A stretch of DNA of 64,000 nucleotides from the NCBI GenBank assembly GCA_038727515.1, contig JAVYVS010000001.1:448001-512000 (forward strand), written 5' to 3'. The position numbers and the translations under genes are program-made. Positions 1 to 64,000 of the stretch are shown here, one piece after another (within the stretch, counting starts at the first letter, position 1; each line of letters begins with the position of its first letter). The notes beneath the pieces were generated by a model. The model was not told the origin of the DNA, did no database searches, and saw nothing but the letters and a program-made list of their open reading frames with translations. The DNA is from Candidatus Methanomethylicia archaeon. Lineage in GTDB: Archaea; Thermoproteota; Methanomethylicia; Culexarchaeales; Culexarchaeaceae.

Positions 1-351
1 ATCTTCAGAAATCAATTTATTAGCTATTGGATGATAAAGACTAGCCCAAAGAGAATTTAAAGCTAGAAATAATGCAAAAAGATAAACATTTAAATTAAAT
101 AGTAGAGGTATCATGAAAACCCCAGAAAGAAATAAACTAAGGAAAATTATCTGCCCACTTTTAAACTTCATGGATAGAGGTCCAGCAAATATAGATCCAA
201 AACCATAAAGGAAATAGGATAAAGAAATCACATAACCCATATCATAAATCTCAATTCCAAGTGATTTAGAAATATCATTAAGTAGTACAGGTATAGCTAA
301 TAGAAAGCTATGATTAAGTGCATGAGCTAAACCAAGTAATATAATCTTCAT
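1..351 (-). CDS. MFS transporter, N-terminal part (runs off the left edge)
   Basis: Manual translation from ATG at 351 (alternative 360): MKIILLGLAHALNHSFLLAIPVLL...YGFGSIFAGPLS...WASLYHPIANKLISED. Hydrophobic helices with FSR-like MFS motifs (H-x-x-N-H, S-x-YHP). Confidence 0.8.
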   Translation of the reverse strand, partial: MKIILLGLAHALNHSFLLAIPVLLNDISKSLGIEIYDMGYVISLSYFLYGFGSIFAGPLSMKFKSGQIIFLSLFLSGVFMIPLLFNLNVYLFALFLALNSLWASLYHPIANKLISED

Positions 352-427
352 CCAAATCATATACATCGCTTAAACAATGATGATTAGATACTAAATATAA
401 AGATTTAAATTTATCTAAAATTGGAAA

Positions 428-1378
428 TTATATTCCGATTTTACCAATAAATTTCATAACATCCAATAACTCTTTACTTAAACTCTCATCCCTCTCAGAT
501 TTACCAAAAACATTTAAAGAATATGTTTGAACTTTATATGCACTCTTCATAAATAATGGAATAGCACCAGCGAAGGATGGAATTAAACCACCAATAAACC
601 CTAATATGGGCATTGAGAAAATTAAACCAGAAATTAACCCTATAAAACCGCCAGCAAATATTAATCCAATACCAAGGAAAAATGAGAACGTCCTATGGAA
701 AGTTGAAACAATATATTGCCCATATAGAACTTCACCATTAACTGCATCAACAAATCCATTAAAGGAGTAATCCCTATAGCTATATTTAAATTCCCATATT
801 GGATAGTGTACAAGTCCATCACATCTACTATCAATCTTAGCTTCAATACTTCTACCAGAAAGATCAAGCTCCCTAGAAAATCTAAGATAAAGTTTTGATT
901 TAGCAATATTTTCAAGTTCATCCCTAGAGATTGTTGGCGAATAAAATACAGCATCTCTAATTATTTGAGGTTTAAAGTAAACTTTACCTCTAACTGGAAA
1001 CATATATTCTTGTGGTATTGGTATTGGAGAAATCTTAAATGCAGGTAGAGCTAGATAATCAACTTCTAAAACATCTATTCCACTACCATGAGCTTTACCT
1101 TCAACATAAAATACATATAAAGGAATATAATGTAAAACTCTATTAACCAAATTCAATTGTAAACTAAAATCCTTAGGAACACCAAACTGTCTAGATAAAA
1201 TATATTTTAATCGTTCATAAGCTCTTTGAGCATCATAAATTGCTGGATAAAAATAGTGTTCAACATCAAGCCTTCCAATACCAATATTCACTGTAAAACC
1301 ACAATATGGACATGTAACTATAGTTACACCTTCAGGAACATTAAAATTTCCCCCACAATTATTACACGTGTAATTCAA
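428..1378 (-). CDS. Zinc-ribbon membrane protein (YdjG-like), paralog of the adjacent gene
   Basis: N-terminal CNNCG...CPYCG, HYIPLY and HYPIW motifs, two C-terminal TM helices; overlaps the upstream gene by 4 nt. Confidence 0.65.
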   Translation of the reverse strand: MNYTCNNCGGNFNVPEGVTIVTCPYCGFTVNIGIGRLDVEHYFYPAIYDAQRAYERLKYILSRQFGVPKDFSLQLNLVNRVLHYIPLYVFYVEGKAHGSGIDVLEVDYLALPAFKISPIPIPQEYMFPVRGKVYFKPQIIRDAVFYSPTISRDELENIAKSKLYLRFSRELDLSGRSIEAKIDSRCDGLVHYPIWEFKYSYRDYSFNGFVDAVNGEVLYGQYIVSTFHRTFSFFLGIGLIFAGGFIGLISGLIFSMPILGFIGGLIPSFAGAIPLFMKSAYKVQTYSLNVFGKSERDESLSKELLDVMKFIGKIGI

Positions 1379-2367
1379 AGTTTAACCCCCTCAATTCTAA
1401 CATCACTAACAAGTTTTTTACCAAAAAACCAACTAACAATGCATCCAGCAATTAACCCAAGAATGCTAAAAATGGGATCTACACCCCAACTGAATAATGA
1501 AGTAAATCCAAAAGCAGAAATTAAACATCCAGATAATACTCCAGCGAAATATTGTAGTCTATGATATATCATAACAGGTTCTTGAGCTAAAAGCATATGT
1601 TTATCCCAACCAGCATAAGCAACTCTATATATTGAATCACCATAACTATAAATAACATACCAATATGGTAAAAGTATTATTGGTGATTTCTCAAGTATTT
1701 TAGTGCTACAAACAAATTTTGTTAATTCATCAACTTTAGAAGAAATTTTACTACGCATAATATCTCCAGCATCATCTCTAGCAATCATAGAAGCTTCATC
1801 TACACCAATTTCAGAACGTAGAAAAGTCATCTTAAGATCTCTAAAATTCTTAAAATCACTAATGGGCACAGCCTTAGGATTACTATACTTGTAATGTGAA
1901 GCTAATTCATTTAATGAAAAATCTTCTGCACTACGTCTACCTAAAATTGGAACTTTCAAAATTGATGAGAATCTTTCAGAAACCTTTCTCCTCCTAGTTC
2001 TAGTTTGAACACTTCTACCACGGGATTCCACAACCCTCTCAGTTTTCCAACCTTCATAAAATCCTTCAACTTTAATGGAGAAGAAATAAAATGGAATATA
2101 AAAGCCAGCTACCTCTACAATTTGAATTTTATTTGCAATTCGTTTTAAATCAAAATCTTCAGAAACTCTAGTTAGGAAACTCTTTAAAATCTCATCTCTA
2201 CTTACTGATGGAACAATCATTATCTCTTCACTAGATTCTACAAACCAATTTGGAGTGCCACAATAACTACATATAGCTACTAAAGTTTCAGGTGTAACAT
2301 CTAGTTTTCCACCACAATTCTTACATTTAAATTCTATAGCAATATTAGATGACATAATATTTCCCAA
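1375..2367 (-). CDS. Zinc-ribbon membrane protein (YdjG-like)
   Basis: CKNCG...CSYCG, FYIPFY and LLPYW motifs, two C-terminal TM helices; true start probably ATG at 2355. Confidence 0.65.
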   Translation of the reverse strand: MGNIMSSNIAIEFKCKNCGGKLDVTPETLVAICSYCGTPNWFVESSEEIMIVPSVSRDEILKSFLTRVSEDFDLKRIANKIQIVEVAGFYIPFYFFSIKVEGFYEGWKTERVVESRGRSVQTRTRRRKVSERFSSILKVPILGRRSAEDFSLNELASHYKYSNPKAVPISDFKNFRDLKMTFLRSEIGVDEASMIARDDAGDIMRSKISSKVDELTKFVCSTKILEKSPIILLPYWYVIYSYGDSIYRVAYAGWDKHMLLAQEPVMIYHRLQYFAGVLSGCLISAFGFTSLFSWGVDPIFSILGLIAGCIVSWFFGKKLVSDVRIEGVKL

Positions 2368-2374
2368 GCTTTAT

Positions 2375-3403
2375 CTACTTTAATTCTTCACCACATATTG
2401 TACAAAACTTTGCATCTTCAGTGGATATATGAGATTTTGAACACCATTTAACCTTTCTACCACAATATGGACAGAAATTAGCTCCCAATGGAACTTGCTT
2501 ACCACAATATGGACATACTGCAAATGCTGCTGGAGCAATAGGTGCAGTTGTAGGTGTTGGTTGTGCTGTAGGAACTTGAACTGGCGGTGGAGGCTGCATT
2601 AATGGTGGAATAATAACCATTCCAGTTCCAATACCAGCACCAGGACTTTTACCAATTTCCTTAGCAACCTCCTTTACAGTTTCCATTTGTAAAACATAGC
2701 CTGTTTGAACTCCACCACGCATCATCCAGAATAATCTATCACGCCAAGGACCTTCAGTATCAATACCCTCAAAAACAATGCTTTCAAGGGAAACACCAAT
2801 TTCTTTAAAATCTCTACGTAGAATCATGGTTGCACGTTCAGTAACTTCTGTTTGCTTCATATAAACATCTTGAATACTTGTGGAGCTTAGAAAAGCCATT
2901 ATTTTACTATTAAAGTATCCCCTCAAATAATCATTTAATTCATCAGTTGTAAAAACAGATTGTGGACCAACAACCTTATTTACAAATAAACTTGGATCTT
3001 CAATTCTAAAATAGAAGCTTCCATGGAAGAGTAATGGTGCAAGTTCAATAGTTTGAGTTCTACCACCAAATTTACCTTGAAAACGTCTTAATGAAATATA
3101 TATTATCATGCATCTGAATATGTTTTCACCATATAATCCCTCTACTAATCCACCAAGGAATGGGACATTCTGAGTATCCAATACATGTCTACCAGCACCC
3201 AAAACACCATAAAGCTTTCCATCACGATAGAATAATGCATTCTCAAATTCTTTAACAACCACTACACTACCCCAAGGTATAACTTCATCAGGATACTTCC
3301 AAACTATCTCAGTATCACCTGGATTAACCCATTCAATCAACTTAGGCTTCAAACCAGAAGCTCTAGCAATCTTACCAACACCCTTACCGAAAATATTCGC
3401 CAT
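2375..3403 (-). CDS. SPFH/band-7 domain protein with C-terminal double zinc ribbon (YdjI-like)
   Basis: IVWKYP...VVVKEFENALFYRDGK...GAGRHVLDTQNVP SPFH N-terminus, Pro-rich linker, CPYCG/CPYCG/CSKSH/CTICG; GGAGGTG RBS. Confidence 0.88.
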   Translation of the reverse strand: MANIFGKGVGKIARASGLKPKLIEWVNPGDTEIVWKYPDEVIPWGSVVVVKEFENALFYRDGKLYGVLGAGRHVLDTQNVPFLGGLVEGLYGENIFRCMIIYISLRRFQGKFGGRTQTIELAPLLFHGSFYFRIEDPSLFVNKVVGPQSVFTTDELNDYLRGYFNSKIMAFLSSTSIQDVYMKQTEVTERATMILRRDFKEIGVSLESIVFEGIDTEGPWRDRLFWMMRGGVQTGYVLQMETVKEVAKEIGKSPGAGIGTGMVIIPPLMQPPPPVQVPTAQPTPTTAPIAPAAFAVCPYCGKQVPLGANFCPYCGRKVKWCSKSHISTEDAKFCTICGEELK

Positions 3404-3414
3404 TAAAACACCTC

Positions 3415-3921
3415 CTACATACCCCTCAAAATTTTAAACCTCTTATCTAAAACATCATTAACCTTAGCTATATTATCGTTTATCTTACTAATCAATTCAG
3501 ATTTAATAGTTGAAGTAGAAGCTGAATCTCTAATACTCTTAGATAAATCCAGTATATCATTAACTATAGATACAAGTTCTTCATCACAACTCTTCATCCT
3601 CTCTAAATCGGGAATATCAACTTTAACAATATTATAATGTGGAGCATAACCAGATTCTGCAAACTTTAATTTATCACAAATCAACCTAACATTGGAAGCC
3701 AAAACATTAATTTTCCTCGCTAAGGTAAAATCAAATTCACTTATAATAGATGCAGCATCCTCCAAATAATTTTTAGCATCAGTAAGAAGCTTAACTAAAT
3801 AATTTCTTAGAAGTCTATCATCTTCACGTATAAGCTCCCTCTTCTTATAACCACTAAAGCCAGGAACATAAAGCTCCAATTTCTCAAGCCAAGTAAACTT
3901 CTTAGACAAAATGTACACCAA
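3415..3921 (-). CDS. Conserved alpha-helical hypothetical protein, first gene of the SPFH operon
   Basis: PGFSGYKKRELIREDDRLLR motif with helical character; likely start TTG at 3909 after GGTG. Confidence 0.7.
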   Translation of the reverse strand: MVYILSKKFTWLEKLELYVPGFSGYKKRELIREDDRLLRNYLVKLLTDAKNYLEDAASIISEFDFTLARKINVLASNVRLICDKLKFAESGYAPHYNIVKVDIPDLERMKSCDEELVSIVNDILDLSKSIRDSASTSTIKSELISKINDNIAKVNDVLDKRFKILRGM

Positions 3922-4000
3922 AAATAAAATATGTTGTATAAATAAAAATGTTTCATAAATTTGATAAAATCACAGTAATCTCATCTACAATCAAAATAAT

Positions 4001-4843
4001 TTAATCATACTTAAATAATGTCCCTAATAGAAAGAGTAATCCAATTATAGAAATAATTACATTAACATGATTATCCAAAATGCTTTTAATCAAACGATTC
4101 TGAACATAAATATCCATTATTGGATAATGCAGTGCATAATGATAACACTCTATCCTCAGAGAATTATAATCGATAGTCAAATCCCAAAAGGATATTTCTT
4201 CAGATTCAACATAATATTCATTAACAATAGTTGAAACATCATATCTAATCCCCCCTTTACAGATCAAAGTGTAGGGGGGTGTAATATTCATTTTATTTTC
4301 GATCTGCATCAAATCAAAACTTAAATATCTAAATTCTAAATTATCACCGGATGTACTAAGTTCAAGCCTATATACTTCTGCTTCCATGCCATCTTTTATC
4401 AAAATAATTTTAAACATGTATGAAAGTGATTCAATATTGATTTCAGATAACTTAACTAAACCTATAGAGTCAGGGTTAATGCTGAAAAGATAACTCACAT
4501 GTATATACAACTTAACACTGCTCCTATTTAGATGATGAAGTAGAAGGACTGCTGATGGATTACCATAAACTACATTTGAAAAATTTTTAGAAGAATCAAT
4601 ATAACAAGAAATATATGCTCCTCTATCAATATATGGACTAAGACTAACACAAGACGTACGAAATGAGTAAAAATTTTCCTCTATAATTTTGCCATTAATT
4701 TCAAGTTCAGGGCGTACCTGTAAACTAAATTTTATGTTATAAGGAAAAAATGATGATGGTATTAAGTAGAAGAAAAGACCACCAAATATCAATGAAAAAC
4801 TTAATATAAACTTACAATTCCTCTTTTTAACTTTAGAATTCAT
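4001..4843 (-). CDS. Hypothetical membrane-anchored protein
   Basis: 280-aa ORF with N- and C-terminal hydrophobic helices; no family recognised. Confidence 0.6.
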   Translation of the reverse strand: MNSKVKKRNCKFILSFSLIFGGLFFYLIPSSFFPYNIKFSLQVRPELEINGKIIEENFYSFRTSCVSLSPYIDRGAYISCYIDSSKNFSNVVYGNPSAVLLLHHLNRSSVKLYIHVSYLFSINPDSIGLVKLSEINIESLSYMFKIILIKDGMEAEVYRLELSTSGDNLEFRYLSFDLMQIENKMNITPPYTLICKGGIRYDVSTIVNEYYVESEEISFWDLTIDYNSLRIECYHYALHYPIMDIYVQNRLIKSILDNHVNVIISIIGLLFLLGTLFKYD

Positions 4844-4883
4844 ACTAAAAAGTAAGAAATAGATAAATAATAAACTTTCTCAA

Positions 4884-5114
4884 TTAACCTCCACCTATGA
4901 TTGGCATTAATGCTACAGTATCATCATCATCTACTATGGAATCCAAACTTCCAGCAACATTATTAATCAATATTATTATTTTATTCTGAATATCAGAGGG
5001 TATATTAATGATGTCTTTAAGCTTCTTTGGAGAATCTAATTTGAATTCGATTACACCACCACTTATATATTTCGTTAAAAATCCAATTGCAATCAATTTT
5101 ATCATATTCTTCAC
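4884..5114 (-). CDS. MoaD/ThiS family ubiquitin-like sulfur carrier
   Basis: 76 aa ending VALMPIIGGG; overlaps the aor stop codon. Confidence 0.88.
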   Translation of the reverse strand: MKNMIKLIAIGFLTKYISGGVIEFKLDSPKKLKDIINIPSDIQNKIIILINNVAGSLDSIVDDDDTVALMPIIGGG

Positions 5115-6943
5115 TCTGAAAGTTTTACAATTCCTTCCAACGTTTTTATAGTGAAGTCTAATTTAAGTTCTTTCAAAGTAGACTTCTTTGGTATCCCATT
5201 TAGATCCCAGCCACGTTTAGCATAATAAAGATCAAGCATGGAATTCCATTTATCCCAATCCAATTTACTTCCAGCTAGCGGACCCTTAGTTAATGGTTCT
5301 TTAAACCATCTTTTTGGTGGAGTATCCATTTTCCTACTCCAATTTAAACCATACTCTCTAATCCAGAAAGCTCTAATTAAAGTGTAAATTCTATCAGCAA
5401 CTGTGAATATATCATTTAGAGTCATGGAAACTCCGGTGGCAGCTTCAAGAAACTTTGGGTACCAATTAACATCTAATCCAAGTTCAATCCATGGAAATCT
5501 ACACGTCACAAGACTTTCAAACATTCCACCTCTAATCCTCTGTAATTCAATGAGTTTATCCACTTTACCCTCACTATAATCAAACCTACCAGTTTTAACT
5601 TCCCATGAAATAATCCAAGCATCTTTATGATGAGCACCAATAGGTGAAGTTCCATAGGCAAGAGCCATACCAGGAGCTGCATGACAATCATATGCAGAAA
5701 CCTCTAAACCTTTAATATGCATAGCCCAATCTTCAGATTCAAAGCCAATCTTCATAGACATTCTATAAACACCTTCAGCAATGAAATCTCCTAAACCACG
5801 TCTATAAGCAGTATCAGTAATCAAAGATTTTGAAATATCAAAATCACCCCATTCAACCTTCTCCTTTATAAGCTTCTTTTCAGAAGCTTCCATAATAAAG
5901 CCTAGAGCATTACCCATAGATATAGTGTCCAATCCAAGTTCATCACACATCCTATTTAATACTCCAACCTTCTGTATATCCCCTAAACCAATATTAGAAC
6001 TAAGCATTGTAACATTCTCATAATCTAATTCTGATAATTTACCTTCGTAATCTCCAATAACATTTCCACAAGTCATAACGCAATTTGGACAACCACGCCT
6101 AAGCTTCTTAAATTTCTCCATAGCATATCCATCAACACTCTTAGCATAATCAAAAACTCCCTCCCTAAAGTTATATGTAGGTAGAGTACTATTCATTTGA
6201 CACCATTCAACAGTAGCCATAGTCCCCTGCCTAATCCAAAAATCATAACCTTCAGATTTAATTAGGAAATTGGAAGCTTCTCTACCAAGTTCATTCAACT
6301 TCTTTTCATCATGAACAGGTATATTACCAGTACCCTTTAAAACCACAGCTTTAAGTTTCTTTGAACCCATAACTGCACCCATACCAGGCCTACCACCAGA
6401 CCTACCCTCTTGAGAAACTACAGTTGCAAATTTAACCAAATTTTCCCCTGCAGGTCCAATACTTAAAATTCCACATTCATCACCATGAATAGACTTCAAC
6501 TTTTCTTCAACATCAAAAGTTTTTAAACCCCATAGATCCGTAGCATCATTAAATTCTACACGTCCATCCTCAATGTATAGATATACAGGTTTATCGGCTA
6601 AACCCTCAATTACAATAGCATCAATACCACAACGTCTAAGGTGTATAGCAGCTTTAGAGCCGAGATTTCCATCACCATAACCTCCAGTCAATGGACTTTT
6701 AGCTGCAACAACAAGTTTCCCAGTACTAACGACAGTAAGACCAGTTAATGGTCCTGCAGCAAAAATCAATTTATTCATTGGTGATAAAGGATCTAAACCT
6801 ACTGGGAGTTCATCCCAAAGAATTTTTATTGCAAATCCACGTCCACCAAGGAAATTTAATGCTAGATCTACATCATAACTCTCCGTAACAGCTTTACGTT
6901 TACTTAAATCAATTCTAAGAATTCGACCATTCCAACCCTTCAA
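5111..6943 (-). CDS. aor: Tungsten-dependent aldehyde:ferredoxin oxidoreductase family protein
   Basis: GWNGRILRIDLS, LGGRG, KSPLTGG, GPAGENLV, GAVMGSKKLKA, CPNCVMTC, CDELGLDTIS. Start re-called at TTG 6943 after GGTGA (track start 7024 is too long). Confidence 0.93.
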   Translation of the reverse strand: MKGWNGRILRIDLSKRKAVTESYDVDLALNFLGGRGFAIKILWDELPVGLDPLSPMNKLIFAAGPLTGLTVVSTGKLVVAAKSPLTGGYGDGNLGSKAAIHLRRCGIDAIVIEGLADKPVYLYIEDGRVEFNDATDLWGLKTFDVEEKLKSIHGDECGILSIGPAGENLVKFATVVSQEGRSGGRPGMGAVMGSKKLKAVVLKGTGNIPVHDEKKLNELGREASNFLIKSEGYDFWIRQGTMATVEWCQMNSTLPTYNFREGVFDYAKSVDGYAMEKFKKLRRGCPNCVMTCGNVIGDYEGKLSELDYENVTMLSSNIGLGDIQKVGVLNRMCDELGLDTISMGNALGFIMEASEKKLIKEKVEWGDFDISKSLITDTAYRRGLGDFIAEGVYRMSMKIGFESEDWAMHIKGLEVSAYDCHAAPGMALAYGTSPIGAHHKDAWIISWEVKTGRFDYSEGKVDKLIELQRIRGGMFESLVTCRFPWIELGLDVNWYPKFLEAATGVSMTLNDIFTVADRIYTLIRAFWIREYGLNWSRKMDTPPKRWFKEPLTKGPLAGSKLDWDKWNSMLDLYYAKRGWDLNGIPKKSTLKELKLDFTIKTLEGIVKLSE

Positions 6944-7042
6944 AGGATTCACCAAAATATAATATCGAAATATATTTAAAGAGATTACGCATCTTAAACA
7001 ACCTATATAAACGATATAATGCATAGATAAATTATGATCTTA

Positions 7043-8338
7043 ATGAGCAATAATAAGATTTTAAGGATAGCGGCAACTGGAGATTCATTCATAGCCACAA
7101 GACTCTCATCATATGCAAATCCAAGATTCCTAAAACTAGTGGAAATAATAAGGTCTGCAGATGTTAGATTTACTAATTGTGAAGTATTGATAAATGATTT
7201 TAAGGGATATCCAGCAGTACAAAGTGGGGGAACTTATGCTGGAAATGAAAGTTATATTGCAGATGAATTAAAATGGATGGGCTTTAACATGGTTAGTAGA
7301 GCAAATAATCATGCCATGGATTATAGAGAAATTGGACTTATAGAGACATCTAAAAATCTTGATAGGGTAGGCATAGTCCATGCAGGTGTAGGTATGAATT
7401 TAGGGGAGGCTAGAGAACCAAAATACCTTGAAACACCTAGTGGTAGAGTGGCATTAATCTCGACTGCATCATCATTCCCCATGGAGGCGAGGGCAGGAGA
7501 GGCGAGACCCGATATTCAAGGTAGACCTGGATTAAATCCACTAAGATATACTGTAACCATAGAAGTGCCAGAAGATGCCTTTAAAAATCTAATAAACATA
7601 GCGAAAGTAATGGGATTGGAGGTAAAAGAAGATTCTGAAGAAATAAGGATCTTAGGGCAGAAATTTAAGAAATCCACAAAATACGAAGTGAAATATGAAA
7701 TAAACAAATTAGATTTAGAGGGAAATTTAAAGGCAATAAGAGATGCTAGGAGAATGGCTGATTACGTGATATTCTCAATGCATAGTCATGAAAGGGGTAG
7801 AACACTAGAAGAACCGGCACCATTCATAGAAGAATTCGCTAGAAAATGTATAGATGAAGGTGTAGATGTTTTCATTGGACATGGACCACATATATTGAGG
7901 GGTATAGAGATATACAAGGGTAAACCCATATTCTATAGCTTAGGAAACTTCATATTCCAAAACGATCTAATAAGAAAGCAGCCAGCAGATCTATATGAGA
8001 GATATGAGTTAAAGTGGGATGCAACACCAGCAGATCTATATGATGCAAGAGAAAGAGGTACTCCAGAGTCAATGGTTATGGGATTTAAATGGTTTACAGA
8101 TAAACAAGAATATTGGGAAAGTATATTGGCATACATAACTATAGAAGACACTAGATTAAGAGAGATAAAGATATATCCAGTAGACCTATGTCAATCTATG
8201 AATAGAGCTAATAGAGGTAAACCAATACTAGCTACTGGAGAAAAGGCAAAGAAGATATTAACTGACATGGAAAAGCTCTCGCAAAAATATGGAACAAAGA
8301 TAAAGATTATTGATGAAGTAGGCTATGTAGAACTATGA
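7043..8338 (+). CDS. CapA/PGA_cap family metallophosphatase-fold protein
   Basis: ATGD, ANNHAMDY, SMHSHE, GHGPH, FYSLGNF motifs; no signal peptide. Confidence 0.9.
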   Translation: MSNNKILRIAATGDSFIATRLSSYANPRFLKLVEIIRSADVRFTNCEVLINDFKGYPAVQSGGTYAGNESYIADELKWMGFNMVSRANNHAMDYREIGLIETSKNLDRVGIVHAGVGMNLGEAREPKYLETPSGRVALISTASSFPMEARAGEARPDIQGRPGLNPLRYTVTIEVPEDAFKNLINIAKVMGLEVKEDSEEIRILGQKFKKSTKYEVKYEINKLDLEGNLKAIRDARRMADYVIFSMHSHERGRTLEEPAPFIEEFARKCIDEGVDVFIGHGPHILRGIEIYKGKPIFYSLGNFIFQNDLIRKQPADLYERYELKWDATPADLYDARERGTPESMVMGFKWFTDKQEYWESILAYITIEDTRLREIKIYPVDLCQSMNRANRGKPILATGEKAKKILTDMEKLSQKYGTKIKIIDEVGYVEL

Positions 8339-9676
8339 AATTCGCTCTTTAAATTCCATAATCAATTTCTCCACATTATTTCTCCAATATAAAAATTCAC
8401 TGGGATTATTTGGATATGATTTATAGAGGTTTTTAATCTTATTCATATAATCAACGACAATCTTCAATCTATATAATAGAGATGGTCTAGAAATCATTCT
8501 TAAAGCTCTACCAACCTTATCTAATACACTCAAATTCAATTCACCAGTTCTACCAATAACATCAACGTCAACACCAGAAATAACATTATGTTTAAATGAG
8601 AAATTGAGATCCTCATCCGAAAGTTTTTGCAAGAACATTCTAAAAATGTCTAAGGAAGCTTGTTTTAAACCGTAATCAAAAATATATTTAGAACAAAAAC
8701 TCCATAAAGCTTCCATAGAAGGATTACCTAAAGCTAAAGCATCTAAAACAACTTCAGCAGCATACTTAGCACTTATAAGTGAAGGCCCTATACCACCACC
8801 ATGAATAGGATTACATGCAGCAAGAGCATCTCCAATAGCTATAACACCATTACCCACGGGGCAATATATAGGTCTCCTAGTTGGAACGATACCTCCACCG
8901 GAATCAAGAATTCTAGAACCTTTAAATTCAGGTTTAGAAGCTATGAACTTATAGTAATTTACCCTTGGATTAAGATTTCTATCAATTGGTTGTACACCTA
9001 AACCAACATTTACAATATTCCTCTTCTTTGGGAAAGCCCACCAATATCCTCCTGGAGCAATCCTCTTAGATAGATATATATTTGCATATTTCGTATCAAG
9101 ATCAACATTAACCTCAAGGATTTCACGATAACAAATATTTATATCTTCATTTTTAATGGGTTCATTAATCCACCAATCCATGGGAAGCCTAGACCTAACA
9201 ATAGATGAAAAACCAGATGCATCTATAACCACACTAGAACTCATTGAAACCTTTTCTCCATTATGATTAATCCCTTCAACTCCAATAACAAAATTATCTT
9301 TAACAATTGGATTAGAAACATGGAAAGAATGATATAATTCAACACCAGAATCTAAAGCCATCTTCAAAAGCCTTCTACCAAAAATCTTACGATTAACACC
9401 AAAACCTTCGCCGGGAACAATCAATGAAAATTCTTCATTGGGAGAGAAGATTCTAACACCATTAAAAACACAATCTAATTCTTCACCACTAGGATAACTT
9501 AAACCTAAATGATCAAAATGATGTTTACCAATAGCATCACCACAAACTTTATAACCAATATCATTAAATCCCTTTCTCTCAAGTAATGCCACCTTCAAAC
9601 CCTTCTTAGCCAATAAATGAGAAACATAGCAACCAGCAGTACCAGCTCCTACAACAATAACATCATATTTAAACAT
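8333..9676 (-). CDS. Digeranylgeranylglycerophospholipid reductase (geranylgeranyl reductase family)
   Basis: YDVIVVGAGTAG FAD-binding motif, KVCGDA, PGGYWWAFPK, VPTRRP, NPIHGGGIG, as in the Sulfolobus GGR. Confidence 0.9.
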   Translation of the reverse strand: MFKYDVIVVGAGTAGCYVSHLLAKKGLKVALLERKGFNDIGYKVCGDAIGKHHFDHLGLSYPSGEELDCVFNGVRIFSPNEEFSLIVPGEGFGVNRKIFGRRLLKMALDSGVELYHSFHVSNPIVKDNFVIGVEGINHNGEKVSMSSSVVIDASGFSSIVRSRLPMDWWINEPIKNEDINICYREILEVNVDLDTKYANIYLSKRIAPGGYWWAFPKKRNIVNVGLGVQPIDRNLNPRVNYYKFIASKPEFKGSRILDSGGGIVPTRRPIYCPVGNGVIAIGDALAACNPIHGGGIGPSLISAKYAAEVVLDALALGNPSMEALWSFCSKYIFDYGLKQASLDIFRMFLQKLSDEDLNFSFKHNVISGVDVDVIGRTGELNLSVLDKVGRALRMISRPSLLYRLKIVVDYMNKIKNLYKSYPNNPSEFLYWRNNVEKLIMEFKERIS

Positions 9677-9720
9677 AGACAACACCAAATAACCCTAAAT
9701 ACAAATTCATAATTCAATTT

Positions 9721-11235
9721 TTAAACTAAACCCTTTAAAAACAATAGTATATTAACGAGATAAGGCTCTAAAACTATTAGTAATATAAGTCTAATAATGT
9801 CAGAGATCATGCCAACTTTAAACATATTCCATAATTTAACATAACCAGAACCATAAACGATAGCCATGGGTGGGGTGGTGCTTGGAAGTGCACTAGAAAT
9901 GGAGGAGGCTAAGGCAGCAGAAATAACAGCAGCCATTGGATTAACACCAACACTCTTAGCTAAAGAAACAGCTAGAGGACATGCTATAAGTGCAGCAGCA
10001 GTATTTGAAGCAGGATAAGTTATTATAAAAGCTAATAATGCACTTAAAGCGGAAATAACCCAAATATTCCCAATCCAATTAGAACTAAAATTGGACATTA
10101 ACAAAGCAACCCACTCAGAAAATCCACTTCCAATTAAAGCTTTACTCATAGATATCCCACCACCGAAAAGGAAGACAACATTCCAATCTATACCAGTTTC
10201 AAAATCATCCCAAGTCAATAAAGGTCTATCATCAACTTTAATGAAGCAAAGGAGGAAAATGGCGAGAACAGCTGGAAAAGCTTCTGGAATCAGATTTTTA
10301 AAAGATTCAGCAATAAAACTTAATTGTGGATAAATATTTGATAAAATTATAAATATCCCGGGAAAAAGCCATAAAGATATCGTTATGAAAAACACCATTA
10401 AAACAAGTTTCTCACCACGAGACATAGGTTCAAGAGATTTAACTCTTTCCTCTATTAATTTATAATCGAATTTCACTTCCACAGAGGAAACACCAATCAA
10501 TTTAAAAGCTAAAATCCAACTAACAATTAAACCAATGATGGCATGAATACCACCTACAATAAACCAATCTAGAAATGTTAGAGTAACTCCAGGTATACTA
10601 TTCTCAATAACTCTCTTAGCAATAAGATTTGGAGGTGTACTAATTAAGAATAACATAGCACCTGCAGTAGAAGCTTGAGCAAGAGATAACATTGTAGCTT
10701 CAGCAAAAGAACTTCCTATAACAAATCCCATGGATGAAAGATAAGCCACAACTATCGGATAAACAATAGTTGTAGAAGCAGTAATAGATCCAGTAACAGT
10801 TAATAAGAAGGCTGGTAAACAAGCAATGAAAAATGCGGAGAAAATAGGATTTTCACCCTTATAAATCGTAGACGCTTTAAAAGCAATCCTCCTATCTAAA
10901 CCCCAAACTTGAAAAGCTCTAGCCAAAGCAAAACCACCCATAAAAACCCAAATAATACTATCCATAAAGGATGTGAGAGAATCCTGCCAAGAAACAAACC
11001 CTAGTAGTGAAAAGATTAATGGAGAGAGAAGAGAAGCAACACCCAGTGGAACAACTTCAAAAATCCACCAAGAAGCAATCCAAATCATACCGCCAAGAGC
11101 AATCTGAGGAGCTTTAAGCATAGACGCACCAACAATTAAACTAGCATCATAAACCATAGGTAAAGGGGGAACTAGAAATAAGAGTAAGAAAACCACAGGC
11201 CCAAATAAAAATTTAAATAAATCCCTAAACCTCAA
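9721..11235 (-). CDS. SLC13/DASS family di-/tricarboxylate or sulfate transporter
   Basis: Many TM helices; STPPN, IDWNVVFLFGGG, SNTAAA and LPSTTPPMAIVYG motifs. Confidence 0.9.
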   Translation of the reverse strand: MRFRDLFKFLFGPVVFLLLFLVPPLPMVYDASLIVGASMLKAPQIALGGMIWIASWWIFEVVPLGVASLLSPLIFSLLGFVSWQDSLTSFMDSIIWVFMGGFALARAFQVWGLDRRIAFKASTIYKGENPIFSAFFIACLPAFLLTVTGSITASTTIVYPIVVAYLSSMGFVIGSSFAEATMLSLAQASTAGAMLFLISTPPNLIAKRVIENSIPGVTLTFLDWFIVGGIHAIIGLIVSWILAFKLIGVSSVEVKFDYKLIEERVKSLEPMSRGEKLVLMVFFITISLWLFPGIFIILSNIYPQLSFIAESFKNLIPEAFPAVLAIFLLCFIKVDDRPLLTWDDFETGIDWNVVFLFGGGISMSKALIGSGFSEWVALLMSNFSSNWIGNIWVISALSALLAFIITYPASNTAAALIACPLAVSLAKSVGVNPMAAVISAALASSISSALPSTTPPMAIVYGSGYVKLWNMFKVGMISDIIRLILLIVLEPYLVNILLFLKGLV

Positions 11236-11504
11236 ATATGATCCCCAAAATCCAAAGTAAAATCGTGAATAAATAATTTCCCATTATAAAAAGTTGCAAG
11301 TAAAATGTTGATAATATAAAAATGATTACTCAAAGTGGATAAATAAGTTGAAAAATATTTTACAAATATAAAATAATATTATGATATATGACAAAATAAA
11401 AACGTAAACCCCAAAGGCATAATAGACCTCTATCCACTTTTGGTAAAGCTTATTTACTTTATGATGCATAAAGTATATAATAATTACATTAAGGTGGGAA
11501 AAAG

Positions 11505-12947
11505 GTGGAGGAGGTTATTAATAAAGCTTTAGAAACAGCATTAGCAAATGGAGCTACATATGCTGATGTAAGAATTGTAGAAATAATCACTGAAAACATA
11601 GTTACAAGAAATGCAAAAATAAGAAATCTAGTTTTAGGGAGAAGTAAGGGTATAGGTGTTAGAGCTTTAGTAAAAGGTGCTTGGGGATTCCATAGCACCT
11701 ATGAAGTAACACCTACAGAAGCTGAAAAAGTTGCAAAGGAAGCTGTAAAAATAGCCAGAGCAAGTGCCATGGTAAAGAAGAAGGATGTAAAACTTGCACC
11801 AGTAAAACCAGTAAAAGATAGTTACAAAACTCCATATATTAAAGATCCATTTCAAGTACCATTGGAGGAAAAGATAAAACTATTGATTGAAAGTGATAAA
11901 AGAGCTATGGCTGTAGGCGGAGAAATAAAGGTTGCATCTTCAACAATGCAAGCTCGAAGAGAGAAAAAGATTTTTGCAAGTAGTGAAGGTGCATATATAA
12001 CACAAGAAATAACATGGTGTGGAGCATCTCAAACAGCTGTAGCAATAGGCTATGGAGATATGCAAGATAGATCTTTTGATGGAAGAAATTATAATACTGG
12101 AGGATATGAAATAATAGAAGCAGTAAATCTACCGGAAAAAGCTGAAGAAAGTGGTAAAGAAGCAATTCAATTGTTAAAGGCAAGGAATTGCCCACAAATG
12201 GTAACAAATGTGATAATTGGTGGAAGTCAATTAGCATTACAAATACATGAATCATGTGGGCATCCCACAGAACTTGATAGAGCTTTAGGAGCAGAAGCAG
12301 CATATGCTGGAACAAGCTTCCTAACCCCAGATAAACTGGGTAAATTTAGATATGGAAGTGAAATAGTAAATCTAGTTGCAGATGCAACAGCTCCAGGAGG
12401 TCTTGGAACCTTTGGATATGATGATGAAGGAGTACCAGCACAAAGAGTTTACTTAGTGAGGGAGGGTATATTTGTAAACTATTTAAGTGATAGAACTTCA
12501 GCTGGAGAATTAGGTTTAGAAAGTACTGGAGCTGCAAGAGCATCTGGATGGAATAGGATACCAATAGTTAGAATGACAAATATAAATCTTGAACCAGGAG
12601 ATTGGGATTTTGAAGAATTAATAAGAGAAACTAAACAAGGAATATACATGGAGACAAATAGAAGCTGGAGCATAGATGATAAGAGGCTGAATTTCCAATT
12701 TGGAACACAAATAGCATATTTGATAGAGAATGGAGAAATGAAGGAATTAGTTAAAAACGCTGTTTACACTGGAATAACATATGAATTCTGGAGGAATTGT
12801 GATGCCATATGCAATTCCAAATATTGGAGAATGTATGGAACTCCAAATTGTGGTAAAGGTCAACCTGGACAAATGATGTATGTGGGGCATGGAACAGCTC
12901 CAGCAAGATTTAAGAATATAAGGGTATTTGGAGGTGTGAGAAGATGA
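11505..12947 (+). CDS. tldD: TldD family metalloprotease
   Basis: YADVR, HESCGHPTE (HExxGH), YDDEG, RMTN and CGKGQ motifs. Confidence 0.93.
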   Translation: MEEVINKALETALANGATYADVRIVEIITENIVTRNAKIRNLVLGRSKGIGVRALVKGAWGFHSTYEVTPTEAEKVAKEAVKIARASAMVKKKDVKLAPVKPVKDSYKTPYIKDPFQVPLEEKIKLLIESDKRAMAVGGEIKVASSTMQARREKKIFASSEGAYITQEITWCGASQTAVAIGYGDMQDRSFDGRNYNTGGYEIIEAVNLPEKAEESGKEAIQLLKARNCPQMVTNVIIGGSQLALQIHESCGHPTELDRALGAEAAYAGTSFLTPDKLGKFRYGSEIVNLVADATAPGGLGTFGYDDEGVPAQRVYLVREGIFVNYLSDRTSAGELGLESTGAARASGWNRIPIVRMTNINLEPGDWDFEELIRETKQGIYMETNRSWSIDDKRLNFQFGTQIAYLIENGEMKELVKNAVYTGITYEFWRNCDAICNSKYWRMYGTPNCGKGQPGQMMYVGHGTAPARFKNIRVFGGVRR

Positions 12948-14302
12948 TTCTAGGTAAAGAAACATGTTTAGAAATAGCTAACAAAATTGTTAAGGGAGCA
13001 TTAAATGCTGGGGCTACACAAGTTGAAGTAGCAATTATGAATAATAGAAGCTATCTAACAAGATTTGCTAATTCAGTTATACATCAAAATGTTGGTGAAA
13101 GAACGATAAATGTAATGTTGAGAACAGTTTTAGGTAAAAAGATTAGTAGCGTTATGGCTAATGATATAAGTGAAGAAACAATTCAAAATCTTATTCAAAC
13201 AGGCTTAAAATTAGCAAAAATAGCGGAAGAAAACCCCGATTTTGTAAGTCTACCAGAACCTGAACCCATACCTAGAATAACTGGATTATACGTTAGAGAT
13301 ACAGCTGAATGTACAGCTAAAAGAAGAGCTGAAATGGTTAAGGAAATTATAGATTCAGCACACTCAATATCGAAAAATGTGGATTCAGTCTCTGGAGCAT
13401 TAACAACATCAACTAGTGAATACTGTATTGTAAACTCTTTAGGAATAAATGCATATACAAAGTTGACAGCTGCAGATGTAAATGTAACAGTAATAGCTAA
13501 AGATGGAGATTCAGAGGGATTTGGATATAGTGAGGGTATTTCAAGAAATGTAAAAACTCTAGATCCAAAAGCTCTTGGTATTGAAGCAGCTGAAAGAGCT
13601 GTAAAAAGTTTACATCCAGTTTTAATAGAGCCAGGAGAATATGAAGTAATATTAGAGCCATATGCTGTACAAACAGCATTAGCATATACAGCACAGGGAT
13701 TTAGTGCTGAAGCATATCAAAATGGTATGAGTTTCATGAATGACGTTATGGGTAAAAAAGTTATGAGTGAAAACTTCAATTTATGGGATGATGGAACAGA
13801 TAAAACTGGAATGGCCGTACCATTTGATGCAGAAGGAGTACCAAAGAAAAAGGTGGTTCTAATAGAGAATGGTGTACCAAAGGGGCTAGTATACGATAGT
13901 TTCACAGCACATAAAGAAGGAAAGAAGTCAACTGGTCATTCAGGTAGATTTGCACCCATGCCTTCACACATCTTCATAAAACCTGGAGATGCAACAAAAG
14001 ATGAAATGATAAGAGAAACAAGGAGGGGAATATTAGTTACATACTTCCACTACGTTAGAACAGTACATGCAAAAACAATAACAATAACTGGAATGACTAG
14101 AAATGGAACATGGTATATTGAAAATGGAGAAATAAAGTATCCAGTAAAGAACCTAAGATTTACAGATAGTTTATTAAAGGCTTATGGAACAATAGATATG
14201 ATAGGCAAGGAATTAAAGGTTCTTGGAGGAATAAGTAATAGTGTAGTAGTTCCACCATTAAAGATAGGCAAATTCCTATTTACTGGGGTAACAGAATTCT
14301 AA
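12944..14302 (+). CDS. pmbA: TldE/PmbA family protein
   Basis: TRFANS, PFDAEG, STGH and TGMTRNG motifs; lacks HExxH; ATGA overlap with tldD. Confidence 0.9.
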   Translation: MILGKETCLEIANKIVKGALNAGATQVEVAIMNNRSYLTRFANSVIHQNVGERTINVMLRTVLGKKISSVMANDISEETIQNLIQTGLKLAKIAEENPDFVSLPEPEPIPRITGLYVRDTAECTAKRRAEMVKEIIDSAHSISKNVDSVSGALTTSTSEYCIVNSLGINAYTKLTAADVNVTVIAKDGDSEGFGYSEGISRNVKTLDPKALGIEAAERAVKSLHPVLIEPGEYEVILEPYAVQTALAYTAQGFSAEAYQNGMSFMNDVMGKKVMSENFNLWDDGTDKTGMAVPFDAEGVPKKKVVLIENGVPKGLVYDSFTAHKEGKKSTGHSGRFAPMPSHIFIKPGDATKDEMIRETRRGILVTYFHYVRTVHAKTITITGMTRNGTWYIENGEIKYPVKNLRFTDSLLKAYGTIDMIGKELKVLGGISNSVVVPPLKIGKFLFTGVTEF

Positions 14303-14317
14303 ATTAAATTAAAAATA

Positions 14318-14340
14318 ATTTTCCCCTTTTTTCCCTCTCC
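14318..14340 (+). terminator. Pyrimidine-rich putative archaeal terminator after tldE
   Basis: tttttccccttttttccctctcc immediately downstream of the stop codon. Confidence 0.4.
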
Positions 14341-14447
14341 CATATGTTTAGAGTAAATCCATATTGTATATAGTAAGTGATATATTGTACATGAATTAAA
14401 TAATTTTCAACTTTGTAATTATGGAGTACTTTGGGTAAGGTGTCTCG

Positions 14448-15635
14448 ATGACCTTAAAAAGCAATGCAGAAAGTAGAAAGCTAATGTTGTATAGTTTGTT
14501 CGGTAGGGGAATAATGAGTATAGGAATGAATTATAGTGGTATTTATGCAGCGGAAATTATAGGTTTAGGTGCTGGAGAATTTGGAATTTCAAGTGCACTA
14601 TCAACAATAGCAACACAATTGACACAACCATTATGGGGTTACATAAGTGATTTAAAGGGTGTTAGAAAGTATTTTATTGCATTAGGTGAAATTATATTTG
14701 GAATTACAACTGCCCTAGTTTTCACATTAAAAACATTTCAACAATACATGTTATCATCAATAATAATATGGGTATTCTGGAGTGGTGCCTTCGTATGTTG
14801 GCAGGCATTAATGGGGGATTTAACAACAAAAGATCATAGAGGTAGAACTATTGGAATAATTGAATTTGCTGGTATAGGAGGAGCATTAATTGCAAATATT
14901 ATAGTTGGACCATTGATAGATGTACATGGCTATGGTATAGCCACTATAACAACAATAATATTTACACTACTAGCAGTAATACCAGTACTAATAATACATG
15001 AAGAAGGGGATATATTAGATGAAAATAAAGTTAAATATAGATTCTCATGGAAAATAGATGCAACAAATGAGTATAAGAAATACTTGATTTTAAGCACTTT
15101 ATGGTGGGGTGTAATGTCTATTTCATGGCCAATATTCTCATTAACACAAGTTAAAATATTTTGTTTAACAAAAACAGAAGTAGCAATACTATCTATAACT
15201 GGGAGTATAGGGCAGATGATTATGATGCCATTATGGGGGAATATAGCAGATAAATTTGGAAGGAGAAACTTATTGGTTATATCATGCATGTTAACATCCA
15301 TATGGCCATTAGCATATGCTATAAGTCAAAACTACATACAATTATTAGTATTAAATACCATTGGAAGTGCACTTGGATCTTCAATAAACATTATTCCAGG
15401 AATATATCTATTGGATACAATACCATTAAAAGAGAATAGAGCTACTCTTGTATCAATATATAACACGATTACAGGAGGAGCTCAAGCCATTGGACAGTAT
15501 ATTGGAGGAGAAATAGCATCCAACAATGGTTTAAGGGAGACTATGATGTTAAGTGCAATATTGAGAATTATGTTTGCAATACCAATGTTTACTTTACCAG
15601 AAACATTAACTAAAAGTTCAAAGAAAGTTGAGTAA
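14448..15635 (+). CDS. MFS transporter
   Basis: WGYISDLKGVRK and WGNIADKFGRR motif A repeats; about 12 TM helices; ends in LPET. Confidence 0.9.
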   Translation: MTLKSNAESRKLMLYSLFGRGIMSIGMNYSGIYAAEIIGLGAGEFGISSALSTIATQLTQPLWGYISDLKGVRKYFIALGEIIFGITTALVFTLKTFQQYMLSSIIIWVFWSGAFVCWQALMGDLTTKDHRGRTIGIIEFAGIGGALIANIIVGPLIDVHGYGIATITTIIFTLLAVIPVLIIHEEGDILDENKVKYRFSWKIDATNEYKKYLILSTLWWGVMSISWPIFSLTQVKIFCLTKTEVAILSITGSIGQMIMMPLWGNIADKFGRRNLLVISCMLTSIWPLAYAISQNYIQLLVLNTIGSALGSSINIIPGIYLLDTIPLKENRATLVSIYNTITGGAQAIGQYIGGEIASNNGLRETMMLSAILRIMFAIPMFTLPETLTKSSKKVE

Positions 15636-16343
15636 TCAACTAATTTTTAAGATAATATCCAAAACATTTTCTAAACTATTAGTTTTAAAGGGATAGTTAA
15701 TGGATGAATCATTGGTAAACCATATGGCTTTCATACCTAAATTCAATGCTCCAATAATATCAGTATTATAATCATCTCCAACCATAATGGATTTTGAAGG
15801 ATCTGAAGATAAGGAATTCAATGCACATTTAAATATTTCAGGTCTAGGCTTCCTAAAACCAACTATACATGAAAGAGTTAATGAATCTAGGAAATCATAT
15901 AAATCATAAATCTTTAAAACTTCAATAACCTCAAGATCAATATAAACATTTGATATTAATCCAATTTTAAATCCATAACTCTTAAGATCCTCAAGAAATT
16001 TATTTGCACCTTTAATTGGAGAAGTTAAATTAAAAAGTGGAAGCATATATGCAGTTCTAAGCCTATCCATAAATTCAGGTTCACGATTAAAGATATTCAA
16101 TAAAGATAGAAAGATTCTAAGTTCAAGATTTAATGGTATTTCAATGAAGAATGATTCTCTAATATTATCACAAATCCTCCTAGAAGAAGTATGAGCCAAT
16201 AAAGTCTTATCCATATCAAAAGAATACCCAAAATCACGAAGTACATCATTTAAACATTTAGCTCTAAATCTAAAATACTCTTGTTCATCAACTATTGGAG
16301 CTATAAGAGTCTTCCAAAAGTCAACAAACACAACTTTAAACAT
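15636..16343 (-). CDS. HAD-superfamily hydrolase
   Basis: FVDFWKTL, ISN, RKPRPEIF and MVGDDYNTDIIGA motifs. Confidence 0.88.
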   Translation of the reverse strand: MFKVVFVDFWKTLIAPIVDEQEYFRFRAKCLNDVLRDFGYSFDMDKTLLAHTSSRRICDNIRESFFIEIPLNLELRIFLSLLNIFNREPEFMDRLRTAYMLPLFNLTSPIKGANKFLEDLKSYGFKIGLISNVYIDLEVIEVLKIYDLYDFLDSLTLSCIVGFRKPRPEIFKCALNSLSSDPSKSIMVGDDYNTDIIGALNLGMKAIWFTNDSSINYPFKTNSLENVLDIILKIS

Positions 16344-16426
16344 AAAACAACATAAACAAACTAAAATAAAAAGATAATGTGAATCATTTATAAATTCAGA
16401 GTAGAATATAGTAGTATTAGGGGAGA

Positions 16427-18835
16427 ATGGAGTTAAAACCAGTAGAAAAATTAAGGAGAGAATTACGTGGAGAAGAATTAAAGGTGAATTTAACCTTTGA
16501 AAAGATAAAATGTGAATCTACAGAAGAAGCTAAACCATTAGAAGGAATAATAGGTCAAGAAAAAGCTGTAAAAGCAATAAGATTTGGTTTAGAAATGAAG
16601 GAAAAGGGATTCAACATATATTTATCTGGTAAACCTGGAACTGGGAGAACAACAGCAATAAAAGAATTCCTACAAGAAATCGCAAAAGGAAAACCAACAC
16701 CAAATGATTGGTGCTACGTATATAACTTTAAAGATCCATACAGACCAATAAGTATAAGATTACCGCCAGGTAAAGGTATAGAATTTAAAAGAGATGTGGA
16801 AAATCTAATAGAATATGCAAAGATAAATATTCCAAGAGCATTCCAAAGTGAAGAATATACAAGTAAGAGGGAGGCAATAATTAGGAGGGTTGAAGAAAAA
16901 CAGCGAAAAATATTGGAGGAACTGGATTTAAAAGCTAGGAGAGAAGGATTTATTATAAGAAGTAGTCCAGCAGGGATAATTTTAACTCCAATAATTGATG
17001 GAAAGCCTTTAAGTGATGAAACATTAATGAAAATGAAAGAAGAAGAAAGGAGAAGGATATTAGAGAAACAATCAAAAATATTAGAAGAATTTAGAGAGAC
17101 AATTAAGCAAGTTAGAATGTTAGAGTTTAAAGTTAATGAAGAATTAAAGGAATTAGATAAAGAGGTAGCGGCATACTCCATTGAACATGTTTATATGGTT
17201 TTAAAGGAGAAGTATAAGGGTAATGAAGATGTAGAATCCTATTTAAATGAACTACATAATGACATCATAAAAAATTATACGAGGTTTTTAGGGAAAAAGA
17301 TGGAGAAAGAAGAGGAGGAATACGAGGAATATACATTCTTAAGAAGATATGAAGTAAACGTTATCGTAGATAATTCTAATTTAAATGGTGCACCAGTAGT
17401 TGTTGAATACAATCCAACATATGTTAATTTAATTGGTAAAATAGAGAAGGAAACTAGATATGGATTACTATATACTGATCATACAATGATACGTGCAGGT
17501 GCACTACATAAAGCTAATGGTGGATATCTAGTGATTCAAGTGGAAGATGTTTTGAGAAATCCATTTGCATGGGATGGATTAAAACTTGCATTAAGATATG
17601 GGTATATATCAATTGAAGAACCATCTGAAGTTTCAGGATTAACGACGGTAAAGGGTTTAAGACCAACTCCAATACCATTGGATATAAAGGTGATATTAAT
17701 AGGAACACCGTTAATATACGAATTATTAATGCTATATGATCCAGATTTCAAAGAACTATTTAAAGTAAAAGCTGAATTTGATACTGTAATGGAATTAAAT
17801 GATGAAAACATTGAGAAATATATTTCCTTCATATGTACATTATGTAAAAAGGAGAATCTAAAACACTTAGATGCAAAAGCAGTTAAAAGGTTAATTGAAT
17901 ATAGTTCAAGGCTTGCTGGAAGTCAGGATAAGATATCTACAATATTCTCAGAAATCTCTGATATAATTAGGGAAGCAAGCTTTTATGCAAAAATGGAAAA
18001 CTCAAAATTCATAATGGAATCACATATTAAAAGAGCATTAGAAGAAAAGGTTTATAGAACAAATTTAATAGAAGAGAAAATACTGGAACTTATAAAACGT
18101 GGAATAATACTTATAGATGTCCATGGTAAAGCCATTGGACAAGTAAATGGACTTTCAATAATACAAATAGGAGAACTCACCTTTGGAAAACCAGTAAGGA
18201 TAACAGCCACAGTAGGATTGGGGAGAGAGGGTATAATAAATATTGAGAGAGAAGCTGAATTAAGTGGGCCAATACATACAAAGGGTGTAATGATAATAAG
18301 TGGATATTTAACGGAGAAATATGCATATGATAAACCATTAACTCTCTCAGCAAGATTGGTATTTGAACAAAGTTATGAAGGGGTTGAAGGTGATAGTGCA
18401 TCAAGTGCAGAGCTATATGCATTGCTATCAGCATTATCAGGAATTCCAATAAAACAATCTATCGCAGTAACGGGATCAGTAAATCAAAAGGGTGAAATTC
18501 AAGCCGTTGGAGGAATAAATGAAAAGATTGAAGGATTCTACAAGGTATGTAAAATAAAGGGATTAAATGGAGAACAAGGAGTAATAATACCTGAAAGCAA
18601 TATTAAAGATTTAAATCTCCATGATGAAGTTATAGAAGCTGTAGAAAAGGGGTTATTCCATATATATCCAATAAAAACCATAGATGAAGGAATAGAAATA
18701 TTAACTGGAATTAAAGCTGGAGAAAGAAAGCCAGATGGAGGATTTGAAGAAGGTACAATAAACTACCTTGTAGATAAGAAATTGAGGGAATTTGCAGAGA
18801 AAACAAAAGAATTTTATAGAGAAGTAATCAGATAG
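16427..18835 (+). CDS. Lon-like protease (LonC/AAA_32 type, S16 family)
   Basis: IIGQEKA, GKPGTGRTT, coiled-coil insert, GALHKANGGYL, GQVNGL, EGDSASSAE catalytic Ser, GGINEKIEGF catalytic Lys; no TM insert. Confidence 0.92.
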   Translation: MELKPVEKLRRELRGEELKVNLTFEKIKCESTEEAKPLEGIIGQEKAVKAIRFGLEMKEKGFNIYLSGKPGTGRTTAIKEFLQEIAKGKPTPNDWCYVYNFKDPYRPISIRLPPGKGIEFKRDVENLIEYAKINIPRAFQSEEYTSKREAIIRRVEEKQRKILEELDLKARREGFIIRSSPAGIILTPIIDGKPLSDETLMKMKEEERRRILEKQSKILEEFRETIKQVRMLEFKVNEELKELDKEVAAYSIEHVYMVLKEKYKGNEDVESYLNELHNDIIKNYTRFLGKKMEKEEEEYEEYTFLRRYEVNVIVDNSNLNGAPVVVEYNPTYVNLIGKIEKETRYGLLYTDHTMIRAGALHKANGGYLVIQVEDVLRNPFAWDGLKLALRYGYISIEEPSEVSGLTTVKGLRPTPIPLDIKVILIGTPLIYELLMLYDPDFKELFKVKAEFDTVMELNDENIEKYISFICTLCKKENLKHLDAKAVKRLIEYSSRLAGSQDKISTIFSEISDIIREASFYAKMENSKFIMESHIKRALEEKVYRTNLIEEKILELIKRGIILIDVHGKAIGQVNGLSIIQIGELTFGKPVRITATVGLGREGIINIEREAELSGPIHTKGVMIISGYLTEKYAYDKPLTLSARLVFEQSYEGVEGDSASSAELYALLSALSGIPIKQSIAVTGSVNQKGEIQAVGGINEKIEGFYKVCKIKGLNGEQGVIIPESNIKDLNLHDEVIEAVEKGLFHIYPIKTIDEGIEILTGIKAGERKPDGGFEEGTINYLVDKKLREFAEKTKEFYREVIR

Positions 18836-18862
18836 GTTTCTAATAAATTTAAGTTGGAAAAT

Positions 18863-19462
18863 TTATTTTAAATCAATCTTTAATTTGAATGAGACAATAG
18901 CTTTAATATCATTGAAGACCTCCTCAATACTTCTCTCACCATCTACAATAAACCAGCCAAATTTTTTAGCAAGAAATTTATATCCCTCTCTAACCCTACT
19001 TAGAAAATTTAGATCTGCTTCATATCTATCAACATTACCACGAGACCTCTTAATAGAGGTTTCAGGCGAGATATCAATTACTATAACTAGATTAGGCTCT
19101 GGAAGACCTTTCTCAATGCATATCATCCAATCCAATGGTAGATTGTTGGCATAACCATAAGCTAAACCTGATGGTATATATCTATCAGCTATAACAATCT
19201 TACCCTTCCTTAACCAATCTTCTATTAAATCCTTTCTCTCCCATCTATTTGCAGCATACAATAATTGTCTAACCTCAGGAGTAAAGTATTTCCCACGATT
19301 AAGGAAGGATTTAATTTCCCTACCAATATCAGTTGTATAATCTGGGAAAGATATTATTTCAACATTAAATCCTCTACTCATTAACCAACTTCTTAACATT
19401 AATGCTTGTGTAGCTTTACCAGATTTATCTATACCCTCCAAAGCTATTAGCAAGTAAAACAC
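18863..19462 (-). CDS. tmk: Thymidylate kinase
   Basis: EGIDKSGKATQ P-loop, SFP, LLYAANRWE and ADRY motifs. Confidence 0.95.
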   Translation of the reverse strand: MFYLLIALEGIDKSGKATQALMLRSWLMSRGFNVEIISFPDYTTDIGREIKSFLNRGKYFTPEVRQLLYAANRWERKDLIEDWLRKGKIVIADRYIPSGLAYGYANNLPLDWMICIEKGLPEPNLVIVIDISPETSIKRSRGNVDRYEADLNFLSRVREGYKFLAKKFGWFIVDGERSIEEVFNDIKAIVSFKLKIDLK

Positions 19463-19527
19463 CTTATATTATCAACGCTTCAAATATATATTACAAATTA
19501 TTTAAAATATTTGGAGAAGAATGAGAC

Positions 19528-20823
19528 ATGAGTAAAATGATTGAAATTAGAGATCCAATACATGGATACATATTTGCAAATGAATTAGAGAAAGAGGTAA
19601 TAGATACAAGAGTTTTCCAAAGACTTAGAAGAATAAATCAGCTTGGAATGGCATATCTCACATATCCAGGTGCAGAACATAAGAGATTTATACATAGTAT
19701 TGGAGCTATGCATTTAGCGGGTGAAGTTGGAGAACATCTATTTAAAATGGGGGAAATAAATAGAGAAGAAGAACAATACATAAGATTAGCAGCATTACTA
19801 CATGATCTAGGTCATGGACCATTTTCACATACATTTGAAGATGTAATGGTGAAATACCTTAATAAAACACATGAAGACATTACAATATGGTTGATAAAAA
19901 ATACGGAAATAAAGGATATAATTGAGAAAAACGGTTATGACCCAGAAGACTTATCACAACTCTCAGTAGGTAGGAGAAAACATAAACTTAAACCATTCAT
20001 AGATGACATTATATCAAGCCCTTTCGACGTAGATAAAATGGATTTCTTAGTTAGAGATTCACATTTCACGGGAGTTCAATATGGTCTAGTGGATATTAAG
20101 AGATTAATATTTTCCATGAATGTTATAGAAGACCATTTAGCAATAGAAGTTCCAGGAGCATTATATGCATTAGAATCATTCATAATGGCACGTTATGAAA
20201 TGTTTAAAGCAGTATACTATCATAGGACTGTTAGAAGTGCAAATGTAATGATGAGTAGAGCAATGGATTTAGCTGCAGAATACTTAGGGATACCAAACAT
20301 AAAGAATCCAGAGGACTACATAATAATGGATGATGCATACATAATAATGAGAATAAGAGAATTAAAGAATGAAAAAGATGAAAATATGCGATTAGCATAT
20401 GAAATGATAGATATGCTTGAGAGAAGACAATTATTAAAATGTGCATATGAAGCAACAATACATACAAGAGACAAGTATGTCTCAAGTATACTATCAAAAG
20501 AACATGTTAGAAGAGAACTTGAGAGAGAAATAGCTAGAGAAGCAAATGTACCAGAGGAACGTGTATTCATAGATCTACCAACACTACCATCAATACCATA
20601 CAGCCCAAAGCAAATAGATCCAATGGAAGTATATACATTTGAAGAAATTGATAATACAAAGGTTTTGAGGAGATTAAGTGAAATATCAAATATAGCAAGT
20701 GTATTAAAGGGATATGTAGATGTACTTAGAGTATACACATTCCCAGAATATAGAGAAGAAGTGAAAAAAGCTTCAACAAAAATATTTGGAGAAAGTTCAA
20801 TAACCATGAGAATATCAGTATAA
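19528..20823 (+). CDS. HD-domain phosphohydrolase (SAMHD1-like dNTPase family)
   Basis: RDPIHG, FQRLRRINQLG, H-x-RF-x-HS, LLHDLGHGPFSH, DVDKMDFLVRD and VYYH motifs. Confidence 0.92.
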   Translation: MSKMIEIRDPIHGYIFANELEKEVIDTRVFQRLRRINQLGMAYLTYPGAEHKRFIHSIGAMHLAGEVGEHLFKMGEINREEEQYIRLAALLHDLGHGPFSHTFEDVMVKYLNKTHEDITIWLIKNTEIKDIIEKNGYDPEDLSQLSVGRRKHKLKPFIDDIISSPFDVDKMDFLVRDSHFTGVQYGLVDIKRLIFSMNVIEDHLAIEVPGALYALESFIMARYEMFKAVYYHRTVRSANVMMSRAMDLAAEYLGIPNIKNPEDYIIMDDAYIIMRIRELKNEKDENMRLAYEMIDMLERRQLLKCAYEATIHTRDKYVSSILSKEHVRRELEREIAREANVPEERVFIDLPTLPSIPYSPKQIDPMEVYTFEEIDNTKVLRRLSEISNIASVLKGYVDVLRVYTFPEYREEVKKASTKIFGESSITMRISV

Positions 20824-20848
20824 ATTTAAGTGTAGATAATTTGGAATT

Positions 20849-21796
20849 CTATCCAGTTATCCTCCAATAATCCTTTATTCTATCCTTTTCAACATCTACA
20901 ATATATAGTCTCAAAGTACCCTCCATATATCCAGAACCTGGATTTACACATAGAGTTTTACCAATTTTCCTAGCAGCAGAAGATTCATGTATGTGACCAT
21001 GTAAACCAAGTTTTGGTTGATATTTCTCAATAAATGTTCTAACAGCTTTACTTCCCACTGGAATAATACTTAAACCTTTAATTCCATGTTTAGGTCTAAG
21101 ATCCTTATCCAATTCTGGGGCATTATCTAAACCACTATTATATGGTGGAGCATGGAAATTACATATTAAATGATTCATATCCACAGAAACCTTATCTAAT
21201 TTACTTTCCAATAATTTTAACAATTCATCTTCAGGTAATTCTCTAGGGGTCTTCCATGGAGTTGGATTAACATATTCACAACTTATCAATTCATGATGAT
21301 CATCTAAACTAACAACTTTATCCAATGGATATATTACCCTATCACTCTTCTTTATTATTTCATCTACAACAGGTGAATCATCATTACCTGGATTCATAAT
21401 TATTTTAATATCCTTCGGGACATTTTCATCAGCCATCCTAATCCACCTTTCCAAAGTCTCCCTCATCTGTTCCTCCATAATTCTATCTCTCTCATCATGT
21501 GTAAGAGTTTTCCACTCATCATCAGTAGTTATATAAGGATAACCACCACTAAACCTTATGGTATTAAATAAATCGTTAAGCTCCTTTTCACTCTTTATAT
21601 GGTAATCAACATTAAAATGACAAATATAACTTCCATCACTCTGCTTAAATATTGGCACAAGCATTTTACCAGTTAAATCCCCACCCATTATCAATACATT
21701 TATTCCCTTAACATACTTATGAACATTAATAAACTTCCTCCATGTTGTTTCATTACCATGAACATCAGCAGCAAAAGCGATCCTCATAAATTTCAC
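20849..21796 (-). CDS. Icc-related calcineurin-like metallophosphoesterase
   Basis: DVHG, GGDLTGK, PGNDD, HAPP, GLHGHIHES and NPGS motifs. Confidence 0.9.
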   Translation of the reverse strand: MKFMRIAFAADVHGNETTWRKFINVHKYVKGINVLIMGGDLTGKMLVPIFKQSDGSYICHFNVDYHIKSEKELNDLFNTIRFSGGYPYITTDDEWKTLTHDERDRIMEEQMRETLERWIRMADENVPKDIKIIMNPGNDDSPVVDEIIKKSDRVIYPLDKVVSLDDHHELISCEYVNPTPWKTPRELPEDELLKLLESKLDKVSVDMNHLICNFHAPPYNSGLDNAPELDKDLRPKHGIKGLSIIPVGSKAVRTFIEKYQPKLGLHGHIHESSAARKIGKTLCVNPGSGYMEGTLRLYIVDVEKDRIKDYWRITG

Positions 21797-21880
21797 AAGT
21801 ACAATTTAAATATAATAAATATAAAAAGTTTAAGTTTACAAAATTATGGATTAACATATCATTTCGTAAGTTTATATAAA

Positions 21881-21916
21881 ATTATATATAAAATTATAGC
21901 AAATTTTATATATAAT
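21881..21916. promoter_or_regulatory. 15-bp perfect inverted repeat in a divergent promoter region
   Basis: attatatataaaatt (21881-21895), atagca spacer, aattttatatataat (21902-21916); A/T-only arms. Confidence 0.45.
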
Positions 21917-21949
21917 AAAATAAAGGTTATGAATTGAGGAGGTAATTAA

Positions 21950-23536
21950 ATGGGAGAAATTATTAGAGAAACAGTATATGTTAGAAGAGCTTCAGGCCTC
22001 GTTAGAGAACTTGGAATGTTGGAATCATTATCAGTTGCATTATCTGGAGCTATTGGTGCAGGAATAAATGTACTTGTACTACAAGGAGCAAACTTATATC
22101 CAGGGGCAAATGTCCCGTTGGGATATGTTTTAGTTGGTATAATGACGATACCATTAAGCTTTGTAATAGCCCACATAGCTGGAGACCTCCCAAGAAGCTC
22201 AGCACTTTACGTATTTGTATCAAGAACTCTACATCCATTATTAGGATTCTTAGGGGCTTGGGGGGTTATAGTAAGTTCAGCATTTGTAATTGGAACGTTA
22301 AGTAGAAGTTTTGCTGTAAATCTTGGTCCATTCCTAGTATTAGCTGGTAGAGCAGCTAAATCGGATAGTTTAATAGGTGCTGGGCAATTTCTAATGACAG
22401 ATGCAGGTATACTGTTAACATCGTTTATAATGATCGTAGCATTCCTACTGATATTTACTTTTGGAGCTAGAGTTTATGGTAAATTCATGGATATAATATT
22501 CATAATACCATTAATTGGATTTGCAATTAGTTTAATATTGTTTGCAACAACACCCTCTGGAAGTATAAGAGCATTATATGATGCTACCTGGGGTTCTGGA
22601 GCATATGATGAAATCGTTCGTTTAGGAACAAAATATGGATATACTCCAGAAGCATTTGCATTCAGTTGGGGTGCTACATTCTCCATAATGAGCGCAGCTG
22701 TATTCGCATATCAAGGTTTTGAGAGAGCAGCATATGTAGCTGGAGAAGTGAAAAGCCCAAAGAAGACAATAATGTACAGCATGTTCGGTGGAACCATACT
22801 ACTATTCATATTATACTCATTAACTGCAATTTTAAGTTGGGGACTTTATGGAGATTGGATAATAATGTATAATATAGCTATTACAAAGGGTGTTAAGGAA
22901 TTATTAATAAATCCGCCAGCTAGATCTCCATTTGTAGCACATTTAGCAGCTTCACTAATACCAGCCATACCAGCTCTACAGATATTTCTATATATTGCAG
23001 GATTACTATGGTTATTCAATACTCCACCCACAAGATTCCTAGTGGCTTCAAGAACAATGTTTGCAATGTCCTTTGATAGATTCCTACCAGAAAAAGTAGC
23101 ATATGTACATCCAAAAACTGGCAGCCCACTTGTAGCTGATTTCATAACATTCATTCTTGGAGTTGTAGGTATAATATTTGCCCATTACTTGGGTATTTAT
23201 GCAGCTGCAATAAGTGCAACGCTCTTTGATCAATTCCTACTATTGCTAGTGATGATAGGAGCCATCGTATATCCATTTGTGAAGGAAGAAGCTTGGAAAG
23301 CAGGATATAGATATGAATATAAAGGATTTCCAGTAATAACCATTGTTGGAGTAGTCACAGTCGCCATACAATTTATAATCTACTATCTATGTGTTTCAAC
23401 AACTGCAAGAGAAGCATTAACCTTCGGAGCAATATGGTATGCTCTAGGAGTAATAGTATTCGTGTATTACTACTGGAAGAATAAACAAAGGGGTATTGAT
23501 CCAAACTTAATATTTGGAGAAATCCCACCAACATAA
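21950..23536 (+). CDS. APC superfamily amino acid/polyamine permease
   Basis: YVRRASGLVRE N-terminus, AGEVKSPKK, SRTMFAMSFDRFLP, C-terminal FGEIPP; GGAGGT RBS. Confidence 0.92.
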   Translation: MGEIIRETVYVRRASGLVRELGMLESLSVALSGAIGAGINVLVLQGANLYPGANVPLGYVLVGIMTIPLSFVIAHIAGDLPRSSALYVFVSRTLHPLLGFLGAWGVIVSSAFVIGTLSRSFAVNLGPFLVLAGRAAKSDSLIGAGQFLMTDAGILLTSFIMIVAFLLIFTFGARVYGKFMDIIFIIPLIGFAISLILFATTPSGSIRALYDATWGSGAYDEIVRLGTKYGYTPEAFAFSWGATFSIMSAAVFAYQGFERAAYVAGEVKSPKKTIMYSMFGGTILLFILYSLTAILSWGLYGDWIIMYNIAITKGVKELLINPPARSPFVAHLAASLIPAIPALQIFLYIAGLLWLFNTPPTRFLVASRTMFAMSFDRFLPEKVAYVHPKTGSPLVADFITFILGVVGIIFAHYLGIYAAAISATLFDQFLLLLVMIGAIVYPFVKEEAWKAGYRYEYKGFPVITIVGVVTVAIQFIIYYLCVSTTAREALTFGAIWYALGVIVFVYYYWKNKQRGIDPNLIFGEIPPT

Positions 23537-23619
23537 ACATAAATACATTTTTTATAATGTGAAATCATGATTAGTGTTAAGTATAAGTCTATGTATATAA
23601 TTTGTTGAGGTAGATAAAT

Positions 23620-24486
23620 TTGGGTTTAACAAAAATTAAATTGCCAACAGAAATACCGCTTGAAATATATCCAAAACCCATGGAATTTGTAGAAGAAGCA
23701 AAATCCATAGTTGAAGAAGCAGAGAAAAGAGGTATTATAATGAGGGTTATGGGTGGATTAGCAATATACCTTTTGATAAGTGGAACTATATATGAAGAAT
23801 TATGGGGTAAAATGGAGAGACTTGGAGAAAGAGTTTTCACAGATATAGATTTAGCAGCATATGGTAGAGATAGAGATAAAATATTGAGATACTTTATGGA
23901 GAGGGAGAAAGGGGTATATATTATCTGGCAACCATCATTAGCATTTTACGCTGGTAAGAGGTATATCTTCTATGGTTCACCGGAAAAACAAGAATATAAA
24001 GGTAAAATTGTTGGTAGAATACCAATGATAGAAGTATTCTTTGATAAGCTTCAAATGAATCATGAAGTACCATTTAAAGGTAGATTGGAAAAGGGGAAAT
24101 ATACACTTCCACCCACAGAACTCCTATTAACAAAATTACAAATAGTTAAGATAAATGAGAAGGATATTAAAGATAGCATAATACTGTTATCAGCATTCGA
24201 CGTATTAAACTCAGATAACGAAATAAATGGTGATTATATAGCTAAATTATTGAGTAATGATTGGGGATTCTACTATACATTTACAACAAATCTAAATAAG
24301 GTTAAGGAAGCTGTAATGAATAAATACAATGATAGAATTAATGAAGAACTCAGAATTAAAATTACTGAGAGAATTGAAAAATTAATTAAAAGGATAGAAG
24401 AAGAACCTAAAAGCATGAGTTGGAAGATGAGAGCAAAAATAGGAACTAGTAAGAAGTGGTATAATGAAGTGGAAGAATGGAGTTAA
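23620..24486 (+). CDS. Uncharacterised nucleotidyltransferase-fold protein
   Basis: RVMGGLAI...FTDIDLA (GG...DxD), LLLTKLQIV, KDIKD, DWGFYYT and W-x-x-RAKIG-x-x-x-x-WY motifs. Confidence 0.7.
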   Translation: MGLTKIKLPTEIPLEIYPKPMEFVEEAKSIVEEAEKRGIIMRVMGGLAIYLLISGTIYEELWGKMERLGERVFTDIDLAAYGRDRDKILRYFMEREKGVYIIWQPSLAFYAGKRYIFYGSPEKQEYKGKIVGRIPMIEVFFDKLQMNHEVPFKGRLEKGKYTLPPTELLLTKLQIVKINEKDIKDSIILLSAFDVLNSDNEINGDYIAKLLSNDWGFYYTFTTNLNKVKEAVMNKYNDRINEELRIKITERIEKLIKRIEEEPKSMSWKMRAKIGTSKKWYNEVEEWS

Positions 24487-24491
24487 ATTAG

Positions 24492-25370
24492 CTACGTAAA
24501 TATTGACTTAGCTAATTCAACTATTTGCATTGGAGTAGAAGCTACAGGAATATTTGCAGAACTTAAAGCTTTAACTTTAGATTCAGCTGAACCCATACCC
24601 ATCGTTATTATTGCACCTGCATGCCCCATCCTCTTACCTGGAGGAGCAGTTTTACCAGCTATAAAAGCAATAATAGGCTTCTTTAAACCAATAAACTTAA
24701 TGTATGAAGCCAATCTTTCTTCAGCATCACCACCAATTTCACCTACAACAACCACACCTTTAGTTTCATGATCTTCAAAGAACATTTTTACAACTTCAAT
24801 AAAATCTAATCCAACTATAGGGTCACCACCAATACCAATAACAGTGCTTTGACCAAAACCAGCATTACTAAGAGCTTCAGAAATTTCATAGGTTAATGTT
24901 CCACTTCTAGATACAATACCAATACTCCCAGGTTTAAAGGATCTCTCCGGCATAATTCCAACTTTAACTCTTTCACCTGGAGAAATAACTCCAGGACAAT
25001 TTGGACCTACAATTATTACATCCTTAAGTTTAGCGTAACGAATCAATTTAAGTTCATCATGAACTGGAATACCCTCAGTTATAATAACTATCTTTCTTAT
25101 ACCAGCATCAATAGCTTCATAAGCAGCATCACAAGCAAAGGGTGCTGGAACAAAGATTATTGAAGCATTAATATTGGGGTGATTATTTAAAGCATCCATA
25201 ACACTATTATATACTGGGACACCTGAAACTTTCATTCCACCTCTACCTGGAGTAACACCAGCAGCAATATTAGTCCCATATTTAAGCATAGCTTCAGTAT
25301 GATAGCTACCCTCTCTACCGGTAATCCCTTGAACTAAGAGTACAGTATTTCTATCAAAGATTATTGGCAT
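24492..25370 (-). CDS. sucD: Succinyl-CoA synthetase alpha subunit
   Basis: [31 protein letters not shown] and MGHAGA (phospho-His) motifs. Confidence 0.95.
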
Positions 25371-25372
25371 AA

Positions 25373-26515
25373 TTATACACCTCCATATGCAAGTTTAACA
25401 ACATATTTAGCAGCTTCATCATCATTTACAAAATAATTTATTCCAGCTTCTTCCAAAATCCTTCTACCCTCCTCCTCCCTATTTCCAACTAACCTAACGG
25501 AAATAGGCTTTTTAACACCGGTTTCATTTAAAGCTTCAACAATACCTTTAGCGACATCATCACATCTAGTTATTCCACCATAAACGTTAATAAGAATAGC
25601 TTTAATCCTCTCATCAAGAAGTAGTAATTTTAATGCAGCTTTAACCCTCTCAACCCTTGCACCACCACCAATATCTAGGAAATTAGCAGGTTTACCACCG
25701 AAAAAGGCAACTAAATCCAATGAAGCCATAGTTAAACCTGCACCATTACCAATAATTCCAATATCCCCATCCAACTTAACATAACTAAAACCATACTCTC
25801 TAGCAACAATCTCTTCAGAAGTTAAATCTCTACCACCCATCTTTAAAATTTCAATAAACTGTGGATGTCTATAAAGTGAATTATCATCAATAGTTATCTT
25901 AGAATCTAAAGCTACAAAACCTCTATCAGTTAAAGCCAATGGATTTATCTCCACAAGATCAGCATCATATCGAAGCATAATACCATACAAAGCTCTAATT
26001 ATAGTATCAAGTTGCCTAGATAATTCACCTTCAACACCGAAAGAAGAGATAATAGTTCTAACATGATAATCCCTAAGTCCAATTATTGGATCCACATAAA
26101 CTTTAATTATTGATTCAGGTTTAGTTGCAGCAATTTCCTCAATATCTACACCACCCTCAGAAGAAGCTAAATATACATAGCTCTTCATAGACCTATCAAT
26201 AGTTAGAGATAAATAGAATTCTCTAATTATTTTCACAGCTTCCTCCACTAGAATACATTTAACAGGAACGCCTTTAACACCTTCAGAAAACATTTTTAGA
26301 GAAAAGCTTTTAACTTCATCCAATGAATTAACAATCTTTATTCCACCAGCTTTACCCCTACCACCAACTAAAACTTGAGCTTTCAAAACACATGGAAATC
26401 CAATATCCAAAACCCTTGAAATAATTTCATCAAGATTAAAAGCTGCAAACCCCCTTGGAATTGGAATATTAAACTCTGAGAAGACCCTTTTACCCTCAAA
26501 CTCATACAACCTCAT
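25373..26515 (-). CDS. sucC: Succinyl-CoA synthetase beta subunit
   Basis: [40 protein letters not shown] and GGITRCD motifs. Confidence 0.95.
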
Positions 26516-26582
26516 ACAAATTCAAAAACTATAAACTATAAACGTATATATATCACTTACCAAAAATGGTTTAGAGATTGAA

Positions 26583-27587
26583 ATGAAAATGAGAGAGTTA
26601 ATCAATAAAATTAGAAGTTCAGCTCAATTAGCTTCAATACTTGAAGTCAGTGGTTGGCCTAAACCTGGAAATGTTCATAGAACTAGAAATCAAATAGATG
26701 CACGCTATGAACACTTCTTAGCGGGAGCAATAGCATTAGCACCATCAATAGAATTAGCAGCATTAAAGGGGATAATGGCAGCAAAGGGGAAAATTGAATT
26801 GCAGGATATAGGGATAGGTAGAATAATAAAAAGGGCGGTTATAGATGTCTCAAAATCACATAGCGATGGAAATACACATTTAGGTATATGCCTACTCTTC
26901 ATTCCATTATCAATAGCATCATCAAAAAGCTATATAGAAGAAGAATGTTTTACACCATCAAAAATAATGCAGAACATTAAATCAATAATTAAATCAACAA
27001 AACCAATAGATACAATTAGAGTTTATGAAGCTATTAAAATGGTTAGTTCAGAAAATGAATTAGGTAGAAAATCAAATGGTAGATCACCAGACATATATGA
27101 TAAAAACTTTAGAAGGAAAATTCAAAAAGAAAATATCACATTATTTGATGCAATGATGGAATCATCAACATATGATACAGTGGCAAAAGAGCTTACCACT
27201 GGAATGGAGATATCCTTTAACATTGGATTTAAAGAATTAATGAAGACATTTGAGGAAACTAGAGATATAAACATATCAATTGTACACACATACCTAACAA
27301 TACTATCAAAATACCCAGATACATTCATAGCAAGGAAAATTGGGTTAAAAAGGGAAAACGACATAAAAAGAGCTGTTGAAATAGGAATAAAAGAAACTAT
27401 TTGGATTTCAAAAGAAGCAGAAGAAATCCTAAAACTAGGTGGATTAAAAACTGAAGAGGGAAGGAAAGCCTTATGGGAATTAGATGAAAAATTGTATAGG
27501 CTAGGTAAAGAATACAATCCAGGAACAACAGCAGATTTAACAGCATCATCAATAATGATATCATTATTAATGGGATTAAAATTCTAA
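26583..27587 (+). CDS. citG: CitG-family triphosphoribosyl-dephospho-CoA synthase-like protein
   Basis: LEVSGWPKPGNVHR, GNTHLG, PDTFIARK and NPGTTADL motifs. Confidence 0.88.
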   Translation: MKMRELINKIRSSAQLASILEVSGWPKPGNVHRTRNQIDARYEHFLAGAIALAPSIELAALKGIMAAKGKIELQDIGIGRIIKRAVIDVSKSHSDGNTHLGICLLFIPLSIASSKSYIEEECFTPSKIMQNIKSIIKSTKPIDTIRVYEAIKMVSSENELGRKSNGRSPDIYDKNFRRKIQKENITLFDAMMESSTYDTVAKELTTGMEISFNIGFKELMKTFEETRDINISIVHTYLTILSKYPDTFIARKIGLKRENDIKRAVEIGIKETIWISKEAEEILKLGGLKTEEGRKALWELDEKLYRLGKEYNPGTTADLTASSIMISLLMGLKF

Positions 27588-27605
27588 AATTCAGAGTGGA
27601 AATTA

Positions 27606-28628
27606 ATGAAGGCACGTGAAGGAGATTTCATAGAAACAATTGAAGGATTAATATTTGATGTAAAAGGACTTATACACCCAAAAGATAGAGTAATAGCATA
27701 CCTCAGATATTTTGAAGATCCATTTGGAAATAGAATTAAAAATGGAAAGAAATATTCAAAGGTATACTCTCTAATGGATAGAGATAATATTCTAAAAAGA
27801 AAATATCCACAGTACATATATTATGATCAAATATTTGGAGAATGGTTGGAGGGAGTTCCAAAGGATAGAATAATAAAACACTATAAACCACAAGAAAAAA
27901 TACAAATACTACAGAAAAAGCATAGATTAGATGAAATCGAAGAAAAAGCTTTGGAATTAGTACAAGTAATACATGATTCCACAAAAATACCCATAGAAAA
28001 ATTTGGTATATCTGGATCAATCTTAATAGACCTTTACACTATCGATTCAGATATAGATGTAATCGTATATGGGAAGAAGAATTGTAAAGCAGTATATGAA
28101 GAATTAAAAGCATTATTAAAAAATGATGAAAGACGATTTTCACCATACAAACTTGAGGATTTAAAGAAATTATATGAATTTAGATCAAAAGATACATATA
28201 TGGACTTTAAAGACTTCTGTAAGATTGAAAGTAGGAAGGTTTCACAAGGGAAATTTATGGGTAAAGATTTCTTCATAAGATTCATATTAGATTGGGATGA
28301 AGTAAATGAAGATTATGGTGATTACATCTATAGAGGATTGGGGAGGATTAGGATTAAAGCTATAGTTGAAGATGATGAATATTCAATATTTACACCATGC
28401 AAATATGTAATATCAAATGTAGAGATTTTAGAGGGGGAGAGGAGTGTTACTCCACCAATAGAGATAGTATCATTTAGAGGTAGATTCTGTGAACAAGCAA
28501 GGAGAGGTGAAGAAATAATAGCTGAAGGAAAAATTGAAAAAGTAATTTCAAAATATGGAGATGAATATAACAGGCTTCTAATAGGCAATAAACCATTAGA
28601 TTTCATGATAGTAAAAAATTTTATTTAA
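27606..28628 (+). CDS. Predicted Pol-beta-family nucleotidyltransferase (COG1665-like)
   Basis: REGDF...FDVKGLIHP...AYLRY N-terminal domain, GISGSIL...SDIDVIVYG, C-terminal OB-like SFRGRFCEQA...GKIE. Confidence 0.8.
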   Translation: MKAREGDFIETIEGLIFDVKGLIHPKDRVIAYLRYFEDPFGNRIKNGKKYSKVYSLMDRDNILKRKYPQYIYYDQIFGEWLEGVPKDRIIKHYKPQEKIQILQKKHRLDEIEEKALELVQVIHDSTKIPIEKFGISGSILIDLYTIDSDIDVIVYGKKNCKAVYEELKALLKNDERRFSPYKLEDLKKLYEFRSKDTYMDFKDFCKIESRKVSQGKFMGKDFFIRFILDWDEVNEDYGDYIYRGLGRIRIKAIVEDDEYSIFTPCKYVISNVEILEGERSVTPPIEIVSFRGRFCEQARRGEEIIAEGKIEKVISKYGDEYNRLLIGNKPLDFMIVKNFI

Positions 28629-28633
28629 TTTAT

Positions 28634-28897
28634 TTAAGTCAATCTCTTCTTAACAGCTCTATCATAAACAATCCAATTTTCATATGCTTTAACATTATTC
28701 TCCTTTAATAACTCAAGAACTCTAGTTCTAAGCTCCTCAGTTTTAACCTCCTCTCTACCAGTAAATTCTCCTTCAATTCTACCAGTCAATTCACGAGCAG
28801 TAGTTAAATCAACTCCAGCCTTCAATAATGAAGTAACCAATTTCTCACGAGCAAATTCCTCTATTCTCCCATCTCTTTTAACAACTTTCAAAACCAT
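28634..28897 (-). CDS. Stand-alone ATP-cone domain protein
   Basis: VVKRDGRIEEFAREKL ATP-cone signature; 87 aa; GGTGA RBS. Confidence 0.88.
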   Translation of the reverse strand: MVLKVVKRDGRIEEFAREKLVTSLLKAGVDLTTARELTGRIEGEFTGREEVKTEELRTRVLELLKENNVKAYENWIVYDRAVKKRLT

Positions 28898-29052
28898 AAA
28901 ATCACCAATAAAAAATACAAATTTAAAACATATAAACTTATATGTACATTAAAAAACAAATTTTACAAATTTAAAATAAGAAAATTACAATAATCGAAAA
29001 TGCTTGAAATAACATTTATTTCCCACAAATAAAATAAATAAATTGAACTCTA

Positions 29053-29646
29053 ATGAAGATTCAAGACATCATTTGGGAGTATTTTAGATGTATATATAAT
29101 CCATGGCTTTCAGATAATTGGTATAGATTTAGTAAATCATTAAGAGAAGATTTACTAATGTTTAGAGATAAACTCTATGGATGTAAAAGTATGGAAGAAT
29201 TAAAGGAAACTATATACACATTAACAAGATTATACATGATATCTCCAAATGAAATAAAGGATCAATTCATGGAAATGCTTAGGAAAACTGAAGAATATTA
29301 TAGGAAAAAGGGTGTAGAAATAGATTTAAATAAACGATTAAAATTACATAAAGTTCAAATAGTAGTTAAAGATGAAGATAGAAGACCATTGAAATCAGTA
29401 CAAATCACAGTTATGTATGATGGAAGAGAAATATGGAAGGGTACCACACAAGAAAATGGTAGAATAACATTAAATTTAAATGAGGGGAAATACACCATCT
29501 TTGCATCAATAAATGAAGAAGAATGGTATGGATTAAACATAGTAGAATTAAATGTACCAATGGAAACAGAAGAGAAAACAATAACTATTAAAAGACATCA
29601 AAAATATGAGACTATAAAAGCCACTATTAAAGAGACAGAATCATAA
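29053..29646 (+). CDS. Hypothetical protein with C-terminal carboxypeptidase-regulatory-like beta-sandwich
   Basis: VKDEDRRPL...V-x-I...GTTQENG...LNEGKYTI pattern; helical N-terminal half; no signal peptide. Confidence 0.6.
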   Translation: MKIQDIIWEYFRCIYNPWLSDNWYRFSKSLREDLLMFRDKLYGCKSMEELKETIYTLTRLYMISPNEIKDQFMEMLRKTEEYYRKKGVEIDLNKRLKLHKVQIVVKDEDRRPLKSVQITVMYDGREIWKGTTQENGRITLNLNEGKYTIFASINEEEWYGLNIVELNVPMETEEKTITIKRHQKYETIKATIKETES

Positions 29647-29850
29647 ATGAGCAACATTTCCATACATCCATTTTTATATTTATAACTAATGAAATCATTA
29701 GGATCAACCTTACATTTTATCAGCTAAATTAAACTCATTATGGGAAGTATAATTATAAAACGGGGAAGACCAGAAGTTCATTAACGAAGACTTAAACCAT
29801 GATCCAAACAGTACACAATATATTGAAAACAAAATCTATTAAATCCATAT

Positions 29851-30411
29851 TCACAATCTCCCTAAGCGGGTAAGTATATCATTTGAAGATGTTATTTCAA
29901 CACCATAAATTTCCTTCATATACTTTAAACCCCAATTATGATCTTCCTCATTAAAAGTTGTAACACAATCTGAGGGTATAATAACCTTATAACCACGATA
30001 AAATGCATCAGCAACAGTATTCATAACACATATATGCGTATGAATACCAGTTACAATTAACGTATCAATTTTAAGTTCTCTTAATAGATCATCTAAACTA
30101 GTACCGTAAAATCCACTATACCTTCTCTTCTCAATAATGAAATCTCTTTCACTAGGTTTTAAATCATCAATAATCATAGCGCCCCAAGAACCTTTAATCG
30201 CATGTGAACCCCACTTTTTAAATTCACCATCAATATTAGGTAGATGAGAGTCATTAACATAAATAACTGGAATGCCATGCTCTCTAGCAGTATCAATTAA
30301 AATTTTAACTCTAGGAATAATCTTTAAAGCATTATCACATTTAAGAGAACCATAAACAAAATCATTTAACATATCAATAACTAGAATAGCTACATGCAAG
30401 GTAAATCCCAA
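29851..30411 (-). CDS. Isochorismatase/nicotinamidase-family cysteine hydrolase
   Basis: VIDMLNDF, DSH, KRRYSGF and GIHTHICV motifs. Confidence 0.92.
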   Translation of the reverse strand: MGFTLHVAILVIDMLNDFVYGSLKCDNALKIIPRVKILIDTAREHGIPVIYVNDSHLPNIDGEFKKWGSHAIKGSWGAMIIDDLKPSERDFIIEKRRYSGFYGTSLDDLLRELKIDTLIVTGIHTHICVMNTVADAFYRGYKVIIPSDCVTTFNEEDHNWGLKYMKEIYGVEITSSNDILTRLGRL

Positions 30412-30446
30412 AATAAAATTGTGAAAAAAGAAGATAAAAATTGCTA

Positions 30447-30890
30447 TTAACCATCTGATTTTCGTTTCGGTATAGCTTCAATACCCTTCTCTCTAATCCT
30501 CTCAATTAAATCAAAAACCTTCGATTTTATTAAATTTCTGATAACTCTGGCTTCCTCAATACTCATTTTTGCTGGATCCGGTAAACCCCATTCCTCAACC
30601 CTATCTACAAATAACAGTGGGCATTCACTACCACTACATACTATCACAGCCATATCAACATCTTCTTGAAGCTCTCTAGTTAAAAGCCTCGGTCTTTTAT
30701 AACTTATATCTATACCCTCTTCAATCATTAACTTTATGGCATCGGGATGTACATTTTCCGCTGGTTTAACACCAGCACTTAAAGCCTTCCAACCCTCAGG
30801 GGCAAATGCATTAAAATATGCTTCAGCTATTTGACTTCTAAAGGTATTTTCTACACATACAAAAAGTATTAAACCCAATTCAACCACCAA
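30447..30890 (-). CDS. Arsenate reductase ArsC / LMW protein-tyrosine phosphatase family
   Basis: CVENTFRSQIAE (CX5R), SAG, CSGSECP and WGLPDP motifs. Confidence 0.88.
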   Translation of the reverse strand: MVVELGLILFVCVENTFRSQIAEAYFNAFAPEGWKALSAGVKPAENVHPDAIKLMIEEGIDISYKRPRLLTRELQEDVDMAVIVCSGSECPLLFVDRVEEWGLPDPAKMSIEEARVIRNLIKSKVFDLIERIREKGIEAIPKRKSDG

Positions 30891-31485
30891 GATAATTCAA
30901 GACATATTCATAACCATACTTAAATGCCTTAATATTTACTTCAAATGCCCTTCCAGAAAAAGTCTTCTTCAAAATATCTTCAACATCACAAGCATTAATA
31001 TATTCAGATAAAATATTTGTTGCAAATAATCCACCTAGTAAAACGATATTTTCAGATATACTACTACCAGCTTCAATTGCAAGCTTTAATGCATCCATCA
31101 AAATATAATTTAATTTAAGCCTATTTAACTCAGAAATAATTTCACTTCTACTTGGAATCCTCTTAGCTCCAGGCGGCCTAATAATCCTATCATTCAATAT
31201 AAGTAATGTCTTTGGATTCGCATAATTTAAAGCTCTTAAAGATTCAATCAATTCTAAACCAATAATTGAATCAGCCATTCCAAAACATATCAATGGAGAA
31301 TCAACATCACCAATACGTACATGAACTACGACGCTTCCACCTCTTTGAGCCATTCCATGGGTTTCAGCAATTAAAGCTTTAACACCCTTAGAAATAGCAG
31401 TTAAACCTAGAATTCTACCCATCGTAAGTATACCTTGACCTCCAACACCAGTTAAAAGGATATTTTTAAACCTCATTTCAATCAA
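30880..31485 (-). CDS. iorB: Indolepyruvate:ferredoxin oxidoreductase beta subunit
   Basis: GVGGQG and ETHGMAQRGGSV motifs. Confidence 0.94.
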   Translation of the reverse strand: MIEMRFKNILLTGVGGQGILTMGRILGLTAISKGVKALIAETHGMAQRGGSVVVHVRIGDVDSPLICFGMADSIIGLELIESLRALNYANPKTLLILNDRIIRPPGAKRIPSRSEIISELNRLKLNYILMDALKLAIEAGSSISENIVLLGGLFATNILSEYINACDVEDILKKTFSGRAFEVNIKAFKYGYEYVLNYLGG

Positions 31486-33403
31486 TCCTCCAAAGATCTT
31501 CCCAATTCTTCGATGATTCTATACGTGGTTTAATAGCATTATACGGGCATATCTGCATACATACTGAACATCCAAAGCATAAAATTGATTCAATGTAGGC
31601 TTTCTTATCATCCATTGGAATTATTGCTGGGCATCCTATTTGATTATAACATAATCCACATGCTCTACAAAGATTATTATCAATAGTGTATGTGGGTATT
31701 GAAATACCTTTACGTATAGCATTTGAAGCAACCATTAATGTACATGCTCTGCGAGAATTAATTAAAGCAACAGTTTTATTATCCAAAACATATTTTATAG
31801 CTTTAATAAATTCTTCAATGGAATCTTTAACATTAAAGGGATCTATAGTCTTAACATAACGTACACCAATTCCAGAAGCTATATCTTCAATCTTCACTTC
31901 ATTAATCCTAATACCCATAGCGGTTCTACCAGTACCAGGATGAGGTTGATGCCCAGTCATAGCGGTAACTCTATTATCTAAAACAAGTACAAGCATTGGA
32001 GAATTATTATAAATGGCATTTATCAATGCTGGAATACATGCATGATAAAATGTTGAATCACCCATAATGGCAACAACAAATTGATTTGAGACATGAGATA
32101 TACCATTAGCAGAACCTATACCTCCACCCATCTCCAAAATAATATCTTGAACATTAAATGGTGGATGACCGCCAAGACTATAACATCCGATATCACCTGC
32201 AAAAACAACATCTCTAACACCAGCTTTTGCGAGAGCCCATTTCAACTCTAAAAATGTTGCTCTATGTGGGCAGCCAGAACATAGTATTGGAGGTCTATCG
32301 GGAAGTTCAACTTCAAATTTTAAATTACTATTAAAATTCAATTGATACGGTAAACCCATGAATTTAGCTAATCCATTAATAATTCTATCAATACTAAGTT
32401 CACCAATTAATGGAATTAGATCTTTACCATGAATAATGCAATTAACATCTTCATCAAAAGCCATAACTTTGATTGTATGCTCTAGAATTGGTTCAAGTTC
32501 TTCAACAACTAAAGCTTCATCACAAGAATTCAAAGCTTTTAAGATAAGTCTTCTAGGAGCTGGAACAACAGTTGAAATCTTTAAGAGATTAATTTTATCA
32601 TTTACCCCCAAAATTTTTAAACAATCTAAAACATAACCATAGCTAGTTCCAGAACACACTATTAACTTCTTAGAACCATTATCAATATAAAAGTTGAAGG
32701 GGGAATCCTCAATTTCATCACAAATCCTACGCCACTTCTCTAAGAGTTTAACCCTCAAAACCCTAGCATTTGATGGAAGAAGTGAAAAACGCTTAAAATC
32801 TTTAATAAATCTTCCAGAAGCCTTTATTTTAGGGACGTCGCCAAAAGTAACTGGACCTCTACAATGACTTATCCTAGTTGTAGACCTAAATATAACTGGA
32901 TGCTTAAATTTTTCACTAAAATCAAAGGAATACTTTATGAGTTCCTTAGCTTCCTGAGGGGAATATGGTTCAAATACAGGGATATATGCATGTAAACCAT
33001 AATATCTATTGTCTTGCTCATTTTGACTACTCCACATACTAGGATCTTCAGCACTAACAATTACAAAACCAGCTTCTACACCAGTATATGCACTACTCAT
33101 CAATGCATCTGCAGCAACATTTAAACCCACATGTTTCATGGCAGTTAAAGCCCTAACTCCACATATTGAAGCACCATAAGCAGCTTCAAAAGCAACCTTT
33201 TCATTAACACTCCACTCCACATAGAAACCATAATCATTAGCAACTTCAGCTAAAGATTCAATAATCTCTGTAGATGGAGTTCCAGGATAAGCACTAGCAA
33301 ATCCAATACCAGCTTCAATAGCACCTCTAGCAATAGCTTCATTACCCATCAATAAAACAACGCTTTTAGGAGGGTGAAGTAATACATGCAAATTTGACCC
33401 CAA
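31478..33403 (-). CDS. iorA: Indolepyruvate:ferredoxin oxidoreductase alpha subunit
   Basis: GNEAIARG, YPGTPSTE, MKHVGLNVAAD, CSGCPHR, GDSTF TPP-binding motif, C-terminal 2x[4Fe-4S]. Confidence 0.95.
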   Translation of the reverse strand: MGSNLHVLLHPPKSVVLLMGNEAIARGAIEAGIGFASAYPGTPSTEIIESLAEVANDYGFYVEWSVNEKVAFEAAYGASICGVRALTAMKHVGLNVAADALMSSAYTGVEAGFVIVSAEDPSMWSSQNEQDNRYYGLHAYIPVFEPYSPQEAKELIKYSFDFSEKFKHPVIFRSTTRISHCRGPVTFGDVPKIKASGRFIKDFKRFSLLPSNARVLRVKLLEKWRRICDEIEDSPFNFYIDNGSKKLIVCSGTSYGYVLDCLKILGVNDKINLLKISTVVPAPRRLILKALNSCDEALVVEELEPILEHTIKVMAFDEDVNCIIHGKDLIPLIGELSIDRIINGLAKFMGLPYQLNFNSNLKFEVELPDRPPILCSGCPHRATFLELKWALAKAGVRDVVFAGDIGCYSLGGHPPFNVQDIILEMGGGIGSANGISHVSNQFVVAIMGDSTFYHACIPALINAIYNNSPMLVLVLDNRVTAMTGHQPHPGTGRTAMGIRINEVKIEDIASGIGVRYVKTIDPFNVKDSIEEFIKAIKYVLDNKTVALINSRRACTLMVASNAIRKGISIPTYTIDNNLCRACGLCYNQIGCPAIIPMDDKKAYIESILCFGCSVCMQICPYNAIKPRIESSKNWEDLWRID

Positions 33404-33443
33404 ATTCGATTCATAATATATCGAAATAGGAATATAACATTAA

Positions 33444-34121
33444 CTAAACAACACTTAAAGTGGATTGAGAAACTTTGGGGATATTATTTAAGATATCTCT
33501 TGAAGAAATGTATAGGAAGATTGAAGCTAGAAAATCTAATGGTGGAATAAATATTCCAATTAAATAAATTATAGCAGAAACTAGAAATAGAGAACTACCG
33601 AATTCATCTCCAATCTTGAAAAGAGATGCTATAAGTCCAATCTTACCAATAAAAAATAATATAAGTCCAAGGAATACTGAAAGTAAACCAATTATAGGAA
33701 GGATTAAAATTAATAGTAAACCTACAATTATAATCGTAGCACCTGCAATATAACCTATTCTAACCATAGATGAATATGTGGAATAACTAGCATTAAATTC
33801 AGATAAATTCTTCATGGAATCCATTAAATATAGATATACAGCTGAAAGAAGGAGGATGCATCCTACTGTTATGATGAGGAATACAATTATAGAGAAAAGA
33901 CCATATGATTGTAAGGGTGTACCTATAAACCTCCTCATCAAAAATCTCATGTAAAACCAAATTAAACCAAATCCTAAAAGTAAATATGCAGAAATACTTA
34001 ACAAACAATAATTCTTAAGAGCATTAAAAGCTTTAATTAAATAATTCCGTTCAGAATCACTAAGCTTAGTCAAATCCCTAACCACAATACCCACCAAATC
34101 AGTTAATATGAGATAGATCAT
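33444..34121 (-). CDS. DUF973-like membrane protein
   Basis: Five to six TM helices; SSLF-x-VSAIIYLIG...LASIFLY pattern typical of crenarchaeal DUF973/DUF996 proteins. Confidence 0.6.
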   Translation of the reverse strand: MIYLILTDLVGIVVRDLTKLSDSERNYLIKAFNALKNYCLLSISAYLLLGFGLIWFYMRFLMRRFIGTPLQSYGLFSIIVFLIITVGCILLLSAVYLYLMDSMKNLSEFNASYSTYSSMVRIGYIAGATIIIVGLLLILILPIIGLLSVFLGLILFFIGKIGLIASLFKIGDEFGSSLFLVSAIIYLIGIFIPPLDFLASIFLYISSRDILNNIPKVSQSTLSVV

Positions 34122-35466
34122 CTATTAAAACTTTTTTAAGTTTAGCTAGAGCTTTTTCATGAGCAACCATAGGTTTAAATCCACTAGATTCTATTTCTCT
34201 AGCAAGATCAACATCAATAACTATCTTAAGCTTATCCATTAAACCCAAATCTGAAAAAGCATAATTAATTGCAGTTAAAGTTTCAGCATTAGGTCTAAAA
34301 TATGCATAAAAAAGCCTATAGTTTAATCCATGTTTAGATAAGTAATTTCTCACACGAATTCTAGTAACCTCAATATACTCCCTCTTAACATCTTCAGTTT
34401 CAAGCCATTCAGGCCAATCATAAGATTGAAAGGGATAATAACTTATGAATTCATATGGAATTACACCTGGACTACTAACAGCAATTAAATGTATTCTTGG
34501 AAAGAATTCAATTCTAGAAAGAACTTCAAGAATTGCTTTCCAAGTTTTAGATCTAGTATAGGGTTTCCTATAAGCACAAGGAAGAAATAAAGCTATATCC
34601 TTATGTTTAGGAGGTTTATAAAATCTAATTATATAATCTTGCCAAACTTCATAATATGGGTGAATTAAACATTCACGGCCAACCCCATAAATAAAAACTT
34701 GTTTATCCCTTGGAAACTTGGGAATGAAATTTAAATTGTTAAAATCAAGTTCAACTTTAGGATGATTAACCCATTCACCCACAAAATTATGGAATTGTTC
34801 TTCATCAAAAGGCTTCCACACACCTTTAATCCAATCTTCCCATAGATTTGAACCTACATGTGGATAAGCATTAATAACAACAACACTATCAGCAATATCA
34901 ACAGCCAACCTAATACTATCTTCAAAAATCTTCCTATGAAATTCAGGATTCAAATATAAATATGGATGACCATTAACTAAAATATAAAGTCTAACACCAA
35001 AACCAAAACCCCTTAGAATTTTCACAGCCCCAATTATATCCTCAACTACTAACCCCTTATTATAATAATTAAGGAGAACATCATCATTAGCCATCTCTAA
35101 ACCAATAGCCACAGTAACTTTAACTTTCTCACTAAAAAGTAATTTCAATCTATCTTCAATAATATATTCAGGTCTAGATTCAACTATAAGTTCATTAATA
35201 CCGAAATTTTCACATAAACGAATAAACCAAACAATAAATTCATCTGGAAACTGTTTAACATCAAGAAAACTACCAGAAGAAAAAACCTTTAATAAATCTA
35301 TTTTCCCCTCCCTACGTTTAGAACTAAGGAAGTTGAAAACCCTACCCTTCAATTCATCCAATGAACATTTAACACTATGCTTACCCCAACCACAAAAATA
35401 ACATTTACCCCAACTACAACTACCACTCTCAAGAATTAAATTCACAATACGCTTACCAACACCCAC
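34099..35466 (-). CDS. RaSEA-type radical SAM protein fused to an ArcS/DUF5591-type domain
   Basis: CSWGKCYFC, FSSGSFLD, ESRPEY and AIGLE...NKG (RaSEA/TIGR01210-like) followed by LPCAYRKPYTRSKT and YDW (ArcS-like). Confidence 0.8.
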   Translation of the reverse strand: MGVGKRIVNLILESGSCSWGKCYFCGWGKHSVKCSLDELKGRVFNFLSSKRREGKIDLLKVFSSGSFLDVKQFPDEFIVWFIRLCENFGINELIVESRPEYIIEDRLKLLFSEKVKVTVAIGLEMANDDVLLNYYNKGLVVEDIIGAVKILRGFGFGVRLYILVNGHPYLYLNPEFHRKIFEDSIRLAVDIADSVVVINAYPHVGSNLWEDWIKGVWKPFDEEQFHNFVGEWVNHPKVELDFNNLNFIPKFPRDKQVFIYGVGRECLIHPYYEVWQDYIIRFYKPPKHKDIALFLPCAYRKPYTRSKTWKAILEVLSRIEFFPRIHLIAVSSPGVIPYEFISYYPFQSYDWPEWLETEDVKREYIEVTRIRVRNYLSKHGLNYRLFYAYFRPNAETLTAINYAFSDLGLMDKLKIVIDVDLAREIESSGFKPMVAHEKALAKLKKVLIDDLSHIN

Positions 35467-35505
35467 AGTTTAAATGTGGATATAAGCATAAATTATATTT
35501 ATCGT

Positions 35506-36195
35506 TTAACTTTCCTTCACAATTTTAACTGCAGTACCATAAACTGAAAATGCCATAGCTGAACCTGCAAGTATATCGGTAGTTTCAAAATCCAAACCAA
35601 TAATAGCATTAGCACCAAGCTTTCTGGCTCTATCTATAAGTCTAAGAAGAGCTTCAATCCTAGCCTTCTCAAACTCATATACAAAAGCTGTAATTTCACC
35701 ACCAAAAAGTGATTCTATTGAAGCAGCAAGTTTACCTCCAAGACCTCTAGTTCTAATAGTTAAACCATAAACTGGCCCTATAATTTCAACAATCTTATAA
35801 CCTGGAATATATGGGGTTGTAACAAGAATCATATCGCTAAGCCTACCCCTATACATCTTCATAAGATCTTCAAGTTCAATTTCCTCAGGACTCTTAGAAG
35901 GTTTCGTTATTAAGTTTAAACCTTCATTAATTAATTTATCCCACCAAGAAAGATTTGATGCAGCAATTTTAACAGCTTCATCAAACGATTTACCAGAAGA
36001 AATTAATTCTTCAACTTCATCAACTTTAACACCATTATCATATGCAAGCCTAATAAAAGCTTCAACAATTGAAGCCTTCCTTTCACTTTGAATCTTACTT
36101 AAATGAAAACGCATTACACCACCAGGATTATGTGGATATTTCGAATCATAAATACTAACTAAAGAATTATACACTTTATCAAAACTTGACATCAA
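35506..36195 (-). CDS. YbjQ/UPF0145 family protein with N-terminal extension
   Basis: C-terminal TTPYIPGYKI...GGE...AR-x-x-A...LGANAIIG...YGTAV; about 120 aa extra N-terminal helical region. Confidence 0.88.
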   Translation of the reverse strand: MMSSFDKVYNSLVSIYDSKYPHNPGGVMRFHLSKIQSERKASIVEAFIRLAYDNGVKVDEVEELISSGKSFDEAVKIAASNLSWWDKLINEGLNLITKPSKSPEEIELEDLMKMYRGRLSDMILVTTPYIPGYKIVEIIGPVYGLTIRTRGLGGKLAASIESLFGGEITAFVYEFEKARIEALLRLIDRARKLGANAIIGLDFETTDILAGSAMAFSVYGTAVKIVKES

Positions 36196-36274
36196 AATAA
36201 TATATGTATAAGTAAAATAAAAAGTTTAGGAGTGTCGATTACTTTATATGTATAATGGAAAATAAAGAATCTAC

Positions 36275-37069
36275 GTGTACAATATTAGTAAGTTGATATT
36301 TTCAATAATATCGGTTACAATTGTGAGTTTGATATCATTAATTGGGGTTTTTGCATTATCATTGAAGGAAGGGAAATTGCATAAAATTCTCTTCATACTA
36401 TTGGGTTTTAGTGGTGGAGTTATATTGGGATCAGCATTATTAGATTTACTTCCAGAATCCATTGAGATAAGTAGATCATCTATTGAGGAATTGCAGACTT
36501 TTATATACATAACTTTTGGATTCATATTATTTTTCATTCTTGAAAGATTTATATATTGGTATCATGGTCATGGGCATCATGAAGAGATAGAAGAAGAATG
36601 TAAAAGAATACGTAAAATGGAGTTAAAAGAGTTAATAGCGTTAAATGTGATTGGTGATGCTATACATAATTTCCTTGATGGAATGATAATTTCAGCATCA
36701 TACTTAACGTCAATTGAACTTGGAATAACAACTACTATTGCAGTAATATTCCATGAATTACCACAAGAAATAGGGGATTTCGGAATATTAATTTATGGTG
36801 GATTGAATGTGACAAAGGCATTAATGTTAAATTTGCTTTCAGCATTAACATCCTTTATAGGAGTATTAGTAATTCAAATGGCATATTCAATCATTGAAAA
36901 TATTAGTTTAATGATAATACCAATGGCTTGTGGAGGATTCATATACTTAGCAGCATCAGAAATTATACCAGAATTACAAAAGGAGAGAAATTTTAGGAGG
37001 GCATTTATTCAATTAGTATTCTTTCAATTGGGAATAATTTTAATATGGCTTTTGAATAAATTAATTTAA
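36275..37069 (+). CDS. ZIP family zinc/iron importer
   Basis: HGHGHHEE loop, GDAIHNFLDG and HELPQEIGDF motifs. Confidence 0.93.
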   Translation: MYNISKLIFSIISVTIVSLISLIGVFALSLKEGKLHKILFILLGFSGGVILGSALLDLLPESIEISRSSIEELQTFIYITFGFILFFILERFIYWYHGHGHHEEIEEECKRIRKMELKELIALNVIGDAIHNFLDGMIISASYLTSIELGITTTIAVIFHELPQEIGDFGILIYGGLNVTKALMLNLLSALTSFIGVLVIQMAYSIIENISLMIIPMACGGFIYLAASEIIPELQKERNFRRAFIQLVFFQLGIILIWLLNKLI

Positions 37070-37124
37070 ATTACTACCTTTAATAGAAGCCACATTGTAG
37101 AAGGGGGAAATTTTAGGGTATATA

Positions 37125-39053
37125 TTAACTACACTTTAATTTAGTTAAACGTAGAGAGTTTAGCAGTATTAGTAGAGTTAAACCGTCATCACCTATAGCT
37201 ACAGCAAACCATAGTGGAATTAAACCTAAAAATCCAAGAAAACCGAGGAGCATTTTAACTCCAATGGATATGAAAATGTTTTGTTTAGCTATACTCATGG
37301 TTTTCCTACTTAATCTAATTAAATGTTGTATAAGACTTAATTTATTGTTGATTAAGATTACATCAGCAGATTCCAATGCTGCATCAACTCCACTACCCAT
37401 TGCAATACCAACATTTGAAGCAGCTAATGCAGGAGCATCATTAACACCATCACCAACCATAGCTACAAATCCATACCTACCTTTAGCATCTTCAATTATC
37501 TTCAATTTTTCATCTGGAGATAAATCTGCATAAACCTCATTTATTCCAATGGTATTAGCAATACCCATAGCTATATCAAATCTATCACCAGTAATAAGCA
37601 TAGGTTTAATTCCCAAATCAATTAAACTTTCAATTGTAGATTTAGCTTCCTCCCTTACATCATCGAAGAAACATATGGATGCATTAATAGATCTATTAAT
37701 TGATACGCATATAGACGTATGATTATCCCCTTCTAGTATTATTGTGGGATCCTCACAATTACAAGAATATTTCAACATCATATCTAAATTTCCAACAAAA
37801 ACTTCTAAACCATTAACATAACCAATAATCCCCTCACCAGGAAGCTCTTTAACACCTTCAACACGGAGATTTTCAAATGGTAAATTTCTCTTGGAAGCTT
37901 CTTCAACAATTGCTTTAGCAATTGGATGATTAGAAAAACGTTCTAAAGCAGCAGCATACATTAAAATTTCATCACTAGCATTATTAATGTGTTTAATATT
38001 ATGCACCCTTGGAAAACCAAAAGTTAATGTTCCAGTCTTATCGAATAATATAGCTTTAATCTTACTCAAATTCTCTATGTAAATTCCACCTTTAACGAGA
38101 ATTCCACATTTAGATGCAACAATTATTGCAATGAAAATTGTTGATGGAATAGAAATTATAAATGCACTTGGACAAGAAATAACAATTAATATTAGTGATT
38201 TATATATCCATGAATCCATAGATCCACCGAAAAATATTGGACCAATAACAACGATTAATATGGAAGATAAAATTATTATTGGAACATAAAATCTAGAGAA
38301 TTTATCAACTAATCTCTCTACATTAGCCTTTCTAGATCTAGCTTCTACAACTAGATTTACAATTCTTGAAATAAAGGATTCTTCAACCCTCTTATCAACC
38401 TTAATCTTAAGTACACCATCCATATTCATTGTACCAGCATAAACGTTATCACCAGACTTCATCAATACTGGATTTGACTCACCAGTAACTATTGATTGAT
38501 CCACCATAGATTGACCATCAATAATCACACCATCAAATGGAATTCTCTCTCCAGGTTTAACTAGAATTACATCACCAATAGATACAGAATTTAAATCAAC
38601 ATACTCTTCACCTTCACCAACTAAAACTCTAGCTTTATTTGGAAGTAATTTTGAAAAAGACTCTATATGTCTCCTAACTATATCCTCAATGAATAATTCA
38701 AGATACTCTGAAATAGAGAATAATAGGAGAACCATTGTAGCTTCAAAATGTAAATTTAAATATAAAGCTCCAAATGCAGCGATAGACATTAAAATTTCAA
38801 TGGAAATATTCCTTTCAAAAATTAATTCTCTAAAACCCAATAAACCAATTAAACCTCCAACAAAAATAATTACAAGAGTATACAAAAACTTTGAAAAATA
38901 AATTTCACCATCAAAAAAAGGTGGGAAGATTATTGGAAAATCTAAGTAAACAAAAACACTAAGAATACTAGAAACAATAATTGCAAAAGATAAGGTTACA
39001 ACTAATAAAAACCAAAATTTACCTCTATCATCATCCACAATTCTAAAATCCAT
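37125..39053 (-). CDS. Heavy-metal-translocating P1B-type ATPase
   Basis: TGES, SCPS, DKTGT, SNHP, TGD and GDGVNDAP motifs; no N-terminal HMA domain. Confidence 0.93.
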   Translation of the reverse strand: MDFRIVDDDRGKFWFLLVVTLSFAIIVSSILSVFVYLDFPIIFPPFFDGEIYFSKFLYTLVIIFVGGLIGLLGFRELIFERNISIEILMSIAAFGALYLNLHFEATMVLLLFSISEYLELFIEDIVRRHIESFSKLLPNKARVLVGEGEEYVDLNSVSIGDVILVKPGERIPFDGVIIDGQSMVDQSIVTGESNPVLMKSGDNVYAGTMNMDGVLKIKVDKRVEESFISRIVNLVVEARSRKANVERLVDKFSRFYVPIIILSSILIVVIGPIFFGGSMDSWIYKSLILIVISCPSAFIISIPSTIFIAIIVASKCGILVKGGIYIENLSKIKAILFDKTGTLTFGFPRVHNIKHINNASDEILMYAAALERFSNHPIAKAIVEEASKRNLPFENLRVEGVKELPGEGIIGYVNGLEVFVGNLDMMLKYSCNCEDPTIILEGDNHTSICVSINRSINASICFFDDVREEAKSTIESLIDLGIKPMLITGDRFDIAMGIANTIGINEVYADLSPDEKLKIIEDAKGRYGFVAMVGDGVNDAPALAASNVGIAMGSGVDAALESADVILINNKLSLIQHLIRLSRKTMSIAKQNIFISIGVKMLLGFLGFLGLIPLWFAVAIGDDGLTLLILLNSLRLTKLKCS

Positions 39054-39165
39054 TTAAACCTAAATCACATCAATATTAAACAAATATTAAACTTATGCTA
39101 AAAATTAAAGTAAAAATATTAATGTAATATTATTTCAATGTTAGAATGTTAATATAGGTGGAAAT

Positions 39166-39564
39166 ATGACTGTCGTAAGCATAACAATACCAGATGAATT
39201 ATTAAGTAGATTTGATGAATTTATTAAAACACGTGGATACTATAGTAGATCAGAAGCATTTAGAGATGCCATTAGAAGTTTACTTGCAGAAGCAGAAATA
39301 TCAAAATTAAAAGAAGGGAAAATTGCTGCAACCATAATGATAACATACGATTATAATAGTAGAGATATAGATTTAAGATTAAGTGAGATTAGACATGAAT
39401 TTGATGATGCAATAATCGAGAATATACATAGACATGTAGATCAGAAATACTGTTTAGAAATACTTATTGTTGAAGGAAGTAATGATAGAATAATGAGGTT
39501 AATTGGGAGAATAAGAGGTTTAAGAGGGATACAGCAAGTAAAAGCTATATACATGGAACTTTAA
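39166..39564 (+). CDS. nikR: NikR-family ribbon-helix-helix metal-responsive regulator
   Basis: VSITIP...SRSEAFRDAIR RHH domain; H...HxH...CLE metal site conserved; GGTGG RBS. Confidence 0.88.
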   Translation: MTVVSITIPDELLSRFDEFIKTRGYYSRSEAFRDAIRSLLAEAEISKLKEGKIAATIMITYDYNSRDIDLRLSEIRHEFDDAIIENIHRHVDQKYCLEILIVEGSNDRIMRLIGRIRGLRGIQQVKAIYMEL

Positions 39565-40457
39565 ACAACTCTAATAAGAGGCTTTAATAAATTCATTTTA
39601 GCATTAATCTTAACTTTATCACCAATCTCAAGTATATTTCCAGATTCAATGTAAATTGAAGTTAGAGAGGAAGAGAAAATAGCGGATTCAAGAGGATCAC
39701 CGCTTAAATCATACATGTATAGAAAAGCCGTTGTACAAATATCTCCAGCACCAGTTTCTTCAATAACTGAATTAACTATTGAGGGTATATGGTAAATGAG
39801 GTTATCATAAGCAAGATACATACCTTCACGCCCCATAGTTAACAATACTATCAAGCCATATTTATTGGAGAGATACTTAGCAGATTTAATTGAATCAAGG
39901 ATTCCAGTACCCACAAATGCTTCAAGGAAATCACAATGTAAAACATCAGTATACTCAAATAATTCATCAATAAAGATTGGTTTAACAAGTTTAATGAATC
40001 CTTGAGAATCAAAAAACCTCATAAATCCCTGTAAATCAATTGAGCATAATTTTGAATTTTCATAAACATATTTAACTATATCCATTGACACTTCATTGGC
40101 GACAGGTCCTACATGTACAATTATATTTTCATTAATTACATCAAGTACATCGTTAATATGAATATCACTACATCTACCCATAATTCTAATCACTCTATCC
40201 CCATCATATTTAAGTAGAAAGGATGTTGAAGGTATATCTTCAAATTTAACTCTAGACATATTTATTCCAAAGGATTCTAAGTTCTTTAAATATTCACGTG
40301 GGAAATCGAAGCCAACTTTAGATATTAAACCAACATTCCAACCTAAGATTTTAGCTACCATACTCGAGTAATATGCTGTACCACCCATGCATTTCTTAAA
40401 ACTCACACCTCTAACAATATTATCTAAAGTTAAATGTCCAATAACATAGAAATCCAA
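39561..40457 (-). CDS. PfkB family carbohydrate kinase
   Basis: IGHLTLD, GGTAYY, DLQG and ETGAGD motifs; start re-called at TTG 40457. Confidence 0.85.
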   Translation of the reverse strand: MDFYVIGHLTLDNIVRGVSFKKCMGGTAYYSSMVAKILGWNVGLISKVGFDFPREYLKNLESFGINMSRVKFEDIPSTSFLLKYDGDRVIRIMGRCSDIHINDVLDVINENIIVHVGPVANEVSMDIVKYVYENSKLCSIDLQGFMRFFDSQGFIKLVKPIFIDELFEYTDVLHCDFLEAFVGTGILDSIKSAKYLSNKYGLIVLLTMGREGMYLAYDNLIYHIPSIVNSVIEETGAGDICTTAFLYMYDLSGDPLESAIFSSSLTSIYIESGNILEIGDKVKINAKMNLLKPLIRVV

Positions 40458-40553
40458 TTTAAACACCAAATATAAATGTGAAAGATAAGTTAAAATAGTA
40501 ATTGCAATTAATTTTAGAAAGCAATTTAAACGATGCATGATATAGATTATTCT

Positions 40554-41537
40554 ATGAATGAATCCATAGAAGAACGTATAAATAAGATATCGAAATTAAT
40601 AGTAAACAAACTAATATCGGTAAATGAGAATGAAAATGTAATGATAATAATAGATGAAGATTCTGAATTAATAATGGTAAAAGCATTATTTAATGAAGTA
40701 ATAAATTCTAAAGCTACACCAATAATAGTAACAATCCCAAGTAATTGGAAATCACACACAACACTTCCAAAACCTGTACAAGCAAGTTTAGAATACGTAG
40801 ATGTAGTTATAGGTATGACTAAAAAGACTGCAGCACCATCATATGATCCAGAAGTAGCTAGATTATTAAAAGATAAAAAGATAAGGTATATGTCTATGGT
40901 TCTAAGACCATTAGACAATTACATAAATGGTGCTGCATTAGCAGATTATGAAGAAGTATATAGTGATGCAAAAAGACTTAGTGAACTTATGCGTGGCGAT
41001 AGAATAAAGGTTACAACTAAACTTGGAACAAATATAGAAGCAATCATTAAAGGCTCTAGGATAATAATTGAAGCTGGATTTGCTACAAAACCAGGGGAAT
41101 CAGCAGCATTTTCAGATGGAGAAGTATCATATACTCCAATTGAGGGAACAGCCAATGGAATTGTAATTGTAGATGGACCAATAGCATACATTGGAAAACC
41201 AAGTGAACCATTAAAATTAATCATTAGAAATGGGAGGGTAATTGATATTAATGGTGGAAGAGAAGCAATGGAATTAATAAATATGATTAAGAAAACTCCA
41301 AATCTAGATAATTTAGCTGAATTCGGCATTGGAGTTAATAAAGCAGCTAGATTAAATGGATATTGGCAGGAGGAAAAGAAGGCTTATGGAAATTTACACA
41401 TAGCCTTAGGAGACAATATATATTATGGTGGAAAAACTAAATGTGATATTCACATGGATTTAGTCATATATAAACCAACAGTTGAAGTTGATGGGAGAAT
41501 TATAGTTAAAGAAGGTAAATTAATATTTCATGAATAA
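40554..41537 (+). CDS. Thermophilic metalloprotease (M29)/leucyl aminopeptidase-like protein
   Basis: DGEV, GIVIVDG, AEFGIGVN, EEK-x-x-G-x-x-HIALGDN and HMD motifs; alternative start 40533. Confidence 0.88.
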   Translation: MNESIEERINKISKLIVNKLISVNENENVMIIIDEDSELIMVKALFNEVINSKATPIIVTIPSNWKSHTTLPKPVQASLEYVDVVIGMTKKTAAPSYDPEVARLLKDKKIRYMSMVLRPLDNYINGAALADYEEVYSDAKRLSELMRGDRIKVTTKLGTNIEAIIKGSRIIIEAGFATKPGESAAFSDGEVSYTPIEGTANGIVIVDGPIAYIGKPSEPLKLIIRNGRVIDINGGREAMELINMIKKTPNLDNLAEFGIGVNKAARLNGYWQEEKKAYGNLHIALGDNIYYGGKTKCDIHMDLVIYKPTVEVDGRIIVKEGKLIFHE

Positions 41538-43187
41538 AGGTTTATGTCTTAAAACTTTACCAGGCTTTAAACCTGTATGAACACCTTTATCTACAACTAT
41601 TACACCATTAACAATAACATATTCTATCCCCTTAGGGAAAGATTGAGGATTGAAATATGTTGCAGTATCACTAATTAAATCATAATTGAATATAACTATA
41701 TCAGCCCAAAATCCTTCACGAATTAAACCTCTATCAAAAATACTAAGTCTACTAGCTGGTATAGATGTCATCTTCATAATAGCAGTTTCAAGAGACATTA
41801 TTTTAGATCCACAATCATAATTTAATTCACTTCTAGATTCACCCTTAACATACTTCCTTATAACCATTGGGAAAGTTCCATAACTCCTAGGATGAGCAGC
41901 TTCTTTAAACAATACTCCACGTGGACTTAAAGCATAACCATCAGACCCAACCATAGAAAATGGACTTAAAGCAACATTCCTAATATCATTCTCATCATAA
42001 TAAAATCCCATAATACTACCACTCAAATTCTCCTCCAATAATATATCAAAATATGCTTCAAAGGGATCTACACCCCTCAATTTAGCAATTTCCTCAAAAT
42101 TCATACCAATAAGATCCCTATTCCTATTGCATTCACTTAAATAGATCATATTCCATAAACCCCTTTTAATAAGTCCACATGGACCTGGACCTGGAATAGG
42201 CTCTAAAATCATATCCTCCTTAATTTTAGTTCTTAAATCTGGATCTCTTAATCTTGAAATAATCTTATTTAATCCACCTTCTTGAGCCCATGCTGGAAGC
42301 AATGCACTAAGACTTGTTGAACCTGCAATATATGGATGAAAATCACATGCAACATCTAAACCTCTTTTACGAGCTTCTTCAATAATTCTTAATGTTTCTA
42401 TAGATTTACCGAAGGCACCAATTTTAGGTGGATGATGAGATATTTGAACTCTAACACCAGATTTCTCAGCTATATAAATGGCTTCATTTAAAGCATCTAT
42501 AATTGTTTCACGTTCACCTCTAATATGAGTTGCATATAAACCATTATATTCAGAAACAACTTTACATAATTCCACAAGTTCTTCAGTTTTAGCAAATCTA
42601 CCAGGAGCATAAACTAAACCACTAGACATACCAAAAGCTCCATCTTCAAGAGACTCTTTAAGTATAGCCTTCATTTCCTCTAATTCACTTAAACTTGGGC
42701 TGCGAGCTTCAAAATCCATAACACAAGACCTTATTTGACCATGCCCAACAAGCATAGCAACATTAATTGAAACACCATTACTTTCCATAATAGACAAATA
42801 TTCATCTACACTACTCCATGTGAGATTTAAATTATATTCACTAAGCCTTCTAAGCATACGATTAATAGCAAAATCCCCGATAACTGGAGCTGCAGAACTA
42901 CCACAATTACCCACAACCTCCAATGTAACGCCCTGCATAACTTTACTTTCAGCAAGTGGATCTACAAGTAATGTAACATCAGAATGACTATGAATATCAA
43001 TAAAACCAGGTGAAACAATTAAACCATTTGCATCAATGATTCTATCAGCTTTAAAAACTTCATGTTTAGAGATAGCGGAAATAATACCATCTTTAATTGC
43101 AATATTAGCTTTAAACCATGGATTACCGCAACCATCAATAACAATACCATTAAGTATTGCAATATCATATAACCCATGAGAATGCAT
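41520..43187 (-). CDS. N-acyl-D-amino-acid deacylase (D-aminoacylase)
   Basis: PGFIDIHSHSD, GNCG, GLVYAPG, THIR, SHH, GSDG and HPRSYGTFP motifs. Confidence 0.92.
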   Translation of the reverse strand: MHSHGLYDIAILNGIVIDGCGNPWFKANIAIKDGIISAISKHEVFKADRIIDANGLIVSPGFIDIHSHSDVTLLVDPLAESKVMQGVTLEVVGNCGSSAAPVIGDFAINRMLRRLSEYNLNLTWSSVDEYLSIMESNGVSINVAMLVGHGQIRSCVMDFEARSPSLSELEEMKAILKESLEDGAFGMSSGLVYAPGRFAKTEELVELCKVVSEYNGLYATHIRGERETIIDALNEAIYIAEKSGVRVQISHHPPKIGAFGKSIETLRIIEEARKRGLDVACDFHPYIAGSTSLSALLPAWAQEGGLNKIISRLRDPDLRTKIKEDMILEPIPGPGPCGLIKRGLWNMIYLSECNRNRDLIGMNFEEIAKLRGVDPFEAYFDILLEENLSGSIMGFYYDENDIRNVALSPFSMVGSDGYALSPRGVLFKEAAHPRSYGTFPMVIRKYVKGESRSELNYDCGSKIMSLETAIMKMTSIPASRLSIFDRGLIREGFWADIVIFNYDLISDTATYFNPQSFPKGIEYVIVNGVIVVDKGVHTGLKPGKVLRHKPLFMKY

Positions 43188-43257
43188 AATGAATATTATG
43201 AAAATTAACATTAATAAATATTGATCTACTTAAACTCTACATGTTAGGTAACATTAC

Positions 43258-43407
43258 CTATTTCTTCCAAGGATTCTCATTAGTAGTTATTCCACAATGT
43301 TTACACTGCCAATAATATTCTATACCAAGTATCCTACCATTTTTATCAGTAATATACTTTGGATGTCTAATCCATTCATGAACACACTTCTTACTAGATT
43401 TTGACAC
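43258..43407 (-). CDS. Small zinc-ribbon protein (49 aa), not in the ORF track
   Basis: GGTGAGGTG RBS, then GTG: MSKSSKKCVHEWIRHPKYITDKNGRILGIEYYWQCKHCGITTNENPWKK*; CxH...CxxC. Confidence 0.75.
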   Translation of the reverse strand: MSKSSKKCVHEWIRHPKYITDKNGRILGIEYYWQCKHCGITTNENPWKK

Positions 43408-43465
43408 GGCACCTCACCATGAAATTACAATCCTACATGTACTAGGAGACTTAAATATTTTTTGG

Positions 43466-45232
43466 TTATAAAAATTTTGAAAGTATATTCATTAAAACTT
43501 GTAATATTAAGGAGCTAGTCATAATACCAGTAGCTATTATACTACCCTTCTCCTTAAAGAATTCTTTACCAAACCTTCTATCAGTATACCATCTAATTAA
43601 ACCTCCAATACCCATGGGAACAATATAATGTGGTGGTAGAAGCATACCCATAGCTACACCAAACATAGAAATTGGAGTAAACAATTCTAGGAGAGCTCCA
43701 AGTATACCACCACCAATAAAGAGAAATGGATTAATAATTGTACCAATATTACCGCCAACAAGCATTCCAAGATAAGCTCTTATTTGAATAAATGAAATAG
43801 CAGGCATTAAGGTATTGCCAAACCCTATATACAACCATAAAATTAAAGTGAAAATTATACTAGAGATAAATGTTGGAATCCAACCAAGCAATTTAGCTTT
43901 AATAATATCACTCCAAGAAACATCAAATTTATCCCTATACTTATAGTATGGAAGTACACCATTGGAAATCCATGCACTAGGTCTAAAGAAACTTGAAACC
44001 CAATATCCAGGATAACTCCTATAACCAAGACTAAATAATGGCATATCATAAAGCAATATACCAATCATACCCATACCCATGCCCGTTTCACCAGACATTC
44101 TAGTAATAATTATACACTCAATAAAACTACCCAATAGAAACATGTATGCAACGAACAATACAGAGATAAATGATGGAAATGGATATAAGGGATTAAGAAA
44201 CCATGCTAAAATTAGAGTCAATGAAAATATTACTAGGAAAATTAATCCGAAAAATCTATTGGATAAAAGGAATTTTATAAAAATCTTATATAATTGAATA
44301 TACCCCAACCTATCACTTGATTTTTCATTAGACTTCCTACCCTTAATAAACATTAAAATAGATAGTAAACCTCCCCCAAGAAGCAATATTCCAAGTGATG
44401 GAGATATGGAGAAAGCCATAAGTAGAGAATTATATGAAGTCATAGGATCTAGAGAAGGCTTAAATAAACCATATAAGGCAAGTATTGGTGATATAAGTAG
44501 ATAGGTTATTAAACCAAAAAGTAGCAAACTTAATGATACATCAACATTAATTATATATCCAATAGCTATAAAACCGAGGCTGAAGGATATAGCCATAATC
44601 ATCCCATAGGGTAGAATTGGAGTTAAATTTAGAATGGTGATATCATAATCCCAAAAAAGTGGTAGGTATTGTATAAATGTTATCAAACCACCTATGAGAG
44701 CAGATAATCCAACAAGTCTAGCATGTCCACCACCTTTCAAACATACATCCACTAAAGTTGCTTCAACAGAAGTGTAAGGCCATATCATCCTCCTATCATT
44801 AATTAATGCTTCCCTCAAAGAATAAGTGAATATTAAACCTCCAATACATGTAATTAAAGTTCCAATGGAAAAGAATAGTATAGGTGGAATTAGAGAGGAG
44901 ATGTCAATACATCTATTTAAAATGGAATTCATAGATGGAGACATCCAAAATGGCAAAGAAATACGTTCATTCTCAATCAAATATAATATGAAACCGAAAA
45001 CATTATAAATAGCCATGGAAGAAGAACTTGCAATTAAAACTACAGATAATTCACGTCTACTAGAACCGCCACTAACCTTATGAAAAAGTGCATATGCAAT
45101 AGCTATAGCAACAGCACCAAAACCAAAACTCATACCCAAATTAATACTCAAATATCCATTTATGAAACTAAATAAAAGGGCTAAAATAATACTCAAAAAA
45201 ATAGACCTTAAACTAAATCCGCCGATGATCAA
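43466..45232 (-). CDS. OPT/YSL family oligopeptide transporter
   Basis: Many TM helices; LINDRRMIWP, GETG, and C-terminal GMLLPP...GGLIR...ATG typical of OPT. Confidence 0.8.
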   Translation of the reverse strand: MIIGGFSLRSIFLSIILALLFSFINGYLSINLGMSFGFGAVAIAIAYALFHKVSGGSSRRELSVVLIASSSSMAIYNVFGFILYLIENERISLPFWMSPSMNSILNRCIDISSLIPPILFFSIGTLITCIGGLIFTYSLREALINDRRMIWPYTSVEATLVDVCLKGGGHARLVGLSALIGGLITFIQYLPLFWDYDITILNLTPILPYGMIMAISFSLGFIAIGYIINVDVSLSLLLFGLITYLLISPILALYGLFKPSLDPMTSYNSLLMAFSISPSLGILLLGGGLLSILMFIKGRKSNEKSSDRLGYIQLYKIFIKFLLSNRFFGLIFLVIFSLTLILAWFLNPLYPFPSFISVLFVAYMFLLGSFIECIIITRMSGETGMGMGMIGILLYDMPLFSLGYRSYPGYWVSSFFRPSAWISNGVLPYYKYRDKFDVSWSDIIKAKLLGWIPTFISSIIFTLILWLYIGFGNTLMPAISFIQIRAYLGMLVGGNIGTIINPFLFIGGGILGALLELFTPISMFGVAMGMLLPPHYIVPMGIGGLIRWYTDRRFGKEFFKEKGSIIATGIMTSSLILQVLMNILSKFL

Positions 45233-45360
45233 CTAAACACCAAAGAAAAACAACGTTTGTATAAAAATATTAAGATTGCTTACGAAAAGTGATCAAAAAA
45301 TGAGCAAAATATTATCTCTAATATTTCTTCTATTCCATGAAAATTTAAATAATTATAAAG

Positions 45361-46212
45361 TTAATATGAAAAGAATATATTTAAACCAATTTCTTTAGAA
45401 TATTCAGTTAACTTGTTTTTCATAAAATTATAATACTTATTATACCCATAAATTAGAATTCTTCTAATAGAATCTCTATGATGTATTGGTAGAAAAGATG
45501 TAAGATCATTTATGTATTTAAGTGAATCTCCATGTATATTAAGCCTATCTACAACAACATATTCAACACCTACTTCAACCAATTTATTCATTAAATCATA
45601 AACGTATTTTTCATTCAATGGCATTAATGGAGCAATAAAGGCATAAGTTTTAATTCCAGAATCACGTAAAGTCTTGATGGCTTTAATTCTTTCCATTACA
45701 GGTGGAGTTTTAGGTTCAAATTTAACTCTTAAATCTTCATTTAAATTTATGAATGAAAAACCAGCGTATATATTATTAAATTTTGACAATATATCTAAAT
45801 CTCTTAATATCAATGGCGATTTAGTTAAAATATATATTTCAAAATTACTTTTAAGCAGAAGCTCCAAGATTCTACGTGTAATCATAAATTTACTCTCAAG
45901 AGGTTGATATGGATCAGTAATACTACTAATCAAAACTCTACCATTAGAATTACGTTTCAATTCCCTAATTAAAACTCTAGGTGCATTAATTTTAGCATAA
46001 ACATATTCACCCCAAGGCATATCCCTAAATTTATATCCAACATAGAATCTCCCATAACAATACCTACATCCATGTTCACAACCAATATATGGATTAATGG
46101 AATAATCAATATCATAAAGCAAACTTTTATTTAAAACAGATTTACAATAAATTTCACCAATCTTCAATTCAACCAATAAATTATTTGAATAGATAGATTT
46201 ATTTATATGCAT
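45361..46212 (-). CDS. SplB-like radical SAM protein (DNA repair photolyase family)
   Basis: INPYIGCEHGCRYCY, SSITDPYQPLE, LTKS and FEP motifs; true start probably near 46167-46176. Confidence 0.88.
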   Translation of the reverse strand: MHINKSIYSNNLLVELKIGEIYCKSVLNKSLLYDIDYSINPYIGCEHGCRYCYGRFYVGYKFRDMPWGEYVYAKINAPRVLIRELKRNSNGRVLISSITDPYQPLESKFMITRRILELLLKSNFEIYILTKSPLILRDLDILSKFNNIYAGFSFINLNEDLRVKFEPKTPPVMERIKAIKTLRDSGIKTYAFIAPLMPLNEKYVYDLMNKLVEVGVEYVVVDRLNIHGDSLKYINDLTSFLPIHHRDSIRRILIYGYNKYYNFMKNKLTEYSKEIGLNIFFSY

Positions 46213-46234
46213 ATAGTGGGAAAAGGTATTTGGA

Positions 46235-47608
46235 ATGAAGGAAGATCATGAAAAGAGGAAATTTGTGAAGAAGGTTAAGAGGAAGATACCATGGATTGAA
46301 CAATTAATAGAAAACTATAGAGATGCATTAGACTTAAACACGATAGATGTAGAAATAAGCATTAGAAGTAAAAATATGAATTTATGTATATATTGCAGGG
46401 GGGCACATAATCTATGTGGTAAAATTAGATGCCCAATAACTATAAAACTATATTCATACCTTAAAAATAGAGTTAAAATACATGGAATTAATATTGAAGG
46501 ATCATCACCACCAGGAGTTTTTGTAGGGAGATATGGATATCCCAATGTTCAAATGGGACCATTAATACCACCAGTAATTGGGAATACAGAAATATACGAT
46601 TATCCAGAGAAATGGCTTGGAATGAGCTTAGAAGATATAGTGGATATAAGGCTGCAGCTAATTAGAAGTAGATTTCAAATAAACGTAAAGAGAATTGAAG
46701 ATAAAAATAGAAATTTAGAGATAACACAAGAAATATCTCTATCACAAAGACCAGTAGATGCAGAAGTACAATTTTTAAAACCACCTGGAAGTAGGATATT
46801 ATTGGATGATGAAATACAACCAATTGGACCTTCAGCACCAATAAACAAGATAATAGTATCAAATGTAAGTGTAAATCCAATAATGGAGAAAATTTATTAT
46901 GATTATGATTTAAAAGCTTCAGAAGCAATCATGGAATTATTCAAATATAACATACCAGTAAGCAATATACAGAGGGTATTAAGTGTTGGAGTACTTGGTG
47001 TTAAAAGGGATAGGAGAATAGTTCCAACGAGATGGAGTATAACGGCTGTAGATAGTACGATTTCAAGGAGATTGAGGGATGAAAAGATTAAGAGAAATCC
47101 ATTGATAAATGAATATCGAGTATATGAATCAGAACTTCTTGGAAATAAATTCTTAGTAATAATGTTTCCAGATGCATGGCAATATGAATTTATGGAGGCA
47201 TGGTATCCTGGAACAGCATGGAATCCAGATATGAATATGATAGCAATAGGTGGAGATTACGAACCATATGAGGGTAGAACTACCTATGCTCAAATAGGTG
47301 GATGCTATTATGCAGCTAGATTAGCAACAACAGAATACCTTGAGAAAGAGGGTAGACAAGCGGCAGTACTAATATTTAGAGAAGCATACCCAGAATACAT
47401 ATTACCATTAGGTGTATGGGTTGTAAGAGAAGGAGTTAGAAAAGCCTATAAAAACAAACCACTGAAATTTAACACTATAGAAGAAGCATTAAAATATGCT
47501 TCAACTAGATTAAAGATAGATATGAAATATTGGCTTGAAGAAAGTAAATTGTTAAGAAATGAAATTGGCCAAAAGAAGATTTTAGATTATATTAAGCGCA
47601 AACTTTGA
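46235..47608 (+). CDS. nreA: Nre family DNA repair protein
   Basis: CxxC...CG-x-x-x-CP, GSSPP-x-VFVG-x-x-GYP, VPTRWSITAVD, GGCYYAARL, C-terminal PIP box QKKILDYI (47570-47593). Confidence 0.93.
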   Translation: MKEDHEKRKFVKKVKRKIPWIEQLIENYRDALDLNTIDVEISIRSKNMNLCIYCRGAHNLCGKIRCPITIKLYSYLKNRVKIHGINIEGSSPPGVFVGRYGYPNVQMGPLIPPVIGNTEIYDYPEKWLGMSLEDIVDIRLQLIRSRFQINVKRIEDKNRNLEITQEISLSQRPVDAEVQFLKPPGSRILLDDEIQPIGPSAPINKIIVSNVSVNPIMEKIYYDYDLKASEAIMELFKYNIPVSNIQRVLSVGVLGVKRDRRIVPTRWSITAVDSTISRRLRDEKIKRNPLINEYRVYESELLGNKFLVIMFPDAWQYEFMEAWYPGTAWNPDMNMIAIGGDYEPYEGRTTYAQIGGCYYAARLATTEYLEKEGRQAAVLIFREAYPEYILPLGVWVVREGVRKAYKNKPLKFNTIEEALKYASTRLKIDMKYWLEESKLLRNEIGQKKILDYIKRKL

Positions 47609-48171
47609 AGATTTAAATTTATAGTTAAATCCATTAAGTTCATTAGGAATTTGGTCATTTCACGTTCATTAATTGAAATACCCGTAGAAAATTTATCTTC
47701 AATAAAACCATTAAAATAGGCATTCCCAATAAATGTTTTACATAATTTAAGAGCATCAACTATCAACCCCAAATCTCCAATATGATAATAAATGCTAACA
47801 TCATTTATAATTAGAATGTTACTTGGGTTATCAATGAAGTCTTTGAGTGCACTCTCACATCTAAACCTATTAATCTTAGCATACATTAAAACCTCATCTC
47901 TACATTTACCGAGTATCCTAGGAGGATAAGTATCAACATCAACATATCTCTTAACAAGATTTTGATGAAAAGAATACTCAATAAGTTTACCACCAACCCT
48001 CCTACCAGAATGATATATGGAGATAGGAGCAAAATCCAATATTGTAATTTCACTTCCAAAACCAAGTTCTATAAATTTATTAACAATATTTAATGTTAAT
48101 ATGGTTTTACCAGAACCAACATCACCAACTAATAGAATCCTCTTACCAAGGAGATCAGAAGCTCTAAACAT
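47587..48171 (-). CDS. Uncharacterised small P-loop NTPase
   Basis: GDVGSGKT Walker A; ILIINDVSIY atypical Walker B. Confidence 0.75.
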   Translation of the reverse strand: MFRASDLLGKRILLVGDVGSGKTILTLNIVNKFIELGFGSEITILDFAPISIYHSGRRVGGKLIEYSFHQNLVKRYVDVDTYPPRILGKCRDEVLMYAKINRFRCESALKDFIDNPSNILIINDVSIYYHIGDLGLIVDALKLCKTFIGNAYFNGFIEDKFSTGISINEREMTKFLMNLMDLTINLNLQSLRLI

Positions 48172-48179
48172 AAATCATT

Positions 48180-48197
48180 ATATTACAATAGTAATAT
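48180..48197. promoter_or_regulatory. Palindromic candidate operator upstream of thiW
   Basis: atattac-aata-gtaatat directly abutting a TTTAAAAA TATA-like box. Confidence 0.4.
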
Positions 48198-48245
48198 TTA
48201 AAAATTTATCATATATATTTCAATACTTCAGTGAGGTAACTATAC

Positions 48246-48728
48246 ATGTACATGGAGCGCTCATATGCTAAAAAGATTATTTTGACATCAATATTCTCAG
48301 GGATCTCAATATTGTTAAGCTATTTCAATATACCCATAGGAGTCATGAAGATCCTTCCCTTTCAACATATGGTGAATGCTATTGCAGGGGTGATTATAGG
48401 GCCATTTTATGCTGCAATAGCTGCCACCATAACCGGTGTAGTTAGAAATATGCTTGGCACTGGAACTATATTCGCATTTCCAGGGGGGATACCGGGAGCG
48501 ATCATTGTGGGATTAACATATAGAATTGTTAAACGTGAAGAGGCAGCATTAATAGAGCCTGTGGGAACATTTATTGGTGCATTACTGAGTCCAATAGTGG
48601 CTGGAATAGCCTTGGGAAAGACTATTGATGCCATAGTGTTCATAATACCATTCTTAGCAAGTAGTATACCTGGATCAATCTTAGGTTACATAATTTTAAA
48701 AGCGTTGAAGAAAAGTGGAGTATTATGA
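48246..48728 (+). CDS. thiW: ECF transporter S component ThiW (thiazole/thiamine precursor)
   Basis: PFQHMVNAIAG, RNMLGTGTIFAFPGGIPGA, EPVGT and SSIPG motifs. Confidence 0.93.
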   Translation: MYMERSYAKKIILTSIFSGISILLSYFNIPIGVMKILPFQHMVNAIAGVIIGPFYAAIAATITGVVRNMLGTGTIFAFPGGIPGAIIVGLTYRIVKREEAALIEPVGTFIGALLSPIVAGIALGKTIDAIVFIIPFLASSIPGSILGYIILKALKKSGVL

Positions 48729-48836
48729 GTATCCCTCAAAATTATACTTTACTTTAATTTGATTTTTGAAGTTTCTTTAGTTTGAATAGTTCCTTTTTAA
48801 TTGATCTAAAAGGTTATTTTCATATATTTTGTAGGC

Positions 48837-49760
48837 TTATATCTTCTTTCCTTTATTAACTAACTCATCTGGAGAAATTAAAACCATTGTAGGTTTGAAT
48901 ATTCCTTCATATTTCAACTTTTTTGCTGGGTTATTGATGATTATTAGTTCAGGTTTTTTAGTTGCATTGAAAACGACATATAGCCAATATTGTTCTTTAA
49001 ACCTTTTGGCCTTAGACCATTCATTGGGGGTTAGGGTTATGGAACCTATATCGGCTCTTGCTTTTACTTCGATGTATCTTATTTCATTTCTACCCTTTGA
49101 TATTATGTCGAAGCCTAGGTTTTCTTTGGATACATCTTCAGGTTCTCTGCCTTGGCTTTTCTCAAACTCCATGGCTACCTGCATGCCAGCTTTCTCAACT
49201 TCTTCTTTTGAAGTCTCTTCCCTTCCTTCAAGCATCTCTTCAGTTTCTTCTCTTTCTTTAAGCATTCTTTCATAACATAATTTTGAAACATTCTCCAAAA
49301 TATTTATAACTTTATCTGGTTCATTGGTATAAAGCCATAATACAGATCTTCTACCCTTCTTCAACCCAACATAACTATGCTTTAAATTAGTAAAAAATCT
49401 ATATTCAGGAGTTATATCAAGCCTCCTCCCCTTATTATCTATTACAGCTCTATCCGTAATCTTGTATATGGAGAATGTGGGTATGAAGGGGTATGGTGAA
49501 AACCACATAACAACAAATACCACTATCATAGCTAAAACATCGATAAACAAAAATAGTATGAATGCAAGTGTGAAGTAGAAGGATAATAAGCCTATAGCTC
49601 TTAAACGTCGATAATTCTTATCATTATTACTAAGTTCAACAGCATTCGTTTCATACAAAACTTTCTCTATTTCTTCAGGTTTTTCTTCATCAGATAATTC
49701 CTTAGAAGTCTCAGACTCATTCACCAAAATAAGACACCTAAAGAGATTCTGTAAATTCAT
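48837..49760 (-). CDS. Membrane protein fused to a C-terminal DUF3883 (PD-(D/E)xK-like nuclease) domain
   Basis: Two TM helices, a small beta domain, an acidic linker, then VEKAGMQVAMEFE...DVS...GFDI...IEVK...LTPNEW...YWLYVV; true start probably near 49724-49727. Confidence 0.8.
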   Translation of the reverse strand: MNLQNLFRCLILVNESETSKELSDEEKPEEIEKVLYETNAVELSNNDKNYRRLRAIGLLSFYFTLAFILFLFIDVLAMIVVFVVMWFSPYPFIPTFSIYKITDRAVIDNKGRRLDITPEYRFFTNLKHSYVGLKKGRRSVLWLYTNEPDKVINILENVSKLCYERMLKEREETEEMLEGREETSKEEVEKAGMQVAMEFEKSQGREPEDVSKENLGFDIISKGRNEIRYIEVKARADIGSITLTPNEWSKAKRFKEQYWLYVVFNATKKPELIIINNPAKKLKYEGIFKPTMVLISPDELVNKGKKI

Positions 49761-49773
49761 ATATATAAAATTG

Positions 49774-51060
49774 TTATAAAATTAATTCACCTTTTAAAAC
49801 ACCTGCTTTAATCCTTTCATCTTCAGAAGCTTTAAATAAATACTTTACCAATTCAACTTCTTCATTGGATAATGTTTTACCCCTCCTAGAATAGACTCTA
49901 CGCATAGTTTCCAATGCGGATTCAAGTTTAAGTTCATAGGATTTATTGATAAGAGTTTTAGCATATATTGTAAAGGATGGAACATCTTCATATACGTATC
50001 CAATTAAATGTGAAAAAACGCCTATACGTTTACCAGCAAAAATACCGCAATTAATTGAAGTTTTAACATGATCCCCTATAAAACTTCCAAGTTTATTAAG
50101 TCCAGTATCAACAATATTATTTCCAATTTTAACTCTAATGTTCCCATAAGTATTCTTTAAATCACTTGTAACTGTAAATGCACCTAAATTAACCCATTCA
50201 CCAACATAGGAATGACCTATAAAACTTGGATGATACATATTTACATATCCATGTAGAATTGAAGCTTCAACTTCCCCTCCAACTCTACAAGTATTACCGA
50301 TATTACTTCCAGCTCTAATCCTAGCACCAGCTAAGATAATGGTTTCATCACCAATATATGCTGGACCCTCAATTCTACATGGACCAAAGATTTTCACTCC
50401 AGAACCAATATATACAGGTCCCCCTCTAACATCAATATTCACATAACCTTCAATTTTCGAATTAGCACCAACATATATGTTTGATTTCGAACCATAAACG
50501 ACAGTTTTATCATCCAATTCACCAATTAAACCAGAAGATTTAAAATCAGCTTTCAAGAAATCTTCATTTAACGTTATTAGGTCCCATATATTCTCTAAAA
50601 GTACATGTTCATTTAATTGAATGAAATCACATTCACCATGAAGACTCCTTAAAATATTTGAATTAATTATCCCATTAATGGAATTAGAAATCACATATTC
50701 AAGTAGATAATATTTAAGTTTAGCTGCAACAATTCCACCACTTAAATCAGAAATTATAAAGTAATCTTTCTCAACACTAAGGGATTTTATAAAATTCAAT
50801 ACATCATTTTTGGGTATCAATCTACCATTAATCAGTAGAACATCATGATCATCAATAAAATTCACTTTAAAAGATTTATTCCTTAACTTTACAATGTTAC
50901 ATAAATAATCTCTAGTATAAAGTATTGCTTCTGAAGAGAAGAAATCACAAATATGCTTAAACACTGGATGAAAACCGATTTTTAATTCATAAATTGGTCT
51001 AATGATGGTTAAAGGATAGAAATTAATGTAGTTCTCATCTTCAAAAATCACAATTTTCAT
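49774..51060 (-). CDS. GlmU-related putative sugar nucleotidyltransferase / hexapeptide-repeat protein
   Basis: IFED...FYPLT-x-x-RP-x-x-EL, INGR, left-handed beta-helix repeats, GGEVE, FIGHSYVGEWVNLGA and SDLKNTY motifs. Confidence 0.88.
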   Translation of the reverse strand: MKIVIFEDENYINFYPLTIIRPIYELKIGFHPVFKHICDFFSSEAILYTRDYLCNIVKLRNKSFKVNFIDDHDVLLINGRLIPKNDVLNFIKSLSVEKDYFIISDLSGGIVAAKLKYYLLEYVISNSINGIINSNILRSLHGECDFIQLNEHVLLENIWDLITLNEDFLKADFKSSGLIGELDDKTVVYGSKSNIYVGANSKIEGYVNIDVRGGPVYIGSGVKIFGPCRIEGPAYIGDETIILAGARIRAGSNIGNTCRVGGEVEASILHGYVNMYHPSFIGHSYVGEWVNLGAFTVTSDLKNTYGNIRVKIGNNIVDTGLNKLGSFIGDHVKTSINCGIFAGKRIGVFSHLIGYVYEDVPSFTIYAKTLINKSYELKLESALETMRRVYSRRGKTLSNEEVELVKYLFKASEDERIKAGVLKGELIL

Positions 51061-51175
51061 AACAGTAAAATATCTAAACAAAGGTAGATAAAGATATTTC
51101 CAAGTAAAAATCAATACACTTTAAAATCTTGAGATAAATAAATATACTATTGAGAATTTAAAGGTGAATTAAAAT

Positions 51176-52111
51176 TTGAGTGAAAGAATAATATTCATCG
51201 GCCATACATCCATAGATAAAGTAAAAAATATTTATGGTGAAAGAGAGCAACCTGGAGGAGCAGCATTATATTCCTCAATAGCTGCAAAAACATTATATGA
51301 TAATGTTGGATTAATCTCAGCAATAGGTAAAGACTACAAATATAAACATATATTCAATATCTTCAAAAATAAAATAATAAAGGAGGTAAGAGTACCATCA
51401 ACATATTTTGAAATATATTATGATGAAAAATGGAATGCAAAATATACTAAAGCAAGGATAGGTGCTGGAAGATATGTTAAAGCTGAAATAATACCAACAC
51501 ATTGGATGACTAGGAAAAATGTATTCCACATTTCACCTATGACACCAAGTAAAGTTGAAAGGATAATAGATCGCATTAGAAAATATACACCTAAATCAAT
51601 GATATCAGTAAATAGTTGGAGCGGTTATATGAAAGATGGAAAACAGAGGAAACATTTAATGAATATAATGAAGAAAGTGGATTTAATGGTTTTAAATGAA
51701 ACGGAAGCAAAACTACTTGCAAAAACAGATTCATTAACACAAGCAATGAATTTATTAAAATGTAAAATGCTTGTTGTAACCCTAGGATCCCTTGGAGCAT
51801 TAATTAAAATGAATGATGAAATCATGATGGTACCAGCATTAACAAGTATGGAACTTAAAATAATGGATACAACTGGTGCAGGAGACTCATGGTGTGGAGC
51901 ATTCTTAGCAGCATACAAATTAACTGGAGAAATAACAAAAGCAATAATAACAGCTTCTCTAATAGCAACAATAAAATGCACTGGGTGGGGATTTGAAGAA
52001 TTAATAAAATTGAGATTTCAATCTGCAGATGATGTAGTAAAACACATACTAAAGATAAAGGAGAGAGATAAACAGAAAAGATTAACAGAATACTTTAAAA
52101 GGGCTATTTAA
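51176..52111 (+). CDS. PfkB family kinase with a C-terminal PIP box
   Basis: IGHTSID, GGAALY, NETEA and DTTGAGD motifs; C-terminal QKRLTEYF. Confidence 0.9.
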   Translation: MSERIIFIGHTSIDKVKNIYGEREQPGGAALYSSIAAKTLYDNVGLISAIGKDYKYKHIFNIFKNKIIKEVRVPSTYFEIYYDEKWNAKYTKARIGAGRYVKAEIIPTHWMTRKNVFHISPMTPSKVERIIDRIRKYTPKSMISVNSWSGYMKDGKQRKHLMNIMKKVDLMVLNETEAKLLAKTDSLTQAMNLLKCKMLVVTLGSLGALIKMNDEIMMVPALTSMELKIMDTTGAGDSWCGAFLAAYKLTGEITKAIITASLIATIKCTGWGFEELIKLRFQSADDVVKHILKIKERDKQKRLTEYFKRAI

Positions 52112-53167
52112 TTAAGATTTAAAGAGTTTATAAATTCTCCAAAGTTCATCTAAAACTGGTTCAGAAATATCAACAACACTTCCATCAACTTTAACCATCT
52201 TCCACCCAAACACATGCTCTTTAAATTCACCAATAATAGAAGCTTTAATTCCAGCTTTATTCAAAACTTCAACAATAGAAGGAGCATATTCAGGTTTAGC
52301 TGAAATTAAAAGTGAACCAGAACTTATGGTTTTCAATGGATCTACACCAAGAATATCACAGATAATTCTAGTTTCCTCATTAACAATAATACTTCCTTCA
52401 TATATAACAAAACCTAAAGAAGATGCAGCAGCCATCTCTTGAACACCACCAAGAACCCCGCCTTCAGTGGGATCATGCATTGATGTAACTCCACCAACAC
52501 TCATAGCCAATTGAGAATCCTTCAAAACACTAAGAAGATTGATATAATTCAAAGCTCGTTTAATGACATCACTTGAAACTTTACCAGTTAAATAATCTGA
52601 AAATTCATTAGCAAATATAAAGGTACCTTCAATACAAGCACCTTTAGTTAAGATTATTAAGTCGCCAGGTTTTGCACCACCAGTGGTGACAAACCTATTC
52701 TTATCAGCTTCACCAAAAGCTGTGGAGATTAGTATTGGTCTATCAAGACCTGGAGTAACTTCAGTATGACCACAAACAATCATAATGCCAAGCCTTTTAG
52801 CTGCTTCATCTATTTCTGCAGTAATATTGTTAAGTAAATCTTCATTAAACCCCTCTGGAAGCAAGATAACCATTGAAACCCATCTAGGAACAGCACCCCT
52901 AGTTGCAACATCATTAGTACTAACACAAAGAGCAAGCCAACCAATATTTCTAGAAGCCCCAGTAATAGGATCAGAATGAACTACTAAAACTTTATCGCCA
53001 AAATCAATGACAGCAGCATCTTCACCAATACCAGGACCCACTAAAACTCTAGAATCAAATACACCAATTCTACCAAAAATATACTTCTCAAGAATTTTAG
53101 GTGGAACCTTACCATAAAAAGGAGCATTAACCACCAATGAAGACACCTCTCTTCTCAATACCAACAT
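52112..53167 (-). CDS. AIR synthase-related protein (HypE/ThiL/SelD superfamily)
   Basis: GPGIGEDAA, SDPITGA, NDVAT, GHTEVT, MHDPTEGG and ISSGSLL motifs; true start probably near 53134-53137. Confidence 0.88.
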   Translation of the reverse strand: MLVLRREVSSLVVNAPFYGKVPPKILEKYIFGRIGVFDSRVLVGPGIGEDAAVIDFGDKVLVVHSDPITGASRNIGWLALCVSTNDVATRGAVPRWVSMVILLPEGFNEDLLNNITAEIDEAAKRLGIMIVCGHTEVTPGLDRPILISTAFGEADKNRFVTTGGAKPGDLIILTKGACIEGTFIFANEFSDYLTGKVSSDVIKRALNYINLLSVLKDSQLAMSVGGVTSMHDPTEGGVLGGVQEMAAASSLGFVIYEGSIIVNEETRIICDILGVDPLKTISSGSLLISAKPEYAPSIVEVLNKAGIKASIIGEFKEHVFGWKMVKVDGSVVDISEPVLDELWRIYKLFKS

Positions 53168-53864
53168 AAACTATGGAAGAAACAATTAAACCAATAAGCA
53201 TTTGCATAAAATTAAATGGAACTTCAATCAATGCAGCCCAACCATAAGATAATACATAGAATTCATATAGGAAATACCCTAAAATCATAGTTAATCCACC
53301 AATAATACAAGATAAAGCTGATGCAAAATATCGTACATCAATTCTAACATATACATAGATAAACAGAATAAACACGAAAACAGAAGAAAAAATCCAGAAA
53401 ATATTTGGAAGACTAAAAATTAAACTACTATAACCAAAATTTGGAATTCCAAAATAAATTTCAGAGGGACCAGAATAATACATTAACCCCATGTACATGA
53501 AAGATAGAAATATGAGTATAGTAATTGATGAAAATAAAACTAAACTCTTAAAATCACGCTTAAACCTAAACCTCCTAAATAGGCAATTTAACAAACCTAC
53601 AATAAACCCCTCCAAACCTTTAATAACTAATGTTCCAGGAGCATACCAAAAATAACCAGTGAAAATATCAGCTAAAGCTGAACCTAATCCTCCAGCAACA
53701 CCTCCCACAATAGGACCAAAAAGTAATGCTGAAATATAGACTCCAATTTCACCAAAATTGAAATATCCATGAGTTTCATAAATATAAAGTTGAAAAGTCA
53801 TAGTTAATACACAAACTAATGCTGTCATAAACCCCATAATAGATATACGCCTAGCCAAAGACAA
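53127..53864 (-). CDS. ECF transporter S component with an extra internal hairpin
   Basis: TALVCVLT, GYFNFGE, GLGSALADI, APGTLVIKGLEG and EVPFNFMQ motifs. Confidence 0.88.
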   Translation of the reverse strand: MSLARRISIMGFMTALVCVLTMTFQLYIYETHGYFNFGEIGVYISALLFGPIVGGVAGGLGSALADIFTGYFWYAPGTLVIKGLEGFIVGLLNCLFRRFRFKRDFKSLVLFSSITILIFLSFMYMGLMYYSGPSEIYFGIPNFGYSSLIFSLPNIFWIFSSVFVFILFIYVYVRIDVRYFASALSCIIGGLTMILGYFLYEFYVLSYGWAALIEVPFNFMQMLIGLIVSSIVYVGIEKRGVFIGG

Positions 53865-54015
53865 AAAGGTCACCAAACATGAATATAAAACATACATTTA
53901 TATACATTGTTAACGTATAAATTCCGATAATTAAAGAAATGAAAACACTGTTATAATAAACCTTTTAAATAAATAGCAATATAATGTATGTAATAAAAGT
54001 TTAAAGGTGAAAAAC

Positions 54016-54063
54016 ATGAGTAAATGTGGAAAGAAGAAGGAAAAGAAGGAAGAGAAAAAATAG
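54016..54063 (+). CDS. Putative 15-aa Lys/Glu-rich micropeptide
   Basis: GGTGA RBS at 54006-54010, 5-nt spacer, ATG: MSKCGKKKEKKEEKK*; upstream TTTTAAATA TATA-like box. Confidence 0.5.
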   Translation: MSKCGKKKEKKEEKK

Positions 54064-54083
54064 AAGTAAATTGAAGCACCCTC

Positions 54084-55577
54084 CTAAAACTTCTTTCTCC
54101 ACTTTTTCCCTATAGGATAGAAATCATCTGGAACATTATGATATTCAAGTGTTAATAGATCTGCAGGTCCAAGTCCAGGTGAATCTATGGGATAATCCAA
54201 TGCTACTACACTATCCCAAAAAGCTCTATGATGAATTCTATCCTTTAAAACAATAATATCCTTATTTCTAGGTTCAATCCCCAAAGCTTTAAATCCTTGA
54301 TCATCCATTGGAGCTCTAAGCCTCTTAGAAATTATCACATGTCTACCTTCACCCATATTTACCACAGCCACTAAATCCTCATGTACACGTCTACCACGAC
54401 CCATAGGACCTACAAGTGTATATTCCACTGGACCTATAAACTCTAATACACCAGTAATCTCCACAGGTTCACCTGAAATTGGATGAGCCCATCCTCCAAC
54501 TTTAATTCTAACAGTTTCACCAATTTTAGCATTATTTTTAAGCCATTCTAAAGCATTAGGATCTGCAATTCCACCAATAACAAAATTCTTAGCTCCTTGA
54601 AGGATAAGCTCTCTTAAAACATGAGTGCCATCACCAATTCTATCACTATGTTCAGCAATAAGTATAGGTTTAACACCACTAGCAACTAAACGTAAAACTT
54701 CAGCTACACCTTCCTTAGGTTTCGGGATTGGTTTAGTGAATTCATTACGTAAACTCCAAATGAGATCTGAAATATCTTGAGCAGCTCTTTCAGCTAAATT
54801 TCTATCACCATTAGTAACCACGAAAACTGATGCACCAATATCAGGTACATCTGCATAAGCATAACCAGCAGCAACAGAAGCACAATAAACACCCTTAGCC
54901 TCCCATTCTCTACAACGATCATAAACTATCTTCATTGGTGGATAATCAGTAGCTTGATATATACTTGCAAATACAAGTCCAGGTTTACGGAAGGCCATAA
55001 CAGGTTTAAATTCACCCTTAATAGTTTTAATCATACATCTAGCTGCAATAATCCCTATGTCTTCAGAATCCACATGTGGATATGTTTTAAGTATGAAAAC
55101 TGCATCAGCAACTTCAGCTAATTCATGATCTTCATTAGCATGTAAATCCAATGTAACCATTATGGGTATATCACCCACAACCCTTCTTACACGTCTAACA
55201 ATTTCAGCTTCAGGTTTAGGTATACCTTCCACAGCCATTGCACCATGAAGAGCAAGTAAAACTCCATCAAATGGCCCTTTATCTCTAATACCATCAACAA
55301 TTTCACCAGTAATCCTTTCAAATGCATCCAATGTAATCCAACCACTATAACCAGTAGCAGTAGTTCTACCAGCCTCCAAAATACCAATAAGTTCAGCACC
55401 TTCTTCATCTGCAACCTTCATAAAACCACGTATATAATTTGGATATGTTCTAGCATGCTCAAATATCGCATTACCTCTAATAATGAAATCTTTAAACATA
55501 TCATATGTTGTTTTAACTGGAACAAAAGTGCATGTTTCATGGGAAAAACTAGCTACAGCTATTCTCAAGGTTATCAA
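54084..55577 (-). CDS. M81 family metallopeptidase (MlrC-like)
   Basis: HETCTF, LALHGAM, TLDLHAN, KTYPHVD and YADVP motifs. Confidence 0.92.
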   Translation of the reverse strand: MITLRIAVASFSHETCTFVPVKTTYDMFKDFIIRGNAIFEHARTYPNYIRGFMKVADEEGAELIGILEAGRTTATGYSGWITLDAFERITGEIVDGIRDKGPFDGVLLALHGAMAVEGIPKPEAEIVRRVRRVVGDIPIMVTLDLHANEDHELAEVADAVFILKTYPHVDSEDIGIIAARCMIKTIKGEFKPVMAFRKPGLVFASIYQATDYPPMKIVYDRCREWEAKGVYCASVAAGYAYADVPDIGASVFVVTNGDRNLAERAAQDISDLIWSLRNEFTKPIPKPKEGVAEVLRLVASGVKPILIAEHSDRIGDGTHVLRELILQGAKNFVIGGIADPNALEWLKNNAKIGETVRIKVGGWAHPISGEPVEITGVLEFIGPVEYTLVGPMGRGRRVHEDLVAVVNMGEGRHVIISKRLRAPMDDQGFKALGIEPRNKDIIVLKDRIHHRAFWDSVVALDYPIDSPGLGPADLLTLEYHNVPDDFYPIGKKWRKKF

Positions 55578-55690
55578 AATATAATTTAACTTAAAACTTA
55601 ATAAGGCTATTTAATGAAAAGAAAAATCAATTATCATCATTGACATGGAAAGGTTAAAGGTGTTTAAAGTAAATTATTAATGGTGATCCC

Positions 55691-56092
55691 ATGACAAAAA
55701 TAGTTACAATTGAAAGTACTAGGAGAGTGGAGTTCATTGATATTACAAGGAAAATAGAAGAATTAATCGATGAAAATATTGAAGAAGGATTATGCAACAT
55801 ATACTCTCCACATACCACGGCTGGTTTAACCATAAATGAAAACTATGATCCAAGTGTAGTTAAAGATATAATTGAAACATTAGAAGTAATAGTTCCAGAA
55901 AATAGAGAATATAATCATGTAGAGGGAAATGCACCTGCACATATAAAGACATGTATAATTGGAAACTCATTAACAATACCAATAAATAATGGTAAACTTA
56001 TGTTAGGAAGATGGCAAGGAATATTCCTATGCGAATTCGATGGACCGAGGAAAAGAAACATCTATGTAACAATAATACCAATCAAGAAATAG
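55691..56092 (+). CDS. yjbQ: YjbQ/UPF0047 family (secondary thiamine-phosphate synthase)
   Basis: PHTTAGLTINE, GNAPAHIK and LGRWQGIFLCEFDGPR motifs. Confidence 0.93.
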   Translation: MTKIVTIESTRRVEFIDITRKIEELIDENIEEGLCNIYSPHTTAGLTINENYDPSVVKDIIETLEVIVPENREYNHVEGNAPAHIKTCIIGNSLTIPINNGKLMLGRWQGIFLCEFDGPRKRNIYVTIIPIKK

Positions 56093-56098
56093 TTTTAA

Positions 56099-57265
56099 TC
56101 AATCCTTTCTTAAAAACCATAAACTCACCAATAGGGTTATGGCCAATACTTCACATATCAAACTGAAAACAACAATTCCAAAGCTATATACAGTAAGTAG
56201 TAAAGCCATAATCATAGTTCCAATCATCCATGAAATACCAGAGGCAAAGGAATATATCCCATAGGCGTAAGCCCTATTAGATGGCTCAGTTAAATCTGCT
56301 ACAGCAGCCCTCATAATAGTTTCATATGCACCCATAAAAACACCCCAAAGAATTGCTGCCAAAACGTATGCCAACAAATGATTGCTAATTATCAGTGATG
56401 GTATCAGTAATGCTGATAATGGAGCAACAATAATTACCTTTAGACCATGCTTATCATATGCTAAACCCATTGGAAGAGCGACAATAGCATCAACACCCAT
56501 AGCCAAAGTATAGAGTAAAGCAATATAGTAATCTGGGATAACACCCACATCCCTAAGATAAAAGGATAAAATACTCCTCCACTGCAGAAAACCAAGCATC
56601 ATTAGAGATGAAGAAAATGTGTAAATCCAGAAAACCCTGCTTAAACTACCCCTACCACCAACACTTCCAGCAGCAGCTTCAACCCTAGGATAAAGAATAG
56701 CAGCAATACTTAAACAAATCAAAGAGAGAATCACTGGAATGGTTAGAATTGAAAATGCATATTGATAATTATTATTGGAGATATATAATGCATATGCAAC
56801 GCTTAATGGACCAATGAAAGCGCCAGCTTGATCTATAACTTCATGTAAACCAAAACCTTTACCTCTACCCATATCTTCAGTAACCTCAGACAATATTACA
56901 TCCCTAACTGGACCCCTCAAACCTTTACCAATCCTCTCAACAAATACTAGGAGAAAAACCAGTTCAGGCCTACCAGCCAATGCAAGCAGAGGCATGGAAA
57001 AATTAGTTATATAACCAAGGAAAACCAACCCCCAATAAACAATACTAGACCTAGACCTAGAAGCAGCCCAACCACCAATTAAACGAGCAACATAACTAAA
57101 GAATTCAGGTAAACCAAGAAGACCAGTAAAAATTGCGGATGCACCTAAAAACTCCATATAAGAGCCAGTAACAGAGCCGCCACCCTCGTAAGCCATATCA
57201 GCAAAAAGTGAAACCATACCAAGCATGAGAAAGACAACAATAAACCTTCTATTCATACCCAACAC
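56099..57265 (-). CDS. MFS transporter
   Basis: VSLFADMAYEG, ERIGKGLRGPVRD and GFGLHEVIDQAGAFIGP motifs. Confidence 0.92.
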   Translation of the reverse strand: MLGMNRRFIVVFLMLGMVSLFADMAYEGGGSVTGSYMEFLGASAIFTGLLGLPEFFSYVARLIGGWAASRSRSSIVYWGLVFLGYITNFSMPLLALAGRPELVFLLVFVERIGKGLRGPVRDVILSEVTEDMGRGKGFGLHEVIDQAGAFIGPLSVAYALYISNNNYQYAFSILTIPVILSLICLSIAAILYPRVEAAAGSVGGRGSLSRVFWIYTFSSSLMMLGFLQWRSILSFYLRDVGVIPDYYIALLYTLAMGVDAIVALPMGLAYDKHGLKVIIVAPLSALLIPSLIISNHLLAYVLAAILWGVFMGAYETIMRAAVADLTEPSNRAYAYGIYSFASGISWMIGTMIMALLLTVYSFGIVVFSLICEVLAITLLVSLWFLRKD

Positions 57266-57361
57266 TTATATAGCCATAATATTTGGCTTAAAAATATAAA
57301 GATTTCCATAACTCAAAATCACAATCACTTAAAATTGGAATATATTTAATTATGAAATTCA

Positions 57362-58057
57362 ATGAAAGGAGAATATTTATCTGAAAAGAAAAGGAGAAAA
57401 ATAAAAAGTATAGTTGATGAGCACAGTAAAAAAGTTGTATTAATATCAATACTAACAATCTTGTTATTCTCATACATAAATCTACAAATAGTAAAAGCTG
57501 CAGAACCATTCCAAGATGATGAAATAAATAGCTACATAGGAAAAGAAGTAATTATTGAAGAACTCCACCAACTTGTAATATTGATTGAAACAAAATACCC
57601 AAAACATAGCTTCTTAATAAAGTTTAAAATAGTTGATGCAGAAATTAAATGGATAGAAGATGCAAAAGGACGTACTAAGATTGAACTTAAACTTAAAAGA
57701 GTAATTATCGCAGAAATTCTAGATTATGGTGAAAAAAGTTCCGTTCAACCTCAATGGCAATATCATTACGAAGTAACATTATCACCAGGTTATGCTGCAA
57801 TGCATGTACGCCATTATATTCAAGGCCTCGCAATCTTCGATAGTCTTACATATTGGAATATTATAAACAATTCTAATGATTATGCCTATATTGGTATAGG
57901 ATTATGGAACTGGAATGAGTGGAGAGGAATATACGACATTTATAATGAGACACCAGCTTGGGATATTAGTTACACATGGTCTTATCCAGCATATTATAGC
58001 CACTACACATGGAATCTATCATGGAGTACCATACATGCAAATGTATACTATGATTGA
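57362..58057 (+). CDS. Hypothetical secreted protein with a Trp/Tyr-rich C-terminal domain
   Basis: Basic N-terminus, hydrophobic helix and VKA-AE cleavage-like site; the last ~100 aa are very rich in W/Y/N/H. Confidence 0.6.
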   Translation: MKGEYLSEKKRRKIKSIVDEHSKKVVLISILTILLFSYINLQIVKAAEPFQDDEINSYIGKEVIIEELHQLVILIETKYPKHSFLIKFKIVDAEIKWIEDAKGRTKIELKLKRVIIAEILDYGEKSSVQPQWQYHYEVTLSPGYAAMHVRHYIQGLAIFDSLTYWNIINNSNDYAYIGIGLWNWNEWRGIYDIYNETPAWDISYTWSYPAYYSHYTWNLSWSTIHANVYYD

Positions 58058-58104
58058 TATTATGAATAAAATTGGAGTTTAACTTGATAAAACGTTAAAC
58101 TATT

Positions 58105-58836
58105 TTACCCTTCCAAATTCTTTACGAACTCTTCCACCGATACACCCCAAACCCTTAAATGCTCAGGCCAAAGTTTCTTCCTCGCTTCTTCACTAAGATT
58201 CTTAACATATTCACTCCAATAATCCCATGAATAAAGTTTATCATTAACCACCTTGAGTGCAAACAAACCATTTGAATCGTAGGTGTTTGAAAGTAGAAGT
58301 ATTGGTTTTATTTTCGATGCTGGATCGCGGGAAAGCCTTTCAGTTGTTGGATCATAAATTATTTTACCCATAAATAATAACCATTTTTCACCTGGTTTAA
58401 AGAGTGGTAACACATCTAAATGGATAAATCTATCCCATTTTGGATTATAACCACCTATTTGATATAACCATATCTCATCACTTTCTATGGAACCTTTAAT
58501 AACCTTAACAACCCTAGCCTTATATAAAGTAAATATATGCTCATATTCACGCATATAATAGCTTATAAGTTGTTTATCTATTTCAACAATAGCAATAAGG
58601 TCACTCCTATCAAAGAGATTCTTATAACTTTCACTAACAATAAGACGCCAAGCCAGTTCTGTCAAAGCTATATTTATTTTTGATTCATCAACTTCATTAA
58701 AATAATGAATTTCAATAGGCGGTTTATATTCACCAATTTCATTAATATTAATAAGTGATGTGGAATACACTAATATTGGTACTAGAGACATAAACGAAGA
58801 GGATATTAATAAAATACGTAAATGCTTTAAATACAT
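58105..58836 (-). CDS. Hypothetical exported protein, NTR/TIMP-like OB-fold pattern
   Basis: N-terminal hydrophobic helix; SDLIAIVEI...TLY...V-x-KVIKG...YQIGG...FKPGEKWLLF. Confidence 0.6.
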   Translation of the reverse strand: MYLKHLRILLISSSFMSLVPILVYSTSLININEIGEYKPPIEIHYFNEVDESKINIALTELAWRLIVSESYKNLFDRSDLIAIVEIDKQLISYYMREYEHIFTLYKARVVKVIKGSIESDEIWLYQIGGYNPKWDRFIHLDVLPLFKPGEKWLLFMGKIIYDPTTERLSRDPASKIKPILLLSNTYDSNGLFALKVVNDKLYSWDYWSEYVKNLSEEARKKLWPEHLRVWGVSVEEFVKNLEG

Positions 58837-59305
58837 GATGACCCACCAACCAAAAGGTTCATATGATTTACATTAATTACGATACTATTATTGAAATACA
58901 TAAATAAAGGAAGCATTTCTACCATAATAAAATTACATTGATCTTATATGTATAGTGCTTAAAAGGAAGTTATTTGTTGATTATTTTGATGTAAGTTTAT
59001 TGAAAGAATTACTCTTAAAAGCCTTAAAATTCTTCATATTTTGTAATTTTTTAATATCAATTTAATAGTTTTTCATGTAAAAGTGAAAAAGATGATGTTT
59101 ATACTTTAAAGGATGACATTTATGCCATTTGTTATGTAAAATTAGAAGTGGTTAAACTGAAAATCAAATTCAATTTAAAAGATGAAATGTAGAGATATCT
59201 TGAAAAGAAATGGTAATAGAGATTTGATGACTTGTTGAATTGATATACATAGAATACTTGAATAAAATAATTCATAAAGATACTTTAAAAATTATTATGT
59301 TAATC

Positions 59306-59884
59306 CTATGTGTTGAGACTTAGGTAACCTTCAATTATTATTATTGATCCGAGTATGATAAATGTAAGTGAAGATATGATTTTGAGATACTTCTTTGGGA
59401 TTAAGCTTAAGCATTTACTGCCGAAAATTACGCTTATGCCAGTTATTATGATGAATGCTAACATTACTCCACATAGTACGGTTATGGGATTATTGAATGT
59501 AGCTGCCATAAGTATTGAGGTTAGTTGAGTTTTATCACCCAACTCCATCAATGAAATCAAGATAAAAGTATTCATAAAGGAGGCCGTACTATCTTTGAAA
59601 AGCATGTTATCATCCTTTTCCCGAAAAGAAAGTACACCAAATACAATGAAAACTAAACCACAAATTATACTAACTATTGAGTGAGGTATAAAGTTTAAGA
59701 GGCTCCCACCAACCAAAGCACTTAAACCATCAACCACAAAAAACGCAGAGATAGCACCTAAAAACACTTTAATCACTGGCTTGTTTGAAGACAATATGAT
59801 TGTACATATCTGTGTTTTATCGCCTAACTCAGCCAAGAAAATAAGCATGAAAGATGTGAAAAGCGGCGTCCAATCAATATTCAT
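59306..59884 (-). CDS. TMEM165/GDT1 (UPF0016) family Mn2+/Ca2+ transporter
   Basis: Two ELGDKTQ motifs; six TM helices. Confidence 0.94.
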   Translation of the reverse strand: MNIDWTPLFTSFMLIFLAELGDKTQICTIILSSNKPVIKVFLGAISAFFVVDGLSALVGGSLLNFIPHSIVSIICGLVFIVFGVLSFREKDDNMLFKDSTASFMNTFILISLMELGDKTQLTSILMAATFNNPITVLCGVMLAFIIITGISVIFGSKCLSLIPKKYLKIISSLTFIILGSIIIIEGYLSLNT

Positions 59885-59967
59885 AAAACCACTTCTATAC
59901 TTCTATAAAGTATATTTTACTGAATATTTAACATTAATTATCTGGAGAATTACTTTGTTAATTTCTG

Positions 59968-60084
59968 TTAAGCCTTTACTTTCCCAGTTAGGCTGGTCAC
60001 ATAAATAGTTTGGATTTTCACTATGAACACCAATTCAGCTAGGATGATGGAAGATGTGAAGAACGGTATTAAGTCTAAATCCAT
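59968..60084 (-). pseudogene. Degenerate fragment resembling the GDT1 N-terminus
   Basis: MDLDLIPFFTSSIILAELVF... compared with the downstream MNIDWTPLFTSFMLIFLAELGDK; stops after 38 codons. Confidence 0.5.
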
Positions 60085-60146
60085 AATTCAAAGCATAGAT
60101 AGAAAGCTATTAAACTTTATTAACCCTATTAATATTGGTGAATATT

Positions 60147-60626
60147 ATGATTAAAATTCTAGTCTTATACTATTCCAGAACTGGTAACGTTGAAACTTTA
60201 GCTCGAGCAGTAGCTGAGGGAGCCAAAAGTGTTGAAAACGTAGTAGTAGATGTAAAACGCGTAGATTATGCAACCATTGAAGACTTAATTTCATGTGATG
60301 GAGTTGCTGTGGGTTCCCCAAACTATTTCGGTTACATGGCAGGTATAATGAAAGATTTCTTCGATAAAGCATGGAGTGTTAGAGATAAACTTACTGGAAA
60401 ACCCTTTATTGCTTTCACCTGTGGAGGAAGTTCAAGAAATACAGCGCTTTTGAGCATTGAACAAGTTTTACAAGCTTTCAAAATGGAGAAAGTTGCTGAG
60501 GGAATTGCCTGGGGGCTTAGAGATCATGGAATACCAGCTGAAAAAGATTTATCTGAATTAAGAAAACTTGGAGAGAAATTAGCTATGGAAGTTAAAAGGA
60601 GGAAAACTGAGGTTCCAAAAGCCTAA
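60147..60626 (+). CDS. Flavodoxin/WrbA-like NAD(P)H-dependent oxidoreductase
   Basis: YYSRTGNVETLA, VGSPNYFG and MKDFFD motifs. Confidence 0.9.
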   Translation: MIKILVLYYSRTGNVETLARAVAEGAKSVENVVVDVKRVDYATIEDLISCDGVAVGSPNYFGYMAGIMKDFFDKAWSVRDKLTGKPFIAFTCGGSSRNTALLSIEQVLQAFKMEKVAEGIAWGLRDHGIPAEKDLSELRKLGEKLAMEVKRRKTEVPKA

Positions 60627-60658
60627 CTAATTAACTAACATTTATTGGTGGGAGAGTA

Positions 60659-61816
60659 TTGAATGAGAATATAGTTAGTGAAAAAGATGTTGAAGAGATC
60701 TTAAGTGAAATAAAGGAGTTTATAAAAACCAGTAGCATTGTGGGCAGTGAACTTGAAGGTTCAAAATTCATATATGATTTAATGATTAAATGGGGTTTTA
60801 AACCAGAAATCCAGTTTGTTGAGAAAGATAGATTTAACGTTATATGTAAAGTTGGTAATGGGAATGGTAATAAGTTATTATTGAATGGACATATAGATAC
60901 GGTTCCACCAGCTGCCAATTGGAGTAGAAATCCATTTCAACCTGTTATTGAAAATGGAAAGCTGTATGGTTTAGGGGCAATAGACATGAAATCTGGATTA
61001 ATAACATTATTGTATAGTTTGAGGAGGTTTCTAGAATTATATGAAGACGAATTTAACGGTGAAATAATATATTCAGCAGTTATTGATGAAGAAGGACATT
61101 CCAAGGGTGCTAAAAACCTAATTTCATATGTAGTGTATGATTCAGCAATAATAGGAGAACCATATGATGGAATTGAAAATGAAGTAGTTATTGGTGAAAC
61201 TGGAAAGATATTGTTGGAGTTGGAATGCATAGGTAAAGCTGCTCACGCCTTTAGACCCTGGAAAGGAATAAATGCAATAGAAGAAGCAGCAAAATTAATA
61301 CTTGAAATTGTTAAAGAAGGAGCTATTGAAGATGAAAGGTTTGGTAGACTGCAACCTACAGTATTGAAAATTGAGGGGGGATATAAGGTATATAATGTTA
61401 CAGTTCCAGAGAAATGCGTAGTTGAAATCAATTTTCTAACAAAACCAGAACAAACAGATGAATACTTCATGAATTGGATTAAGGAAATTGCAAAGAAAAT
61501 TTATTTAAAGGGAGAGGTAAATGTGAAGGTTAAAGAGCCTAGATATTATGGTTATATTACGAGTGAAGATAGTGATATAGTTTTAGCTTTTAAAAAAGCT
61601 TTTGAAGAAGAATATGGGTTTAAGCCTAAAATTGGTTTTAAAGCAACAATAACTGATGGAAATATAATAGCTATGAGTGGAAGAAAACCATTAATAGTTT
61701 ATGGTTTGAAGGGAGGAAATGCTCATATGGCAAATGAATACTTAGAAATAAGCTCTATAAGTAAAACATGCAACATATATGTTAAGACTATGAAAAATTA
61801 TTTCAACATAAATTAA
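60659..61816 (+). CDS. M20 family metallopeptidase/deacylase (ArgE/DapE-like)
   Basis: NGHIDTVP, GLGAIDMKSG, DEE, GEP, TDG and AHMANE motifs. Confidence 0.92.
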   Translation: MNENIVSEKDVEEILSEIKEFIKTSSIVGSELEGSKFIYDLMIKWGFKPEIQFVEKDRFNVICKVGNGNGNKLLLNGHIDTVPPAANWSRNPFQPVIENGKLYGLGAIDMKSGLITLLYSLRRFLELYEDEFNGEIIYSAVIDEEGHSKGAKNLISYVVYDSAIIGEPYDGIENEVVIGETGKILLELECIGKAAHAFRPWKGINAIEEAAKLILEIVKEGAIEDERFGRLQPTVLKIEGGYKVYNVTVPEKCVVEINFLTKPEQTDEYFMNWIKEIAKKIYLKGEVNVKVKEPRYYGYITSEDSDIVLAFKKAFEEEYGFKPKIGFKATITDGNIIAMSGRKPLIVYGLKGGNAHMANEYLEISSISKTCNIYVKTMKNYFNIN

Positions 61817-61842
61817 TATCGGATACTTGGATGGTGTATTCA

Positions 61843-62142
61843 ATGGTAATAGTGGAATTTAGCATAATACCAATAGGAGTAGGAACAAGTATAAGTGAAC
61901 ATATAAGTAAAGCAATAAAGGTTTTAGAAGCAAGAAAGGTTAAATATCAACTAACTGCTATGGGAACAATATTTGAAGTTGAAAGTTTAAGTGAAGCATT
62001 AGAGATAATATTAGAAGCACATGAAGCAGTTATAAAAGCTGGAGCTTTAAGAGTTATAACTAACATAAAGATTGATGATAGGAGAGATAAAAAGACTTCA
62101 ATGGAAGATAAAGTTAAGTCAGTAATGGAAAAACTAAGGTGA
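61843..62142 (+). CDS. MTH1187/YkoF family thiamine-binding protein
   Basis: SIIPIG, LTAMGT and RVITNIKIDDRRDK motifs. Confidence 0.92.
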   Translation: MVIVEFSIIPIGVGTSISEHISKAIKVLEARKVKYQLTAMGTIFEVESLSEALEIILEAHEAVIKAGALRVITNIKIDDRRDKKTSMEDKVKSVMEKLR

Positions 62143-62762
62143 ATTATTTGAAAATAAAAGTAGATTTACATATACATTCAAATAATTCCCCAGATAGTAG
62201 ATTAAGCATTGAAGAAATTTTGGATTACTATTACAGAAATGGTTTCAAAGCTATAGCAATAACAGATCATGAAACAATGAGTGGAGTTGTAAAAGCAAGA
62301 AATATGTGTATTGAAAAGGGTATGGAAATGCTAATAATACCTGGAGTTGAAGTGGAAACCCCACATGGGGAGATGGTGATGTTATTACCAGTAGAAGTTA
62401 ATGATGTACCACGTGAAATTATGGAATTAATGGATTTCTCTAAGGAAATGGGTGGATTCATTTACGTACCACATCCTTTTGCAAACACTCGAAACAGTTT
62501 AAAGGAGAAAGTATTTGAAATCAAAGAAATAGATGCCATAGAAGTATTAAATGGTAGGATCAGTTGGGAGTGGAATGAAGAAGCATTTAATGCAGCGAGA
62601 ATTTTGGGGAAACCGGGAATAGCAAATAGTGATGCACATAGTAAATTAGACCTTGGAGTGGCATACACCATAATAGATGTAAATGAGATAAGCATAGAGG
62701 GAGTATTTTCAGCCATAAGAAATAATAAAATTATGAAAATAATTGGAAAGAAGGTTTGGTGA
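62139..62762 (+). CDS. PHP domain phosphoesterase
   Basis: DLHIHS, AITDH, PGVEV, PHPF, IEVLNG and NSDAH motifs. Confidence 0.92.
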   Translation: MNYLKIKVDLHIHSNNSPDSRLSIEEILDYYYRNGFKAIAITDHETMSGVVKARNMCIEKGMEMLIIPGVEVETPHGEMVMLLPVEVNDVPREIMELMDFSKEMGGFIYVPHPFANTRNSLKEKVFEIKEIDAIEVLNGRISWEWNEEAFNAARILGKPGIANSDAHSKLDLGVAYTIIDVNEISIEGVFSAIRNNKIMKIIGKKVW

Positions 62763-62763
62763 A

Positions 62764-63384
62764 ATGGGGTTAATTGAATGGGCAATTAATGCATTAAAGA
62801 ATATGGGAGCTTATGGAGTATTTATAGGAGTAGTATTAGAAAATATAGTTACATTAATACCATCAGCATTAGTACCATTAATGGCTGGAGCAACATTAAT
62901 ACCATCAGACTTAAAATATATAGATGCTATAACCACAATACTAGTAAATATAGGATTGGTTGGAGCATTAGCATCAACAATAAGTACAATACCACTATAC
63001 ATTTTAGGTTATATTGGAGGTAAAAATTTCATAAATAAGTATGGAAGGTATATAGGGGTATCATGGAGTGAAATTGAAAAAGCGAAAAATAGAATTGAAG
63101 GTAAAAATGATTTCATAATAGTATTACTAAGAATAATACCAATAATACCAATATCCCCAGTCTCCATAGCCTTAGGAATAATTAGGTATGAAAGAAAGAG
63201 ATTCATAGAAACCACATTTATAGGAACTCTACCAAGATATTTAACCTTAGGATTAATTGGATGGATGATGAAGGAAGCTATATGGACTATTATAAACATA
63301 ATGGAAACTGCAGAAACAATAATAATCATAGCAACACTGATATTAGTATTTGCATATATAGTCTTAAAAGAATACCTCAAATAA
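62764..63384 (+). CDS. DedA/VTT family membrane protein
   Basis: LENIVTLIPS, Y-x-LGY-x-GG and LLRIIP motifs. Confidence 0.9.
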   Translation: MGLIEWAINALKNMGAYGVFIGVVLENIVTLIPSALVPLMAGATLIPSDLKYIDAITTILVNIGLVGALASTISTIPLYILGYIGGKNFINKYGRYIGVSWSEIEKAKNRIEGKNDFIIVLLRIIPIIPISPVSIALGIIRYERKRFIETTFIGTLPRYLTLGLIGWMMKEAIWTIINIMETAETIIIIATLILVFAYIVLKEYLK

Positions 63385-63583
63385 AGAGTTTTGAAGTAAG
63401 AATAGAGTAAAAAAATTCTTAAATTTTAAGTGCCCACTTTACTCTCCTAATAAATCTATTAATACGAGTATATTCCAACATCATATATACAATAATAGTT
63501 TAAACATTGATTTCATAATTTATCATCTTATCAGAACATATTTAAGTAGTATAATGGAGAATAATGGTATTAGGCGATTGCTT

Positions 63584-64000
63584 ATGGTTGAAATTAAGTT
63601 GGAGAATATGAGTTGGATGGAGGTTAAAGAAGCTTTGGAAAATGGTTTTGATACTGTTATAATTCCCATTGGTTCTATAGAGCAGCATGGTCCTCATTTA
63701 CCACTTGGAACTGATACTTTTATTGGTGAAGTATTGGCTGTTAGAATTGCTGAAAAACTTGGAAAAACACTTGTAGCTCCAGCAATAACCCCTGGATGTT
63801 CACAGCATCATATGGGATTCCTTGGAACATTAACATTTAAACCTGAAACTTTAATGCGAATTATAAGGGATATATGTACATGTTTAGCTAAACATGGATT
63901 TAAAAAGATAATACTACTTCCAACCCATGGAGGAAATTTTGCTCCAGTTAAAACAGTTATTATGGAACTCGCATTAGAACTCAAAGATGTAAAGATAATT
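63584..64000 (+). CDS. Creatininase family protein, N-terminal part (runs off the right edge)
   Basis: Manual translation: MVEIKLENMSWMEV...PIGSIEQHGPHLPLGTD...GCSQHHMGF-x-GT...THGGN. Confidence 0.92.
   Translation, partial: MVEIKLENMSWMEVKEALENGFDTVIIPIGSIEQHGPHLPLGTDTFIGEVLAVRIAEKLGKTLVAPAITPGCSQHHMGFLGTLTFKPETLMRIIRDICTCLAKHGFKKIILLPTHGGNFAPVKTVIMELALELKDVKII

Follow-up and report, generated by a model that had tools for sequence, protein, structure and literature searches.

Archaeosine, which occurs at G15, is a hallmark modification of archaeal tRNA, into which preQ0 is inserted by TgtA. To our knowledge the enzyme of the final step is known only in the Euryarchaeota, in which ArcS acts with RaSEA, and in some of the Crenarchaeota, which have QueF-like or Gat-QueC proteins.

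The ArcS of Thermococcus kodakarensis is inactive without RaSEA, with which it forms an obligate complex that accepts preQ0 nucleoside and 5'-P-preQ0. The amine donor reported for this enzyme is lysine, and NH4+, Gln or Asn are those reported for M. jannaschii ArcS, which reportedly forms G+ without a radical-SAM partner (PMC11298593). The phage protein ArcS2, which is DUF5591-only, makes dG+ in DNA, also reportedly without such a partner. Since these last two enzymes are reported to need no radical-SAM protein, a DUF5591 domain by itself gives no readout of lysine chemistry.

Here we describe a gene, from an archaeon of hot springs (Culexarchaeia), in which a RaSEA-like radical-SAM domain and the catalytic core of ArcS are joined in one chain. 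It lies within the window, by which we mean the whole 64,000-nucleotide stretch that was analysed (contig JAVYVS010000001.1 of a Candidatus Methanomethylicia archaeon, positions 448,001 to 512,000). In the literature searched we found neither a RaSEA-ArcS fusion nor TIGR01210 mentioned, and nothing on archaeosine in Culexarchaeia; an earlier description is possible.

The fusion gene and its product

34099..35466, minus strand: radical-SAM (RaSEA-like)::DUF5591 (ArcS C1) fusion gene, an open frame encoding the 455-aa protein P0001
35467..35505, minus strand: A/T-rich spacer of 39 nt between the stop of the ybjQ-like upstream gene and the GTG start (sequence reading)

Translation of 34099-35466 (minus strand) gives 455 open codons with a GTG start, and the same protein is recorded identically in 8 contigs. 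The spacer contains a TATA-like run, aaatataatttat, and judged by its sequence may serve the gene as its own promoter, the leader then being very short. An AlphaFold2 model, for which an alignment of 40 family homologues served as input, has a mean pLDDT of 94.8 and a pTM of 0.89, so that the protein is confidently predicted to be a single body.

The N-terminal half

34885..35448, minus strand: RaSEA-like radical-SAM domain as delimited by the TIGR01210 match (residues 7-194)
35392..35418, minus strand: CX4CX2C [4Fe-4S]/SAM cluster motif CSWGKCYFC (C17, C22 and C25; translation)

The initial annotation, made from the DNA alone, had recognized a radical-SAM domain with RaSEA signatures, and all the motifs which it quoted were found. 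FSSGSFLD occupies residues 62-69, ESRPEY 96-101 and AIGLEMANDDVLLNYYNKG 120-138. Together with CX4CX2C these represent the RaSEA-type blocks FSSGSF(L/F)D, ESRPE and (A/V)IGLE; they align with canonical RaSEA and are conserved in the family. Of 121 family members 117 have the cluster motif, the remaining four being apparently truncated at the N-terminus, and the Cys triad is invariant in a 40-member alignment. The profile search that had been suggested gave a match of 105.9 bits to TIGR01210 (RaSEA; E 2.3e-30; residues 7-194 against model positions 15-204 of 313). The next-best radical-SAM family, Elp3, scores 23 bits vs 106 for RaSEA, and a canonical RaSEA of 304 aa from an Archaeoglobales genome shows 32% identity to residues 1-219 (E 3e-34).

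The match is below the curated NCBI cut-off (212.15 bits, with full-length coverage), and a true RaSEA scores 395 bits from end to end; the final ~100 positions of the model are absent from the fusion protein. Its radical-SAM fold extends to approximately residue 235, and the closest solved folds are the Elp3 radical-SAM domains and queuine lyase (6p78).

The C-terminal half

34330..34644, minus strand: DUF5591 / ArcS C1 catalytic-core domain (Pfam PF17884, residues 275-379)
34540..34581, minus strand: ArcS signature PC-x3-KPY-x2-S-x2-[H/W], here PCAYRKPYTRSKTW (P296-W309; translation)

Pfam DUF5591 (PF17884) matches with 52.3 bits (E 7.3e-14; cut-off 26), and its Rossmann-like fold continues to the C-terminus. 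This half resembles PDB 2q07 (AF0587, ArcS-like) in both sequence and fold. The ArcS models (NF040592 / NF053620) match the C1 part only, at 46.6 and 54.5 bits, below the cut-offs of 440 / 600; a canonical ArcS scores 481 bits and has in addition a PUA match. As had been claimed, TGT-barrel and PUA domains are lacking, no TGT or PUA family being matched at E<=1 in the Pfam profile search. The TGT-like N-domain, C2 and C-terminal PUA that belong to ArcS are not found in this protein.

The published motif PC-x3-KPY-x2-S-x2-H is kept at every position but the last, where Trp replaces His. This replacement, to which the initial annotation had drawn attention, is real; it is not specific to this gene. 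Among 121 family members the motif ends with His in 88, with Trp in 32 and with Phe in one, and the family tree implies at least 2-4 switches between H and W. The recurrence of W led us to reject the substitution as an inactivating or unique change. P296, C297, K301, P302, Y303, S306, S331, P337, Y344 and Y349 are invariant in 40 diverse members, and most of these, plus E339 and D350 (not S306), are invariant also against canonical ArcS and DUF5591-only proteins.

Breadth of the family

A search among contigs representing one genome per species returned at least 550 relatives, a lower bound, from Culexarchaeia, some Thermoproteota, Asgard, Altiarchaeota and many DPANN. The RaSEA-like/ArcS-core architecture without TGT or PUA modules is genuine and far beyond chance, since more than 120 full-length homologues share it (87-100% query coverage, 39-90% identity, E-values down to 1e-287). 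P0001 has the attributes of the family: a length of ~420-470 aa, an N-terminal CX4CX2C, a C-terminal DUF5591 with PC-x3-KPY-x2-S, and alignability from end to end. Relatives across the family keep both the Cys triad and the ArcS motif, and NCBI lists them either as "DUF5591 domain-containing protein" or as "radical SAM protein". The closest relatives of P0001, at 77% identity, are from Candidatus Culexarchaeum, and it falls within the Culexarchaeota clade, which bears out the non-euryarchaeal origin proposed earlier. Conserved and present in single copy, the fusion gene has a tree that follows taxonomy.

Archaeosine-pathway genes

The genome carrying P0001 is 93.6% complete. It encodes TgtA (517 bits) on a contig other than that of the fusion, and this bona fide TgtA is the sole transglycosylase; DpdA was not found, only a 23-bit echo falling on TgtA. 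The genome check called for by the initial annotation showed tgtA to be present and separate arcS, RaSEA, queF-like and gat-queC to be absent: neither another DUF5591 protein nor a canonical ArcS, and no separate RaSEA, QueF-like, QueC/Gat-QueC or QueD, was detected at this completeness. The fusion is the sole candidate for the final archaeosine step in this genome.

QueC and QueD were likewise not found in two sister genomes (99% and 95% complete), and the present genome has a YhhQ-type preQ0 transporter, encoded at C1:38916-39536 (TIGR00697, 85.5 bits). Since QueC and QueD are absent and the transporter present, the preQ0 of this organism is most likely scavenged from the environment. The absence of these two genes, and hence the likely import of preQ0, had not been noticed in the initial annotation.

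Thirty fusion-bearing genomes from Culexarchaeia, Thermoproteota, Asgard, Altiarchaeota and DPANN were compared. TgtA is above cut-off in 29 of them, no second ArcS-like DUF5591 protein was detected, and QueF-like was found in none (0/30). QueC is missing from 20; the matches in the set are of plain length, bar one long frame in one fragmented MAG. The fusion also occurs alongside plain QueC, and thus with the organism's own preQ0 synthesis, in Altiarchaeota, Iainarchaeum and Ignicoccus-like genomes. Among 201 sampled Thermoproteota the five fusion genomes show no overlap with the 21 that carry QueF-like or the ~19 with a long (Gat-)QueC frame. The missing alternatives are weak evidence when taken alone, because the majority of TgtA-bearing Thermoproteota carry no known G+ synthase.

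Gene neighbourhood

The neighbours in the window are a YbjQ-like protein, a ZIP transporter, a P-type ATPase, NikR, a DUF973 protein, a 2-oxoacid:ferredoxin oxidoreductase, a phosphatase and an isochorismatase. None of them is tRNA- or deazaguanine-linked; these are housekeeping genes, with no defence or mobile-element context around the fusion. In 13 of 79 related loci (several DPANN clades) tgtA lies within 8 kb of the fusion and divergent from it, a linkage far commoner than that to the transporter. The other recurrent neighbours that appeared when all flanking ORFs of the 79 loci were clustered (Hef-like helicase-nuclease, HisA/F-like, M24 peptidase, TatD, CBS and Toprim proteins) were rejected as functional partners, since they reflect lineage synteny, mostly within Altiarchaeota.

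In one thermoproteotal genome (G028, = L089) an operon consists of a gene for a YhhQ-type queuosine-precursor transporter followed by those for a DUF5591-only protein and then, with a 4-nt overlap, a RaSEA-like radical-SAM protein. This is the unfused version of the same pair, tied to 7-deazaguanine uptake.

Proposed function

The fusion is probably a single-chain archaeosine synthase, supplied in this organism by salvaged preQ0. TgtA, encoded elsewhere in the genome, would insert preQ0 at G15 of tRNA. The C-terminal DUF5591 domain would then place the epsilon-amino group of lysine onto the preQ0 nitrile, giving preQ0-Lys, and the N-terminal RaSEA-like domain, with a [4Fe-4S] cluster on C17/C22/C25 and SAM, would cut the lysine C-N bond to yield the formamidine of G+. 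One chain would in this way do in cis the work of the Thermococcus ArcS + RaSEA complex, dispensing with the TGT-like, C2 and PUA modules. The domain identities, conserved catalytic motifs, breadth of the family, gene content of the genomes and gene linkage are observations; which substrates the fusion uses, that lysine donates the amine, in what order the steps run and what product results are inferences.

The need of T. kodakarensis ArcS for RaSEA supplies a reason for the fusion, and as the complex acts on preQ0 nucleoside and 5'-P-preQ0 the tRNA-binding module is chemically dispensable. Against the proposal stand the scores of both halves, far under the NCBI equivalog cut-offs, the absence of every ArcS RNA-binding module, the Trp at the end of the motif in place of the published His, and window neighbours that are unrelated (metal transport, OFOR). 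The initial annotation had gone further, holding that the gene would show DUF5591 alone to suffice for lysine transfer. This the fusion could not show, because its DUF5591 shares one covalent chain with a RaSEA-like domain and the T. kodakarensis ArcS has no activity when RaSEA is missing; overall the earlier interpretation is partly supported.

We also lean towards the wider view that the archaeosine synthase which has long been missing from DPANN, Altiarchaeota, Asgard and part of TACK is this fusion, a self-contained two-step enzyme that adds lysine and then cleaves by radical chemistry without a tRNA-binding module. For Culexarchaeia and most DPANN this would close a pure scavenging route running from YhhQ-type preQ0 import through TgtA to the fusion.

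An alternative is that the enzyme belongs to the salvage side and acts on a free 7-deazaguanine base, nucleoside or nucleotide before insertion by TgtA, either converting imported preQ0 to the G+ base or freeing a usable base from a precursor that has been scavenged. Among solved structures the best relative of the N-domain is indeed queuine lyase, a radical-SAM salvage enzyme (6p78; E 1.8e-9, TM 0.65), the split form shares an operon with the precursor transporter, and QueC is absent from the present genome as well as from 20 of the 30 compared. The want of an RNA-binding module would also suit such a role, as would the acceptance of preQ0 nucleoside and 5'-P-preQ0 by T. kodakarensis ArcS. 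We nevertheless consider it unlikely: the fusion is present also in preQ0-making genomes with plain QueC, the RaSEA match is far above that to any other radical-SAM family, tgtA is much the commoner linkage, and insertion of preQ0 by TgtA is already known.

The same scaffold might instead carry out other chemistry on preQ0 in tRNA, with a different amine donor or a different product, for instance a G+ derivative or an amidine adduct that is stable. In favour of this, the RaSEA-like half has diverged, reaching half of the curated cut-off and lacking the C-terminal ~100 model positions, the final residue of the ArcS motif may be H, W or F, and the donors reported for T. kodakarensis and M. jannaschii already differ. 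This, too, we regard as decidedly improbable, since the DUF5591-invariant residues and the radical-SAM triad are all kept and no further tailoring gene recurs beside the fusion. The H and W forms, moreover, are intermingled on a single tree and inside individual lineages, which suggests one function.

Formation of dG+ in cellular or viral DNA, as by phage DpdA + ArcS2, is known of phage DUF5591-only proteins, and a sister genome has a cluster of DpdA-like TGT, clamp-like, DUF5591-only and HerA-like genes, but this is very improbable for a conserved single-copy gene with a taxonomic tree and housekeeping neighbours, and it was rejected for the present genome, which has no DpdA and a bona fide TgtA as its only transglycosylase.

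If active as a single-chain synthase, the fusion would show that the reaction can proceed without the TGT-like, C2 and PUA modules and that the minimal catalytic unit of the lysine route is the C1 core plus the radical-SAM core. It would also offer a compact single-chain protein for structural work; a tRNA-bound structure of the complex is still wanted (PMC11298593). Activity across the family would assign the final archaeosine step for wide stretches of the archaeal tree that are mostly uncultured. The fusion appears to be present in cultured Ignicoccus species, and the prediction is therefore directly testable. The lack of QueC/QueD together with the transporter predicts cross-feeding of preQ0 in hot-spring communities; if scavenging is the true reading, Culexarchaeia and most DPANN rely on surrounding organisms to supply the deazaguanine ring that a core modification of their tRNA contains.

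Comparison with known systems

One of the closest known systems is the ArcS-RaSEA of Euryarchaeota (T. kodakarensis; NF040592 "subunit alpha" and TIGR01210). In common with it the fusion has the DUF5591/C1 core with PC-x3-KPY-x2-S, the RaSEA-type radical-SAM domain with CX4CX2C, FSSGSFLD, ESRPE and AIGLE, and TgtA as partner, and modules that are mutually dependent in the known system are here joined. Whereas ArcS-RaSEA comprises two proteins (~540-580 and 300 aa), the fusion is one chain of 455 aa; it lacks the TGT-like N-domain, C2 and PUA, ends the motif with Trp rather than His, has a linker in place of the C-terminal ~80-100 residues of RaSEA, scores well under the curated cut-offs in both halves, and is found outside the Euryarchaeota.

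The split pair of G028 has the same minimal modules, without TGT or PUA, in a genome which possesses TgtA and lacks QueC/QueD. It differs in being two genes (231 aa DUF5591-only, then 240 aa radical SAM) in the reverse order, in its transporter linkage, and in a radical-SAM protein more divergent than that of the fusion (45 bits to TIGR01210).

Viral ArcS2 (Vibrio phage nt-1, STSV-2) shares the DUF5591 core without TGT-like or PUA modules and forms an archaeosine-type amidine from preQ0. Unlike the fusion it has no radical-SAM domain, is paired with DpdA and acts on DNA, whereas the genome of the fusion has TgtA only; P0001 is neither a stand-alone DUF5591 protein nor the neighbour of a DpdA-type DNA transglycosylase.

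Queuine lyase (6p78) and the Elp3 radical-SAM domain, the nearest solved folds to the N-terminal half, have CX4CX2C in common with it, and queuine lyase likewise cleaves a C-N bond on a 7-deazaguanine derivative. The sequence similarity is far lower than that to RaSEA (40 bits vs 106), and neither has a DUF5591 partner domain.

The QueF-like and Gat-QueC proteins of Crenarchaeota are proposed to serve the same step, preQ0 to G+, in TgtA-bearing archaea and do not overlap with the fusion in distribution among the sampled genomes. QueF-like is a T-fold amidinotransferase and Gat-QueC a glutamine amidotransferase fused to QueC, both unrelated to the fusion in fold and chemistry.

Domain composition of the fusion protein

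The gene and the motifs read from its translation are as follows.

34099-35466, minus strand: fusion ORF, 455 codons open, GTG start
C17-x4-C22-x2-C25, minus strand: CX4CX2C motif CSWGKCYFC
residues 62-69: FSSGSFLD
residues 96-101: ESRPEY
residues 120-138: AIGLE...NKG
residues 296-309: ArcS motif PCAYRKPYTRSKTW

Every motif quoted in the initial annotation, which had proposed a RaSEA-ArcS(DUF5591) fusion, is present in the translation, and profile searches gave matches to both families. DUF5591 (PF17884) scores 52.3 bits on residues 275-379 (cut-off 26), and the RaSEA model TIGR01210 scores 105.9 bits on residues 7-194, which is only half of its curated cut-off of 212. The next radical-SAM family in NCBIfam, Elp3, lies far behind at 23 bits, and the generic Radical_SAM match in Pfam is weak. 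Two ArcS "subunit alpha" models reach 47-55 bits, on the C1 part only, with cut-offs of 440 and 600. A Pfam search found neither a TGT nor a PUA domain, in agreement with the initial annotation. NCBI's equivalog criteria place the protein in neither ArcS nor RaSEA; its sequence marks it as a distinct family uniting the catalytic cores of the two.

A bona fide RaSEA from an Archaeoglobales genome (304 aa; 395 bits to TIGR01210) shows 32% identity over fusion residues 1-219 (E 3e-34), its last ~80 residues being missing from the fusion. Among solved structures, queuine lyase 6p78 and Elp3 radical-SAM domains resemble the N-half and the ArcS-like protein AF0587 (2q07) resembles the C-half; no structure of the ArcS-RaSEA complex was found among those searched. 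An AlphaFold2 model from 40 homologues (pLDDT 94.8, pTM 0.89) predicts the fusion confidently as one body.

Breadth and conservation of the family

More than 120 proteins, each 420-470 aa long, carry both Pfam domains and match the fusion over 87-100% of its length; with each species represented by a single genome, at least 550 stretches encoding the family were found. Few members are named ("DUF5591 domain-containing protein", "radical SAM protein", "hypothetical" or, at JGI, "archaeosine synthase"), and no published description of a RaSEA-ArcS fusion was found in the literature searched, which covers the ArcS papers incompletely. The hosts include Culexarchaeia, Thermofilaceae, Thermodiscus, Desulfurococcales, Asgardarchaeum and many Altiarchaeota and, in the DPANN, Aenigmat-, Micr-, Woese-, Nano-, Nanohalo-, Iain- and Parvarchaeota. 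The closest relatives belong to Candidatus Culexarchaeum (77% identity), and the family tree, which roughly tracks taxonomy, places the window's protein inside a well-supported Culexarchaeota clade.

Of 121 members, 117 have the Cys triad and the remaining four appear N-terminally truncated. All 121 have the ArcS motif, ending in H (88 members), W (32) or F (one). Since at least 2-4 H/W switches occur on the tree, Trp at this position, noted in the initial annotation as a replacement of H, is a tolerated, recurrent variant. Across 40 diverse members 40 positions are invariant, including C17, C22, C25, P296, C297, K301, P302, Y303, S306, S331, P337, Y344 and Y349. Most of those in the C-domain, as well as E339 and D350, are unchanged in an alignment with canonical ArcS and DUF5591-only proteins; S306 is the exception.

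Archaeosine genes in the source genome and its relatives

The source assembly (1.59 Mb, 12 contigs, 93.6% complete) contains only one other DUF5591 match, the C1 domain of a bona fide TgtA on another contig (531 aa; TIGR00432, 517 bits), in which no PUA match was found. Neither a separate RaSEA nor QueF, QueF-like or QueD was found in this 93.6% complete genome, and for QueC/Gat-QueC there were just 16-24-bit echoes on other PP-loop proteins; of the genes that the initial annotation proposed to check, tgtA is present and separate arcS, queF-like and gat-queC were not found. A YhhQ-type queuosine-precursor transporter (TIGR00697, 85.5 bits, cut-off 51) lies outside the window.

38916-39536 of contig C1 in the source genome (G000; locus L093): YhhQ-type transporter, TIGR00697

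The fusion and TgtA recur in two sister genomes from the same family (99% and 95% complete), where QueC and QueD were again not found. From the missing QueC and QueD in all three genomes it follows that the Culexarchaeaceae lineage is predicted to be unable to make preQ0. It can probably import preQ0 and insert it with TgtA, and by gene content the fusion is the sole candidate for the last archaeosine step. With QueC and QueD lacking and a YhhQ-type transporter encoded, these organisms are predicted to rely on preQ0 from the environment for a core tRNA modification.

Nearly all Thermoproteota genomes sampled have TgtA (177 of 201), and the full-length fusion is present in only five, from two families: the Culexarchaeaceae, and two complete genomes of 1.3-1.4 Mb that form a pair. 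The pair is probably Ignicoccus; a named I. pacificus protein with equal identity belongs to the fusion family. Plain QueC and QueD are encoded in the pair along with the fusion and a TgtA-type match, and no QueF-like was found in it within this sample. QueF-like occurs in 21 of the 201 (three families) and long, Gat-QueC-sized QueC frames in about 19; no overlap of either set with the fusion genomes was found. Among 30 genomes with the fusion, selected to span all lineages, which are kin to each other so that the counts are description and not statistics, TgtA is above cut-off in 29, QueC is present in 10 (nearly all plain length) and the YhhQ-type transporter in seven, all among the 20 without QueC. 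No second ArcS-like DUF5591 protein was found in these 30, nor any QueF-like (0/30).

The TgtA matches of the Ignicoccus-like genomes G117 and G172 (E 1e-78 and 1e-94) are much weaker than the phylum's ~1e-150, which would fit a tgtA that is split or divergent, as known for Nanoarchaeum and others. Most TgtA-bearing genomes among the 201 have no fusion, QueF-like or Gat-QueC-sized QueC. One family (f7) has TgtA and plain QueC in 28/28 genomes and no archaeosine synthase of known kinds; other Methanomethylicia families (f2-f4) likewise have no such synthase, most having plain QueC. In these genomes either preQ0 stays unmodified or an undiscovered enzyme acts. Another family (f23: G029, G109, G152, G159) combines a Gat-QueC-sized QueC (465-477 aa frames) with a DUF5591-only protein of ~200 aa.

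Gene neighbourhood and an unfused operon

No functionally related neighbours of the fusion were found in the window. A metal-homeostasis cluster (35506-39564) lies directly upstream and a DUF973-like ORF downstream.

33444-34121, minus strand: DUF973-like ORF, as listed overlapping the fusion 3' end by 23 nt
35506-36195, minus strand: YbjQ-domain protein
36275-37069, plus strand: ZIP transporter
37125-39053, minus strand: P-type ATPase
39166-39564, plus strand: NikR-type regulator

The DUF973-like ORF may start at a later ATG, or it and the fusion may be co-transcribed.

Elsewhere, 13 of 79 loci, scattered over several DPANN clades, have tgtA on the opposite strand within 8 kb of the fusion. 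A further member of the Thermoproteota (G028), without QueC and QueD, encodes each module in a gene of its own; the two genes overlap and belong to an operon of three on its contig C6 (locus L089).

1915-2661: YhhQ-type transporter, first gene
2741-3436: DUF5591-only protein, 231 aa, second gene
3433-4155: RaSEA-like radical SAM protein, 240 aa, third gene, 4-nt overlap

This operon (1915-4155) is the unfused form of the fusion's pair with the module order reversed. Judged by gene order, it shows that the RaSEA-like and DUF5591 modules travel together even unfused, and ties both to 7-deazaguanine uptake.

Phage DUF5591-only proteins making dG+ are already known. An 11-kb contig of a sister Culexarchaeaceae genome carries a four-gene cluster (L091, G197:C24, 599-4853, minus strand) of the following composition.

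minus strand, 344 aa: divergent TGT/DpdA-like protein
minus strand, 255 aa: sliding-clamp-like protein
minus strand, 243 aa: DUF5591-only protein, motif ending in Y
minus strand, 554 aa: HerA-like ATPase

The cluster resembles a module for DNA 7-deazaguanine modification or defence of the DpdA/ArcS2 type and may lie on a virus or mobile element.

Proposed function and comparison with known systems

By analogy with ArcS and RaSEA, the fusion is probably a single-chain archaeosine synthase that carries out the two steps. Lysine would be added by the DUF5591 core and the adduct cleaved by the radical-SAM core, and the permanent tether would take the place of the obligate ArcS-RaSEA complex. A salvage role with the free base or nucleoside as substrate, favoured by the resemblance of the N-half to queuine lyase, the transporter operon and the absence of an RNA-binding module, is nevertheless unlikely, as the fusion also occurs in genomes with QueC and is linked to tgtA. 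There is a slim chance that the same scaffold uses another amine donor or yields another product; both halves are divergent, and the amine donors reported for ArcS enzymes already differ. That the fusion modifies DNA is very improbable, no DpdA having been found in the source genome (93.6% complete).

The nearest known system to such a two-step synthase is that of T. kodakarensis. According to PMC11298593 (citing Yokogawa 2019), its ArcS transfers lysine to preQ0-tRNA only in complex with RaSEA, which next cleaves preQ0-Lys to G+, and the complex takes preQ0 nucleoside and 5'-P-preQ0; the tRNA body is therefore not essential. The earlier suggestion that the fusion would show DUF5591 alone to be enough for lysine transfer cannot stand, since a RaSEA-like domain is attached. 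If active, it would show instead that DUF5591 with that domain attached can do without the TGT-like, C2 and PUA modules, the fusion differing from the ArcS-RaSEA complex in being without a dedicated RNA-binding module.

What the first reader, a model, noticed from the sequence alone, without database searches (positions are those of the whole stretch)
51176..52111. PfkB-family kinase with a perfect C-terminal PCNA-interacting (PIP) box
Seen: after the kinase fold ends, a short helical tail carries QKRLTEYF (52073-52096), an exact match to Q-x-x-[LIM]-x-x-[FY]-[FY], four residues from the C-terminus. The other PfkB in this window has no such tail. Known: terminal PIP boxes recruit archaeal Fen1, PolB, RNase HII and NreA to PCNA, and PfkB members include nucleoside kinases. 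Inference: a small-molecule kinase docked on the sliding clamp, perhaps salvaging or sanitising nucleosides at replication or repair sites, or acting on nucleic-acid ends. I am not aware of this being described.
Basis: partly seen in the sequence, partly recalled or inferred. Interest (0 to 1): 0.75.

Follow-up and report, generated by a model that had tools for sequence, protein, structure and literature searches.

The report
Sugar/nucleoside kinase with conserved clamp-binding tail
A small-molecule kinase kept in single copy across several archaeal groups ends in a conserved docking motif for the DNA sliding clamp and is unusually positively charged, which suggests a metabolic-type enzyme working on or beside DNA, a pairing I found described nowhere.

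Summary
Observation confirmed. 51176-52111 encodes a 311-aa PfkB kinase with intact catalytic motifs, ending QKRLTEYF plus four residues. The genome is Culexarchaeum-like. The motif is conserved. Among 82 orthologs under 80% identity (Culexarchaeales, Methanomethylicales, Bathyarchaeia, Hydrothermarchaeota), 68 keep Q-x-x-h-x-x-aromatic, 10 keep Q-x-x-h and 4 lack it. Only the last aromatic is variable. The orthologs form one clade (100/99), are single-copy and have no conserved neighbours. A model docks the tail in the genome's PCNA pocket: score 0.77, best control 0.00, a mark reached by 58/80 solved and 2/110 mismatched pairs, possibly from memory of PIP complexes. New here: the clade is strongly basic (median pI 9.45 against 6.27 for other PfkBs; more basic than a same-genome paralog in 19/19 pairs). 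A separate Undinarchaeota PfkB lineage also ends in a PIP-like KGTLLDFF (one clade rejected, p=0.0095). Best reading: a PCNA-docked ATP-dependent nucleoside/pentose kinase. Binding is about 80% likely; the substrate is unknown. A DNA-linked substrate is not excluded. No paper found.

The parts
51163..51167 (+). GGTGA Shine-Dalgarno-like site 8 nt before the TTG start
   Evidence: read from the sequence; function inferred
51176..52111 (+). PfkB/ribokinase-fold kinase gene, 311 aa, net charge +21, pI 9.7
51215..51259 (+). Substrate-site Asp14, short 12-residue lid hairpin and GG motif (Gly27-Gly28)
   Evidence: D14, G27 and G28 are 100% conserved in 82 orthologs; lid length 12 in 120/121; role taken from ribokinase/adenosine kinase knowledge
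51401..51457 (+). Second lid hairpin with conserved aromatics (F78, Y82, W86, Y90)
   Evidence: base stacking is inference
51545..51676 (+). Basic helices 124-167 with conserved K126, R135, R158 and aromatics W148, Y151
   Evidence: residues 121-160 carry the highest mean positive charge; K126 99%, R135 99%, R158 95% basic
51695..51706 (+). NxxE Mg-ATP motif (N174-E177)
   Evidence: E177 100%, N174 87%
51875..51886 (+). GAGD anion hole and catalytic base (G234-D237)
   Evidence: GAGD/GSGD/GCGD in 82/82
52073..52096 (+). C-terminal PIP box QKRLTEYF (residues 300-307), beyond the part shared with solved PfkB folds
   Evidence: Q 95%, L/I/M 99%, Y/F 85%; structural match to 3KD6 ends at residue 294; docks on PCNA in the model

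Best explanation
This gene belongs to a single-copy archaeal PfkB subfamily that is an active ATP-dependent kinase and is recruited to PCNA by its C-terminal PIP box. Its basic surface helps it sit on the acidic clamp or on the DNA running through it. There it phosphorylates the 5'-OH of a free (deoxy)nucleoside or a related pentose, salvaging or clearing products released by repair and Okazaki-fragment nucleases. Shown here: the motif, its conservation, intact catalytic residues, basic charge and single-clade status. Modelled: PCNA docking (about 80% likely real). Inferred: a nucleoside or pentose substrate (about 50%) and the purpose of the tethering.
For: Motif conservation: 68/82 full, 10/82 partial; 74/74 Bathyarchaeia loci and 9/9 Culexarchaeales. 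Clade support is 100/99 even with the tail removed. The residues before Q vary in sequence and Q lies 61-65 residues after the GAGD Asp. The flavour matches NreA of the same genome (QKKILDYI), and ortholog P0010 (QRSITEFI) nearly equals the T. kodakarensis EndoQ PIP QRSITEFL, measured at KD 55 nM (PMC4858679). Complex model: score 0.77, best of 3 controls 0.00; that mark was reached by 58 of 80 solved and 2 of 110 mismatched pairs; runs share at least 85% of contacts; partner pLDDT at least 68; contacts are residues 299-307 with PCNA 40, 43-47, 125, 127, 224-225, 241-247. The pass may reflect memory of solved PIP complexes. Best structural matches are nucleoside kinases: 3KD6 Z 32.8, rmsd 2.7, 282 aligned; then 3UBO adenosine kinase. 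D14, GG, NxxE and GAGD are intact. Basic charge. A second lineage has a PIP-like tail.
Against: No experiment on binding or substrate. No conserved gene neighbours in 80 loci. All 17 orthologs checked from family f6 (taken to be Methanomethylicales) have lost the aromatic (Q-L-[TKR]-L-x-[DE]-h) although their Fen1 keeps ..L..WF, so clamp binding may be weak or lost there while the enzyme persists. No NCBIfam equivalog is near its cut-off (best 67 against 300 bits). Identity to 3KD6 is only 17-19%, and many sugar kinases score within a few Z units. Known core archaeal PCNA clients act on nucleic acid itself (PMC4929162). Small molecules diffuse fast, so the gain from tethering is not obvious.
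Confidence: 0.45

Rival explanations
1. The PCNA-docked kinase acts on DNA or RNA itself: it phosphorylates a nucleic-acid-linked hydroxyl such as a 5'-OH end, an abasic or ribose remnant, or a sugar (glycation) adduct, as a step in repair.
For: The kinase core alone is basic (net +3.6 per 100 aa against -1.05 for other PfkBs) and the query is in the 98.6th percentile of its proteome. K126, R135, R158, W148 and Y151 are conserved in the helices next to the cleft. The lid is short and open. All core archaeal PCNA clients act on nucleic acid (PMC4929162). Fructoselysine kinase shows that PfkB pockets accept a sugar tethered through C1 (own knowledge).
Against: Invariant D14 and GG indicate the buried 2',3'-OH site of ribokinase and adenosine kinase, which a 3'-phosphodiester would block (own knowledge, inference). 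The genome already has two Clp1-type polynucleotide kinases, and no type IB topoisomerase was found. There is no linkage to repair genes. I know of no PfkB that phosphorylates a polynucleotide.
Confidence: 0.2
2. It is an ordinary salvage kinase, and PCNA binding is regulatory or moonlighting: sequestration, stabilisation or cell-cycle control of the kinase, or competition with other clamp clients, without any need for locally made product.
For: Catalytic motifs are ordinary. The enzyme is kept where the motif has decayed (f6). The Thermococcales TIP protein is a non-catalytic PCNA inhibitor (PMC4929162). Eukaryotic PCNA binds metabolic enzymes (own knowledge).
Against: It does not explain the basic core, which persists in f6, or the appearance of both a PIP-like tail and basic charge in two separate PfkB lineages.
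Confidence: 0.2
3. The tail is not a PCNA-binding element. It is an amphipathic helix that packs on the kinase, mediates oligomerisation or binds another partner, and it resembles a PIP by coincidence.
For: The monomer model draws one continuous helix 284-310. Spacing from GAGD to Q is exactly 63 in 68 of 78. Position 8 is poorly conserved. Related PfkBs also end in an amphipathic helix.
Against: Tail confidence falls to pLDDT 50-69 and it lies beyond the region shared with solved PfkBs. The conserved positions are exactly PIP positions 1, 4 and 7, and the protein ends within about 5 residues of the motif in most members. Bathyarchaeial members have a GG hinge before Q. The docking model passes with controls at 0.00.
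Confidence: 0.15

Closest known systems
Chlorobium tepidum PfkB 'nucleoside kinase' 3KD6 (ribokinase group C type)
   Same: Best sequence (E 5e-13) and structure match (Z 32.8, rmsd 2.7, TM 0.79); short lid, GG..Y motif, GAGD.
   Different: Only 17-19% identity; bacterial; the alignment ends at residue 294, so no PIP tail; its depositors' label is the only substrate evidence I have.
Archaeal PfkB enzymes: T. kodakarensis TK1843 cytidine kinase, TK2285 myo-inositol kinase (3W4S), ribose-1-phosphate kinases, M. jannaschii MJ0406 nucleoside kinase
   Same: Same fold and catalytic motifs; TK1843 accepts cytidine in vitro (PMC12628685).
   Different: All available models score far below cut-off; 3W4S ranks low (Z 23.7). 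None is reported to have a PIP. The Thermococcus protein P0190 (possibly TK1843-like, not verified) is sister to the Undinarchaeota lineage, not to this clade.
Non-core archaeal PCNA clients with a C-terminal PIP (NreA, NucS/EndoMS, EndoQ)
   Same: Terminal PIP of the same flavour appended to an enzyme domain (PMC4929162, PMC4858679).
   Different: Those act on DNA or are repair factors. Here the enzyme domain belongs to a small-molecule kinase family.
Eukaryotic nucleotide-pool enzymes brought to PCNA or damage sites (NUDT15, thymidylate kinase, ribonucleotide reductase) and plant PfkB proteins FLN1/2 in plastid RNA polymerase
   Same: Precedent for metabolic enzymes, and for the PfkB fold, joining nucleic-acid machines (own knowledge, not checked here).
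   Different: Other folds or other partners; not archaeal; no PfkB-PIP.

Membership tests
PfkB/ribokinase family | Pfam PF00294 above the gathering score and ribokinase fold | tested here: met
   80.8 bits against 25.8; Foldseek and VIA hits are all PfkB
PfkB/ribokinase family | Catalytic motifs: substrate Asp, GG, NxxE, GAGD | tested here: met
   D14, G27/G28, E177 and D237 are 100% conserved in 82 orthologs
PfkB/ribokinase family | Measured phosphotransferase activity | not testable with these tools
   needs an assay
Characterised archaeal PfkB equivalogs (Thermoplasmatales nucleoside kinase, ribose-1-phosphate kinases, KDG kinase, ribokinase) | Score above the NCBIfam curated cut-off | tested here: not met
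   best 66.8 against 299.65; nucleoside kinase 43.5 against 450; R1P kinase 39.2 against 500
TK1843 cytidine kinase | Orthology to TK1843 | tested here: inconclusive
   the TK1843 sequence was not obtainable; the Thermococcus candidate P0190 lies outside the clade but its identity was not verified
PPi-dependent ribokinase-family kinases (TM0415 type) | Arg-containing RTGRGD-type motif in place of TTGAGD (determinants recalled from memory) | tested here: not met
   GAGD/GSGD/GCGD in 82/82
PIP-box PCNA clients | Q-x-x-[LIM]-x-x-aromatic-aromatic near a terminus | tested here: met
   exact in the query; positions 1, 4 and 7 conserved, position 8 relaxed to hydrophobic in the family
PIP-box PCNA clients | Motif conserved in orthologs and outside the folded core | tested here: met
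   decayed in family f6
PIP-box PCNA clients | Fits the PCNA front-face pocket | tested here: met
   model only: 0.77 against best control 0.00, mark reached by 58/80 solved and 2/110 mismatched pairs; may reflect memory of solved complexes
PIP-box PCNA clients | PIP-dependent physical binding | not testable with these tools
   needs SPR or pull-down

The most novel reading that the evidence does not exclude
A ribokinase-fold enzyme has been recruited, probably twice in archaea, to the sliding clamp, where it phosphorylates a DNA-linked sugar or end (5'-OH, abasic or ribose remnant, glycation adduct). That would be a new repair chemistry and the first PfkB acting on nucleic acid.
Probability: 0.2. 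Interest if true: 0.9.

Novelty: new variant of a known kind. Interest (0 to 1): 0.68.

Why it matters
Every core archaeal PCNA partner acts on DNA or RNA or loads the clamp (PMC4929162). A conserved clamp-docked kinase of a small-molecule family would add a new class of partner and link nucleoside metabolism physically to replication and repair in Bathyarchaeia, Methanomethylicia and others. It offers a two-protein in vitro test of local precursor supply or sanitising at the fork, an old open question. If the substrate proves to be DNA-linked, it is a new repair activity. It also gives a testable lead for a protein now labelled only 'carbohydrate kinase' in some two hundred GTDB genomes.

Tried and rejected
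Gene context: 80 loci and 5 distant contigs show no conserved partner. The gene is mostly alone, and neighbours follow lineage synteny. The radical SAM gene overlapping P0139 is the archaeosine enzyme RaSEA, not a repair gene. NreA and the SplB-like gene 4-6 kb upstream are not linked in other genomes. Displacement of thymidine kinase or dNK: neither was found in this genome, but both are rare across Thermoproteota (20 and 14 of 401), so the pattern says nothing. The dNK-profile hits were ordinary TMP-kinase-like proteins without a PIP. Link to topoisomerase IB: none found in this genome. Overlap artefact: the tail overlaps another ORF in only 7 of 76 loci and not here. Identifying TK1843 failed. 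Literature: no paper in the library holds PCNA+archaea+PfkB+PIP, and two archaeal interactome papers and a review name no such kinase in their main text; subscription papers are not covered. The bacterial-type promoter scan was at chance level.

Full report
OBSERVATION. The ORF at 51176-52111 (+) translates to 311 residues without a break and is a PfkB-family protein (Pfam 80.8 bits against a cut-off of 25.8). It ends QKRLTEYF-KRAI-stop, with the motif at 52073-52096. The second PfkB of the window (39561-40538, minus) has no such tail. The closest named relatives are Ca. Culexarchaeum and Culexmicrobium, so the genome (1.59 Mb, 33% GC) is a Culexarchaeales member of Methanomethylicia. One PCNA gene was found (G000:C4:88087-88839).

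IS IT CHANCE? A strict terminal PIP has p=4.6e-4 per protein; 0.68 are expected in 1,493 ORFs and 4 are seen. A looser scan recovers the expected clients by their N-terminal sequence: Fen1 (QTTLKRWF), PolD DP2 (QAKIIEYM), a Hef/XPF-type helicase (QTTLTGFM) and NreA (QKKILDYI). The single match was therefore suggestive only. Conservation decides the question. All 120 top homologs (46-100% identity) keep Q, a hydrophobic residue at +3 and Y/F at +6 near the C-terminus. In 82 orthologs below 80% mutual identity, Q300 is 95%, position 303 is L/I/M 99%, position 305 D/E 91% and position 306 Y/F 85%, while the three residues before Q vary. In all, 68 have Q-x-x-h-x-x-aromatic, 10 have Q-x-x-h and 4 have neither. 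The eighth position is mostly L, I or M rather than aromatic, the same relaxed flavour as NreA here. As a control, none of 41 other gene families from the same loci has more than 2 members with such an end, against 81 of 81 for this family.

THE FAMILY. The PIP-bearing proteins form one clade with support 100/99 in a tree built without the tail. It covers Culexarchaeales, most other Methanomethylicia families, Bathyarchaeia and a deeper branch that includes Hydrothermarchaeota. It is essentially single-copy, present in 68 of 401 sampled Thermoproteota genomes, near-universal in the families that have it and not found in several large families. A scan of GTDB found 229 matching stretches. In family f6 (which I take to be Methanomethylicales) the aromatic is lost in 17 of 17, while Fen1 in those genomes keeps ..L..WF and NreA ends QRR[IM]D[DE]Y or similar. 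Binding there is probably weak or gone. Gene context gives no pathway: the gene usually stands alone and its neighbours track lineage synteny.

STRUCTURE AND DOCKING. AlphaFold2 gives a confident ribokinase fold (mean pLDDT 90.8), with confidence falling to 69 and 60 over residues 291-310. The best solved match is the Chlorobium nucleoside kinase 3KD6 (Z 32.8, rmsd 2.7, 282 aligned, 19% identity), and the shared part ends at residue 294, so the motif is an appendix to the usual last helix. Residues 278-311 folded with the genome's PCNA scored 0.77, best of three controls 0.00. That mark was reached by 58 of 80 solved complexes and 2 of 110 mismatched pairs; the runs share at least 85% of contacts and partner pLDDT is at least 68. 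Only residues 299-307 touch PCNA, at residues 40, 43-47, 125, 127, 199, 224-225 and 241-247, the known PIP pocket. Since PIP-PCNA complexes are solved, the pass shows likeness, not binding. Independent support: ortholog P0010 ends QRSITEFI, one residue from the EndoQ PIP QRSITEFL that binds PCNA with KD 55 nM (PMC4858679).

ENZYME. D14, G27-G28, N174/E177 and G234-A-G-D237 are intact throughout, so an active nucleotide-dependent kinase is likely, not a pseudo-enzyme. No curated equivalog comes near its cut-off, so the substrate cannot be transferred from a known enzyme. By ribokinase and adenosine kinase precedent (own knowledge), D14 binds ribose 2'/3'-OH and the acceptor is the 5'-OH. With the conserved lid aromatics and nucleoside kinases as top structural hits, this points to a nucleoside or C1-substituted pentose (inference).

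TWO NEW OBSERVATIONS. First, the clade is strongly basic: median pI 9.45 against 6.27 for 108 other PfkB representatives; the query has net +21 and lies in the 98.6th percentile of its proteome. This holds for the core without the tail and against another PfkB of the same genome in 19 of 19 pairs (kin are not independent). The charge concentrates in residues 121-160, with K126, R135 and R158 nearly invariant. That fits contact with DNA or with the acidic clamp (net -7.6 per 100 aa). Second, a different PfkB lineage (about 24 full-length sequences; one member lies in GCA_002494525, an Undinarchaeales genome per PMC7414124) ends in K-[GAVST]-[TS]-L-[LMF]-[DE]-[FY]-[FLY], a PIP-like end lacking Q, and is also basic (pI 9.07). 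An AU test rejects joining the two lineages (p=0.0095; the groups were chosen after an earlier tree). This suggests two gains, or an old gain with several losses. That tail was not modelled with PCNA.

MECHANISM. Most likely (0.45): the kinase docks on PCNA through the tail and phosphorylates free nucleosides or pentoses near replication and repair sites. Rivals: a DNA-linked substrate (0.2), favoured by the charge and by the rule that core archaeal clamp clients act on nucleic acid (PMC4929162), disfavoured by the intact buried diol site and two resident Clp1-type kinases; regulatory binding only (0.2); no PCNA binding (0.15). PCNA binding overall is about 0.8.

COMPARISON AND NOVELTY. The protein is a PfkB by every test run, but belongs to no characterised subfamily. 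It works like a terminal-PIP client of the NreA/EndoQ kind as far as sequence and a model can show. I found no paper joining PfkB and PCNA in archaea; the library omits most subscription journals. The scan's own notes contain no earlier report of this family, but several unchecked notes describe dNK/TMK-like kinases with terminal PIPs in other genomes. I could not confirm those in the Thermoproteota hits I looked at, and they are leads only. Verdict: a real, conserved and apparently undescribed variant; interest 0.68.

Noticed in passing
P0212/P0314 family; L142:8001-8930, L200:5001-5939 (GCA_002494525, Undinarchaeales): A second, separate PfkB lineage ends in a conserved K-type PIP-like motif (KGTLLDFF) and is basic; the gene lies between secD/secF and a prepilin peptidase, near dCTP deaminase and histone genes.
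   Followed up: partly
window 45361-46212 (-) and 46235-47608 (+): SplB/PA0069-like radical SAM gene divergent from NreA; NreA ends QKKILDYIKRKL (motif 47570-47593). The Nre/SplB-like linkage is known (PMC4929162).
   Followed up: partly
G000:C2:211066-211923 (+): Metallo-beta-lactamase-fold hydrolase ending QMDLRSFFDKS, a strict terminal PIP; candidate unrecognised PCNA client (also noted as e1-5640977).
   Followed up: no
G000:C1:61834-62883 (+): Histone-deacetylase-like protein ending QQILKDYWNIN, a loose PIP match that may be chance.
   Followed up: no
window 47587-48171 (-): 194-aa P-loop protein (GDVGSGKT) with no Pfam hit, overlapping the NreA stop; present in Culexarchaeum synteny.
   Followed up: no
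window 48837-49760 (-): Membrane DUF2208-like N-terminus fused to a NOV_C (DUF3883-type) domain; orthologs in Culexarchaeales loci include shorter forms.
   Followed up: no
L093-L111 (family f6): Orthologs keep the kinase and basic charge but have lost the PIP aromatics (Q-L-[TKR]-L-x-[DE]-h), a natural control for binding assays.
   Followed up: partly
L146:7457-8939: In a Hydrothermarchaeota-like genome the PIP-bearing PfkB is divergent from a cytidine/dCMP deaminase gene; a single instance, weak hint at a nucleoside substrate.
   Followed up: no
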